A DNA stretch of 64,000 nt, from the NCBI RefSeq assembly GCF_006345805.1, contig NC_042997.1, positions 31,372,001 through 31,436,000 of the forward strand, in the 5' to 3' direction. This document shows positions 1 through 64,000 of the stretch, piece after piece. Under the pieces are notes generated by a model. That model ran no database searches. It saw nothing but the letters and a program-made list of their open reading frames with translations, and was not told the DNA's origin. The stretch comes from Octopus sinensis. Taxonomy: Eukaryota. A program made the translations under genes and the position numbers. Numbering within the stretch: the first letter of the stretch is position 1; every line of letters begins with the position of its first letter.

Positions 1-146
1 TTCCCTTTTACGATCCCTCTTGATCGAAAACCTACGCCACCCCTTTTTTTTGTTTCTTTTTTTTGTGTTTTTTTCATCCCCAAAAGAAAAGCTCTACCTT
101 GTAACTGTCCCATCTGTGTGCAGCCCTGTGTGGCCAATAAAGAAAC
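1..146 (+). mobile_element. 3' UTR/terminus of Tx1-clade LINE (second subfamily), running into (TATC)n
   Basis: Ends ...AAAAGAAAAGCTCTACCTTGTAACTGTCCCATCTGTGTGCAGCCCTGTGTGGCCAATAAAGAAAC then TATC repeats; homologous to the 3' ends of the ORF-bearing copies at 4098-5152 and 61833-62957. Confidence 0.85.
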
Positions 147-190
147 TTATCTATATCTATCTATCATCTATCTATCTATCTATCTATCTA

Positions 191-235
<45 letters not shown>

Positions 236-330
236 GTCTGTCTGTTCTCTCTCTATATAAATATATGCATATATACATATATACATACATATGTACATAC
301 CTACATCTATATGTATATATACATGCATAT

Positions 331-504
331 ATGGGTACAGGACACCAAAAGACGTTGAACACAATGAAAAACGAAAACAAAAAACAAAAACATGGAAACG
401 AACTTTTTTTTCAAACAACGAAAACACAGAGTACAAGACATACAACACAACGAATATTCCCCTTCTTCAGTTGTCCCTGTTTCGTCTAATCTTCGTTTCG
501 AAGG
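331..504 (-). mobile_element. Probable Penelope-like element terminal fragment between (TA)-rich microsatellites
   Basis: Minus strand has CTGAAGA-AGGGG and CCTTC-GAAACG hammerhead-like half motifs, but I could not fold a complete ribozyme. Confidence 0.35.
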
Positions 505-521
505 TATATAATATATATATA

Positions 522-716
522 TAAAGTTAATCCAAACAAGAAAACAAAAACAAAAAAACAACAACGCGAGGACGTGGAACAAATAAAGTATTATTGGACG
601 CTCAGGAAAGAAGGGAAGAAGGAGGGTTTGACGTTTCGAGGGGAGCTCTTCGTCGGAAACATAGGAGAAGGAAAGACAGGGGAAAAAATCGCTAGTGATA
701 CAGACGAGGTCACATA
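522..716 (-). mobile_element. Penelope-like element terminus containing a minimal hammerhead
   Basis: Contains the hammerhead at 626-660; the 3' part (TGAGCGTCCAATAATACT...TGTTTGGATTAACT) recurs on + at about 29560-29640; flanked by (TA)n. Confidence 0.65.
626..660 (-). ncRNA. Minimal type I hammerhead ribozyme motif (variant core CCGACGA)
   Basis: Minus strand GTTT CCGACGA A GAG-CTCCC-CTC GAA AC GT C AAAC: stem I GTTT/AAAC, stem II GAG/CTC, palindromic ACGT stem III, GUC cleavage triplet. Confidence 0.65.
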
Positions 717-717
717 C

Positions 718-754
<37 letters not shown>

Positions 755-842
755 GTATGTATATTTGGAGGGCAAGCTACTATGTGGTCGGCCGTATGCT
801 AGAAGTAGATCACCTACGATCAAACTATCTCCCTCATTATTT

Positions 843-878
<36 letters not shown>

Positions 879-925
879 TGTTTGTCTATCTGTCTGTGGA
901 TTTAGTACCCATCTATCTATCTATC

Positions 926-1007
926 TTTTTTTTCATCCCCCGAAAGAAAAGCTCTACCTTGTAACTTATCCCATCTGTGTGCAGCCCTGTGTGGCCAATA
1001 AAGAAAC
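926..1007 (+). mobile_element. Short 5'-truncated Tx1-clade LINE 3' end inside (TATC)n
   Basis: Same terminus (GCAGCCCTGTGTGGCCAATAAAGAAAC); ATCTATCTATCTATC immediately 5' and a long TATC array immediately 3'. Confidence 0.85.
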
Positions 1008-1014
1008 TTATCTC

Positions 1015-1087
<73 letters not shown>

Positions 1088-1282
1088 AAACACACATACA
1101 CCACCTCTACACACCACTTTCCTTGGATAATGGAACTGCAGCTATAACATCTTTTATATGTTTTTATTTTTATTTCTACATGCATTCTCCTATTTCCCTA
1201 TATCCTCCTTATTTCCTTCCTTTTCCAATATACCTCCTGATATTGAACTTTACTATTTCCTTTTATTTAACCATCTCACATC

Positions 1283-1330
1283 GTCTCTGATGAAGGGGTG
1301 TCACTAGTATCCCCGAAACATCTATAAGAC
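1283..1330 (+). ncRNA. Hammerhead ribozyme motif (slightly decayed) in a probable PLE 3' region (about 1100-1395)
   Basis: GTCT CTGATGA A GGGG-(loop)-CCCC GAA ACATCTAT A AGAC: stem I GTCT/AGAC, canonical core, stem II GGGG/CCCC; stem III imperfect. Confidence 0.6.
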
Positions 1331-1471
1331 TAACTTTCTCTTTATAAATGTCCTGAAAATTCCACGCAACCTTGGCTTTGTTGTTTCATTTTAATTAACA
1401 CACACACACAAACACACACACGTACATACATACATACATACATACATACATACATACATACATACATACAT

Positions 1472-1519
<48 letters not shown>

Positions 1520-1532
1520 ACTTATATATATA

Positions 1533-1692
1533 TTTACGATAGGCTTCTTTCAGTTTCTGTATACCAAATCCACTCACAAGGCCGAGGCTACAGTAGAAGA
1601 AGACACCTGCGCAAGGTGCCACGCAGCGGGACTGATCCTAGAACTATGTGTTTGGAAAAAAGCTTCTTACCATATGTCACGCGTGCACCTGC
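1533..1692 (-). mobile_element. SINE family B, 5' head only (diverged)
   Basis: Matches the head of the full copies at 16082-16476 and 37994-38392 (CCCGCTGCGTGGCACCTTGCGCAGGTGTCTTC...GAAACTGAAAGAAGCC). Confidence 0.75.
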
Positions 1693-1940
1693 ATACATAC
1701 ATACATGCATGCATACATACATATTTACATACATACATAATACATACATGCATACATACATACATACATACGTACATACATACATACATACATACATGCA
1801 TGCATGCATGCATACATACATACATATATACATACATACATACATACATAATACATACATACATACATACATACATACATACATACATACATACATACAT
1901 ACATACATACATACAGTCATAACATACATACATACATATA
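1692..1940. repeat. (TACA)n microsatellite
   Basis: Direct inspection. Confidence 0.95.
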
Positions 1941-1944
1941 CACA

Positions 1945-2590
1945 AACACACAGGAAGTAAATAGACACCTTTAATTTTCAAAAATTCTGCTCTAAGTGTC
2001 TTAATATGTTTTCAGCAGTGTAGAATTTACAATGTAATTATTCTTTTTTCATTCCAGGTGCCATTATATCAAACATTTGCGAAGAGTAACCATGCCACGC
2101 ACAAAAAATTCCGCAGAACTATCAGATTTTCAAAGAAGTCGTATTGTTGGGCAATCTGCGGCTGGTCTTAGCCAGCGAAAAATTGCTGAAAATCTTCAAA
2201 TTCTTCTCGCTACTGGTAACAGAATTATAGTGCAATTCAAAAGCCAAGGAAAAGAATCAACTGATGCTCGTTCCGGCCGACCTGGGCCCTCGGAAAGGAA
2301 GCTTCGCTGTTTGAAGAGAATTGTGGAAAACGAACCCCTTTCGAAGGTTTCTGACATTACAAAACAGCTAGAAGTTAGTCCCAAGAACATGTGTCACTTA
2401 TCTGCATAAGCTTGCGTATTATGGATGAGCAGCTAGAAGAAAACCTCTCCTTCAACCAATTAATATCATGAAAACAAAGAAATGGGCTAAGGAGTTGTCA
2501 GAAAAATTCAGTTCATTTTGGGATAGAGTGATTTTCTCAGATGAATCCAGATTTGCATTATTTTCAGACAGTAGACATGTTTGGGTCTGG
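1945..2590 (+). mobile_element. Tc1-like DNA transposon, 5' part with disrupted transposase, cut by the assembly gap
   Basis: ATG at 2092: [20 protein letters not shown]...[11 protein letters not shown] (paired-type HTH), RSGRP motif, then after a frameshift KWAKE...[12 protein letters not shown] (first catalytic D of the Tc1 DDE domain). Confidence 0.9.
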
Positions 2591-2690
2591 NNNNNNNNNN
2601 NNNNNNNNNNNNNNNNNNNNNNNNNNNNNNNNNNNNNNNNNNNNNNNNNNNNNNNNNNNNNNNNNNNNNNNNNNNNNNNNNNNNNNNNNN
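2591..2690. other. Assembly gap (100 N)
   Basis: Run of N. Confidence 1.
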
Positions 2691-3067
2691 GTATTATGTG
2701 TGGGGGTATTATGTGTGTGTGTGTGAGAGCGTATATATTGAGCGTGTGTTTGTGTTTGTGTATGAATACGTGTACCTGTGTGTGTGTGTGTGCATGTGTG
2801 TTTCTGGGTATGTGTGTTTGTGTGTATTTGTGTTTGTGTGTATGCTCGTGTTTGTGTGTGTGTATTATGTGTGAGAGTGTATATATTGTGTGTGTGTTTG
2901 TGTTAGTCCGTGAATATGTGTACCTGTGTGTGTTTGTGTGTGTATTAAGTGTGTGTGTGTGTGTGTATTTTTTTATCATTTGTTTTTACTAACAAGCGAG
3001 TTTGAAGGTTTACATATGTCTCTGTATGTATGTTTGTATGTGTGTATACATATATGTGTATGCATGA

Positions 3068-3112
<45 letters not shown>

Positions 3113-3380
3113 TATGTGTGTGTATGCGTCTGTTTGTGTGTATGTATATGTATGGATGGTCAGTTATATAAAAAATATATGTATACACACAATAGAATAT
3201 ATGTCTATGTTTACATATACCTCGATCTTTCTTTCTCTCCCTATCTGTCTGTTTGTCTATCTGTCTGTCTGTCACACACACTTCACACTCGCATACACAA
3301 ATGCACACACATGCGCACACAGACGCACACATACATATTTGCATGCAAGGATATATAATACTCACATTAGGTGTATATAT

Positions 3381-3565
3381 GTTTCTTTATTAGCCACACT
3401 GGGCTGCACACAGATAGAACAAATTACAAGGTAGAGCTTTTCTTGAAGGTTAAAAAAAAAAAAAAAAAAAAAAAAAGGGGGAGTTTCGATCAAAAGGTGA
3501 TCGTAAAGGGAGAAAGAGGACCCAAAAAAGGGGAGTTAAAAAAAAAAAAAAAAAGGGGGAGAGGA
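3381..3565 (-). mobile_element. 5'-truncated Tx1-clade LINE 3' end with a 10-bp TSD
   Basis: Reverse complement of the 3' UTR of the long copies; flanked by direct repeat GTGTATATAT at 3371-3380 and 3566-3575. Confidence 0.9.
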
Positions 3566-3624
3566 GTGTATATATAAAGGAGAGAACAGTACAAAGATAC
3601 ATGGAAAGATAAGAGAGAGAGAGC

Positions 3625-3656
<32 letters not shown>

Positions 3657-4097
3657 TAGAAAGGCAGAGAAAATGAGTGTGTGAAGGAAGGAATGTATGT
3701 ATATGTCAAACACCTAAGTAGTAAAACACCGAGGCTGTTATAGAATTTCCAGAATGTTCCCAGATGGAACAGTTAATATGGTAAGTTCCAGTTACAACAC
3801 AAGAATCAGATTGTATCTATTATATCACAGACGTATCCTTAGTTTTTTTTACTTCTTTTCTTTCCTTATGTTTTTCTGAATCCTTTCTATCTTTTTCTCC
3901 CCCATTTTGCTTCCTCCCCTACACATATTTTAACTCTCTCTCTCTGTCAGTCTGTCTGTTGCTGACCCTTTCCCTACATAACTATCTGTATATTTTTATC
4001 AGACCTTTCTTTTTTCTGACATAGCAATCTCTTTGTTTCTGTCTCTCCGTCTCTCTCTCTCTCTCACGTTATCAAGTGCTATCTATCTATCTATCTA

Positions 4098-5152
4098 TCT
4101 GCCGTCCTGGGTCGACCTTGAGTGACTTCAACACAACCAAAGCATTCTATAGGGGTTTAGTGGAGGGGAGGTACGACGACGAGCTCGGGGCGAACCTGGA
4201 CGTCGACGAGGAGTGCCTGACCCGCCTGTTCAGGACGACTTTCGGGCCAGGGCCCATGGACAACTTCCAGAGATCCCTGGCCTGGCAGTGCTACCGAGAA
4301 GCGCTACCCGTTCGGGATAAGCTCTACAGACACGGCTCGAGAAACACGGGGCCGACCTGCCGAGATGCGGTCAGAGCGACGAAACCGTTCTGCACGCACT
4401 CGTGCAGTGTCCAACAATTCCGACCTGTGGGCTTATGTCGAACAACTGCTGTCACGTGTGGGACGAGTCGGTTTATCAGCTTTGTCTATCGTCAATATTG
4501 TCACGCCTCCTTCCTTCAAACGGGAAGGAAGAGCTATTTTCATCATCCTTGTGGCTATGGCGAAAGAATGTATCTGGTGGACGCGTCTGAAAGGATTGAG
4601 ACAAACACTTTCCTCTCTGGTCAATCTCTCATCAACTTCTTCAAGTACCACTTGAAAAGGGAAGTGAGAGTAGAGAGGCAAGTTTTGTCTAGCGAATGTT
4701 TTAAAAAAAGATGGGTGAATGTAGCAAGAATGGCACGTATGAATGACGAAGCCACCTTGAGCATGATCCTATGAACCCAGAAATTGAAAACAGAGAGTTG
4801 CTTATTCGCAAAAAAAAAAACAAAAAAAAAACATGTAACTCCATTGACCGAGGTTACCGTGGTCTTTTCCGTAGGCTTTTCTTTCCACGGGTAAACCTCA
4901 CCTGTCCTCCCCTTTACACTTCATATTGACATTTCTGTGATAACGATCCCTATTGATCAATTTTTTTTTCCTCTCCCCCCTTTTTTTTAACCCCCGTTTT
5001 TTTTGTCCTCTTTCTCTCCTTTTACGATCCCCTTTGATCGAAACTCCCCCTTCCTTTTTTTTTTAAAAAATTTTTTTTAAACCTTCAAAAGAAAAGCTCT
5101 ACCTTGTAATTTGTTCTATCTGTGTGCAACCCTGTGTGGCTAATAAAGAAAC
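4098..5152 (+). mobile_element. 5'-truncated Tx1/L1-clade non-LTR retrotransposon (ORF2 C-terminus with zinc knuckle + 3' UTR) in (TATC)n
   Basis: Near-identical to 61833-62957; ORF2 remnant stops at 4774 and has three 1-bp deletions relative to the other copy; TATC repeats on both sides; ends AATAAAGAAAC with no poly(A). Confidence 0.9.
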
Positions 5153-5195
5153 ATATCTATCTATCTATCTATCTATCTATTTATCTATCTATCTA

Positions 5196-5232
<37 letters not shown>

Positions 5233-5580
5233 TCATGCATCTCTTTCTGTATGTCTTTCTCTCTACCTCCTCCTCTCTCCCCTCCTCTCTCTATGTCCTT
5301 TTTCATTATGTTTCTCTTTTGTCTTCCAGTTATCTTCTGCCTCACCTCTTTTTTTCTCTATTCTTTCATCATTTTATTCCTTCAGTTTCTCTTCGTTTCA
5401 TTCCGTCATTTTTTTTCTTTTATGTTATTTCTTCATTTCCCCTAATTCTTTATTATATGCCCTAAAAAATGAACGCAAGAATATGATCCATCTGATGTTC
5501 ATGGATACTAAAGACTGTACTGTAATCATCTGGAATACGGACTATGATCTTAAGAAACACCTGATTTGTGGAAACGCGCG

Positions 5581-5598
5581 TTATTATTATTATTATTA

Positions 5599-5661
<63 letters not shown>
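5581..5661. repeat. (ATT)n microsatellite
   Basis: Direct inspection. Confidence 0.95.
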
Positions 5662-5817
5662 CACTATATTTATGCTACATTGTATAGGCACAACTCGGTG
5701 TAACCTCAAAAGAACCTGTTATTTTCATTGGTAATCATTAGGTTGTAACCGCCGGCATAATAAAATTAGAGCTTTTGTATGCATATTCAAAACATTTCTT
5801 CTAAACGAACTTAAAGG

Positions 5818-5850
<33 letters not shown>

Positions 5851-5941
5851 TTATATTTGTCTGTGTGTCTGTGTTTTGTATATATATATATAATGTAAAT
5901 TATATTATTAGATATAATATATATTATATATATATATATAT

Positions 5942-6072
5942 ATTTATTTTATAGAAGGAGCTTCTACAGGACTAGAACTGTTCATTCAAAAGAAATCATC
6001 AGGAAGCTTCCTGATGATTTCTTTTGAATGAAACAGTTCTAGTCCTGTAGAAGCTCCTTCTATAAAATAAAT
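5942..6072. repeat. Near-perfect 131-bp palindrome formed by an inverted PLE terminus
   Basis: Arms are reverse complements around AGGAAG|CTTCCT (centre 6006/6007), differing by one indel. Confidence 0.95.
6005..6055 (+). ncRNA. Type I hammerhead ribozyme motif with canonical core
   Basis: AGCTTC CTGATGA T-TTC-TTTT-GAA-T GAA ACAG-TTCTAGTC-CTGT A GAAGCT: stem I AGCTTC/GAAGCT, stem III ACAG/CTGT, GUA cleavage triplet; stem II is short and weak. Confidence 0.75.
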
Positions 6073-6332
6073 TAATTTACTCTGCTATGTATTGAGTACC
6101 TTATTTACTGTGTGTTAACCCCGACTCAACCCGGGACCTACATATATATATATAGATAATATATATATATATATATATAATATATATATTATATATATAT
6201 TATATGTATATATAATATACGTATGAGGGACAACCCTTATGTTAGAAGTAGATCCGCTATGGTCTTACCACTAAGAAATGTTCTTGCTCGTAATCGAGCA
6301 AGACAAAAGAAAAGCGATAAAATATGGATTAT

Positions 6333-6404
6333 TCACATACATGTTTCACTATCACCATATTACGTAATTTCACTTACGTAAATGTCCGTAGATCTTCGGT
6401 GTGA
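6333..6404 (-). ncRNA. Minimal hammerhead motif (CCGAAGA core) in a PLE terminus (about 6222-6600)
   Basis: Minus strand TCACA CCGAAGA T CTA...TAG T GAA ACATGT A TGTGA: stem I TCACA/TGTGA, palindromic ACATGT stem III, GUA triplet. Confidence 0.6.
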
Positions 6405-6607
6405 CCGTCCAAATAAATATAATTTGCAGAACTATATACTAGGACGTCCGCACAAAGTCGGATCTGTACATAGTTCTACCTATTACACTCGTGGTTACTA
6501 TTCAAATGTCTTTGTTTTGGCGCGCTAAATTACCGGAAAAAATAATACTGCAGAAAATATTTTACTGCAGTGACTTTTGCCGGTTAGAGAACGTATTAAT
6601 TCAAATT

Positions 6608-6720
6608 TAAATTTAAAATGAGGGTGAAAAATTTGATATTAATTTAAAATCAAATGCTAGACCACTGGTGTGAAATTGATGTTAATTAAATTAATATCAA
6701 ATTTCTCACCCTTATTTTAA

Positions 6721-6725
<5 letters not shown>
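6608..6725. repeat. About 40-bp inverted repeat with 40-bp spacer
   Basis: TAAATTTAAAATGAGGGTGAAAAATTTGATATTAATTTAA ... TTAAATTAATATCAAATTTCTCACCCTTATTTTAAATTTA; probably another PLE end fold-back. Confidence 0.8.
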
Positions 6726-6750
<25 letters not shown>

Positions 6751-6752
<2 letters not shown>

Positions 6753-7009
6753 ATAAAACGGTAAGATAACAAAAGAAAGAAAGAGACCTCAATATTATGT
6801 AAATAGAGGAAATTTATCTATACAATATGTTACATTACTCGGTAGTCAAGATAAAACTCTGAGTTTCAGATGCCGAAGTGGAAATCCACAACACCATCTC
6901 TTCGGTTATCTCTTACTCGGTAGTCAAGATAAAACTCTGAGTTTCAGATGCCGAAGTGGAAATCCACAACACCATCTCTTGACTACCGAGTAATGTAACA
7001 TATTGTATA
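6751..7009 (-). mobile_element. PLE terminus with partial tandem (68 bp, period 78) plus inverted segment
   Basis: Direct repeat 6835-6902 / 6913-6980; inverted repeat 6819-6851 / 6977-7009; (TA)n on both sides; contains a hammerhead motif. Confidence 0.75.
6849..6911 (-). ncRNA. Minimal hammerhead motif (CCGAAGA core)
   Basis: Minus strand AGATAA CCGAAGA GATG...CATC T GAA ACTC-A-GAGT T TTATCT: stem I AGATAA/TTATCT, stem III ACTC/GAGT with a 1-nt loop (would need dimeric folding). Confidence 0.6.
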
Positions 7010-7026
7010 TATATATATATATATAT

Positions 7027-7800
7027 GGATGTTTAAGCAAAGAAATCCAGAGTACTCAATATGTGCAATGGAATTTATATCAATGATATAATCCCTGAAT
7101 GATAATTCATCGCAGCTAGAAGTTTCAAACCAAATGCTTGGCAATAATTAGACAATAAGCACACAAACACGTGAATCAGAACGATATAAATCAATTAATA
7201 TTCTTCCGTGAATATCTTCTTGTGGGTTAAAACCGTGGATGAAAACAAAGAGTCTGTCATTGATTCTAGTAAATTCACTCAGAGTTTCAGTAGATATTTA
7301 TCAAGGTGGTAACACTATGTAAAGGCCTCTAATCGGATATTTAGAAAGTCCATGAATTTATTAAGGTTGTTGGATATGAGATAGTTTTCGTCTATGCATA
7401 ACCCCTAACTTTTTTAATCAGATATAAATGGTCTTCATCTTTAGTGAAGCTTTTACTTGTGTCGAACACAGTAGCATGTTTTTTTTTCAAATTCCACTCG
7501 TGACTGGGTTGTTTTATTATATTGCTCTTTCGTATATTTCTGAAGGAGTATAGTTGAAGTTTCATCATTTGAATTTTCCTTCCCCCTATACGTGCAAATT
7601 TTTTCGCACGATGTTTGGCTTTCATTTTGAGGAAGTGACTTCTGCCACGTAGATACTCACTTCAGCATTGTATGACTAGTAACGGAGATATGCATTTGTA
7701 TTTCTGCCTGTTCAGTTATCTCCGGTTAATGAAGTTGTTTTATTTGTCATAAGTCTTCTTTTTCTGGCGGTACAGTTGCAATTTAGTTAATTTCAATTAT
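7027..7800 (-). mobile_element. Decayed Penelope-like element 3' part: GIY-YIG endonuclease-like remnant and 3' region
   Basis: Minus-strand frames give SIYVAEVTSS...GKFK...YSFRNIRKSNIIKQPSHEWNLKKK, resembling PLE GIY-YIG C-termini (IYxAEV / SFRN / HIWxLK); degenerate hammerhead-like CCGATTA...GAAACTCTGAGT at about 7272-7342. Confidence 0.55.
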
Positions 7801-8244
7801 CACTGGTTAATAGAAAAATAGTTAAAAAGGATATTTTTCATCAGTGGTAGACTTAATATTTATTGAAAATGAATGTGATAATCAGCTAAAATTGCGATGT
7901 GCCTTGTTATTATTGGATAGCAAAAATTGACTGAGATTGATCGTCTTACTGAGTTAGATAATCCTAAGGAGCGAGTAAACCTAATGACAAAGCTCACATA
8001 TATTAATATATACAGTCCTATTTTTAACTCATAGTTTTCAAAGAAGAATTTTTAGACTATAAACAAATAAAGGAATCTTCGAGTATGTGACTCCATACTC
8101 GAGCAATCGCATTGTTTGATAATTCTGATTCTGTCACTGCCATTGAGCTGTATTGATAGCCAAGACACATAACTCACAATAATCAAATACAGTTACCTCC
8201 ATTTATGTATTACTCGGCTCGATACCAAAGTTCATCCTGAAGCC

Positions 8245-8497
8245 CAGCGATTCTCATTTGGTGTCCATGTGATCCTTGGGTCCATATAAGGCTTTGTTGT
8301 TAAAGTGTATGTGCAATAAATTACTTACACATCTACAATGCATGAAATATTTTAATTTTTTAAATACAATTCCTAATAATATTTAATTATAAAAATATAA
8401 TAGGATATATTTTTAAACAACGAATGGCAATGGGGATCTCTCATGGTAAAATAGTGATCAAAAGAGTCCATAGGCCAAAAACGGTTGAGAAACACTA
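8245..8497. mobile_element. Probable hAT-type MITE
   Basis: Ends CAGCGATTCTCA... and ...GGTTGAGAAACACTA resemble hAT CAGTGGTTCTCAAC termini; candidate 8-bp TSD only partly conserved (CTGAAGCC/CTGAAAGA). Confidence 0.5.
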
Positions 8498-8882
8498 CTG
8501 AAAGAAGAGGTGTGCTTAAGTCATCTCCATTATATTTTACACAGGTAAAAGCAATATTTTTCTTTTCAGCGATGGATCACCAATCATACTTAGACGGGAA
8601 TAAAAAAAACTCCACTACCACAAACAGCAAACCAAGCATCTTGATTGAGAGTTTCCAGGTAGGTTTTGAGAAGAAAGTTTTCTTCAAAATTCTACCGTAT
8701 TGGCCTATTGGATAATGTATTTCGAGGTATACTGTTCCTGATAAAAATAACAAGATACCTGCAGCTTTTTTTGTTGTTGTAAGCCTGTTATATTAGAGTG
8801 AACTCAAGCATAAGTAACAACACCTCTCTTTCTCTCGCTCCCTCTCTCTCTCTCTGCTCCACTCACTTAGCTAACAAAATTG

Positions 8883-9155
<273 letters not shown>

Positions 9156-9539
9156 GCTAGCTAGGTAGTTGGCTGTCTATTTTTATGTATTTTCTCCCCT
9201 GTATTTGTATACGCGCACGTGCACACTCTCGCATACACATGCACACAAGGAAAGACACACACACATACATACACACACATATGCACAGATAAATGCTTAT
9301 ATATTGACACAGAGACGTACATTTGAGTGAATGTTTATGTTTATGCGAAAAAGGAAAAGAGAGAAGAGACGGGCCAACGCAGTGCGTGTATATGTGTGTG
9401 CGTTTATACGTATCTATGTATGTGTGTCTGCATATACGTACGTGTGTGTGTGTCTGCTATTGTGATAATATAGGAATGAGTTAAATGTAAGTTTACTATT
9501 TATCCTAATTCCACTTATTTGAGAATTTACGATCTATTA

Positions 9540-9700
9540 CTACACTTGCTTCGATCCACAATGCTCAGCTATATCTGACCAAACGACAACCCCTGGCTTC
9601 TCCAATTTTCTGGCAGCAAAACAACTCTTGTGGGAAATAACAAACAATTTTGGCAGATTATAGTTCTTGGAAACGAGAAGTGTGTGACCATTACTGGCAG
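9540..9700 (+). mobile_element. Possible highly decayed mariner transposase fragment
   Basis: Reads FWQIIVLGNEKCV, similar to the mariner FLxRIVTGDEKWV motif; this single motif is the only support. Confidence 0.3.
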
Positions 9701-10334
9701 ACTGAGCTAGTGATATATCGGTACAACTTTCAAATGGAGAAGCCATTTAAATGTTTTAGCTACAATACACTTAATACGAAGTATAGCATCAAAGAAAGAA
9801 AAGAGCGGAAAGAGAGGAGAGAGAGAGAGGGAGAATGAGAGAGAGGAGGAGAATGAGAGAGAGAGAGTGGGAGAGAGAGAGTAAATGTGGGAGAGAGGAG
9901 GAGTAAAGGATTGATAAATACATAGAAGATAGAAGATTCAGATCAACAGAGAATAAAATACAATAAAAGTGGTTGGTAATAGAAAATACTTCAAAAGTTG
10001 TGAATTTTGGAGAAATGGAATATACAAGTTGATATTGCGGAGTAACTCTTCTGAAGCATGATCGAGTAAATCTATGATAAAAGCATTCCGGTCATGAACA
10101 ACTCGTCGTTTTAAACATATTTCTAAAGACAGATTATTCGGTGTGCCTTTTCTTTACGAATGTGAGGGTGCGATCTAACATGGCCCTTACGTTCTTTCTG
10201 TCTTTCTGTTTGACTGCTTGTTTCTTCCCTCTCATTCTCTCTCTTCTCTCTCTCTCTCCTGTGCATGCAGGGAAGTATATATGTATACATGCATACGTAT
10301 ATGTGTATACATACATAATACATACATACATACA

Positions 10335-10386
<52 letters not shown>

Positions 10387-10463
10387 CATATACATACACA
10401 TTTATATATGTATATACCCATATACATACACACACACACACACATATATATATATAATACACG

Positions 10464-10843
10464 TGGAGGCGCAATGGCCCAGTGGTCAGGGCAGTGGACT
10501 CGCGGTCGTGGGATCGCAGTTTTCGATTCCCAGACCGGGCACTGCGAGTATTTATTGAGCGAAAACACCTAAAGCTCCATCAGACTCCCGCACGAGGTGG
10601 TGGCGAACCCTGCTGTACTGTTTCACCACAATTTTCTCTCACTCTTTCTTCCTGTTTCTGTTGTGCCTGTTTTTCAAAGGGCCAGCCTTGTCACAATCAG
10701 TGTCACACTGAATCTCCCCGAGAACTATGTTAAGGGTACACGTGTCTGTGGAGTGCTCAGCCACTTGCACATTAATTTCACGAGCAGGCTGTTCCGTTAA
10801 TCGGATCAACTGGAACCCTCGTCGTCGTAACCGATGGAGTGCC
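10464..10843 (+). mobile_element. SINE family A (tRNA-derived head)
   Basis: GGAGGCGCAATGGCCCAGTGG (A box)...TTTCGATTCC (B box); ends CGTCGTCGTAACCGATGGAGTG; several near-identical copies in the window. Confidence 0.9.
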
Positions 10844-10853
10844 ACAATATACA

Positions 10854-10911
<58 letters not shown>

Positions 10912-10954
10912 AATTCATATATATACATAAATTCATATATATGTATATTTATGT

Positions 10955-11945
10955 ACCTGAAGGCCGTGGAGTCTTTTTCTACTTTAATTTTTTCTTCGGG
11001 ATAATATTGAAAGGAGAGGGACCATTTGCAGTGAAGATATTGTATCGCAATGTTCTTACGTGATGTGATCTCGACCTTTGTAGGGAACGCATTGCACGGG
11101 GTCCTAGTCTTGGGTGAATTGTAAACATAATACCGATATCATTTAGATAATATTGGTGGAATATTTTCCACATGGTGCAAATAATATATCGCTTACGGCG
11201 GCGTTGTAGAGTATAGAGTTTCAGCTGTTTAAGCCGAGCCCAATAATCAAGTCCTGTCATGCCATTTTTTGTTTTTAGTGATTGATCTTTGTGGGGCTTC
11301 CATCCTCATTAAGTCTTGTTTTTTGTAGGGGGACTACAGTGGGCAGCAGTATTCGAGGTGGAGCCAAGCGAATGTGGAGAAGAGAAAGATGATGATTTCA
11401 TGGTCCCTAGATTGAAAAGTTCTGAGGATCCATGAGCACATTCTGCGAGCAACATCAACTTTTTTGCTGATGTGCACACTCCAGCTAAGACAGCTGTCGA
11501 AAGTTACACCTAAGTCTCTGATATTATCCGACAATTCAAGTAGGTCTCCCAATGGTAGTGAATATGGTTGTTTGAGTGTACCCTCTTTTCCAAAGTGGAT
11601 GAGCTCAAGCTTTTTCTTTTTGGTTCAGCTGCATAATGTTTTTTCTTGTGTCCACTGAGTTACTGTGCATAGGCCCGATTGAAGCATCTTACGATCATAT
11701 TCTCCCTTAATGCATTTCTGAAGCTTTGAGTCATCTGCAAATATTTTAATTCTGTTGTGTTCAATGGAATCTGAAATGTCATTGATATAGACAATAAAAA
11801 AAGTAGATCCAGCACAGTACCCCTTGGGATTCCGCTGATGACTTTAGCTGGACTTTTGAGTGGATGCCATCAACCATAACATGCTGGGTTCTGTTTGTTA
11901 GGAAATACCTAATCCATTGAAGTAGCTTTCCACCGACTCCAGTGT
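10955..11945 (-). mobile_element. CR1-group LINE ORF2 fragment (reverse transcriptase), decayed
   Basis: Minus strand: GKLLQWIRYFLTNRTQHV..SGIPRGTVL..FIVYINDI..KIFADDSKL..RDLGVTFD..LSWSVHI..HLEYCCPL..DYWARLKQLKLYTLQRRRKRY, with frameshifts. Confidence 0.9.
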
Positions 11946-12619
11946 TATATAAGAAATAAATGCTTTCTTTCTATTAAACAAAATGCTTTTAATTTGGGTG
12001 ACAGAAGGGAACGGAAGGTCCTAATAAAGTTCCATAAAAACTCTCTCAGTTGGTTGAATCAGGGCTATAGCAGGTGCCGCGCACTAGAACTGAACTGGCT
12101 ACTACATGAATGCAAGCGAGCTTCTTAATCACACACTCATGGCCGAAACTATGTGTTTTTCTGGTATATTTGTAATAGTTAAGTTAAAGTAACAATTATA
12201 TATCTCACTATTTCATCGGTCAGTTTATTGTCATTTTGTATTTGGATACATCAGAATCATTTTGGGACTAACAACACACTCGAAACTTATTTACATATAT
12301 ATGTGTCCATATACATGCATACCTATCTAATCTTTAATACAGTCAATAAATATCAAACTAAATTCATTCTTTCATTGAAAAGACTTCAAACTTTTCTACA
12401 GCTATGTTATCAATCTTAAGAAACACGAAAGCCAAATTACCGATCAACAGATTCAATTACATTACATCCACAGTCACGCGTGATAACGTGACAAAATGAG
12501 TAAGGTATTTAAATGAGATATAATGGCAAGTATTTCACGAGGCAATTTACTTATATCGGTACAAATAACTAAACTGTCGACTGCAAGGAATGCTTTAATA
12601 GATATTTAGACCTAATAAT

Positions 12620-12956
12620 GGTTTCAAATTTTGGTGAAGTTTTAGAGTAACCTATGTGCTCCTATTTTATCGACCTCCTTCAAAACTTCCATGCTTCCTG
12701 AGATTCGCCAACACTACATCTGATTTTCTCCCCTCCATACACACGCAAGCATGTATCTGACTCATACACTTTCACTTTCCAGACATTTGTACATTACTGC
12801 ATATGCTTTATACGCACTTTTGACAAGTTGTGGTGCACCTGAGCACTGTATACAATAATATCATTATTATTATTATTAAAGTCGACATCGGCGGAATTCG
12901 AACTCAGAGTGTGAACAGTCGGAAGAAATACAGCTAAGCATTTTGTCCGACGGTAA
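12620..12956 (-). mobile_element. SINE family C copy interrupted by a LINE 3' end
   Basis: TTTTATCGACCTC [insert] AAAGTCGACATCGGCGGAATTCGAACTCAGA matches SINE C on the minus strand. Confidence 0.7.
12678..12877 (+). mobile_element. 3' end of a CR1/L2-type LINE with (ATT)n tail, nested in SINE C
   Basis: ORF end FKTSMLPEIRQHYI*, short 3' UTR, ends ...GAGCACTGTATACAATAATATC(ATT)n. Confidence 0.55.
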
Positions 12957-13301
12957 GCATCTTGTAATCATAAATTCTAACATTGGTGCCAAGTCACCAG
13001 ATCTTAGAGGAGAGAGTTACTGTTGATTAGGTCGACCCAAGGATTCCAACTATTATTTAAGGATGAAAAGAAAAAAAATCAACCAGCAACAGGTTTTGAA
13101 CTGAAAAAGTTTAAAGGGGCATTACCTAATACCCAAACGATTTTGTTTAGCTCTCTGCCAATTTCATTATCTAGCAAACATATTTCCATCGAAATAATAT
13201 AAATACAGATTATCTATTTGAGAAAATAATATCAAAGATCTGGATTTGATCACACGATGTCCAGACTTGGAATATCATTATATATATATATATATATATA
13301 T

Positions 13302-13337
<36 letters not shown>

Positions 13338-13396
13338 CATACATACATATATATATATTATGAGTGTGTATATATAGATATATGCATGTATGTATG

Positions 13397-13430
<34 letters not shown>

Positions 13431-13553
13431 ATAGACTCTAATTATTGTGTTTTGTTATAGTTGTTCGTTCTTTTATTTAGTCCCAGCTGACTATGACTGG
13501 AAAAACCTGAAAAACCTATTATAAAAGATATTCCAAACGTGATCAGTCAATAT

Positions 13554-13625
13554 ATCTGTCACAGTATATCCAGGAACACATTTCTTAACATCTGTCACAG
13601 TATATCCAGGAACACATTTCTTAAC
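13554..13625. repeat. Exact 36-bp tandem duplication
   Basis: ATCTGTCACAGTATATCCAGGAACACATTTCTTAAC twice. Confidence 0.95.
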
Positions 13626-14224
13626 ATCTTATATGATGTTAAGATATTATTGACTTTAAAAAGATTTGGCTACCCATATTTGAAGACTGAGCTATGAAAC
13701 TTATTATGTTTCATTAATGTTTCATCAATTGCGCACCTTGTTTGCTAGCAAAAGTAAACATTAAAAAAATTCTATCATATAACTATTGCGGGGACAAGTC
13801 TTACGCAAACTTTTCTTCTGTACAACGATCTCAGCATTAAACCTGATCACAAACTCCTTTGTGTAGATAAGGTTATCTCTAAACATGAGTATCAGTCGAG
13901 TCCTATCTATGATTCACTGAAACTTATAAACGTTTACAACTCTTAGTTAGGAATATGGAAAGCACTGGTGAAGCAAGAAACTTCAGTACTCAAACCACGA
14001 GCATCCAAACATTTGTACTTGTGTGTTTTTGAACAAAACTAAGTATTCGGGTTACTGATGAGGGTGCGTTCATTCTTACCCCAGCATTTAGACAGCCTTA
14101 AAAAATATCTTATAGCAAATTTATCCTCTAACGTCTCCTCTGATCTAGCATTTTCCAGTTCTAGTTCTTTGTTAACGTAAAGCAGTTGCTCTTGAACTCC
14201 ATACTTCCTTCTAGTTCGAACTAT

Positions 14225-14322
14225 CTCTCTTTTACTCTCTTTTACTTGTTTCAGTCATTTGACTGCGGCCATGCTGGAGCACCGCCTTTAATCGAGCAAT
14301 TCGACCCCGGGAGTTATTCTTA
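14225..14322 (-). mobile_element. SINE family B 3' tail fragment
   Basis: CTCTTTTACTTGTTTCAGTCATTTGACTGCGGCCATGCTGGAGCACCGCC. Confidence 0.85.
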
Positions 14323-14324
14323 CA

Positions 14325-14383
<59 letters not shown>

Positions 14384-14549
14384 TGATGATGATGATGATA
14401 ATGATAATAATAATAATAAATAGATCTCAGACTGTTGATTTTTATCTACGAACTTTTATATGTTAAAAAAAGTGATAGCGGTTCGGCAAAAAGAGACCGA
14501 TAGAAAAAGTTCGTAGATAAAAATCAACAGTCTGAGATCTATTTATTAA

Positions 14550-14610
<61 letters not shown>

Positions 14611-14635
14611 TTATCATTATTATTATTATTATTTA
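14325..14635. repeat. Fold-back: (AAT)n - 44-bp arm - loop with SINE B fragment - 44-bp inverted arm - (ATT)n
   Basis: Arms about 14414-14457 and 14505-14548 are reverse complements, and the flanking triplet arrays are in opposite orientation. Confidence 0.9.
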
Positions 14636-14948
14636 TGAACTGCTATGGATTAATTTTTGTTCATATAGATCACCGCCATTTTCCTAAGATTCTGGATGAG
14701 CATACTGACAATTTCTGCTTGATCAGCTGACTAATCCAGTCACTATAGGCTTTGCTTACATTAAACCAAGAAAAGTTTTAAAATATTCAAATTATGCAAA
14801 CGGAATAGGCTCTCAATACCATTTAAAAATGTTACTATTTGAAAAAATTCGGTGGTGAGTGGCGGGTAAATATTAAGATATGCTGTGTGGTGTTCGACAG
14901 CAATAAATTTGATAGTGTTGTGTTCGTAAATGCAATATCCGTAACCGA

Positions 14949-15274
14949 GTGAGGGCGCGTGGCTTAGTGGTTAGGGCATTCGGCTCATGATCGTAAGGTT
15001 GTGAGTTCGATTCCCGGCGACGCGTTGTGTCCTTGAGCAAGACACTTTATTTCACGTTGCTCCAGTCCACTCAGCTGGCAAAAATGAGTTGTACTTGTAT
15101 TTCAAAGGGTCAGCCTTGTCACTCTCTGTGTCACGCTGATTATCCCCGAGAACTACGTTAAGGGTACACGTGTCTGTGGAATGCTCAGCCATTTGCACGT
15201 TAATTTCACGAGCAAGCTGTTCCGTTGATCGTATCAGCTGGGACCCTCGTCGTCGTAACCGGCGGAGTCTTTTA
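14949..15274 (+). mobile_element. SINE family A' (different tRNA head + CORE-like segment, same 3' half as family A) with 12-bp TSD
   Basis: A box TGGCTTAGTGG, B box GTTCGATTCC, GTGTCCTTGAGCAAGACACTT; TSD ATCCGTAACCGA at 14937-14948 and 15275-15286. Confidence 0.9.
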
Positions 15275-15811
15275 ATCCGTAACCGAAATAGCTAATAGAT
15301 TTAAGAACATTTTTCAAAACACTAATACAGATATTCAAGTTAAAGGACCTCACCAAGACAGACAAAAAAAAAGTAAATGCATTAATAAAAAACTAAATAA
15401 ATTCATCAGATCGATCACGTGCAAATCCTGGAAATTTGATAGGAGTACAAGTAAAAAGAATGGACAGATGTGTGTTATAAACATACTGTAAAGCAAAAGG
15501 AAAGCTACCGGTTAGGTAAGTAAATGTGAATCAATTATGGGAAGCTGGTCATAGTTACCTGGTCTGCTAGAGATAATAACGAAATCTCCCAAAAATTAAG
15601 TCTTTCGTTTTTTACCAAGTTCTTTCAAGCGAAACAGATAGCTATATGTTACGAATCATTAAATTTAATAAATAAATATCTATTCGGGGCATTTTACTAT
15701 CTTGAATACTTTATTGGATAGAGGTCGTTAGATTTCATTTGTAAGCTTTCATACACACATATAAGTACACACACACACATATATATAGTTATAAATATAC
15801 ACCATATATAC

Positions 15812-15911
<100 letters not shown>

Positions 15912-16081
15912 CATCTATGTGTTATATACGTGTGTGTATAACGTGTGTGTGCGTATGTGCATATGTATGTATATATATGCACATATACATATATAAATTT
16001 ATATACACGCGTATATCTATATGTAAATAGATATGCACACACACACGCACACACGCCTGCGCACACACACATATAGTTGTA

Positions 16082-16476
16082 TACTCTTTTACTTGTTTCA
16101 GCCATTTGACTGCGGCCATGCTGGAAAACCGCCTTTAATCGAGCAACTCGACCCTGGGACTTATTCTTTTGTAAGCCCAGTACTTATTCTATCGGTCTCT
16201 TTTGCCGAACCGCTAAGTAACGGGGACACAAACACACCAGCATCGGTTGTCAAGCAATGCTAGGGGGACAAACACAGACACACAAACACGCATATATATA
16301 TATACATATATACGACAGGCCTCTTTCAGCTTCCGTCTACCAAATCCACCCACAAGGCCCTGGTCAGCCCGAGGCCATAGCAGAAGACACTTGCCCAAGG
16401 TGCCACGCAGTGGGACTGAACCCGGAACCATGTGGTTGGCAAACAAGCTACTTACCACACGGCCACTCCTGCGCCT
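16082..16476 (-). mobile_element. SINE family B, full length
   Basis: tRNA-like head, CORE-like CACCTTGGGCAAGTGTCTT, internal (TA/TG)n, CR1-like tail. Confidence 0.9.
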
Positions 16477-16618
16477 ATATATATATACATACATACACAT
16501 TTATATTATATCCATTTATATATACTTGTAAATGTATGTGAGCATAATCTTATCTATTTATTTATTTATTTATTTCTCTCTCTCTCTCTCGCTCTCTCTT
16601 TCACAATATGTATATACA

Positions 16619-16852
16619 TCTTTTACTTGCTTCAGACATCTGACGGTGGCCATGCTGGAGCACCGCCTTTTGTCGAACAAATCGACTCCAGGACTTATTC
16701 TTTGTAAGCCAAGTACTTATTCTATCTGTCTATTTTGCCGAACCTCTCGTTACGGGGATGTAAACACACCAACATCGGTGTCAAGTGATGGTAGGGGGAC
16801 AAATACAGACACCCAAACATACACCTACACATATACACGCACACATCCCATC

Positions 16853-16892
<40 letters not shown>

Positions 16893-17107
16893 ATATATAT
16901 ATATGTATTATATATATATATATATATATTATGTATATATATGTATATATATGTACACGACGGGCTTCTTTCAGTTTCTGTTTACCAAATCCACTCACAA
17001 GTCTTTGGTTGGCCCGTGATTATAGTAGAAGTCTCTCGCCCAGGGTGCCACGCAGTGGTACTGAACCCGGAACTATTAACTAACCTTCTTACCACACGAC
17101 CACTCCT
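16619..17107 (-). mobile_element. SINE family B, full length with expanded internal (TA)n
   Basis: Homologous to the adjacent copy; internal microsatellite about 150 bp. Confidence 0.85.
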
Positions 17108-17178
17108 ATATATATATAGGTGTATATATATATATGTGTGTGTGCGTGTGTCTGTATGTGTGTGTGTGTATACATATA

Positions 17179-17242
<64 letters not shown>

Positions 17243-17906
17243 ATATATGTATGTATGAATGTACATTTATATGTATGTATTCGTTGATGTTTTTTCCCGG
17301 ACCTATTAACTAGCGTTTAAGCATGTATGTGTGCTTATGCAAATGTCGGTATATCTGCATGAAATCATTGGAATACATGTATGTCAGTTGTGTAGATAGA
17401 GAGTTGAAATTTTGTTGTATACTATCCTCAATGTTAAAAGAGTTCACATAGTGAGGGGAAATAATCATTGGCTTAATTCATTGATACGTAATCAAACGAA
17501 GCGTTAAGTTGGACTCCCGCAGAGACAGGAACCTATGTGAGTTGTTAGAATAATAGCAGTCATAGACATGACGTGATGCCAGAACAAGAGTAGTAGTAGT
17601 AACAGTAGCAGCAGTAGTAGTCGTAGTCGTGGTAGTAGTTGTTGTTGTTGTTGTTCTTATGTTGGTGCTAGTGGCGGTGTTAGAGTGAGATGATAAAACT
17701 ATGCTCATATGAGTAAACTAGTAAAAGCTTCTTTGACGGTCCATTTCGAAATATTCCAGTGAAGCGTACGGAATTTATGTCTATATAATGTAATATGGAA
17801 GTGACTGGCAATATCTTCAGCTTGAAAGCCAGTAGTAATGGAGTACGTTGTGTTAAACGGTTGCAAGGTTGCATGCTTATTTATGGTTGTATCGTGTGTG
17901 TGTGTG

Positions 17907-17937
<31 letters not shown>

Positions 17938-18066
17938 TTGTTTGTGTGTGTGTGTGTGTACATGTATATGTATATATATATGTTATATATATATATATAT
18001 GTATGTGTGTGTATATGTATATATAAATATATATGTATGTGTATATATATTTATATGTATGTATGA

Positions 18067-18097
<31 letters not shown>

Positions 18098-18192
18098 TAC
18101 ATATGCATATATACACACACACGCATACACATATATATGTATATATACGTGTAAGAGATGTATGTGTATATATATATGTATATAATTCTATG

Positions 18193-18246
<54 letters not shown>

Positions 18247-19229
18247 TACATATATATATGCATATATTTGTACATTCATAGACGTATACAGGCTACAGAA
18301 AAGAAGACTCAGTCCATAGAGTAGAGTATATATGCTTATAAATGAACTGCTGATGATTCGTTCTCTCAGTTACTCAGAGATTCATTCACACATGAAGTAC
18401 ATTGACGGATCATTCAGATGCCTCTCGGGAATGGACGTACTGCAACAGTTGGCTGTTGAAGTCCTTCGTTATTGGTCGCTTATAAGCTGGGTTTTTATTT
18501 GTCAGCGTACGTCATGTGATCAGCATTGTTTCAAGTAACTTGAACTGCTGTAGAAGGGAAACAAAGAACAAATTGAAGAGATTTGCCGTTGCTCAGCTAT
18601 TTAAGAGGGGAATATGAATGATATTCCACTCTTTCACTCACACATATAGACATACACACATACACCCACACATAATAACACGTACATACATATACATGTA
18701 CAACACACCTTTCTTTCTTTCTCTCTCTCTTTCTCTATTTGTCTATCTATCTCTATATTTCTCTCTATATATGTGTATGTGTGTTTTGTGGAGAGAGAGA
18801 GAGAAAGAGAGAAAGTGTAGTGTTTATGCATATATGAGTGTGTGTGTGTGTGTGTGTGCGTGTGTGTGTGTGTGTGTGCATCAGGGAATAAAGCCCTGTA
18901 CGTATTCCCTGATGAGAGGTAAACAAGCCATGAAACGGCCAGTTAGTAGACTCGCTCACTTTTTCAGTACATCAATGTGCAATGGCATAGAGAGAATGTG
19001 TTTACATTTGTATTTCCTCCACAGTGAGGCTTGTTTTTGTTGTTGTTGCTGTTGTTGTTGTTATTGTTATGTGTGTATGTGTGTATGTGTGTGGTGTGTG
19101 TGTGTGCATGTGTAACTCTCCTGTCGTAGACGACAAATGAAGATGCCACAATCCTATGCTGAATAACTGCCACAGATGATTTGTTTTAAAGTAATCGAAT
19201 GTTTAAGCTGTACATTAGCTCACTCCCTC

Positions 19230-19369
19230 CATCAGATCGACGTTACCCGAACAGGTGCTCAGTGCACCTCACGTCAGGTAACGAAGTGATCACAGAGCAA
19301 CGCGAGATGAAGTGTTTTGCTCAAGAATTCACGATCTCGTCATCGTAAGTGCAGAACCCTAACCACTAA
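19230..19369 (-). mobile_element. Diverged tRNA/CORE-type SINE head
   Basis: Minus strand TTAGTGGTTAGGG...CTTGAGCAAAACACTTCATCTCGCGTTGCTC, similar to the head of family A'. Confidence 0.55.
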
Positions 19370-19536
19370 ATATAGATAAATATGAGCTGGGGCTCATCTA
19401 AGTGAGGTATGTAGTTAGTGAGAGTGCAAAAGTTTTCAGTAGCTAGTCGGTAATAGGGCTTGAAGTTTTAATAAAATAAAAAATGTCCCCGGAATGGCCA
19501 GGTTTCAAATCTACTACACATAGAATATATAGAATA

Positions 19537-19960
19537 CAAGCAGTATCGCCCGGCGTTGCTCGGGTTTGTTTCAACCCTTTAGAATTGGAATTTTTGAAAA
19601 GTAAAACATTTGTGTTATGTAGCTTGTTATTCTCTTTTAGTGAACATATTTTTCTGGTTTAAATACACCGAAAAATGGCGACACAGCAGTCAAAATATCA
19701 TAAAAAATAGGGATTTTCATAGAAAAAAAGCACCTTTTTGATGTAAAGAATTTTTGGTGTTAACATGGTCCGATTTGAATTTTTTCTCCTACGGAAGGAA
19801 GAGCAAGCCTTCTTCTATCATACTCTCAATTTTGGTCAACTTGCGCCGCTGGGTCTCGGAGGAGATAGTGTTAGTTGAAGGCTACCAAACCTGCCATACA
19901 AAGATAACTTCAGCTTTATATATAGAGAGATTTATCACAATATGCAGCGTTTACCAAAAC
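19537..19960 (-). mobile_element. Non-autonomous Helitron
   Basis: High identity to 32130-32571; 3' hairpin CCCGAGCAACGCCGGG then CTTG|T (CTRR-like); TCTCTCTATATATAAAG 5'-type motif. Confidence 0.8.
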
Positions 19961-20792
19961 GTGCATCAAGACGTTTATGCGAATGTTCTCCTTTACAACT
20001 GCAAATATGAGATAAATATAACATGAAAGGTGTTTAAGATACTAGAAGTAATAGTTACTCAGTATTCTATTCAATATATAGATGTTAATATCACGACTGG
20101 GTCGTGTATGCCTCGATTTGGAACAGAAAAATGAAGGATGGAGTCATTCCATATATTAATGAGAAAGTTAGTGAAATATTTCTTTAGATTTCGCTAATGA
20201 AGAATATATTAAATTGGGGCACGTAAAGATAGACGCACAGCAACCTAAGCACTATGAATTCAGGTCATCTAAGGGAAGTATTTAAAGACTGAAAGTGCAC
20301 GTTGGCTCAAAAGGTAATATCTGCAAAAAATTTTAAATAACAAGAAGAATAAATAACAAATATCATACAAGAAAATACTGATTATTTATTACGCCCAGTA
20401 CAGTAATCGTGGCAATGTGGGAAAGAAGGTAGCTTCACAATCACATAGTAGTTCGACTCCACAGTACGATGCATTGGTGACAAGTTTCGCTACCCAACGG
20501 ACGGAATCTGGGCAGAAGTCAGTCGTATAAGTAAATCAAAGAGCCTCGTTGTGTGTACCGGTATATACTGGTGTGAATTCTAAGTATAGTGTGATAATAA
20601 TTAGGCCTGTAGAGGGGAGGTAAATTTCTAAAGGAACGTAACTCTGTTAAATTTACCATTCGATCCAGATGGAGAAAATATCAAACAGACTAGTACTAAG
20701 ATAGATATAATTACCTTAAAGCAGTCGAGGATTATGCTCCAAAATGGCTGCAGCTTAATGACGGTAACGAGCAAAAGGATAAAAAATTCACA

Positions 20793-20873
<81 letters not shown>

Positions 20874-21289
20874 CGATAGAGAGACATCTACACATACACT
20901 AAAATTTTTCTACGCCAATACTGTGTTCGTCTGTGACACATATATAGACATGCATACACACGAATATATATAACAAAACCTTAAAGTTGAACGAAATAAG
21001 AATATGAACAAATTCTTTCTATAGTTTTTCCTATCTGGGATAAGAGAGAGGCTGAAATTCCCCTAAAGAACCGATTTACAGTTTGCTAGCTTATCCTCAG
21101 AAAATACTACCTAGCTTTCTCATCTCTGCTCTGAAAACAGCATTAAACAACTACTATATAATGCAATCATAAGTTAAGCTAGTACCGTGGTGGATAGGCT
21201 AATTTGCATGTGTCCTTATGATTTCCTTTTCCTTGTGAACTATGTAAATGCATATTTTGTACATGCACACACATACACACACACTTACA

Positions 21290-21345
<56 letters not shown>

Positions 21346-21627
21346 TTAGTCTGTGGGCTTATGTGTGTCTGTGTATACAAATTTATGTATTTCGTATTTC
21401 CTACTTCTTAGACTGATTGTTATGAAGACGAGACAGATAGACAAATATTTACAAATAAATGGAGAGTGTATATCTCTAAGTATTTTCGCTTAATTCCGTC
21501 GTATAACTGTCTATTGTTTGTTTAAGAATATTTCAATCTACATCATGTATACTTTAAGAGGTATATATAAAGAAAAATATTCACTGGAATTTAAATTTGT
21601 CTCTATGATTATAGATTATATGATTAT

Positions 21628-22010
21628 AGTGGCTGTGTGGTAAGTAGCTTGCTTACCAGCTACAAGGTTCTGGGTCCAGTCCCACTGCGTGGCACATTGG
21701 GCAAGTGTCTTCTACTATAGCCTCGGGCCGACCAAAGCCTTGTGAGTGGATTTGGTAAACGGAAACTGAAAGAAGCCCGTCGTATATATGTATATGTATA
21801 TATACGTGTGTGTGTTTGTCCCCACCAACATCGCTTGACAACCGATGCTAGTGTGTTTACGTCCCCGTAACTTAGCGGTTCGGCAAAAGAGACCGGTAGA
21901 ATAAGTACTAGGCTTACAAAGAATAAGTCCCAGGGTCGATTTGCTCGACTAAAGGCGGTGCTCCAGCATGGCCGCAGTCAAATGACTGAAACAAGTAAAA
22001 GAGTAAAAAA
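21628..22010 (+). mobile_element. SINE family B, near full length
   Basis: Same architecture; tail GGCGGTGCTCCAGCATGGCCGCAGTCAAATGACTGAAACAAGTAAAAGAG. Confidence 0.9.
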
Positions 22011-22074
22011 AGAGAGATAGAAATGTATTCTGTACAAATAGGTACAGACATTGTATATAAATATTCAACACATA

Positions 22075-22420
22075 CACATAGTGCCAAAGATCCCAACCCA
22101 TGCCATCACGCTTCAGGACCAGTTCCTGCAACAGCCTGGGTTTCAAGGGCCCACAGCTTTTTAATATTCTCCCAAAGAGTCTGAGGAACTTGCACAAAGT
22201 AGATGTAGCGGTTTTTAAATCAAAGCTGGACATCTTCCTGTCAAGAGTCCCAGATGAACCTACCTCACGGCAAGAGGTGCAAATGAGAGTAGCTATATCA
22301 AACTCCATTCTTCACCAAGTGCCACATATTAGACGAGGTTCTTCGCAATAACAGTGTAGCACAAAACGGCGGTGCATCAGCATGGCCACAGCTCTGAGCT
22401 GAAACTAGAGTAAAAAAAAA
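22075..22420 (+). mobile_element. CR1-group LINE 3' end (ORF2 C-terminus + 3' UTR)
   Basis: NSLGFKGPQLFNILPKSLRN...FKSKLDIFLSRVPDEP...SNSILHQ, stop at 22351; tail GGCGGTGCATCAGCATGGCCACAGCTCTGAGCTGAAACTAGAGTAAAA. Confidence 0.85.
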
Positions 22421-22462
22421 TATATACATATGTATTAGAAATGTATATGTATTATATATAAT

Positions 22463-22513
<51 letters not shown>

Positions 22514-22641
22514 AATATATATATGCACATCCGTCCCCATATCTATCTATCTATCTATTTATGTATGTATGTATGTATGTATGTATGTATGTATGTATGT
22601 GGATGTATGTATGTATCTATCATTCTATCTATCTACATTAT

Positions 22642-22679
<38 letters not shown>

Positions 22680-23253
22680 ATATATATAATATATATATAT
22701 ATAATATATCTATATATATCTACCTGCATTTCGTCCACAAACACGTAGATGCTAAAATACAAATAGGCACTCATAGAAATACATCTCATATAGTCATCCA
22801 CAAATGTAAAAAAATTATACACACACATATATATATATATTCGTTTAACACACAAGTAAATATGCGTATACGTACACACACACTCTTTGCCTCTCTCTCA
22901 TGCAGACACACATACAGGCGCGCGCGCGCATAATCCATTTACCGCGACTTAGTCACTCTGTCAAATGTTTTGTTATTTATAGTTGATACTTTAGATCTAA
23001 TATTGTATGCATTTTTTCTTCTGTCGGGTTATTTAAGAGGAAACGCTTTAACTATGTAATACGGTGGTGTTTGGCGTGTATTGTCTCAGCTTTCGAAATC
23101 TCTTTCTATAACGCCATCTTTCTTAAATATAATACGTTACAGCAGCCATCTTGTATTTGTCTGTTTTTTATATTGATATTGTAAAAGAAGCGGAGAAAAA
23201 CGAAACTCAAATTGATAAGAATAGTGAGAATCTTGATACGGCAAGGCACCCTC

Positions 23254-23287
<34 letters not shown>

Positions 23288-23548
23288 CACATACATACAC
23301 ATATATGCATACGAACACACTCAGCTACGCATATGTATGTATGCATTTGCGTGCATGCATATGTGTATGTATATATGAATGTAAACGTATGTATGTACAT
23401 ATCTATGTAGTTATGTATGTATGAACGGATGGATAAATGAATAAATGGATAGATCTACGTACGTATATATACATATGTATATTCATGTATATATATGTGT
23501 GTGTGTCTATGTGCGTGAGTGTGTGTGTGTATGTACGTACTATACATA

Positions 23549-23589
<41 letters not shown>

Positions 23590-23701
23590 GCATATTACTT
23601 TTTATTTATATATATAGAAATATATGTATAATATATATATAATAATATATATATAATAGTTATAATTATATATATATAATTAGATATATTTACATACAAA
23701 T

Positions 23702-23755
<54 letters not shown>

Positions 23756-24247
23756 TATGTTTAAAAGTACACATGCACACAGATACACACACATATGAAG
23801 ATATGACATATATTTGTGTGTGTGCATGTGTGTATTTATTCACAATTACGCATGTGTATCCCTGTGAATTCACACATATATTGCTTACAAGACATATACA
23901 CTGACATAAATGTGTATTTTCACCCTACATGCCAACGCACAAGCATGCTGAGGCTAATGTACAAAGAAGTGTATAGTAATGCTTTCATAAATACTTCGCA
24001 AAACATATTACACGCACTCACACATATATCTGCATACATACACCTACACATACACACACACACAAACACATATGTACGTGTGTATGTGTGTGGATATTTG
24101 TATGCATATTTGTACGTGTTTGTGTGTGTGTGTGTGGTGTATGAGCGTGTGTGTGTAAACTCTAACCTCGTTTATATACATTTTCGCGACTTCACACCTA
24201 AAGTACACACATTTATCTACATAAGTATTGATCTTATTTGACAAAGC

Positions 24248-24256
24248 CATATATAC

Positions 24257-24297
<41 letters not shown>

Positions 24298-24341
24298 ATG
24301 TGTATCTATGTAGTATGTATGTATGTATGTATGTATGTATG

Positions 24342-24376
<35 letters not shown>

Positions 24377-24395
24377 GTATGTATTATATATATAT

Positions 24396-24428
<33 letters not shown>

Positions 24429-24455
24429 GTGTATGTATGTATATATATATCTATA

Positions 24456-24491
<36 letters not shown>

Positions 24492-24657
24492 TATATATAT
24501 ATATCTGTATGTATGTATGTATGTATGTATGTATATATATATATAGGATATATATATATATTATTTATGTATGTATGTATGTATATATATATATATATAT
24601 GTTGTATGTATGTATGTATGTATATATATGTATATATATATAATATATATATATATG

Positions 24658-24688
<31 letters not shown>

Positions 24689-24696
24689 TGTATATA

Positions 24697-24732
<36 letters not shown>

Positions 24733-24772
24733 TGTATATATATATATATGTATGTATGTATGTATGTATATG
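24248..24772. repeat. Compound (TA)n/(TATG)n microsatellite
   Basis: Direct inspection. Confidence 0.95.
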
Positions 24773-25436
24773 TAGCACTTTATCGAAATATATATTAAAA
24801 ATAAGTCCTATAGACAGCGTTGCGAATTAGACAGAATTAAGTTTTTTTTCACTTCTTTTCCATCTTATATATTAAGAGAGAGGAAGAAAAAAAATTGGAT
24901 GAAAAAAAATTCAGTCAGATGAAAAAATTCTGACTATACAAAACAAATGAAGAGAGAAAGTAGTGAAAAATATTTAAAACCCATCCCACACTTCAGAAAA
25001 AAAAAAAAAAAAAAACGAATTTGAATAAAAACAAAGAAAAGACAACGTAAATATCTAATGATAAACGAACGAAGCAGGCAACAAAAAGCAAAGACTGTAA
25101 CATCGACAACAGATCGTTGAAAACAACACTAGTTATAATATGAGCTTTTTTTTTTCTTCCTAAGACACTCAGTAGATTAAAGTTGATGAGCTCTTTTCAC
25201 ATCTTCTGCATCTCTCTTTATTTTTGTCATTGTTTCTCTACTTGTGTATTTTTAAATATGGCTGCCGTTTCTTGTTTTTTGGTTGTTCTTTTCTTTTTGT
25301 TTCTCATTCCAGTTCGTATTTTGTGTTCAGTATTTTGGGAAAAAGCTGGCAAACAAATCTCATTGGCAAGTATTGTAATCTTCATCCGGGAAATTTATCT
25401 AAATATTTTTTGTTTCAATGCTCAGTTCAATGGTTA

Positions 25437-25506
<70 letters not shown>

Positions 25507-25757
25507 ATCTATCTATCCACTGTTTGTCCTTCTTCTTGCCTGCCTATTTGTCTTTCTATTTCTCTCTGCCAGTGTTTGTGTGTGTGTATGTGTGTGCGCG
25601 TGCGCGCGTGCGTGTGGGTATGTGTGTGTTTATCTATCAATCTATCTATATATCTATCTATCTGCCTGCCTGCCTGCCTGTCCATCTATTTGTATGACTA
25701 TCTATTTATCTATCTATCTACCTGTCTGTATTTCTGCCTGTCTGTCTGTTTGTATGA

Positions 25758-25842
<85 letters not shown>

Positions 25843-26586
25843 CATATATCTATCTATCTATCTGTTTTTTTTCTTATGTATCTGAAACAGTTAAGTTATT
25901 TTCACGTCTATGAATCCTTCTGTAATTATTAATGTATCAATTTCGTTTCGCTTTGTAAGCCTCCCTGTTTTTCTCTGCTTCTTTTTCTCGTCTTTTAGTC
26001 ATACCTCAATAACTATATAAATTTTTGCAACTATTTTCAGTTTGTTTGAGCTCATAAAAGAAATGTCTATATATGTGTTAAATAGAAGTGTCACTATTAT
26101 CTATCGCATATTTTTAGGAATGAAACTAGAAGAAATGTATGCATGCATATGCGTAGTCTATGCTCGAATACATGTATGCACATACATATGTGTGTGTGTG
26201 CATGTACGCGCACGGACGCGTGCATGCATTTTTCTATGTTTATATATATGTAGTCATATGCATGTAGGCATATTTCTGCACACACACACACACACACACA
26301 CACCACATATATATATATATATATATATATATGCATAATTGCGCTTTCATGTACGTATATTGAAGTTACAAACTCGCATATGTATGCATGCATTTTAGAA
26401 TGTGTGTGTGCGTGCATATGTGCATGTGTGCCTCTCTCTGTGTGTGTGTGTATGTGTATGTGTGTATAGAATTATCACCGAGGGCGTTGACAGAGGAAAG
26501 CATAAAACAAATATGTCATATATATGTTCACTTCCACACATGTGAAATATTTATACGTTCATATGATTACATAGATGCATATATAC

Positions 26587-26645
<59 letters not shown>

Positions 26646-26727
26646 TGTGTTGTGTTATGTGTGTGTGTGTGTATGTGTGTGTATCTATATGTATATATAT
26701 GTATGTATATATATATATAATATATAT

Positions 26728-26759
<32 letters not shown>

Positions 26760-27243
26760 ATATATGCGTGTATACTTACAACAATGCATGCAAATATGTA
26801 TAGAGAAACATACATATTCTACCATATATATGTGTGTGTGTATGCTTCTGTATGTGTATAGATATACTTAAAAATATGTAAAATATTTAACATATTATGT
26901 GCATACAAGTTATAAATAGTGAAGTAGTTACACAGACCAAGAAACAAACCAAATTCTCTATATTATCAATATATTTGTCGATAAAATTACAGGATGAGAA
27001 AGACAAAAGAAAACAAGCAACCATATGAAAAAAACAAAAAATTAAGAATCGAAAAATTTCCGTGTTATGTGTACTATACAAAAAATATTATCGGATCAAT
27101 TGGAATTGAAGTGTAAAAGAAAATAATATTTAACATCTTAAATAGCAAAAAGAATTATTCTTAAGAGTGTTGAAGAAAGACAAAAATAAGATTCATTGCA
27201 GAGGAAAAGAATTAAAACTGAATGTTTGTGTGAACGCGTGTTC

Positions 27244-27283
<40 letters not shown>

Positions 27284-27578
27284 AAGTGTGTAAGTGTGTG
27301 TTTACGTGCAAGTATGTAGATAGATACACCTATGAAGAGATATGGAGTAGAAAGAATATGTTATTGAGAAAATATTCGGTAAAATATTTTCTTGAAATTT
27401 AGTCTTAAATACTCTTGCAAAATGTAATCTTGAGCTATTATAAAAAAAACACATAGAGCACAGTATGTCTCTACATTGACGACACACGCATGCGTACTCA
27501 TGCACATAGACTCACACAATATATGTTTGTGGATATGTTCGGATGTATGCATATATATGTATATGCGTGTTGGCATAC

Positions 27579-27692
<114 letters not shown>

Positions 27693-27980
27693 TTGTCTGT
27701 CTGTATGTATGTACGTACATATACATATATGTGTGTGTGCGCGCGCATAAGTTCATACGTGGTACATAGAGGTGTATACATTATTAAAAAAACAATGAAG
27801 CCCACACAATAATACACACAAGACACATACTTAAACGCCCTTGCTCTAAATGCGCACATATTGGTTTCATTTATTAACTTTTGCACAGAGAAATATTCGC
27901 ACGCACGAACACGAACACACTCACACAGATACAGATACGTGTGCATACACAGAAATATACGCACATGATAATTTAGAAAC

Positions 27981-28057
27981 ACATTATTTACATTATTTAC
28001 ATTATTTACATTATTTACATTATTTACATTATTTACATTATTTACATTATTTACATT
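27981..28057. repeat. (ACATTATTT)n 9-bp minisatellite (about 8 units), derived from a PLE terminus
   Basis: The reverse-complement unit ATGTAAATA occurs 2-3 times in the opposite arm at 28208-28235. Confidence 0.9.
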
Positions 28058-28090
28058 CTACGGATATTTATCCTCATCTTGTTTGTTGTT

Positions 28091-28136
28091 AACACAACGT
28101 TTCGACTGATATACCCTCCAGCCTTCATCAGGTGTC
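28091..28136 (-). ncRNA. Minimal type I hammerhead ribozyme motif, canonical core
   Basis: Minus strand GACAC CTGATGA A GGCTG-(loop)-CAGTC GAA AC GT T GTGTT: stem I GACAC/GTGTT, stem II GGCTG/CAGTC, palindromic ACGT stem III. Confidence 0.75.
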
Positions 28137-29559
28137 TTGGGGAAATTTCGAACCTGGAGAAGGCTGGAGGGTACATCAGCCGAAAGATGAGGACAAATAT
28201 TCGTCGAATGTAAATAATGTAAATAATGTACATAATTCCTCATCTCTTAAATATAGAGCTGAATTTAGAAGCAAAACCACCAACGGTTAGAGACGAGATA
28301 TATATACAGGCACTTGAAAGCGTCGCGCACAAATGTAGACATACATTTTCTTACGAGGTGAATTCCTGGCTTGATAGAAGTCCATTAAATATGATAATAG
28401 ATTTATGAAACATAACGCGTAATAGAAATACAATGTGCTATAATACTCCGTTACATACATCACAGGAATGAGACAAACATCCCCACTTCTAGCAGATATA
28501 GTAGAATATTCAATAGATATACAGTGAAATTATACTATACCGAATTTTGTGGAAGTTATAGAGGCTCTTAACCTTATAAAATTGAACATCTGTAGAATAA
28601 ATGAACTTCTATAAAATAATCTCGGTTCAACTTTAATGAATCACATTTCCCCAGCCAGGTTAACAGGGGCAATAATATCCAGATATCTCATATATGTTAT
28701 AATATTAACACTAATACATTAAATAGGAGTTTTTATAACAATTATCCTTATGGAAAGTGTAATTATAAGAACCGTAGCAAATGGCCCCTTTATAACCGAT
28801 GTCTCAGGAAGAATATAATATGTAACTGTTTGGTGGAAACATCTGAGAAAATCTGTTACTATACAGGCGCTTTCGGCTACAAAATTCAAGTCCAGAAACA
28901 TAATCATATTCAATCTTTTAAATACAAAAGTAAATGAAATTTGTATTTTGTTGCCCAAGTTCACCAGGGGACTCACACGAAAAAATATTGACTACATTGT
29001 TTAGTGGTCAAGCATATGTAAGGCTCTTCCACATAGCCGAGGTGGTTGGAGATACAATTTGTGCATAGAGGCGGTGTTTGAACTACTCATTTGTAATTCT
29101 AACCTAATTAACAAACATGACGAATTATGATTCGCCGCTCTCGCTTATTAGTAAAACATTCACAAAATTGCTATGTTTGGGGACGGTCATTTTGCCAACA
29201 AGCACACCTACACAAAAATCCCTTTTGATCAATTTATTTGGGTATAAATAAATTAAAACACTATCTAAATTACGTTATTAATAATCCTACCCCTTCCTTC
29301 TTAATCTACACTCTTTGCAATAGAAATACTCATTTCCCAACTAGTTTTCAAATTTTCATCTAATTCCTAAGTGCTTGCATCAAACGTAATTCTGTTTAAT
29401 ATATTATTTAATTGAATAATAAATTGATTGATTACGCATAAAAACCATTTTATGATGCGGGAACATTCCCTCACTTTATTTGAAACATATCTGAGCGAAT
29501 AAAGTTATGTAAGAATATAATTCTTCATTTTTTTGTCTGATTACTCTCTGCCTCTCGCT

Positions 29560-29633
29560 GTTGAGCGTCCAATAATACTATATTTTTCCACGTCCCCGCG
29601 TTGTTGTGTTTTTTTGTGCTTTCATGTTTGGAT

Positions 29634-29640
<7 letters not shown>
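29560..29640 (+). mobile_element. PLE extreme 3' fragment, same family as 522-716
   Basis: TTGAGCGTCCAATAATACT...CCACGTCCCCGCGTTGTTG...TGTTTGGATTAACT followed by (TA)n. Confidence 0.65.
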
Positions 29641-29722
<82 letters not shown>

Positions 29723-29726
29723 CATA

Positions 29727-30565
29727 CAAGTTCTGATCAATAAGTAGTCGGACTGTTGCCAAAGTAACGAAGCCAAAGCATGCAAAGTGAAACCGCTTGG
29801 CACGAATTGACGTTCCCGCTCACTTCCGCTGTTTACAGCAGTGCTTGGAAGGAAGGTGTTTAGGGTGTTATCATCGCATTGACCATGACAGAGAAAGTTG
29901 TCATAGTGATACCTGCTCAGCTACGCAATTGGTAGGTGTATGGAGATGAGTCTATGAGCTGCATACGTGGTTCAGACGTACCAAGATGGCCGAAAAATGT
30001 CGATATTGACGAACGCTCTTGGAGAGCTGCAACCTGCAGAACTGAGAAAAAACATCGCAGATGTGCGCGCAGCAGAGAGTGGAAATAATCGAATCACCAT
30101 CCGTGAGTTATCAGAAGATGTGCAGATTAGTTCAGTCCAGTTCAGTCCAGTCCATTATCACTGAAGTTTTGGGTATGAGATGCGTGTTTGTGCCAAAACT
30201 TCATCCCGCTGACCAAAAAGACACTCGGGTTTCATTCAGTTGTACAAGATATCCTTGATTGTGTCAAGAACGATGAAACATCTTTGAAAACTTTGTGTAA
30301 GCATCTGAGTAAGTATCGTCAAGCTTTTGGCAAAATTTTGATGCAGATTCTCTGATCAACATTTTCTGTCATGGTCAATGCGACGATTACATGCTACACA
30401 CCTTCCTTCCAGCACTGCTGTAAACAGCGGAAATGGGCTAGAATGTTAAAACTTAATGCACATGCACAGCAGTGTTTAAGGTTAATATGTGCCAAGCAGC
30501 TTCACACTGCGTGCTTTAGCTTCCTTTCTATAGCAACAGTCCGGATACTTATAGATCACACCACG
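29727..30565 (+). mobile_element. Internally deleted mariner element with long imperfect TIRs
   Basis: TA|CAAGTTCTGATCAATAAGTAGTCGGACTGTTGC ... GCAACAGTCCGGATACTTATAGATCACACCACG|TA; transposase remnant RITIRELSEDVQIS..SVQSIITEVLGMRCV..VPKL. Confidence 0.85.
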
Positions 30566-30580
30566 TATATATATACATAT

Positions 30581-31053
30581 AGACGTCACTAAAATGACAG
30601 AAGGTACGAGGTAGTGCCTGCATTGCTAGAATTAAGGGTGAATACAACTCCATCGCCACAGAAACACTATCTTAATCACTGACAAGGGAAGACAAGTACC
30701 CCAGCGGATATAACCAGATCGCTGGTAATTTTGAATTATTATGCAGAGCATTTTAATTCTCATCGGTGGCTCTTGACGTGCCTAGCGTTAAACTCAACTC
30801 ACCTTGTCAGCTTATACGGAAACCGTTGAACGCTGATTTCAAAAACACTAAACGTGAAAACTACGAATAATATGGGTGGTTTATTAGCGATTTAATAACC
30901 TAAAGGCGAATGTAGAGACGTCACTAAAGTGACAGAGGTTACTAAGTGGTACTAGCATTGCTAGAAATAAGAGTCAAAACGACTCCATCGCCACAGAAGT
31001 ACTATCTTAATGACTGATAAGGAGAGACAAGCATGCCAGCGGACATAGCCAGA
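30581..31053 (+). repeat. Diverged about 138-bp direct repeats, period 335 bp
   Basis: AGACGTCACTAAA..TGACAGA..GCATTGCTAGAA..ACTCCATCGCCACAGAA..ACTATCTTAAT..AGACAAG..CCAGCGGA at 30581 and 30916. Confidence 0.85.
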
Positions 31054-31310
31054 CGACCGGGGAGAATTAAGATTCTCTGCATCAAAATTCGAAATCACCA
31101 GAGCTTTCCTTTCGTTTTTACTCTGAGTTTCAATTTTCTGTTTTTCACTGATTTAAAAAGTATACAAATCATATATCATGTGTCTCCAACCATAGCTTCA
31201 AGTCAAGTAAAACTTTGGGTGAGATGTCAGAGTGTCTGAGTGTGCTGTATCTTCCAGATACATACATGCATGTCTATAGGAATACATACATACATACATA
31301 CATACATACA

Positions 31311-31344
<34 letters not shown>

Positions 31345-32129
31345 CATACATACATACATGCGTACGTACATTACATACATATATACATACATACATATAT
31401 ACATACATACATACATATATACATTATATGCACACATACTACGTACATACATAATACAAGTTCAGGTATATACCTGTAATTATTGGATACCTGGGATATG
31501 TTACACACTGCCTGAATACCAATCTTGATAAATTAGGCTTCTCAAAACCAGAATTTTATATTTTATATATATATGAGCATGTCTAGATATGCAAATATAT
31601 GCATGAAAAAACATACATAAAGCAAAACATACAAATCTGCACATATGCATGCATACATACATGCATACCCTGTTGTTTATGATGAAATTTCAATGAAAGA
31701 GTTTTGAATCTAGGTTAGAAACCAGCTCTATTGGTAAGAAATCTTGAAATAAAACTGAACAATGACATACATACATACATGCAAGCATACATACATACAT
31801 ACATCATACATACATACATACATACATAGAAACCTTCTGAGTGAAATTGGGTGGATGGAAGTTTCATAGAAGCCCGTCGACATGTGTGATTCAAGACCCT
31901 GTACTGGATCTTGCATTAAACGAATCTGGTGGTAAAATGAAAGTGACACTTTGTCCCCCAATCGTATTTTAGAAGTTGATGGTAAAATGAAGTGTGTGAT
32001 TTTCTTACCGTTACAAACGTACAATAGTAATTATTCCAGGTGCACATTTTAAAATGCGTGTGACCGGTGAAACAGAAAAGCATGTGTGTGAAGATGCGTT
32101 ATAGAAGTAGAGAGAATGAGTTTAATAAA

Positions 32130-32571
32130 TCTCTATATATGTAAAGCAAGTTTTGGTAAATGCTGCATATTGTGATAAATCTGTCTATATATAAAGCTGA
32201 AGTTGTCTGTGTATGGCAGGTTTGGTAGCCTTCAACTAACACTATCTCCACCGAGACCCTGCGGCGCAAGTTGACCAAAATTGAGAGTCTGATAGAAGAA
32301 GGCTTGCTCTTTATTCCGTAGGAGAAAAATTCCAATCAGGCCATGTTAACACCAAAAATTATTTACATCAAAAAGGTGCTTTTTTTCTATGAAAATCCCT
32401 ATTTTTTACGATTTTTCTACTGCTGTGTCGCCATTTTTCGGTGTATTTCAACCAGAAAAATGTTCACTAAAAGAGAATAACAAGCTACATAATGCAAAAT
32501 TTTTACTTTTCAAAAATTCCAATTCTTAAAGCGTCGAAACAAACCCGAGCAACGCCGGGCGATGCTGCAAG
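32130..32571 (+). mobile_element. Non-autonomous Helitron
   Basis: A|TCTCTATATAT 5' end, 3' hairpin CCCGAGCAACGCCGGG, ends CAAG|T (consensus with the other copy is CTAG); A/T insertion site, no TSD. Confidence 0.8.
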
Positions 32572-33006
32572 TAATATATAAAGAGGGAGTTCACATTAAC
32601 AATTTATCTTCAACCTACATACAACTTGTTACTCTTCCTTCTGCTATTAGCATAACGTTATGCGTCTATATAGAATGTCACTTTGTAGATTGCGGGTGTT
32701 TGCTGATTCTGTTAAGTTCTAAGAATACTCATCGGAGAACATCCGTGTCTGTTGAAGAATCGCATTATCTATGTCATCATTTTCTCAATTGTTCTGTGAA
32801 TCGGTGCTTTGGGCGTATACTTACCCTCCCAAGCATGCCATTTACTCTGTATTTTATTTTAACCATTTTATGTAAAGAAATCTATTGTTTAGTGAGTAAT
32901 ATAATAGAAAAACGGCGGGAAAATAGTTAATCTTTAATTCATGGGTAAGATTTCGATGAAATAAGCTGACTATTAGCACGGTAAAAGAAAACTAGACAAA
33001 GAGATT

Positions 33007-33168
33007 TGCTATAAAGTCCGCTGTTAACACAGAGTTCACCTTTTTTGTCAAATATAAGTATGATCCTAACTAATTTTAGAAAGTCCTTTTATGCCATGAG
33101 TGATACTTCAGAAAATAGCTTTCACGAAGTTGCGAAGTTGGCGAGAATTTCTGCCTTGTGTGTATTTC
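33007..33168 (+). repeat. 162-bp copy of 35157-35317 flanked by a 19-bp direct repeat
   Basis: AAAACTAGACAAAGAGATT at 32988-33006 and 33169-33187; insert aligns at roughly 90% by eye to 35157-35317. Confidence 0.9.
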
Positions 33169-33619
33169 AAAACTAGACAAAGAGATTACTAGACAACAAC
33201 AAGAGGAAATTTGAATTTTACAATGGTGCTACTGACATGACAGTTGTAATTTAAACAGGCGAAGAAAATCTCACTCATAAAGAAACTATTCAACTTCAAA
33301 CTGCGAAAAGAAAATGAAGATGATTACAAGAAATCAATGATCAACGTGAAGTAAAAAAAAAAGTTCCGGAAAATAAGAACAAGAAATACAAAAATCGGAA
33401 TGAAAGCTGGAGATAAAAAATGATTATGACTAACTGAAAGCAAGCAAAATTCAAGACAAGATGAAACAAAGGCAAAACTCGAAAAAGAATGAAAACAAAT
33501 AGATGAATGACTTCAAAATGAAAATGCTGGGTACAAATAAGAAATAAAATTGATTACTGGAGAAAGGAAGATTAATTGCTGGGGTTCTTATTACTGAAGG
33601 CAGAAGACAATGAGAGGTA

Positions 33620-34007
33620 TGGATGGAAGTACTCCGTCGGTTACGACGACGAGGGTTCCGGTTGATCCGATCAACGGAACAGCCTGCTCGTGAAATTAAC
33701 GTGTAAGTGGATGAGCACTCCACAGACACGTGTACCCTTAACGTAGTTCTCGGGGATATTCAGTGTGACACAGAGAGTGACAAGGCCGGCCCTTTGAAAT
33801 ACAGGTACAACAGAAACAGGAAGTAAGCGTGAGAGAAAGTTGTGGTGAAAGAGTACAGCAGGGATCACCACCATCCCCTGCCGGAGCCTCGTGGAGCTTT
33901 AGGTATTTTCGCTCAATAAACACCCACAACGCCCGGTCTGGGAATCGAAACCGCGATCCTACGACCGCGAGTCCGCTGCCCTAACCACTGGGCCATTGCG
34001 CCTCCAC
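33620..34007 (-). mobile_element. SINE family A, full length, 12-bp TSD
   Basis: TSD CAATGAGAGGTA at 33608-33619 and 34008-34019. Confidence 0.95.
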
Positions 34008-34353
34008 CAATGAGAGGTAAGTGTCAAATAAATAAACGCAAGATTTCAAAATAATAGACAGTAACCTTACTTTTCCAGAAGAATATTTATTCTCATTTGA
34101 GGGGGATTATGAAAATTGTTTGCTGATCAATTTGCGCCGAACATTTTTATCAAAGCATCTCTCAGATTGTGAATTCAATAACTATGTCACAATGGTGAAA
34201 CAACATAGTTTAACCGATTATTTTGCTCATCGGTTAAACTAACAAATCGAAACAAAATACACTTCAAAGATAGCATTACATCCCTGATCAAAAATATGAA
34301 CCAAACTTTTTTGCCAATTTGGTACGATAAAATGTATCTATATGGAAGTTTGA

Positions 34354-34580
34354 AAATATTCTTTTCTACTCTTGGCACAAGGCCCGAAATTTTGGGGGAG
34401 GGGACCAGTCGATTAGATCAACCTAACCTCAGTACGCAAGTGGTACTTAATTTATCAACCTCGAAAGGATGAAAAGCAAAGTCGACCTCGGAAGAATTTG
34501 AACTCAGAATGTAAAGACAGACGAAATACCGTTTAGCATTTCGCCCGGTGTGCTAACGTTTCTGCCAGCTCACCGCCTTC
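34354..34580 (-). mobile_element. SINE family C (tail type ii), 9-bp TSD
   Basis: Head AAGGCGGTGAGCTGGCAGAAACGTTAGC, B box GTTCAAATTC; TSD GAAGTTTGA at 34345-34353 and 34581-34589. Confidence 0.9.
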
Positions 34581-35767
34581 GAAGTTTGATTACATTATAC
34601 CCCTAAATGGTTACAATAATTCCTCTGCATGCTTTTAATAGTATTTTAAAGGAGGAAAACGTGTTTCACAAAGTTGCATGTTTGGTTTTATGAAGAATAC
34701 GAGTACAAAAATAGTACAAGAAATTTCATTTAATGTTGAAATACAAGATTGTGTCGAGATAATTCTGAGTACGACTTAGCTAGACTAAGTCATGGATGTT
34801 CCTTTCGTCTAAGACATAATTTCAGTAAAGAAAGAAAATATACTCCGTACTGTTGCAGATACATATTCTAAAGTCTACGAGCCAGTGAAGAAGAAGAACC
34901 ATATTTCTCTATCCATTATTGAAAAATAAGGTCTAAGTTTCCAGAAAACCGGTTCTACAGCAAAGAAGAAAATTCTGACAGGGATAGAACCACTATAATT
35001 ACAGAGGAAATTTTTACTTGTAATATAAGAAATAAAAGCGTGCAGCAACTGTCAAAAGACTTTAGATCTGTTAGACTTTAGAAACAAGATTATTTCCAGA
35101 ATGGTCAAACAAAAAGGTCAAACGATGTTGTTTTCTCTTTTCCTTCTAAAACCATTTGCTATAAAATCCGCTGTTAACACAGAGTTCACTTTTTTGTCAA
35201 GTATAAGTATGATCCTAACTAATTTTAGAAAGTCCTTTTATGCCAAGAGTGATACTTCAGAAACTTGGTTTCTCGAATTTGCGAAGTTGGCGAAAATTTC
35301 TACCTTGTGTGTATTTCAAAAATAGTGTCGCACAGAGGTGAAGGGAGTTGAATTTCAACTGCAGGTATTTGCATAGATAACCAATTATGAGCTTATACCT
35401 TAAACTATTAGAAAAACCAAATGCAACGCAACATTCAAAAACAAAATGCTCTTACACAAACCGCAAAAATCTTTCTAAAAACGATGTTCGACCAGGTTAG
35501 CAACGTAGGTAGCATGCAACCAGTCAGTCGCAGGGTTAAGCAACCCCATCGACGAAAACTGGTATAGATTTTTAGTTCAGTTAAGTAAAAGAAGTTGAAA
35601 TGAAAAAATGTCTTGTCCACGGACACAAAACACAAACAGACCCAGGAACCGAACAGAGGACTTTCTGATTTTCTGATCATCAACCCACGCCCATTAGGTT
35701 ACGCATCTTCATAGCTTGTATATGCATTATACTTAAACATATAAATATACATGCACGCACATATATT

Positions 35768-35855
<88 letters not shown>

Positions 35856-35856
35856 A

Positions 35857-35906
<50 letters not shown>

Positions 35907-35991
35907 ATATATATGAATACATACATATGCATATATAGATATGTAGATATATAGTATGTTGATATGTACAAACACACTAACGTAGATATAG

Positions 35992-36034
<43 letters not shown>

Positions 36035-36792
36035 ATATATATATAAGTATATATATTTATATATATATATATGTATATATGTACATTTATATACATACAT
36101 ATACATATATAGATATACACACAAAGACATACATACACATTCATGTATGTGCATTACACATGCATACACTTGTAAACATGCATAAGCACATACACATTGA
36201 AATAACCTCACCGACAAACTCATATGAAGAAAGACTCATATACACACACACACACACACATGCACACATACACACACTCTCTCTCTCTTCCCCCCTCTCT
36301 CTCGAAGACATACATACAGCCACGCACACATTTGAATCTGTCTTAAGAAGAACACTAAGTCAGCCGTCAACATGGTTTCCATTGTGGCTGATGATATGTA
36401 TAAAAATTGACATATCGTCTAATCCACAGCTACTATTTCGGCTGGCAATGGATCAGATAAGAGAAACAGGTTCACATCCTTTCCCTGTTTCTTCCCCATC
36501 TTTCTTCATTGCTTCCTTATCATCGGATCAATTTTCATATCGTCGTCGCCAAATTCAATCTCCCCAATTTTTTTTTTTTTCAAAAAATAAATTTTCGAAA
36601 AAATTTTATCTATAAATTTTAGAGATTATTTTTATGTATTTATGCGTTATTTTGTTCACTTAAAATATTTTTCTTTTCTAATTTTGAAACTAATACATTT
36701 TCCGATATGTGTGAGTTTATGTGTAATATATATATATATATATACATTGTATATGTGTGAGTGCGTGTTATACATACATACATATATCTATG

Positions 36793-36861
<69 letters not shown>

Positions 36862-37596
36862 ATAAACACATATATATGTGTGAGTGCGTGTGTATCATAC
36901 CTATCTATCTATCTATCTATCTATAATATCAAAATACCTATATTTTTTCCAACTTCACTTTTCTTGCTCACCTTTCATTCATTTCTCTATCTATCATTCT
37001 GTCTATTTGCTCAGCTATATTACTCTGTGTATACACCCATGGGTATATGTATAATGTATGCGTAAATATATATCATGTTTATGTGTATGCAGGCATGCAT
37101 ATAACATTTTATAAATGAAAAGAAAAAAATGCTTTGTGTGTGTATACATAAATAGTATATATACATATGTAAACAATCTACGTATACATACATGCGCATG
37201 AATGTATATACTGTAGAAAACATATACATATTTAGCATCATGCATTTGTAAACCTTACTTTCAAATTACAGCGAAGTTACTGGTAGAATTCGAACCACAA
37301 ATACGTTATTTCCTAAACAGACAAGCAACCATGTCGTTGGCACAACACTAAATGCACATAAGTATTTAACACAATTATTATTTATTTACAAATTAGATAT
37401 TTCTGAAATGTTAGTTATGTAATAATCAATAAACAGAATGTATAAAGTAAAGTTTGAGCTTTTATATGGTCACTTGATTTGCTAGAAATAGTAACAAAAT
37501 ATCCCTTAAAAAGAAAGGATGAGTAGTCTTAGATACTCCAAAAATGTTACTGTTACTGCCGGTCGGATGGAATGTTTTAGCGGCATGTGGCTCAAA

Positions 37597-37803
37597 AGAC
37601 GGCGAACTGGTGCATCGTACAGAATGCTAAGTAGCATTTCTTCAGGTTCTTTACGGTCAGGGTTCAAATCCCATCGAGATCGACTTTGCCTTTCATCCTT
37701 TCAGGGTCGATAAAATAAATACCAATCAAGTACTGGGGCCGATGTAAGTGACTTGGCCCCTACCCTTGAAATTACTGGCTTCGTGCAAAAAAATTTGAAA
37801 CAA
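37597..37803 (+). mobile_element. SINE family C, diverged
   Basis: GTTCAAATCC..CGACTTTGCCTTTCATCCTTTCAGGGTCGATAAAATAAATACC. Confidence 0.8.
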
Positions 37804-37993
37804 TTGCATGTGCATCTTGATCATGCTGACATGAAGATAAAAACAATAAAGCAACAACAAATGTAACTGCAACAACTACAACGTAAGGATGAGGATGTGT
37901 CTGTATATTTAATGCATGGAATATTTAAAAAAATAATTAAAGGTAGAATAAAATTGAAGATGATTGAAAATAATTTAGTCGATTACTGATATT

Positions 37994-38392
37994 AGGCGTA
38001 GGAGTGGCTGTGTGGTAAGTAGCTTAGTTACCAACCACATAGTTCCGGGTTCAGTCCCACTGCGTAGCACCTTGGGAAAGTGTCTTCTACTATAGCTTCG
38101 GGTCGACCAAGGCCTTGTGAGTGGACTTGGTAGACGGAAACTGAAAGAAGCCCGTCGTATGTATGTGTGTGTATATGTTTGTGTCTGTGTTTGTCCCCCC
38201 CTCCAACATCGCTTGACAACCGATGCTGGTGTGTTTATGTCCCAGTAACTTAACGGTTCGGCAAAAGAGGCCGATAGAATAAGTACTAGGCTTACAAAGA
38301 ATAAATCCTGGGGTCGATTTGTTCGACTAAAGGCGGTGCTCCAACATGCCCGCAGTCAAATGTGAAACAAGTAAATGAGTAAAAAGAGAGTA
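37994..38392 (+). mobile_element. SINE family B, full length
   Basis: AGGCGTAGGAGTGGCTGTGTGGTAAG head through to the CR1-like tail. Confidence 0.9.
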
Positions 38393-38689
38393 TATTTTTT
38401 CCGGTTTCTACCGTACTTCACTACTGGAGACAACTCCGGATATGTTACTATGCCATTTTGGTATCATCAGCAAAGAATAGCTACATCATAAGTAGGATAA
38501 TGAGTAGAGAAATCAAAAAAGAAATGTATATTTGTGAGGATAGAAAAATAGAATTATTTCGAGCATCAATAATTTTGAGGAGACCATTACTGTATTGAAA
38601 ACTAGGTAATGAAGATATGATTATTTTAAACAATGAACAATTCAAAATCTATTGAAATATATAGTTACATACTAATATGACTTATATAA

Positions 38690-39074
38690 TGGAGGCGCAA
38701 TGGCCCAGTGGTTAGGGCAGCGGACTCGCGGTCGTAGGATCGCTGTTTCGATTCCCAGACCGGGCGTTGTGAGTGTTTATTGAGCGAAAACACTTACAAG
38801 AGCTCCACGAGGCTCCGGCAGGGGATGGTGGTGATCCCTGCTGTACTCTTTCACCACAACTTTCTCTCACTCTTACTTCCTGTTTCTGTTGTACCTGTAT
38901 TTCAAGGGGCCGGCCTTGTCACTCTCTGTGTCACGCTGAATATCCCCGAGAACTACGTTAAGGGTGCACGTGTGTGCGGAGTGCTCAACCACTTACACGT
39001 TAATTTCACGAGCAGGCTGTTCTGTTGATCGGATCAACCGGAACCCTCGTTGTTGTAACCGATGGAGTGCTTCC
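38690..39074 (+). mobile_element. SINE family A, full length
   Basis: Family A consensus; short TSD ACTTATA on both sides. Confidence 0.95.
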
Positions 39075-39552
39075 ACTTATACATTCATGTAAGTGAGATA
39101 TATTCAACGTATGTAAATGGTATCAACCAACAGCTTAAACATATATAAGTTGCCTCCACTGAGTTACATTCACATAACAATGTAGGCCATTTTTTTATGA
39201 TGTACTGAAAACGAGCAGCTCAGATCTTAATGTCGATATTGACCATTTAAATGAGGTCGTCGGTAACTAAGCGGTTTTATGAAAAATACGTAATGAGTGT
39301 TGCCGTGATTTTAAGTGTGGTAGGTAATTAAAGATGTAGATAAGTCAGTATTGAAATTGATGACCAATATTCTGTTAACAAGACTTGGAGGTTATTACTC
39401 AATATGCAACCCAGCCATCGAGATCCATAGAAATTTCGGTATGGTTCAATGAATACAATCCTTCACTCAGCGAATATTATCGCCCGAAACACGTAAGAGC
39501 ATGTCCATTGGCATCTATTGATAGGCAAGCGGAGAAACACAAATACTGTATG

Positions 39553-39595
<43 letters not shown>

Positions 39596-40255
39596 ACAAA
39601 CAGACAGACAGACAGACAGAGAAAGAGAGAGGGAAAGAAAGTGATAATGGAAAAGAAGGTGAATGAGTAACTGAGAGGAATAAAGAATGTGTGAGAGAGC
39701 AAATAACGTATAGCTGTCACTTGCAAATATGACATGCAAGCTTGCACCAAATTTTCGCTATTTTAAAAGCCTAAATAGTCTCGTGGGCAGGTGTAGATGT
39801 TTTTGAACCAGTGGATCATCCAGAATGCGACAGGTGGAAAATAGAGAGATGCACCAGCACCGGTTAGTACATTTTTTTTAGGCCTCACAAATATGAAAGC
39901 AATGTGGACTTTGGAGGAATTTGAATTCAGAGTCTGGAGAATCAGAATAAATGCAAGATTGCATCTACCAAGTTCAACCAACTCATCAATCAATTTCTCT
40001 CATTCTTCCACATGCTGTAGATCCGATTCAAGGCAATTTATGTCTCTCGGATACTGAATGTTCCATTTCAGGCAGAGGCTCACACTTCTCCCGCTCATTA
40101 ACAGACTTAAGGAAATCGGCAACTGCCTCGGCACTAAATGCAACCTTCGTTGAGCACAGATAATGGCAACTTATAGAGGCATGGTTGAAAGGTCCCGGAT
40201 GGACAACCAAGATAGCATAAATCTGTTGACTTATTTACGAAGTAGTGGTACCTTA

Positions 40256-40518
40256 CCGGCAGGGGATGGTGGTGATCCCTGCTGTACTCTTTCACCACAA
40301 CTTTCTCTCACTCTTACTTCCTGTTTCTGTTGTACCTGTACTTCAAAGGACCGGCTTTGTCACTCTCTGTGTCACGCTGAATATCCTCGAGAATTACGTT
40401 AAGGGTAACGTGTCTGTGGAGTGCTCAGCCACTTACACGTTAATTTCATGAGCAGGCTGTTCCGTTGATTCGGATCAACCGGAACCCTCGTCGTCGTAAC
40501 CGACGGAGTGCTTCCTTA
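40256..40518 (+). mobile_element. SINE family A, 5'-truncated, 12-bp TSD
   Basis: TSD AGTGGTACCTTA at 40244-40255 and 40519-40530. Confidence 0.9.
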
Positions 40519-41351
40519 AGTGGTACCTTAATCTACTTTTATTCACCTTTAAACATCCCTGTTCATGAATACTACTCACCCTAGCATCTTGCGAACGAAA
40601 ATAATGTTACCGTTGGAACCAAAGAGAAGGATGATACCATGTTTGTTTGGAATATCTCTTCACTGTCACTGACATGTTTGTCATTTTCAAAAATACTTCC
40701 GCCTTACCGTGCACCGTCATGCTTTGCAATTGCACTGTTTCACATTCCTACCTCCTCTAAATCTACTCACATCAGAACTGTCATCTTCTTGCCCAAACTT
40801 TTCGTGCACTACTTTTCCACTCGGACTTGGTTTATTTGAACCACTGAAAAACTTTGGTAACACTTTTACACTAATTCATTCGCGAAAACAAAGCCTTGCC
40901 TCAACACTGCTTCCCACCAGTTTGTTTCCATTTCCTTTCATCAGAATACTTCAATCATTTTCAATCCTCTTTCTATCTCTCGCCCTGAATACACAGTATA
41001 TACGTATACCTGTGTATACACAAACACACTCATAAATATATATTAGAAGCAATTATGCGGATAAGCAAATTAGACACTTCACATACGTTAAATATATTAA
41101 ATATCAATACATTAAATACAATATATATATATATATATATATATGTATACATGCAAAACGGAAGGTGGAAACTTTTGGATGATGAATTTTTATGTATAAA
41201 TATATGAATATTTATATTATTAGATCTGTCTTAGACTGAGCACAAACGACAGAGAAAATTCAAGTAAATAAACAGAAGTGAGAAAATGTTTTAATTGATA
41301 TTACTGAAATCTATTACAATTTTAAAAATGCGTGCATATACATGAATATAA

Positions 41352-41528
41352 AAGTGGTTGGGGCTGAAAACTCCTGGTTTTAAAGGTATCGCTAAAGGCC
41401 TGGTTGGAGGCCCAACTTTCCGAGTATTTTTTACAGGGCTTAGAAAGAGCTTAGAAATAAAATCATAATTTATTGATCCTTCTGTATTTTCTTTGACCCA
41501 AAGCCAGGAACTTTTCAGCACCCACTCG
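41352..41528 (+). mobile_element. Small mariner-derived MITE
   Basis: Imperfect TIRs GGGGCTGAAAACTCCTGGTTTT / AAAGCCAGGAACTTTTCAGCACCCACTCG; interior reads WLEAQLSEYFLQGLE, like a mariner transposase C-terminus. Confidence 0.6.
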
Positions 41529-41833
41529 TGTGTGTGTGTGTGTGTGTGTTTGTGTGGTGTGTGTGTGTTGTGTGTGTGTGTGTTGTGTGTGTGTTGTGTG
41601 TGTGTGTGTGTGGTTTGTGTGTGTGTTGGTTGTTTGTGTGGTGTTTGTGTGTGGTTGTGTGTGTGTGTGGGTTTGTGGTGTGTGTTGTGTGTGTGTGTGT
41701 TGTGTGGTGTGTGTGTGTGTGTGTTGTGTGTGTGTGGTGTGTGTGTGTGTGTGGTGTTTGTGTGTGTGTGTTGTGTGTGTGTTTGTTGTGTGGTGTGTGT
41801 GTGTGGTTTGTGTGTGTGTGGTGTGTGTTTGTG

Positions 41834-41864
<31 letters not shown>

Positions 41865-41918
41865 GCGTGTGTGTGTGTGTGTGTGTTGTGTGTGTGTTGT
41901 GTGTGTGGTGGTGTGTGT
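41529..41918. repeat. Interrupted (GT)n microsatellite
   Basis: Direct inspection. Confidence 0.95.
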
Positions 41919-43657
41919 ATAAAGAGAGAGGGTGAACAGGACAGAGAGAAAGAGAGAGTATGAGGGTCGGACCAAAAGCAAGTTTGTGTGTGTGCTTGTG
42001 TGAAGGATTAATTATGAAACTCAAGCAAAGATCAGACTGAATTAAACGGTAAGAGATAAAAATAAACAGCAAGGTAAAATAACCTATAGACATTATTGTT
42101 TTGAATACTAGAATTCTTAGGGACGGTTACCTAGTAGAACTCATTTGTCAATGTTGCCACGAAGTGAGACTGAACTCGAGGCCCCGTGGCTGCAAAGTGA
42201 ACTTCTTAACCATGGCTATAAAAATATTTAGACTGATAGATGAATGGATAGGTAGATAGACTGATAGGCAGATGTATAGACCGAGCTTGTGGTAATTTGT
42301 TAGATAGATAGAATGTGAGAGAGTGAGATTGTAATAATGATATATAAAAGATGGGAAAATGAGAAAAAAATTTAAAGAAGAGAGTTAAAAAAAGAAGAAA
42401 AATAGACTACAAAGAGTGTAAAACATGGTGATGGAATTATAAAGAAAATAGTTTGAGACAAAGTGAGATAATGTGAAAAAAGGAAAGAAGAAAAAATGAC
42501 CAAAAATATTATTGGTGTCATAAAATGGCGGAAGAGATAAAGTCAAGAGAGAAAAAACAACCAAACAAAAAAAACATGGTTTTAAGAACGTTACATTAAA
42601 TAAACTGGTTTCATTTGAACAAAAGAAAAAAAACAATAACAAAAATGAACAAAAACAAAACATCTTTGAGGGTGAGAAGAAAGAATGCTGCGGGAATTGA
42701 AGGAGAACAGCGATAAGATGGTCAGATTTTGAACCGGAAATTTTCTTAGAACACACTGGAAGTTTAGTGGATGCATTGGTGATAGGTGAGCAACTGAAGC
42801 GGTGCAAAAGGAAGCGAAAGGTCAACGTTATTTTGTTATCTTGGTTTATTCGTTGTTTTCTGTTATGTTACAAGAGATTGGGAGTGTTGGATTAGGGTTA
42901 ATACAGCGGTAGAAGGTGGAATAAGGAGAGATGAAAGGGTATTAGTATTGCCGAGTTTAACAGTCGATGATGAAAAGAGATAGAGATTGGGGAAAAGTAT
43001 AGCTGAGAGAGAGAGAGAGAGAGAGAAGAGAAATAGGGTGGAAGGGGGACAAGAGAGGGGGTGGGAGTGGGAGAATTAAAGTGAAAGTGAAAATACAAAT
43101 ACACAAATTAATGAGGTACTGTGAGAAAGAGAGAAAAACGTTACTAAAAGAGAGGATAATTAATGCAAATAGAGTGTCAGGAAGGAGGACGTGAGAGAGG
43201 AAGAAAGAGAGCAGAAAGAAGAGAGAAAGTGGGAAAGTGAAAGGGAGGGAGGGAGAGAGGGGAAAGAAAGAAGAAAAGAAGAGAGAAAAGTGGAGGGAGA
43301 GGTTCAAAGAAGGGTGAGGGTAGAGGAATAGAGCGAAACCTGAGACATTATCTGAAGAAGATACAGTGAGGGACGGAAAAAATTACAGTTAAAAATCAGT
43401 GTGAAATACAGAGATTGAAGAATAGTGAGAAATAGTGAAATAGTGAGATAGAATAATATGAATGAAGGAGGGACAGGGAAGGTGTGTATATGTGAAGAAG
43501 AGAGAAAGAGAGTGAACCATAACAGACAGTACAACTAAAGTTAATAGACACACAGACAGACAAACAGATAGATAGACAGGTAGAAAGATAAATAGAGAGA
43601 CGGACGGATACACAGACAGAGAGATAGATAGATAGATAGAGAGATAGATAGATAGAC

Positions 43658-43711
<54 letters not shown>

Positions 43712-43835
43712 ATAGATAGGAGGTGAGAAAAGAATGAAAACTAAAGTGTAATTTTCATATATACAGACATATGTATGTATGTATACATATATATACATAT
43801 ACATATTATACATGTATATATGTGTGTGTGTTTGT

Positions 43836-43869
<34 letters not shown>

Positions 43870-44566
43870 TATTTTAACGGTGGAACTCGAAGCAATTAAA
43901 GCTATAAATATTTGCGTATATAATATTGGGTTAAAAAACGACAATGGGCGGGGAAAAAAGTGGAAGGCTTCGTCTGGAAGCTGGAACCACAACTTCTGCG
44001 AGCATTTATGAGCATGACAGATGTTCTACCATTACAAAAAGCAACTCTTCGAATTTTCTACCCCCAGACTTCTTTCTCTCATCCAAAGGTTTTTTTTTAA
44101 ACACAATATTCAATACGCTAATATTTAGAGCTTTATCTACTTCAAGTTTTTGCTTAAAAAACGATTTATTTAAGGTCGCTCGAAGTTTTGTCGCGATGGT
44201 GGCTCACTTGGGATAATGTGGAGTTGGCAAATGAAGATATATTTCGTTGGCTGCATGATTAATAACTGAAACACACTCGCGAACATTTTACTGAAATATT
44301 TATTGCCGGACATAAAGGTATCAGATGCTTGCTGTTTACAATGAACAATATAAATGTTTGCCGATTGGGAGGGATACAGTTTGCTCTGAAACTATAGAAA
44401 GTCACCTGTATGGCAACATGCAGTTGGCCCTAAGATATATGAAGTCAAATGCACAAATCTCCGGGGCGTCAGAGGTCCTTGGCTGATTGGCCTTGACCGT
44501 CAGCTGGACGTCTGCATTGGCAAGACCGCAAGTGTGTGAATAGTAAGCCACAACACACACACACAC

Positions 44567-44613
<47 letters not shown>

Positions 44614-45140
44614 AACTAGCCTAAAAGTAGACCAGCTCCTGCAGAGGGCTACTTGGGCTTGCGGCACAAAACCACAGAGATCTGTAATAAGAAAGCGTTT
44701 ATTGGTAGCCTCCCAATATGGTATTGCCTTAAATTCAGTTTAAATGAAAAACTTGTAAGTTCATAAATTTTTGTAGTTCTTTTAAAATTTGAATTTTCAA
44801 ATGTTAGCATATAACAAATTCTCATCCACGCCTGATCCCAATGCTGGATGTTCAAGACAGATTTTCAATCTCGGGATCATCCTGTTTCCAGAAAGGTATA
44901 ATGTGTCTATGTTGAGCAAATATAGACTGAGATACAGGGGGCCCGGACGGTCGGACAGGCAGAATTTCACGTTTACTATTATAGACGCGCGCGCGCGTGT
45001 GTACACATAAAATAGATAGGTATGGAGAAACTAAAAGTCACTCATTCAAACACACACACACACACACACACAACACATACGTACATGTATACTAACACAT
45101 GCACGCATGCATATAAACAGTCACGCACCAACATATTTGC

Positions 45141-45204
<64 letters not shown>

Positions 45205-45225
45205 GGATGGATGGATAGATAGATG

Positions 45226-45280
<55 letters not shown>

Positions 45281-45310
45281 GGATGGATAGATAGATGGAT
45301 AGATAGATAT

Positions 45311-45341
<31 letters not shown>

Positions 45342-45440
45342 TATAGATAGATAGATAGATAGATAGATAGATTGATAGATAGATAGATGGATGGATATAT
45401 AGATAGATAGATAGATGGATGGATAGATAGATGGATAGAG

Positions 45441-45496
<56 letters not shown>

Positions 45497-45535
45497 GGAT
45501 AGATGGATAGATAGATGGATAGAGAGATAGGGATA
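45141..45535. repeat. (GATA)n/(GATG)n microsatellite
   Basis: Direct inspection. Confidence 0.95.
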
Positions 45536-45800
45536 GAAAATCGAATCAAAAGTTAGTATAATGAAAAAAATACAGAGCAAGATTGGAAGAAAGTGAAAGA
45601 GAGAGCAAGAGGGGAGGGATGGTGAAAGAGAGAAAGAAATGTGGATCACTGTGTGAAAATGTATAGAAAGAGGACTGAGAAGCGAGGGTTTTGGAAGAAA
45701 ATTTAAAAACAATATAGTTATAATAGTCTTCTATGGCATTGTAGACTTTTGAAGTTATTGATTCAGTCACACTGAGAGAGAGGTGGAGGAGAGAGAAAGA

Positions 45801-45837
<37 letters not shown>

Positions 45838-46326
45838 GAAGATAGAGAATCGTGAGCAAGAGGAGAGAGAGAGAGAGAGAGAGAGAGGGGGAAGAATGGT
45901 GGAGAGAGATGGAAAAAGAAAGAGAGCAGGAGAGTGTGCAAAAGGCACTATATAAGTAAACATGTTTGTTACATTTTCTATGGAATTGCTGTTGGTATAT
46001 ATTTATAAAAATATTGCATTGTTTACATTGATTCACAGAGAAAGGACTGTGTGCAGAATCCAGTTTTTAATTAAGTTATAGTTAACATGTTAAATGTAGA
46101 GACCTCCGAAAAGTTTATTAAAAATGAATATGCGGAGAGAAAAGAAAAGATAAACTCATTAACTCAGTGCCTAACTTTATTTCGGTTATTTCGATAAAAT
46201 ACATGAGACAACTTCCAGGTTTTATATTTTTTTAAAACTCATCTGCAAAGCATAGACTTTACTGTATTTACCAAAGTAATCACGAGAGAATCATCGTCTA
46301 TTCTCGGGCAATATGTTCAATATTGT

Positions 46327-47075
46327 AAGGCGGCGAGCTGGCAGAAACGTTAGCACGCCGGACGAAATGCCTAGCGGTATTTCGCCTGCCGTTACGTTGT
46401 GAGTTCAAATTCCGCCGAGGTCGACTTCGCCTTTCATCCTTTCGGGGTCGATAAATTAAGTACCAGTTACGCACTGGGGTCGATGTAATCGACTTAATCC
46501 GTTTGTCTGTCTTTGTCCCCTCTGTGTTTAGCCCTTGTGAGTAGTAAAGAAATAGGTATTTCGTCTGCCGCTACGTTCTGAGTTCAAATTCTGCGAGGTC
46601 GACTTCGCCTTTCATCCTTTCGGGGTCGATTAAATAAGTATCGGTTACGCACTGGAGTCGATATAATCGACTTAATCCGTTTGTCTGTCCTTGTTTGTCC
46701 CCTCTGTGTTTAGCTCCTTGTGGGTAGTAAAGAAATAGGTATTTCGTCTGCCGTTACGTTCTGCGTTCAAATTCCGCCGAGGTCGACTTTGTCTTTCATC
46801 CTTTCGGGGTCGATTAAATAAGTACCAGTTACTCACTGGGGTCGATATAATCGTCTTAATCCGCTTGTCTGTCCTTATTTGTTCCTTCTGTGTTTAGCTC
46901 CTTGTGGGTAGTAAAGAAATATGTATTTCGTCTGTCTTTATGTTCTGTGTTCAAATTCCGCCGATGTCGACTTTGCTTTTCATCCTTTTGTGTACCAGTT
47001 GCGTACTGGATCGATCTAATCTACTGGCCTCCTCCCCTCAAATTCCGGGCATTGTGCTTAGAGTAGAAAAGAATA
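46327..47075 (+). mobile_element. Head-to-tail SINE family C array (one head, four bodies) inside one 12-bp TSD
   Basis: Units start at GTATTTCG near 46376, 46555, 46738 and 46922; the first three end GTAGTAAAGAAATA (tail i), the last ends GAGTAGAAAAGAATA (tail ii); AATATGTTCAAT at 46310-46321 and 47072-47083. Confidence 0.9.
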
Positions 47076-47083
47076 TGTTCAAT

Positions 47084-47262
47084 CGGCAAGCTGGCAGAAG
47101 CGAGAGCCCGTCGGGTAAATAAAATGCTTAACGGCATTTTCCTTGTCTTTATGTTCTGAGTTCGAATTCCGTCGAACTTCACTTTGCTTTTCCTCCATTC
47201 GGGGTCGACACATTCGAACACTGTGGTCGAAATAATCGACTTACCCCCAAAATTTGAAACCA
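47084..47262 (+). mobile_element. SINE family C, diverged
   Basis: GGCAAGCTGGCAGAA...TTCTGAGTTCGAATTCCG...GGGGTCGA. Confidence 0.75.
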
Positions 47263-47334
47263 ATACTGTACGTGAATAAACGTGAAAAATAGCATATTTA
47301 AGAGAATAGATTACTGTTATTAACGTTTTGACGA

Positions 47335-47530
47335 AGACGTTGAGCTGGCAGAATTGTTAGCATGCCAGAAAAAATACTTGGCGACGTTTCGTACGTTTTG
47401 ACGGTCTGAGTTCAAATTCCGACGATTTAGTCTTTCATTCTCTCGGAGTTGATGAAATAAGTACCAGTGGTGTACTGAGGTCAATGTAATCGACTTTCTC
47501 AAAACAGCTTTGTGCCTCAATAAGAAAGGA
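47335..47530 (+). mobile_element. SINE family C, diverged
   Basis: GAGCTGGCAGAATTGTTAGC...CTGAGTTCAAATTCCG...AATAAGTACCAG. Confidence 0.75.
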
Positions 47531-47744
47531 TTGTTAATGTTTGCAGAAGAGGTAATCATTTATAAACAAATCCTTAACACGACCTACGCTCTGTTGATTT
47601 AACAAATATAACAGAGACGTCTCGACAGTGAATTCTGAACACTTCCAGAACACTTCCACTATAACTGCATCGGATATAGTGGGATGCAGTTATAACAGAA
47701 AGGACGAAGGCGTTGAAACTATACATATAAAACTGGGTTCTGCG

Positions 47745-48032
47745 TCCACAGACACGTGTACCCTTAACGTAGTTCTCGGGGATATTCAGCGTGACACAGA
47801 GAGTGACAAGGCCGGCCCTTTGAAATACAGGTACAACAGAAACAGGAAGTAAGAGTGAGAGAAAGTTGTGGTGAAAGAGTACAGCAGGGATCACCACCAT
47901 CCCCTGCCGGATCCTCGTGGAGCTTTAGGTGTTTTCGCTCAATAAACACTCACAACGCCCGGTCTGGGAATCGAAACCGCGATCCTATGACCGCGAGTCC
48001 GCTGCCCTAACCACTGGGCCATTGCGCCTCCA
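47745..48032 (-). mobile_element. SINE family A lacking its 3' end
   Basis: Nearly identical to the 33620-34007 copy up to ACACGTGTCTGTGGA, then homology stops. Confidence 0.9.
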
Positions 48033-49485
48033 CTGGTTTCATAATAGATATTAAGTATAAAAGATCCATACATACATGTAAACAGACAAACAAGTAGTTG
48101 CAAGGAGAATAACAATTTATGGAAAGCCAAATTCTGAATTACCTACCCAAATATTCATAGGTTACTTAGAGAATCAAGTGCACTTACCTACTGATGTACT
48201 ACTTAGTTACTTGATCCGCTAGAATTAGCAACCAAAAATCTCTCACATTACATCGCACCGTCTTGAATAAAGAAGGGCACATTGGATTGTATGTCTTTTA
48301 TTTATGTAGTATGTCTGATAGGGTGGTCATAGCTGGAACACCTCTGATCATATTTTGAGTCAATCCACTCAGCGAAAAATACCTGACCCGAGCTCAGACA
48401 ATAATAACTATATCAGAAACAAATTTTGCTTCCACTTCATTGTTTAACTATTCAACGGGTCTCCTTAATCTTCGCTGAGAAAGATACAAACCACACAGCT
48501 TCCTAAGCTGTTTCGTATGGACGTCATGGCCTAGTATCTTTGTAGGAAACGATCACGAAAAGATAATACAATACTATAACAGCGAAGAGTAGTGTAAGTT
48601 CGAGAGAAAAGGTATAGTCCTGGTAAATTTAGTCTATCGCTGGGATCGGGTACCCGTCATGTTGTTTCTTTTACGTTGTTGGGAAAGTTAAGTCTAACAC
48701 ATATTCTCATTCCTCTAAAAACACTAAATAACATAAGACTTTCTAAATTAATGCCGAAGACAGACTGGAATTGTGAGAGACAGACATGATGAATAAACAA
48801 ATTGTGATCAAGAAGGAAAGATTGAGAAAGACGGAAAGAGTGGAGAGCGTAACAATGCTGCGTGATGTCCATGCTTTATCAAGGTTGTCAAACATGACAT
48901 TGGAGTAAAAGAGTGGTTACTAACGGCAATACATCGAATAGTGCTAGTTGCGATATTTCTTAACTTTATATATCTTTAGATCGCCTTTGTACAAGGGCTA
49001 CTATGGTGTATTTGGTAAGCCTGTAACATCGTGGTCAGACGACTCTGAAAATAAAGATTGATTCCTTTGGTGAAATTGATATTTCATTTACTCTTCCAAA
49101 ATATTTGCTTAAGAAAAGCCTAGACCATACAAATGTAATTTTCCCCATCGTCTGAAGTAAATAATCCTGATCTCACACTCCAACGAAATATGAAATACAG
49201 GAGCCCGAGTAATTCACGTGTGCCAGAAAGGAATAGTTATTCATATGCCAGGATAGATGTCTAGCATTTATCTCAAACAAATACCCCAAATCTTCGTAGT
49301 AAAATTTCCCAAAATTAATATATGTAGGCACCCAAACAGAAGGAGGATAAGAGGTGGAAGTGATTTATATCCTCAATGGCATAGTGCGGATCTACATACA
49401 TAGTGACACGTAAGAGAGAAACGCATGTGGTCCATTCGCCACATATGATCCCGCGCACACGCTTTTATACATGTGTATACATATA

Positions 49486-49709
49486 TTTTTTTTTACTACC
49501 CACAATGGGCTAAACACAGAGGGAACAAACAAGGACAGACAAACGGATTAAGTCGATTACATCGACCCCAGTGCGTCACTGGTACTTAATTCATCGACCC
49601 CGAAAGGATGAAAGACAAAGTCGACCTCGGCGGAATTTGAACCCAGAACGCAACGGCTGACGAAATACGGCTACGCATTTCGGCCAGCGTCCTAACGTTT
49701 CTGCCAGCA
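49486..49709 (-). mobile_element. SINE family C (tail type i), solitary
   Basis: TTTACTACCCACAATGGGCTAAACACAGAGGGAACAAACAAGGACAGACAAACGGATTAAGTCG...CTAACGTTTCTGCCAGC. Confidence 0.9.
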
Positions 49710-50026
49710 TTTTCGTATGTATGTGTGTGTGTGGGGTATATATGTGTGCGAGTATGCGTATGTGCGAGTATGCGTATGACATCCGCAGTTTAATTTGAAA
49801 ATGCGACAGTGAAAGTCTCGAAACGTCAGTCTAATTGGATCTCGGAAATCATTGATTTAAATCAAACTTCAAAAGCAAATGCAGAAATACAAAAAATTCT
49901 CAAAAAAGATCGAACGTGAACCATAGTTGAATTTTTAGCATAAGCCTGTTGGAAAGAAAATCTGTTCACTATTTACACACAAACCCACACAAATGCACAC
50001 ATGTATAAGTTGGCTAATTATAGTAT

Positions 50027-51016
50027 CAAGTTGAAGAAAAAGTAAGCAACGTTTTGAACCATGATGAATTTATACCGGATTTTTGAAGAGTTTTGAATCT
50101 TTTTTAAACATTTTCTTGCAATTGTCTGATAATACAGATATAGGCTTGTCCAAAAGCATCAATAAATTAACATTGATATTGTTTTTCACCGTTATTACAG
50201 TCATCTGAATTGGAACTGTCAAAGCGCGATATTCGAACAATTTTGCTATTCAACTCCAAAAAAGGAGATAAAGTAGCTGAAACTGCTCGCGATATCAACG
50301 AAGCGTTTGGCGAGGAAATGACCAGTGAGTGGTCAGCTCGAAAATGGTTTAAACGATTTAGCAGTGGAGACCTGAGCCTTGAAGATCGTGAGCATAGTGG
50401 ACACCCATCTGTTATCGATAACGGCCAATTAAAGACTGTCATTGAGAAAGATCAACCTAAACCACTCGAGAACTGGCAAAAAGACTTTTGCAACAATTTG
50501 CGTGTGAACGGAAAATCAAAACATTTTTAAACCTGGAGGAGCCATTACTGCGGAAACATTGTCATAAAGTGCCAAAATGAATGAAAAACTGGTACTCTGC
50601 CATCTCAGACTGGTCAACAGAAGAGGGCCAATCATTCTTCATGACAATGCTCGACCAAACGTTTCACCAATGATGCTACAGAAGTTGAGGGAACTTGGCT
50701 ACGAAGTTCTTCCCCACCTAGCTTATTTCCCAGACCTTTCTTCTACCGACTACCACTTTTTGAAGCACTTTGATGGTTTCCTGCGAGGGAAGGAGTTCAA
50801 AAATCAAACTGATGCTGAAAGTGCGTTCAAAGAGTTCATCAGCTCCAGAACTCCAGATTTTTAAGTTACTGGAATAAACAAACTTGTAACTCGTTGGTAA
50901 AAAAAATGTGTTGATTGTAATAGTACTTACTTTGATGAATAAAATTTCCGCATTGTTGAAATATACTGTGATCAATTACATGTTTCAAAACGTTGCTTAC
51001 TTTTTACTCAGCCTGA
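50027..51016 (+). mobile_element. Mariner transposon, internally deleted, both TIRs and TA TSD present
   Basis: TIRs TCAAGTTGAAGAAAAGTAAGCAACGTTTTGAACCATG / CATGTTTCAAAACGTTGCTTACTTTTTACTCAGCCTGA; ORF pieces 50210-50530 (ARDINEAFG..RKWFKRF..SLEDREHSG) and 50577-50864 (LHDNARP..YFPDLSSTDYHFL). Confidence 0.92.
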
Positions 51017-53471
51017 TAGATAAGTGATAAACTACCCAATACTTATTGTAAAGTGATAATTTTACTCGGATTATGACTTTTGCTTCTGTACTAGTAGCTT
51101 TCAAAAATGTTGTTATTTTAGATAACAAGACTATGTCTGAAATATAAACATTTCTATGATAATTAAAAAAACAAAGATCCTGGGCTGCCGGACATATTCA
51201 TTACATTGGATAATCCATACTGCGTGCATCCAGTATATGAATTATAAGTCAGAATTATATAATTGTTACAGGTTGAGGTCGATAATCCATCACTAACTGT
51301 CCTTTCGAAGGAAAGTAACTAAAGAGAAATTTCTCTTTGGAATTCTACATAATTCTGACTCGAACATTATTTCTTCACCAAAAGGCAATCGAGTAAGGGA
51401 GACAATGCACATCATTCCTTGTGAATATATATTTCCAGAAACTACAGACTTAAAATTAACTGTCAAATCCCACGATCACAATCCCAGTTATATGATCTAG
51501 CACATCAATAAGAAGTTTATTGAGAGGAAGAGAAGCTAAAGTGGGGATACCTTCTGCTATGTGTAGCTGAAAACAAATTTTCAAATCATATGGTACAGGC
51601 ATAAATTTTGAATGCTAATAGTAGCCTTGACTATCAAGTGAATATTCAACCAGTAAATTAAGGTAAAGACAACTTAAATGGTGGTAACTCTCTTTGCATT
51701 TACATTTCCAAATCATACGCAGCAGACTTGAATTATGGAGGCCAAATTATCTTGAATATTGATTTCATACTCAAATACTGTTTTTCCTAATGTTTAAGCA
51801 ATCAAGTAATTACAGGAGTAATTTTTAAAACTTCCAGTTTATTTTCCTTTTTGTGTAAGTGAACAAGATAGCGAATCTTTATTTTTCTTTATTGAAAATG
51901 TTAACTGGCTAAGTTAGTATTTTAAGCTTCTAGATTACGCACAAATTGCAATTACTGCTACGACAGTTGCATGATTCTATTTTTGCAGGTATTCCCTGGT
52001 TAATTGCTGGTAATTTTGCCTTTTAGATACCCAGTATATTACTGTAGTAAAGTGAAATTACTTTTGCTGAACGAATGCATATACTATGCGTACCGGGTTT
52101 TGAAGGGGTTTGCAGTAATATGTGTAGTTTCACAACCGATTAAATATATTCCAAGATGAATGCAATTGTAATTACTGAGATTGATTCGTTGATATAATGT
52201 TCGACTGAAATACATTAAGTTTGGGCCCAGCATGACTGTATTCCAATGATTGAAAACAAAAGAATAAAAAAAAAAGAAAATGAAAACGTATGTACATATA
52301 TATAAACATATATTTACATAGATATACACATTTGTCTGTAAATGCACATTGAATTCTTGTTGATTTCCATGAAGGAACGGTTCAGTTGTATACATACACA
52401 TGTGCAGAATATGCATGTCTATGTACACATGTACATGCTAGTGTGCATGTGCAAACGTTTGCGTAGAGTGCTTGTTCTTCATTTTGTATGTGTACGTGCA
52501 ATGTGTAAGCTACGTGTCGGCGTTCGAATGGTGTCGTCTGGACATAAGTTGCGCGTGCAGACAGAACCAGTCGAGATGTCTTGAACTGTCTGGCGCCCCT
52601 TCTGATCACTGCTGATTACTTTCGGATCATACGTCATCAGCCAACAGACCACCGGCTGACAGCCTTATCACCCTCAGCCGATGCCATATTTTTGCTCTTC
52701 TTTTACAACATGGTTTCCTCTTTATCTCCATCAAACACATATACACACACACACAAATACATACATGCATAAATACATACATATATATATATATGTATAT
52801 CTGTATACATATTCTCTCTCCCATATTTCCCTTCTTCTCTCTTTCCTGTCTCTTTCTGCCTTGCTATCTGTTTCTCTTTCTGCCTTGCTATCACTCTCTC
52901 TTTCCTCTTGCGTGACTTCTATATGCTTTAATCTTTCTGTCTCCTAATTTCGATCACCATTTCCATTTTCACGTTCTTGTTATCGCTGTCTATCTCTCTC
53001 TTACTCTCTTCCCTTCTCCCACCTCTCTCTCTCTCTCTGTCTATTTTCTCTTTCTCTTTCTTATCATCTTTTCATTCACATTCCTTTAACATCCTTCATT
53101 ACTTGTCCCCCATTTTATCCCTATTCCCTTTGTCACGTCTTTATTATCTCTGCTCTCTAATTCTCTGTCTCTTTTCCTCTCTTATCTTTTCCCTCCATTT
53201 CTTCTCTATGATTCACTCTGTCTTTCTATCTCTTAATTTCTATCATTATTTTTCATTATCACGTCCTTGTTATCTGCCTCTAACTCTCTCTCATTCGTTC
53301 TCTTTTCCTTCTTCACTTCTTCAGTTTTATCTCCATATTTCTCTTGTCTACTACACCTTGTTTCCAAATCTATGACTTGCAAGGTCTTCATTTTGTATAG
53401 CAGTCTATCCCTATTTCTCTGTCTCTGTCTCTGCCTGTCTATCTCTCTCTGGCTAGCTGTCTGCTGTCTGT

Positions 53472-53947
<476 letters not shown>

Positions 53948-54148
53948 CATTTATTATTGTCTCTCACTATCTCCTTCTATATTTCAAACAGCCTCTCTCC
54001 TACAACACTCTCCTTTACACGCTTTCTCTTGCCCTTTTTATTTTACCTGCCTGTCACTCCCTTTCTTTATGCCTACATCTCCTTTTCTTTCTCTTTCCTT
54101 ATTTGTCCTCTAAAAGCCTTTCTATGCATCATTATCTCTTTAATCCTT

Positions 54149-54366
54149 AAGGCGGCGAGCTGGCAGAAACGTTAGCGCGTTAGACGAAATGCTTAGCGGT
54201 ATTTCAGCTATCGCTACGTTCTGAGTTCAAATTCCGCCGAGGTTGACTTTACCCTTTATCCTTTCGGAGTCGATAAATTAATTGCCAGTAAAACACTGGG
54301 GTCGGTGTAATCGACTAGTCCCTTCCCCAACAATTTCAGACTTTGTGTTTCTAGTAGAAAAGATTA
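54149..54366 (+). mobile_element. SINE family C (tail type ii)
   Basis: AAGGCGGCGAGCTGGCAGAAACGTTAGC...CTAGTAGAAAAGATTA. Confidence 0.9.
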
Positions 54367-54429
54367 TCCTTTACGTGCCGTCAATCCTTTACGTGCCGTC
54401 AATATTTCTCTCCTCACGTATCTGTTGTC

Positions 54430-55010
54430 TATCCCTCCACTTCGTCCCCACCTCCTCCCCTCCTCCTCACCTTCCTTCCCCTCCTCGCATTTTCCTCCTC
54501 CCCTTCCGCACCCTTCCTTCATCCCTCTTTCTCTTCCACCTCCTCCTTTTCACCATTCTCCTCATCACTTCCTTCTCATCACCATTTCATCCTTCTCCTG
54601 CCCATCCTTCTCCTCCTCTACTCCCATCTCACCCTTCTCCTCCTCACTCTCTTATTCCCCTTCCTCTTCTTTACTCTTCGTCTCCTCCTTCCTCTCACCT
54701 TTCCTTATCTTCCTCCTTCTCACCCTCACACTCCCTTCCCCCTACCTCCGCATCACCTTTCCTCATTTTCCTCCTTCTCACCCTCACAACCCTTCCTCCT
54801 CCCTTCCCGTCCTCCCCCTCTCCCTCCCCTCCTTATCCTCCCGTCCGCATCCTCCCCTCCTCATCCTCTCCTCCGCATCCTCCCCTCCTCATCCTCCCCT
54901 CCTCATACTCCCCTCCTTATCCTCCCCTCCTCGTCCACCCCTCCAAATAGGGCCTCACCCTCCCCTCAATCTCTCCACTGCCTCTCCTTCCTCTTCCCTC
55001 GCCATTTCCT
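54430..55010. repeat. C/T-rich low-complexity tract ((CCT)n-like)
   Basis: Almost no G on + over about 580 bp. Confidence 0.85.
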
Positions 55011-55488
55011 CTCATTCTTTTTGTATTCTCTTTTCTTTACAAATTTCAATATATTTTCTTTATAGTCACATTCCACCGGGGTCAGCATTGTGTTTCCTTC
55101 TTTCGTGGTCGATAAAGAAAGCACCAGCTGAGTTCTATTACAATTCTCTCCCCTTTTTGCTACAACTGGATATTCCGCTACGTCAATGGTTAGTCTAGAA
55201 GTGAGAATATAATACATGGATGAACTGCACAAACTTCGCTAAAAAGGGAAGATCGTTTCATTTCGTTTTCCTTAAAACTCATCAGGTATCGTTTATCTGT
55301 TAATGAGTTCATTTTAGTAATATACAAGCATACATATAGGTATGTATATATTATATGGGTATATGTATATGAATATATGTGTGATTATATATATATATGC
55401 TTGTACTTAGGGATGGTCATTTCTTAGCCAAATAAACACACACACTGTATATTCGTTCTTCACTCGTCTATTAGTGTTCTTATTTTAA

Positions 55489-55663
55489 CTTATGTCCAAC
55501 TCATGTCCGTTGTCCGGAAATCTGTCGTCACACATCTGTAACTTCTTCAGCGTCACTTTCCGTCTTCGTGTGTGCTCCTGCTCATGAAGATGGAAAGTGT
55601 CACTGAAGAGGTCACAGATGTGTGACGAAAGATTTCCGAAAAATGGGCATGAGTTCACATAAG
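55489..55663. repeat. Imperfect about 175-bp fold-back
   Basis: About 80-bp arms pair with a few mismatches and several G-U-compatible positions; each arm has CTGAAGA-R-GTYACAGATGTGTGAC-GAMA. Confidence 0.85.
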
Positions 55664-56202
55664 AGCAGTAATAAGGAGATAGACAAAGAACATGTTTTAC
55701 CAACAACATCATAGTTGTAACATAGAGTTACAACTATCTCCTTATCCTCTTGGAGATTTTAGGTAAAATTATACTGTGTCCTTCTAATTTAATTAAATTC
55801 TATGTCTTTATGCAGCTGAAGATTGCTCTACATTTTAAATTAATGAAATGAAATGATTGCAATGTTCAATTAAATGGAGTCGCTTGAAACGATCGTACTG
55901 CATTACCTCTGAATATCATTGTTGCTTATTTTGATTTTAATCACCTTATTTTGAAATTGTATGGATAATACGATACTAAATTATGGTGCCTCAACTTAAG
56001 TACTCATAATTATACATAACAGAAAGTGGGCAATAGAGGTTATAATCCAAGAAAAATGGTTAATGTGATTGAAGGTGACAAGGAGGAAGATAGACCCAAA
56101 GGAAACAGATCCATGTTTAGAGGCCCTGCACGTTTCCAGTTGTATTTGCAAGTCGTATTATAGCCAAAATGTTGCAGAAAATGACAGGGTGCTCAGGTGA
56201 TT

Positions 56203-56319
56203 CCGAAAGGATGAAAAGCAAAGTCGACCTCGGCAGAATTTGAACTCAGAACCTAAAGACGGACGAAATACCGCTGGGCATTTTGTACGGCGTTCTAGTG
56301 ATTCTGCCAGCTCGCCAAC
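56203..56319 (-). mobile_element. SINE family C 5' half
   Basis: CCGAAAGGATGAAAAGCAAAGTCGACCTCGGCAGAATTTGAACTCAGAAC...TTCTGCCAGCTCGCC. Confidence 0.85.
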
Positions 56320-56763
56320 TTAACACTCAGTTGTATTGCTTTCCCTTATCCTTCCTGACTCTCCAATATCACTCTCAGAGTCTTCTATTACTTTCCCCTC
56401 TTCACGTCTCTTCTAACCTCCCTTTATTTCCTCCCCTCATTCTACTACCGCACCCTACTTCAATTAATCTTCAACCTCTGACCTCTCCAGTATTTCCTAC
56501 CCTCATTTCCCTACCGCTCTCTCTAACTATTTTCTCCTCTCACTCCACTACTGCTCTTCTCCTCCGTATATCAATTACTTTCCTCCCTCTCACTGTCAGT
56601 CTGTAGCTCATCATCTGTTCTTACTATTACTCCCCCCATCACTTCTTCAGATACCCCTCTATTTCTCTCTCACAGTCTCTAGTTATTCATCTGATTTCAC
56701 TATTTCTCTCCCCCTGTTATACTTCTGCTTTCCTCCCCTTCTCTCAATGAGTCTTACTCCTTT

Positions 56764-57120
56764 CACTACCAATGTCTAGTTCCTCCTCTCCTCTCACTAT
56801 GTCTCTCCTCTTCCTTCAATGATCCTTACACCTTTCACACGCAATCTCTACTTCTCTCTCTCTCTCTCTTCAATGATCCTTCCATATTTTACGACCAGTC
56901 TCTAATACTTCTTTTCTTCCACTCTCTCCTCCTCCCAAATTTATCGTTCTCCGTCTCACTACCAATGTCTAGTTCTTCCTCTCCTCTCACTATGTCTCTC
57001 ACCTTCCCTCGGCGATCCTTACACCTTTCACAAGCAAACTCCACTTCCTTCTCTCTCCTCACTACGTCTGATCCTCTCTCCCCGCTACAATGATCCTTCC
57101 ATCTTTTACGACCAGTTTCT
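56764..57120 (+). repeat. Diverged about 200-bp tandem duplication in pyrimidine-rich DNA
   Basis: CACTACCAATGTCTAGTTC..CTCTCCTCTCACTATGTCTCTC..GATCCTTACACCTTTCACA and CAATGATCCTTCCAT..TTTTACGACCAGT each occur twice. Confidence 0.8.
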
Positions 57121-57579
57121 ACCACTTCTTTTTCTTCTACCCTCTCACCCCACCCACGTTTATTGTTCTACATCTCACTAACCAACGACTAGTTCCTCCT
57201 TTCATTCCGTTACCATTCTCCGTTCTCTCAATTATCCTTATACCTTATCTTCCTGTCTCTCTGCTAATCTCTCCATTTATCTCTAACACGTACAGTTTAT
57301 GTCTTGTCTGTCTCAAATGCCTGTCGTACACGATATTTTGCATTCCCTTCCCATGATGGCTTCTTCCACCGTCACTGTCCTCATCTTCCTGACCAAAAAC
57401 AGAGTTGGAATGCTCGAATAAAAGTACACGAAGAATTTACACACACACAGGTGCAGATACACATCGATATGGACTTGCGATGGTCAAAATAACATTATGA
57501 TACACAAAATTAAGGGAGCAGGCTGGTGGTAGTCGACGTGTTAAAGTGAGAGTTACCACATTAATGATAATTATGAATT

Positions 57580-57994
57580 CTGGTACAGGGCCAGAAGTTT
57601 TTACGAGAAGTTGTTTGCATCGCCTCCAGTATTATTTTATCGACCTCAAAAGAATGAAAAGCAAAAGAATGAAAAGTACAAAGTCTCGTGAGGATTTGTA
57701 CTCACAACGTAAAGACGGACGAAATACCACATTCTAAAGATTCTGCCAACTCGCTGCATTAGTTAACTCAATAATAATAATTTCAAATGTCAGAACAAGG
57801 TTAACAATTTCGTTGGAGGGGGTAAGTCGATTAGATCGACCCCCCAGTGTTTAACTGGTACTCCTTTTATCGACCCCAAAAGGATAAAAGACAAAGTCGA
57901 TTTCGGCAGAATTTGATCTCAGAACACGAAGACAGACGAAATGTCGCTAATTATTTTGCCTACGTTGCTAACAATTCTCTCAGCTCGCCACCTT
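57580..57994 (-). mobile_element. Two adjacent diverged SINE family C copies
   Basis: TTTTATCGACC..AAAG and TTCTSYCARCTCGC motifs twice (57580-57760, 57780-57994). Confidence 0.75.
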
Positions 57995-58149
57995 AATAAT
58001 AATATACGCCCAAATTGATGTCGCATGGACAAAGTCCTTTGGGTGGGAGGTGCCGCCACACTTCCTGCATATGCGTGATATTTTTCGCGCTAATAGGCCA
58101 CATCAGTCTCCGGTCCTTGACCCTAGAGTATAGACGTGTAGTGCACACC

Positions 58150-58560
58150 CGTCAGATTTTTGTTTTCACGGAATGCATTGTATAGAGATATTGCACCATG
58201 TTTTCCAAAAGCTTTGGTGATACTCAAGGTCAAATCACCTAGAAAATTCAGCAGACCTTTGGTGATGATGCCACGGGCAAAACTCAGATAAAGAATTGAT
58301 ATAACCTCAGTGGAGAGCGACACACGTTCAGACAGGTCATCTACAAGCCAAAACAAGGAACCGATTCAGAAGGTTTGGCGAATAGTCATGGCTGGCCGTC
58401 GTGTAAAAATCAAGGAAATTGCTCACAAACTGGGAACAAGATCAGGATCAGTGCATTCCATTTTAACGGAGGATTTTTGTATGCGGACTGTGTCGGCGAA
58501 ATTCCTTCCCAAGGCAACTCCACATAGAAATCGTTCAGGACATGCTGGACTGTGCAAACC
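58150..58560 (+). mobile_element. Decayed mariner transposase fragment
   Basis: ESDTRSDRSSTS..KVWRIVMAGRRVKIKEIAHKLG..SGSVHSILTEDFCMRTVSAKFLPK (second HTH and WVPK-like linker). Confidence 0.8.
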
Positions 58561-58626
58561 TTTTGAAGCACATTGTTCTGTTCGTCGAATCAATTGGAAC
58601 TCTTGTCGTCGTGACCGACGGAATGC

Positions 58627-58754
<128 letters not shown>

Positions 58755-58764
58755 ATTGTGTGTT

Positions 58765-58856
<92 letters not shown>

Positions 58857-59003
58857 TGTGCGTATGTTTGTGTGTGTGTGCAACCAAAACTCAAAGCTTC
58901 AAAAATCGGAACCTCTTCGTAAACTTTCACTGTAATACCTTCATCTCACTACCTAACACACCAGCCTCTCTCTCCCCCTGTCTCTCTCCCTCCATGTCTC
59001 TCT

Positions 59004-59045
<42 letters not shown>

Positions 59046-59533
59046 AAATAAATAAAAGAAATGAATAAAGAAATGAATTATACCTCACTACAACCCTTCC
59101 TTTCTCACAACCTACTCTCAACTCTTACATCTCTCGTTCACTTCAACCACCTCCTCTTCTACATCATGTCCCTTCTGTTTAAACTATTCACTTCTTTTTC
59201 ACTTTCATCGAATCTTATATTAGAAACTATTATACTGTCCTGCCAACTCACCAATGTCGGAAACTATATTTTTTCACTCGTCAAAACCATCAAACTTACC
59301 AATTACCAAGGTTTACTGAATCCCTTGACTTCTCCAATGATTTTAATGGGATTAATGATTTTTGTCGTCCCATGCTCATAAATCAAAAACGACTGCATCA
59401 TTCCGATGATGGAAATGTCAGAATGCTATCCTTGTTTATGGTAATAACCATGTATGCTAAAAACGGTACGCTTTACGCTTATTATGTATCTGCTTGTATA
59501 TATATATATACATTCATACATACATACATACAT

Positions 59534-59564
<31 letters not shown>

Positions 59565-59861
59565 AACATATATATATATATATTCATTTATCTGTAAATA
59601 TATGCATGTATGTAAGTATACATATATACATATATACATATATACATACATATATATATAATATATATATATGCATATATGCATATATATATACATATAT
59701 ATATAATATATATATGTATATATGCATATATATACATATACATACACACACATGCATATACATACATACATGCATACATACATGCATACATACATACATA
59801 CATACATACATACATACATACATACATACATACATACATACATACATACATACACACACAC

Positions 59862-59893
<32 letters not shown>

Positions 59894-60822
59894 ATACCTT
59901 TCCTGAGATTTAGCGGATCAGCGCCTTTAATTACATCTGAAAGCGTCTCTCGGTGATTGAAATATGAAGAGCAAATTGATCAACGTAACAATATGTTAAC
60001 CTGTCTCGCGAAGCTAAATAGATTAAGTGACTATCTTTTAAGTCTGAATATGAAGGCTGAATATTTAATCAATGGAAGGTGTTATGGGTGTTACTCAATA
60101 ATCATTTGTAAAACATCATCCCTCGTGTTCAGCTTGTGTCAGTTTGTCTTTACTGGTAGCAGAATGAAACTAATTTGTATTGCATTTCCAAACATGTAGA
60201 AGTATCTTTAATATAATAATATAATAATATAATAATATAATAATATAATGGTAAAAAGGAACGATATGTAAGATGTAATTTTAGATACATAATGTGTAAA
60301 AAACACTTGGGATGATCACGGCTGGAACACTTAATACTATAATTGTTCTAAATAAGGACGCTTTCATATGATCATAGTACAGATGTCTATCACAGTTCCA
60401 TTCACATCTAAGACACATTAAAGAAAAAAAATATCGAGAGAAACAAAGAGGGATTCTTACAACTTCCACTACCAAAGTTAGACGTTAGATTCTCCGTATA
60501 TCTCTCAATATATTTTGCATCTTCGCTAAAGGGAGCAGAGCCTCAGTTCTTTTAACCGCTCTCAATAACTCATCTGTAGCATCGGGGCAATCTTCTTAGT
60601 ATAACAGCGTTGAATGGACAAAAGCTTCGCTGTTATTTTGATGTTATGTGGCAAACATATTTCGGAGTAGTACTCTAGGTAACTGAGAACAACTGCTATC
60701 CGTGGGGCCAACATGGCTTCTGTTCTTTTTTTTTTCTGAATGATCTCATAATCCGACCAGTCAGTTACTTTCTCTTAGTTACCATATTAGAAATATGTAG
60801 AATTGGTTTCAAATTTTGGTTC

Positions 60823-61015
60823 GTGGCGAGCAATTTCGGAGAAGGGTAGGTCGACTATATCAACCCCAGTGCTCAACCGGTACTCATTTTATCGACCCCG
60901 AAAGAATGAAAAGCAAAGTCGATGTCAGCGGTATTTGAACCCTGGACATAACGACGGACGAAATATCACTGAGCATTTTGTCCGGCGTGCTAACGGTTCT
61001 ACCAGCTCTCCACCT
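60823..61015 (-). mobile_element. SINE family C, diverged
   Basis: GGTACTCATTTTATCGACCCCGAAAGAATGAAAAGCAAAGTCGA. Confidence 0.8.
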
Positions 61016-61657
61016 CACTGCAAATTTATATTAAATTGTATTTTATAGACGGCAAACATTATCTAATATAGAACACAATATACTGGATGCAGTGGACAGA
61101 CACATTTATTTCAACAAAAAATGATAGACTAATCTGAGTGAGGTCCAATCTGGGCGGTTTACGGCAGTTGGGGACAGCCTGGCCTGGGTCGAAACTTGGA
61201 CTAGATGGCTGCCAACTTTTGATATAATTTACACACGCTCAGACGGACACATACACACACAAACACACAAACACACATAGTATGTATGTATGTATGTATG
61301 TATGTGCATGTGTGTGTGTATGCGTGTGCGTGAGTACGTGTGAGTGTGTATATGTGTGTGATGCGAGTGAAACCGCATGATTTGTAATTTGCGGAAGTAC
61401 TCAATAGTAGCGCTCATTTGTCAACTTCACTTCGCTTAGAGAACTAATAAGTTATAACACACACTCACACACACACACACCACACACACACACACACATA
61501 CACATACACACACACTTAGATACACACACACACTTGCACATAGACACACAGACACAAACAGTCACACACCAGAAATCACGCGCGCGTGTGTTTGAGTGTG
61601 TGTATAGATAAATGTATGCAATATGCTTATATCATCAATCTATCTATCTATCTATCC

Positions 61658-61692
<35 letters not shown>

Positions 61693-61693
61693 C

Positions 61694-61759
<66 letters not shown>

Positions 61760-61763
61760 GTAC

Positions 61764-61832
<69 letters not shown>

Positions 61833-62751
61833 CGCGAGTGTCGCGTTGCTCTCAAGCAACTCTGCCGTCCTGGGTCGACCTTAAGTGACTTCAACACAAC
61901 CAAAGCATTCTATAGGGGTTTAGTGGAGGGGAGGTACGACGACGAGCTCGGGGCGAACCTGGACGTCGACGAGGAGTACCTGACCCGCCTGTTCGGGACG
62001 ACTTTCGGGCCAGGGCCCATGGACAACTTCCAGAGATCCCTGGCCTGGCAGTGCTACCGAGAAGCGCTACCCGTTCGGGATAAGCTCTACAGACACGGCT
62101 CGAGAAACACGGGGCCGACCTGCCCGAGATGCGGTCAGAGCGACGAAACCGTTCTGCACGCACTCGTTCAGTGTCCAACAATTTCTGACCTGTGGGCTTA
62201 TGTCGAACAACTGCTGTCACGTGTGGGACGAGTCGGTTTATCAGCTGAGTCTATCGTCAATATTGTCACGCCTCCTTCCTTCAAACGGGAAGGAAGAGCT
62301 ATTTTCATCATCCTTGTGGCTATGGCGAAAGAATGTATCTGGTGGACGCGTCTGAAAGGATTGGAGACAAACACTTTCCTCTCTGGTCAATCTCTCATCA
62401 ACTTCTTCAAGTACCACTTGAAAAGGAAAGTGAGAGTAGAGAGGCAAGTTTTGTCTAGCGAATGTTTTAAAAAAAGATGGGTGAATGTAGCAAGAATGGC
62501 ACGTATGAATGACGAAGCCACCTTGAGCATAGTCCTATGAACCCAGAAATTGAAAACAGAGAGTTGCTTATTTGCAAAAAAAAAAAAAAAAAAAAAAAAA
62601 AGAAATATAAAATATGACTTCATTGACCGAGGTTACCGTGGTCTTTTCCGCAGGCTTTTCTTTCCACGGGTAAACCTCACCTGTCCTCCCCTTTACACTT
62701 CATATTGACATTTCTGTGATAACGATCCCTATTGATCATTTTTTTTCCTCT

Positions 62752-62790
<39 letters not shown>

Positions 62791-62849
62791 CCCCTTATTT
62801 TTGTCCTCTTTCTCTCCTTTACGATCCCTTTTGATCGAACCTCCCTCTT

Positions 62850-62886
<37 letters not shown>

Positions 62887-62957
62887 CCTTCAAAAGAAAA
62901 GCTCTACCTTGTAATTTGTTCTATCTGTGTGCAGCCCTGTGTGGCTAATAAAGAAAC
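61833..62957 (+). mobile_element. 5'-truncated Tx1/L1-clade non-LTR retrotransposon inside a long (TATC)n array
   Basis: Open ORF2 C-terminus to the stop at 62540 with zf-RVT-type CPRCGQSDETVLHALVQCP, LAWQCYREALPVRDKL, AKECIWWTR and FKKRW, typical of Tx1/L1 ORF2; about 200 bp of TATC on each side; no poly(A). Confidence 0.92.
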
Positions 62958-62983
62958 ATATCTATCTATCTATCTATCCATCC

Positions 62984-63030
<47 letters not shown>

Positions 63031-63031
63031 C

Positions 63032-63113
<82 letters not shown>

Positions 63114-63117
63114 GTAC

Positions 63118-63173
<56 letters not shown>

Positions 63174-63565
63174 TTATCAGTATAATATATATCTATATCT
63201 ATGTATATATATATGTGTGTGTGTGTGTCTGTGTGTGTGTGTCTGTGTGTGTGTGTGTCTGTGTGTGTGTGTGTATGTGTGTATGTACAGATATAGACAC
63301 AAACATATTTGTGTACATACAAACTACTTCCAATATTATTAGATTTGCATATTGCTTTGGGATCTTATCGCTAGAGCTGCTGCACAGACAGTTTGATGTG
63401 ATCTATTGCTCCAATATGTCGCTCGAATAATAATTATATAATTTCCATTCATATAATGACAGCCGGTCAGCCTTGTACCGTTTCCCCATTGCATACTGAA
63501 TAAAAGATAATGGGTAAACACAAGAAAACGCTGTTAATTTGAGAGACATTGTTATACAGCTTGAT

Positions 63566-63589
63566 GGATATATATACATGCATACATAC

Positions 63590-63632
<43 letters not shown>

Positions 63633-63908
63633 TACATATATATATATATTATATATATATATTTATATTTATAATATATGTGTATATATATATGATATAT
63701 GTATACTCATAGTTATATGCATAAATACATACATATATTTACATACATACATACATATATGTATATACATACATATATATATATATACATACATATATAT
63801 ATACTATATATATATATACATATATATATACATATATATACATATATATATATACACACATATATATATATATATTTATATATATATTATTATATATATA
63901 TATATATA
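63566..63908. repeat. Interrupted (TA)n microsatellite
   Basis: Direct inspection. Confidence 0.95.
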
Positions 63909-63964
63909 AACAGTTACACGCGCAAATACATATCCTAGAAACACATTTTTGTCTCACTGTCAGT

Positions 63965-64000
<36 letters not shown>

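Follow-up and report, generated by a model that had tools for sequence, protein, structure and literature searches.

Stringent SINE/LINE pairs are defined by common 3' tails with hairpins, and the LINEs of the L1 group are the textbook exception, their RNA being recognized by its poly(A). A SINE array in the genome of Octopus sinensis carries a tail that resembles the 3' terminus of Tx1-like LINEs of that group, and the question raised by this locus is which LINE supplied the tail and which one copies the SINE. The window analyzed is the whole stretch of 64,000 nucleotides (NC_042997.1, positions 31,372,001 to 31,436,000), and coordinates given without a prefix refer to it.

A SINE array with one head and two kinds of tail

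The array (46327-47075, forward strand) is built head to tail from 184-bp units and holds three copies with the tail in question, tail i, as internal units (46500-46921). Its single head (46327-46375) contains an A-box-like motif and runs up to an insertion site, TAGC^GGTATTTCG (46375/46376). Unit 1 (46376-46554) follows with a B-box-like motif (46401-46413), the core, and tail i (46501-46552) plus TA. Three units without a head come after it: unit 2 (46555-46737, tail i at 46678-46735), unit 3 (46738-46921, tail i at 46863-46919), and unit 4 (46922-47075), which ends in a different, unrelated tail, tail ii (47023-47075). The units are 91.6 to 93.8% alike, and the whole array is bracketed by a 12-bp direct repeat (46310-46321 and 47072-47083), a candidate target-site duplication (TSD). 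A solo tail-i copy lies on the reverse strand at 49488-49708. By eye, the head motifs resemble A and B boxes, and ARAGORN and Rfam returned no tRNA match for the head; the element is probably a tRNA-type SINE, and it is very abundant.

Since tail ii closes the array, a different LINE may have driven the most recent move. The 12-bp repeat fits a single move by read-through and re-copying, or it may date from the first insertion. Tail ii occurs in at least three variants in the window copy and other copies, and inspection of 68 tail-ii matches in the sampled sequence for an upstream LINE gave no partner.

The tail matches LINE termini within the window

The earlier note had aligned the SINE tail with the LINE end at 106-145 at about 33 of 40 columns, with a common end point. 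The tail of unit 1 agrees with that LINE end at 32 of 40 columns (blastn, 80% identity, E = 0.001 within the window), and both stop at AAAGAAA. The note had also proposed a shuffled control, and here each of the nine pairings of the three tail-i copies with three LINE ends of the window scored above all 5,000 mononucleotide shuffles.

A genuine LINE lies behind the end at 106-145: 763 bp of its ORF2 (amino acids 797 to 1051) are found just left of the window and are 89 to 96% identical to a family that inserts into TATC runs (the TATC family), and the element is internally deleted before the 3' untranslated region (UTR). The terminus itself (98-145, forward strand) is followed by a TATC run. 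The same family is represented in the window by a 5'-truncated 3' end inside a TATC run (959-1006, forward), a terminus on the reverse strand (3382-3423), a degraded copy with a C-terminal ORF2 remnant and 3' UTR (4097-5151, forward), and a young, 5'-truncated LINE (61833-62956, forward) that has the zf-RVT C terminus of ORF2 (61833-62537), the 3' UTR and the terminus, with TATC runs on both sides. Fragments at 2429-2590 and 58292-58600 resemble Tc1/mariner transposases by their motifs. The last ~60 bases of the SINE are homologous to the termini of Tx1-like LINEs, not only to that of the LINE at 106-145, and an L1/Tx1-group origin of the tail is well supported.

A radiation of Tx1-like LINEs shares a hairpin terminus

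The TATC-family ORF2 is 1,145 amino acids long with endonuclease, reverse transcriptase (RT) and zf-RVT regions. Pfam places Exo_endo_phos, RVT_1 and zf-RVT in the ORF2 of this family and of a second one, H, which has an ORF2 of 1,134 amino acids and was recovered in a sister-family search; it also places zf-CCHC in the ORF1 of H. The closest solved structure to ORF2 is human L1 ORF2p (E = 1.5e-64, versus 1.7e-20 for R2). An N-terminal AP endonuclease (APE), an RT, a C-terminal zinc motif and an upstream ORF1 mark these elements as L1-group non-LTR retrotransposons. Insertion into a specific target sequence, a trait of the Tx1 clade, is present in both families (30/30 TATC-family copies and 29/29 H copies), and all 30 TATC-family copies read end in a TATC run (CATATCT...) without poly(A). 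We call these LINEs "Tx1-like" for their architecture and target specificity, as homologue searches with the LINE proteins recovered no named Tx1 element; the named homologues come from Argonauta and Octopus.

To sample such LINEs, searches with zf-RVT and two sister families, together with extra genome stretches, were used to collect 135 ORF2 ends. A terminus was detectable in 106 of these, and the 29 others were dropped; the ends formed 30 clusters, and removal of four frameshifted duplicates left 26 family representatives, which are an incomplete sample. All 26 (APE, RT and zf-RVT) have a TGTCC box, a variable middle and a AATAAAGAAA-like end without poly(A). The motif itself served to find the ends, so part of its conservation is built in, whereas the hairpin played no role in finding them. 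The terminus is kept across families that are only 45 to 60% identical in protein. The SINE tail, which the earlier note aligned with one Tx1 terminus, is homologous to the 3' terminus of this set of Tx1-like L1-group LINEs.

A hairpin of 3 to 7 bp forms in 26/26 representatives within a fixed window (-28 to -9), and its stem pairs vary between families with compensatory changes. The summed minimum free energy of the 26 hairpins was -101, compared with a mean of -35.6 for shuffles and -55.3 for the best of 500 shuffles; singly, the signal is weak, since just 10 of the 26 reach p < 0.05, 59% of shuffles also fold something, and the families are related. The hairpin type of the SINE, GCCC-5nt-GGGY, is found in a clade (support 99/96) of H, F15, F17, F03, F08 and F09, and the sister of this clade is the TATC family. 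The earlier note proposed folding both tails in search of a common stem-loop. All of the LINE termini fold a hairpin, whereas the whole tails of the window SINEs fold no better than shuffles (z from -0.9 to +1.4), and mutations have damaged the hairpin in the three window tail-i copies. A single SINE with an H-type hairpin (L247/L319; L319:1490-1720, reverse strand; one match genome-wide) could reflect a template switch or three point mutations. We do not count it as evidence, because with copies in the tens of thousands, three substitutions could by themselves produce one SINE of this kind.

Family F07 (loci L167 to L170) is young, intact and Tx1-like, and the A-rich end of its terminus is changed; at least two of four copies have a 3' end that continues into the head of another tRNA-type SINE, with the same 7- to 13-nt start in all four. 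Two Tx1-type termini (L218:500-973 and L216:6452-6485) lack ORF2 upstream; the one at L218, in which a short run rich in purines precedes the UTR, may represent an element with ORF1 only.

The whole tail is absent from every sampled family

Among the 26 sampled families, none contains the whole SINE tail. Its 5' half is near-exact in F12, F22 and F07, and its 3' (hairpin) half is fitted best by F09, F17, F03 and F08, with H fitting too. By overall tail similarity, scored as the best of up to six members per cluster and so favoring large clusters, H stands 12th among the 26 over 70 nt and 6th over 36 nt, and the TATC family 14th and 8th. A single specific LINE partner, as proposed in the earlier note, is therefore not borne out by this sample: the halves match different families.

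A SINE-tail profile run over 1.16 Mb of Tx1-biased sequence returned 389 matches. In 271 of them the upstream sequence was the SINE core and in 97 a Tx1-like ORF2; the remaining 21 proved on inspection to comprise 13 SINEs with damage, 6 termini of the TATC family and 2 Tx1-like termini lacking ORF2. Within this 1.16 Mb, no LINE of another clade matched the tail better. A T-run-plus-tail pattern had 732 matches in the genome, and the 100 of these that were read were all SINE copies or truncations, with no exact-tail LINE and no other clade among them. The SINE and the Tx1-like LINEs share what a stringent pair shares, a common 3'-terminal sequence with the same end point, and the system appears to work like such a pair, but with no single whole-tail partner in the sample.

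The SINE is abundant and has a defined insertion signature

A search of the genome for a 32-nt tail pattern gave 76,874 exact matches, against none for its control. We presume that the SINE may well be one of the octopus elements OK, OR1 and OR2. Mean identity among 117 compared copies is 87.5%. Monomers end exactly at the tail terminus, and 34 of 47 headed monomers have a TSD of 9 to 22 bp, mostly about 13 to 18 bp, versus 138 of 2,070 mismatched pairs. The site consensus is RC^NNTA (purine at -2 in 19, C at -1 in 14, T at +3 in 19 and A at +4 in 17), drawn from 20 hand-picked sites with a clear register, 14 of the 34 TSD calls being omitted for unclear register. Flanks fall into a few classes (GGTA, TATA, GATA and AGTA/AGAA), and the RC^NNTA motif is found inside the SINE's own head as well, between the two promoter-box-like motifs. 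When the 98 tails listed first on contig 1 were followed outward, 33 ran into another SINE body, 65 ended elsewhere and none lay in a TATC run. A second self-junction, in which tail i leads into the head of a SINE at about +18 (AGAAACGTTAG), was seen at L064, L265, L266, L178, L339 and L128 and suggests a second internal landing site.

Family H inserts at the site where the SINE enters itself

Family H has intact ORF2s, and its copies are 98.8 to 99.5% alike. Genome-wide there are 132 exact H tail ends and 126 junctions of the tail with the SINE site (the two patterns are not nested). Thirty of these loci were read; 29 are LINE ends, and all 29 enter a SINE body at TAGC^SGTATTT, one of them after 7 extra nt, while the thirtieth is a SINE with an H-like hairpin. 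Full-length H copies have the same allele on both sides in 6/6 cases, with a TSD of 11 to 16 bp, and the alleles at the SINE site are C in 17 and G in 11. The SINE consensus RC^NNTA fits this site, and the insertion signature is shared: TSDs of mostly about 13 to 18 bp at RC^NNTA for the SINE and of 11 to 16 bp at GC^SGTA for H.

The SINE uses this site as well. Double-head SINE matches number 92 genome-wide, some of them within 65-bp tandem runs, and among 25 distinct double-head loci a tail-i copy is present in 22, an exact TSD of at least 9 bp in 14, and private variants on both sides in several. Full-length nested SINEs thus sit at the site of H with matching duplications. Separately, tandem runs of 65 to 67 bp composed of the SINE head and the TSD form a SINE-derived minisatellite at L322 to L328, C7:15322780-15323084 and C3430:1373-2212.

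These results lead us to suggest, with a probability of roughly 70%, that the ORF2 protein which copies the SINE comes from the branch with the same hairpin type and landing site (H, its older relatives or an unsampled sister) and not from the TATC family. The ORF2 protein would recognize the 3' element on the SINE RNA and prime reverse transcription of that RNA at the nick. Present-day H cannot have made most of the SINE copies because its copies are 98.8 to 99.5% alike, compared with a SINE mean of 87.5%; an older H subfamily exists, with UTR identity down to 82%. Against mobilization by the H branch, no sampled family has the whole tail, and H is strict for its site and uses both alleles, whereas the SINE is looser, rarely has C at its own site, and inserts elsewhere in 65 of 98 cases. 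Pairing of the RNA end with the target could explain a strict H and a loose, G-only SINE.

Arrays are probably re-copied read-through products for the most part

Exact tail-to-body junctions number 31,005 genome-wide. SINE-SINE junctions were TA|G in 62 cases and TA|C in 2. Of nine arrays with a C allele in the head, eight have G at the junction and none has C; arrays with a G head have junctions with G in 17, C in 1 and A in 1, and in a further 17 the head was unreadable. Headless insertion of the SINE into itself in place was considered and is rejected for most arrays, because the head and junction alleles would then agree, as they do for H, but they mismatch. The head of the window array has the G allele and is uninformative in this respect. 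Local tandem duplication is what some arrays look like (L292). Headed tail-ii copies numbered just 9, too few to tell the tail-i and tail-ii subfamilies apart by their heads.

The allele counts suggest that arrays like the one in the window are mostly re-copied read-through products. Transcription of nested copies would start at the new head and continue across the old body, and the read-through chain would be re-copied as one RNA, giving single-headed arrays such as 46327-47075. Taken further, an animal Tx1-type radiation would rely on a poly(A)-free, hairpin-based 3' recognition element, and one of its lineages would form a closed loop with a tRNA-type SINE: the SINE acquired the LINE tail, the LINE endonuclease cuts within the SINE head and so the LINE makes more targets for itself, and read-through of nested copies yields chains that are copied again. 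We judge this extended scheme to have about an even chance of being right.

Alternative partners

Sharing of the SINE by several families is the alternative that survives best, though we consider it unlikely. Recognition would be loose and act through the conserved terminus, the site classes would reflect different endonucleases, and the tail would be a mosaic compatible with many partners. The two tail halves do match different families, the flanks fall into few classes, the terminus is conserved across families with only 45 to 60% protein identity, and F07 lands in another SINE beside the spot of the tail-i copy L056. However, all of the site classes share RC^NNTA, as would be expected from one enzyme plus pairing of the RNA end, and recognition is evidently not universal, because the abundant TATC family has the terminus and yet left 0/98 SINE tails in TATC runs.

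It is less probable still that the tail is a captured Tx1-like relic that no longer directs copying and that the SINE spreads by way of another LINE, for instance the tail-ii partner acting on read-through multimers. In keeping with this, tail ii terminates the window array as well as 14 internal units, no living sampled family has the whole tail, and at L144:2129-2230 (reverse strand) an F17-type LINE 3' end is embedded in the core of a tail-ii SINE, immediately ahead of the tail, which offers a possible model for the capture of tail i. A relic tail sits poorly with monomers that finish precisely at the end of tail i and have TSDs of their own (34/47), with full-length tail-i copies at the site of H with matching TSDs, and with the presence of a tail-ii copy in just 1 of 25 double-head loci.

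Mobilization by the TATC family of the window itself is largely refuted and is very improbable. The family is young, abundant and very active (at least 150 copies at 99 to 100% protein identity and 33,840 candidates), and 32 of 40 terminal columns are common to the SINE tail. Its own copies, however, end in CATATCT... in 30 of 30 cases and the SINE tails in none of 98, its site TC^TATC departs from the SINE consensus at -2 and +4, and its tail similarity is only 14th of 26. The earlier note had named a relative of the TATC family as the probable driver, and these counts agree with a relative rather than the family itself. Chance similarity, or convergence between AT-rich ends that contain a polyadenylation signal, can be dismissed, for although AATAAA belongs to the match and the alignment covers just 40 to 50 nt, 0/5,000 shuffles reach its score and near-exact matches of 29 to 30 nt to F12, F22 and F07 lie upstream of the A-rich end.

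Relation to known SINE/LINE pairs

The earlier note had described the partners in stringent pairs as mostly CR1, L2 and RTE. That description leaves out stringent pairs of the L1 clade in maize and Chlamydomonas (PMC3472496) and a SINE mobilized by Tx1 in crocodilians (PMC4494074). The L1-clade tails reported in the portions of two papers that we drew on belong to only three SINEs, all plant or algal, from maize and Chlamydomonas (Ohshima 2012, PMC3472496; Ohshima 2013, PMC3747384). The pairs are maize ZmSINE2/3 with LINE1-1_ZM and Chlamydomonas SINEX-3_CR with L1-1_CR; as in the octopus, an L1-group LINE shares its conserved last ~45 nt with a tRNA-type SINE, and a hairpin with a variable stem has conserved flanks. 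The octopus elements differ in host and in being target specific and without poly(A). In the portion of the 58-pair table covered here (PMC3747384), there is no animal L1/Tx1 pair and no mollusc pair.

Mobilization of the crocodilian SINEU by Tx1-Mar was argued from target preference, age and common 5' heads (Kojima 2015, PMC4494074). The two systems are alike in that a SINE is tied to Tx1 LINEs by a common landing site inside a repeat, with tandem copies. SINEU, however, has U1/U2 snRNA-derived heads, a feature absent from the octopus SINE (an Rfam scan of its head gave no snRNA match), and lands in Mariner, whereas the octopus SINE has a tRNA-like head and a common 3' tail, and its target is the SINE itself. 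The target-specific Tx1 families Tx1L (in Tx1D), Keno, Kibi and Koshi resemble the octopus LINEs, by description, in their APE-RT-zinc-knuckle ORF2 and their specificity for microsatellites or repeats, and the parts of PMC4494074 used here describe no SINE with their 3' tail.

Among molluscs, bivalve pairs likewise join a SINE to a LINE-derived stem-loop tail, but their partner clades are CR1 and L2, whereas the octopus tail derives from the L1 group (PMC4824008). OK, OR1 and OR2 are abundant tRNA-derived SINEs of octopus (Ohshima and Okada 1994, cited in PMC4758252 and PMC4824008), and the passages that cite them leave the partner LINE unnamed. We found no published report of this SINE/LINE pair in paper searches outside Repbase, SINEBase and Ohshima and Okada 1994/2005; the passages of PMC4758252, PMC5786205 and PMC13282606 used here name none.

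If true, the existence in animals of Tx1-like LINEs that lack poly(A) and keep a conserved hairpin end, together with a SINE that has that end, would bear on whether strict recognition is an ancestral trait of the L1 group. It would also explain the spread and chaining of one of the commonest repeats in the genome (more than 76,000 exact tail matches). The intact ORF2s, which differ in stem and target, would lend themselves to a direct swap assay. In O. vulgaris, 13 recently active L1-Tx1 families have been listed (PMC13282606). In the genome studied here, Tx1-like copies are stacked at a spacing of 3.5 to 5.7 kb at C3:72.50-72.53 Mb, C9:76.60-76.62 Mb, C9:70.50-70.52 Mb and other places, and members of several families seem to have inserted into the 5' ends of other such elements.
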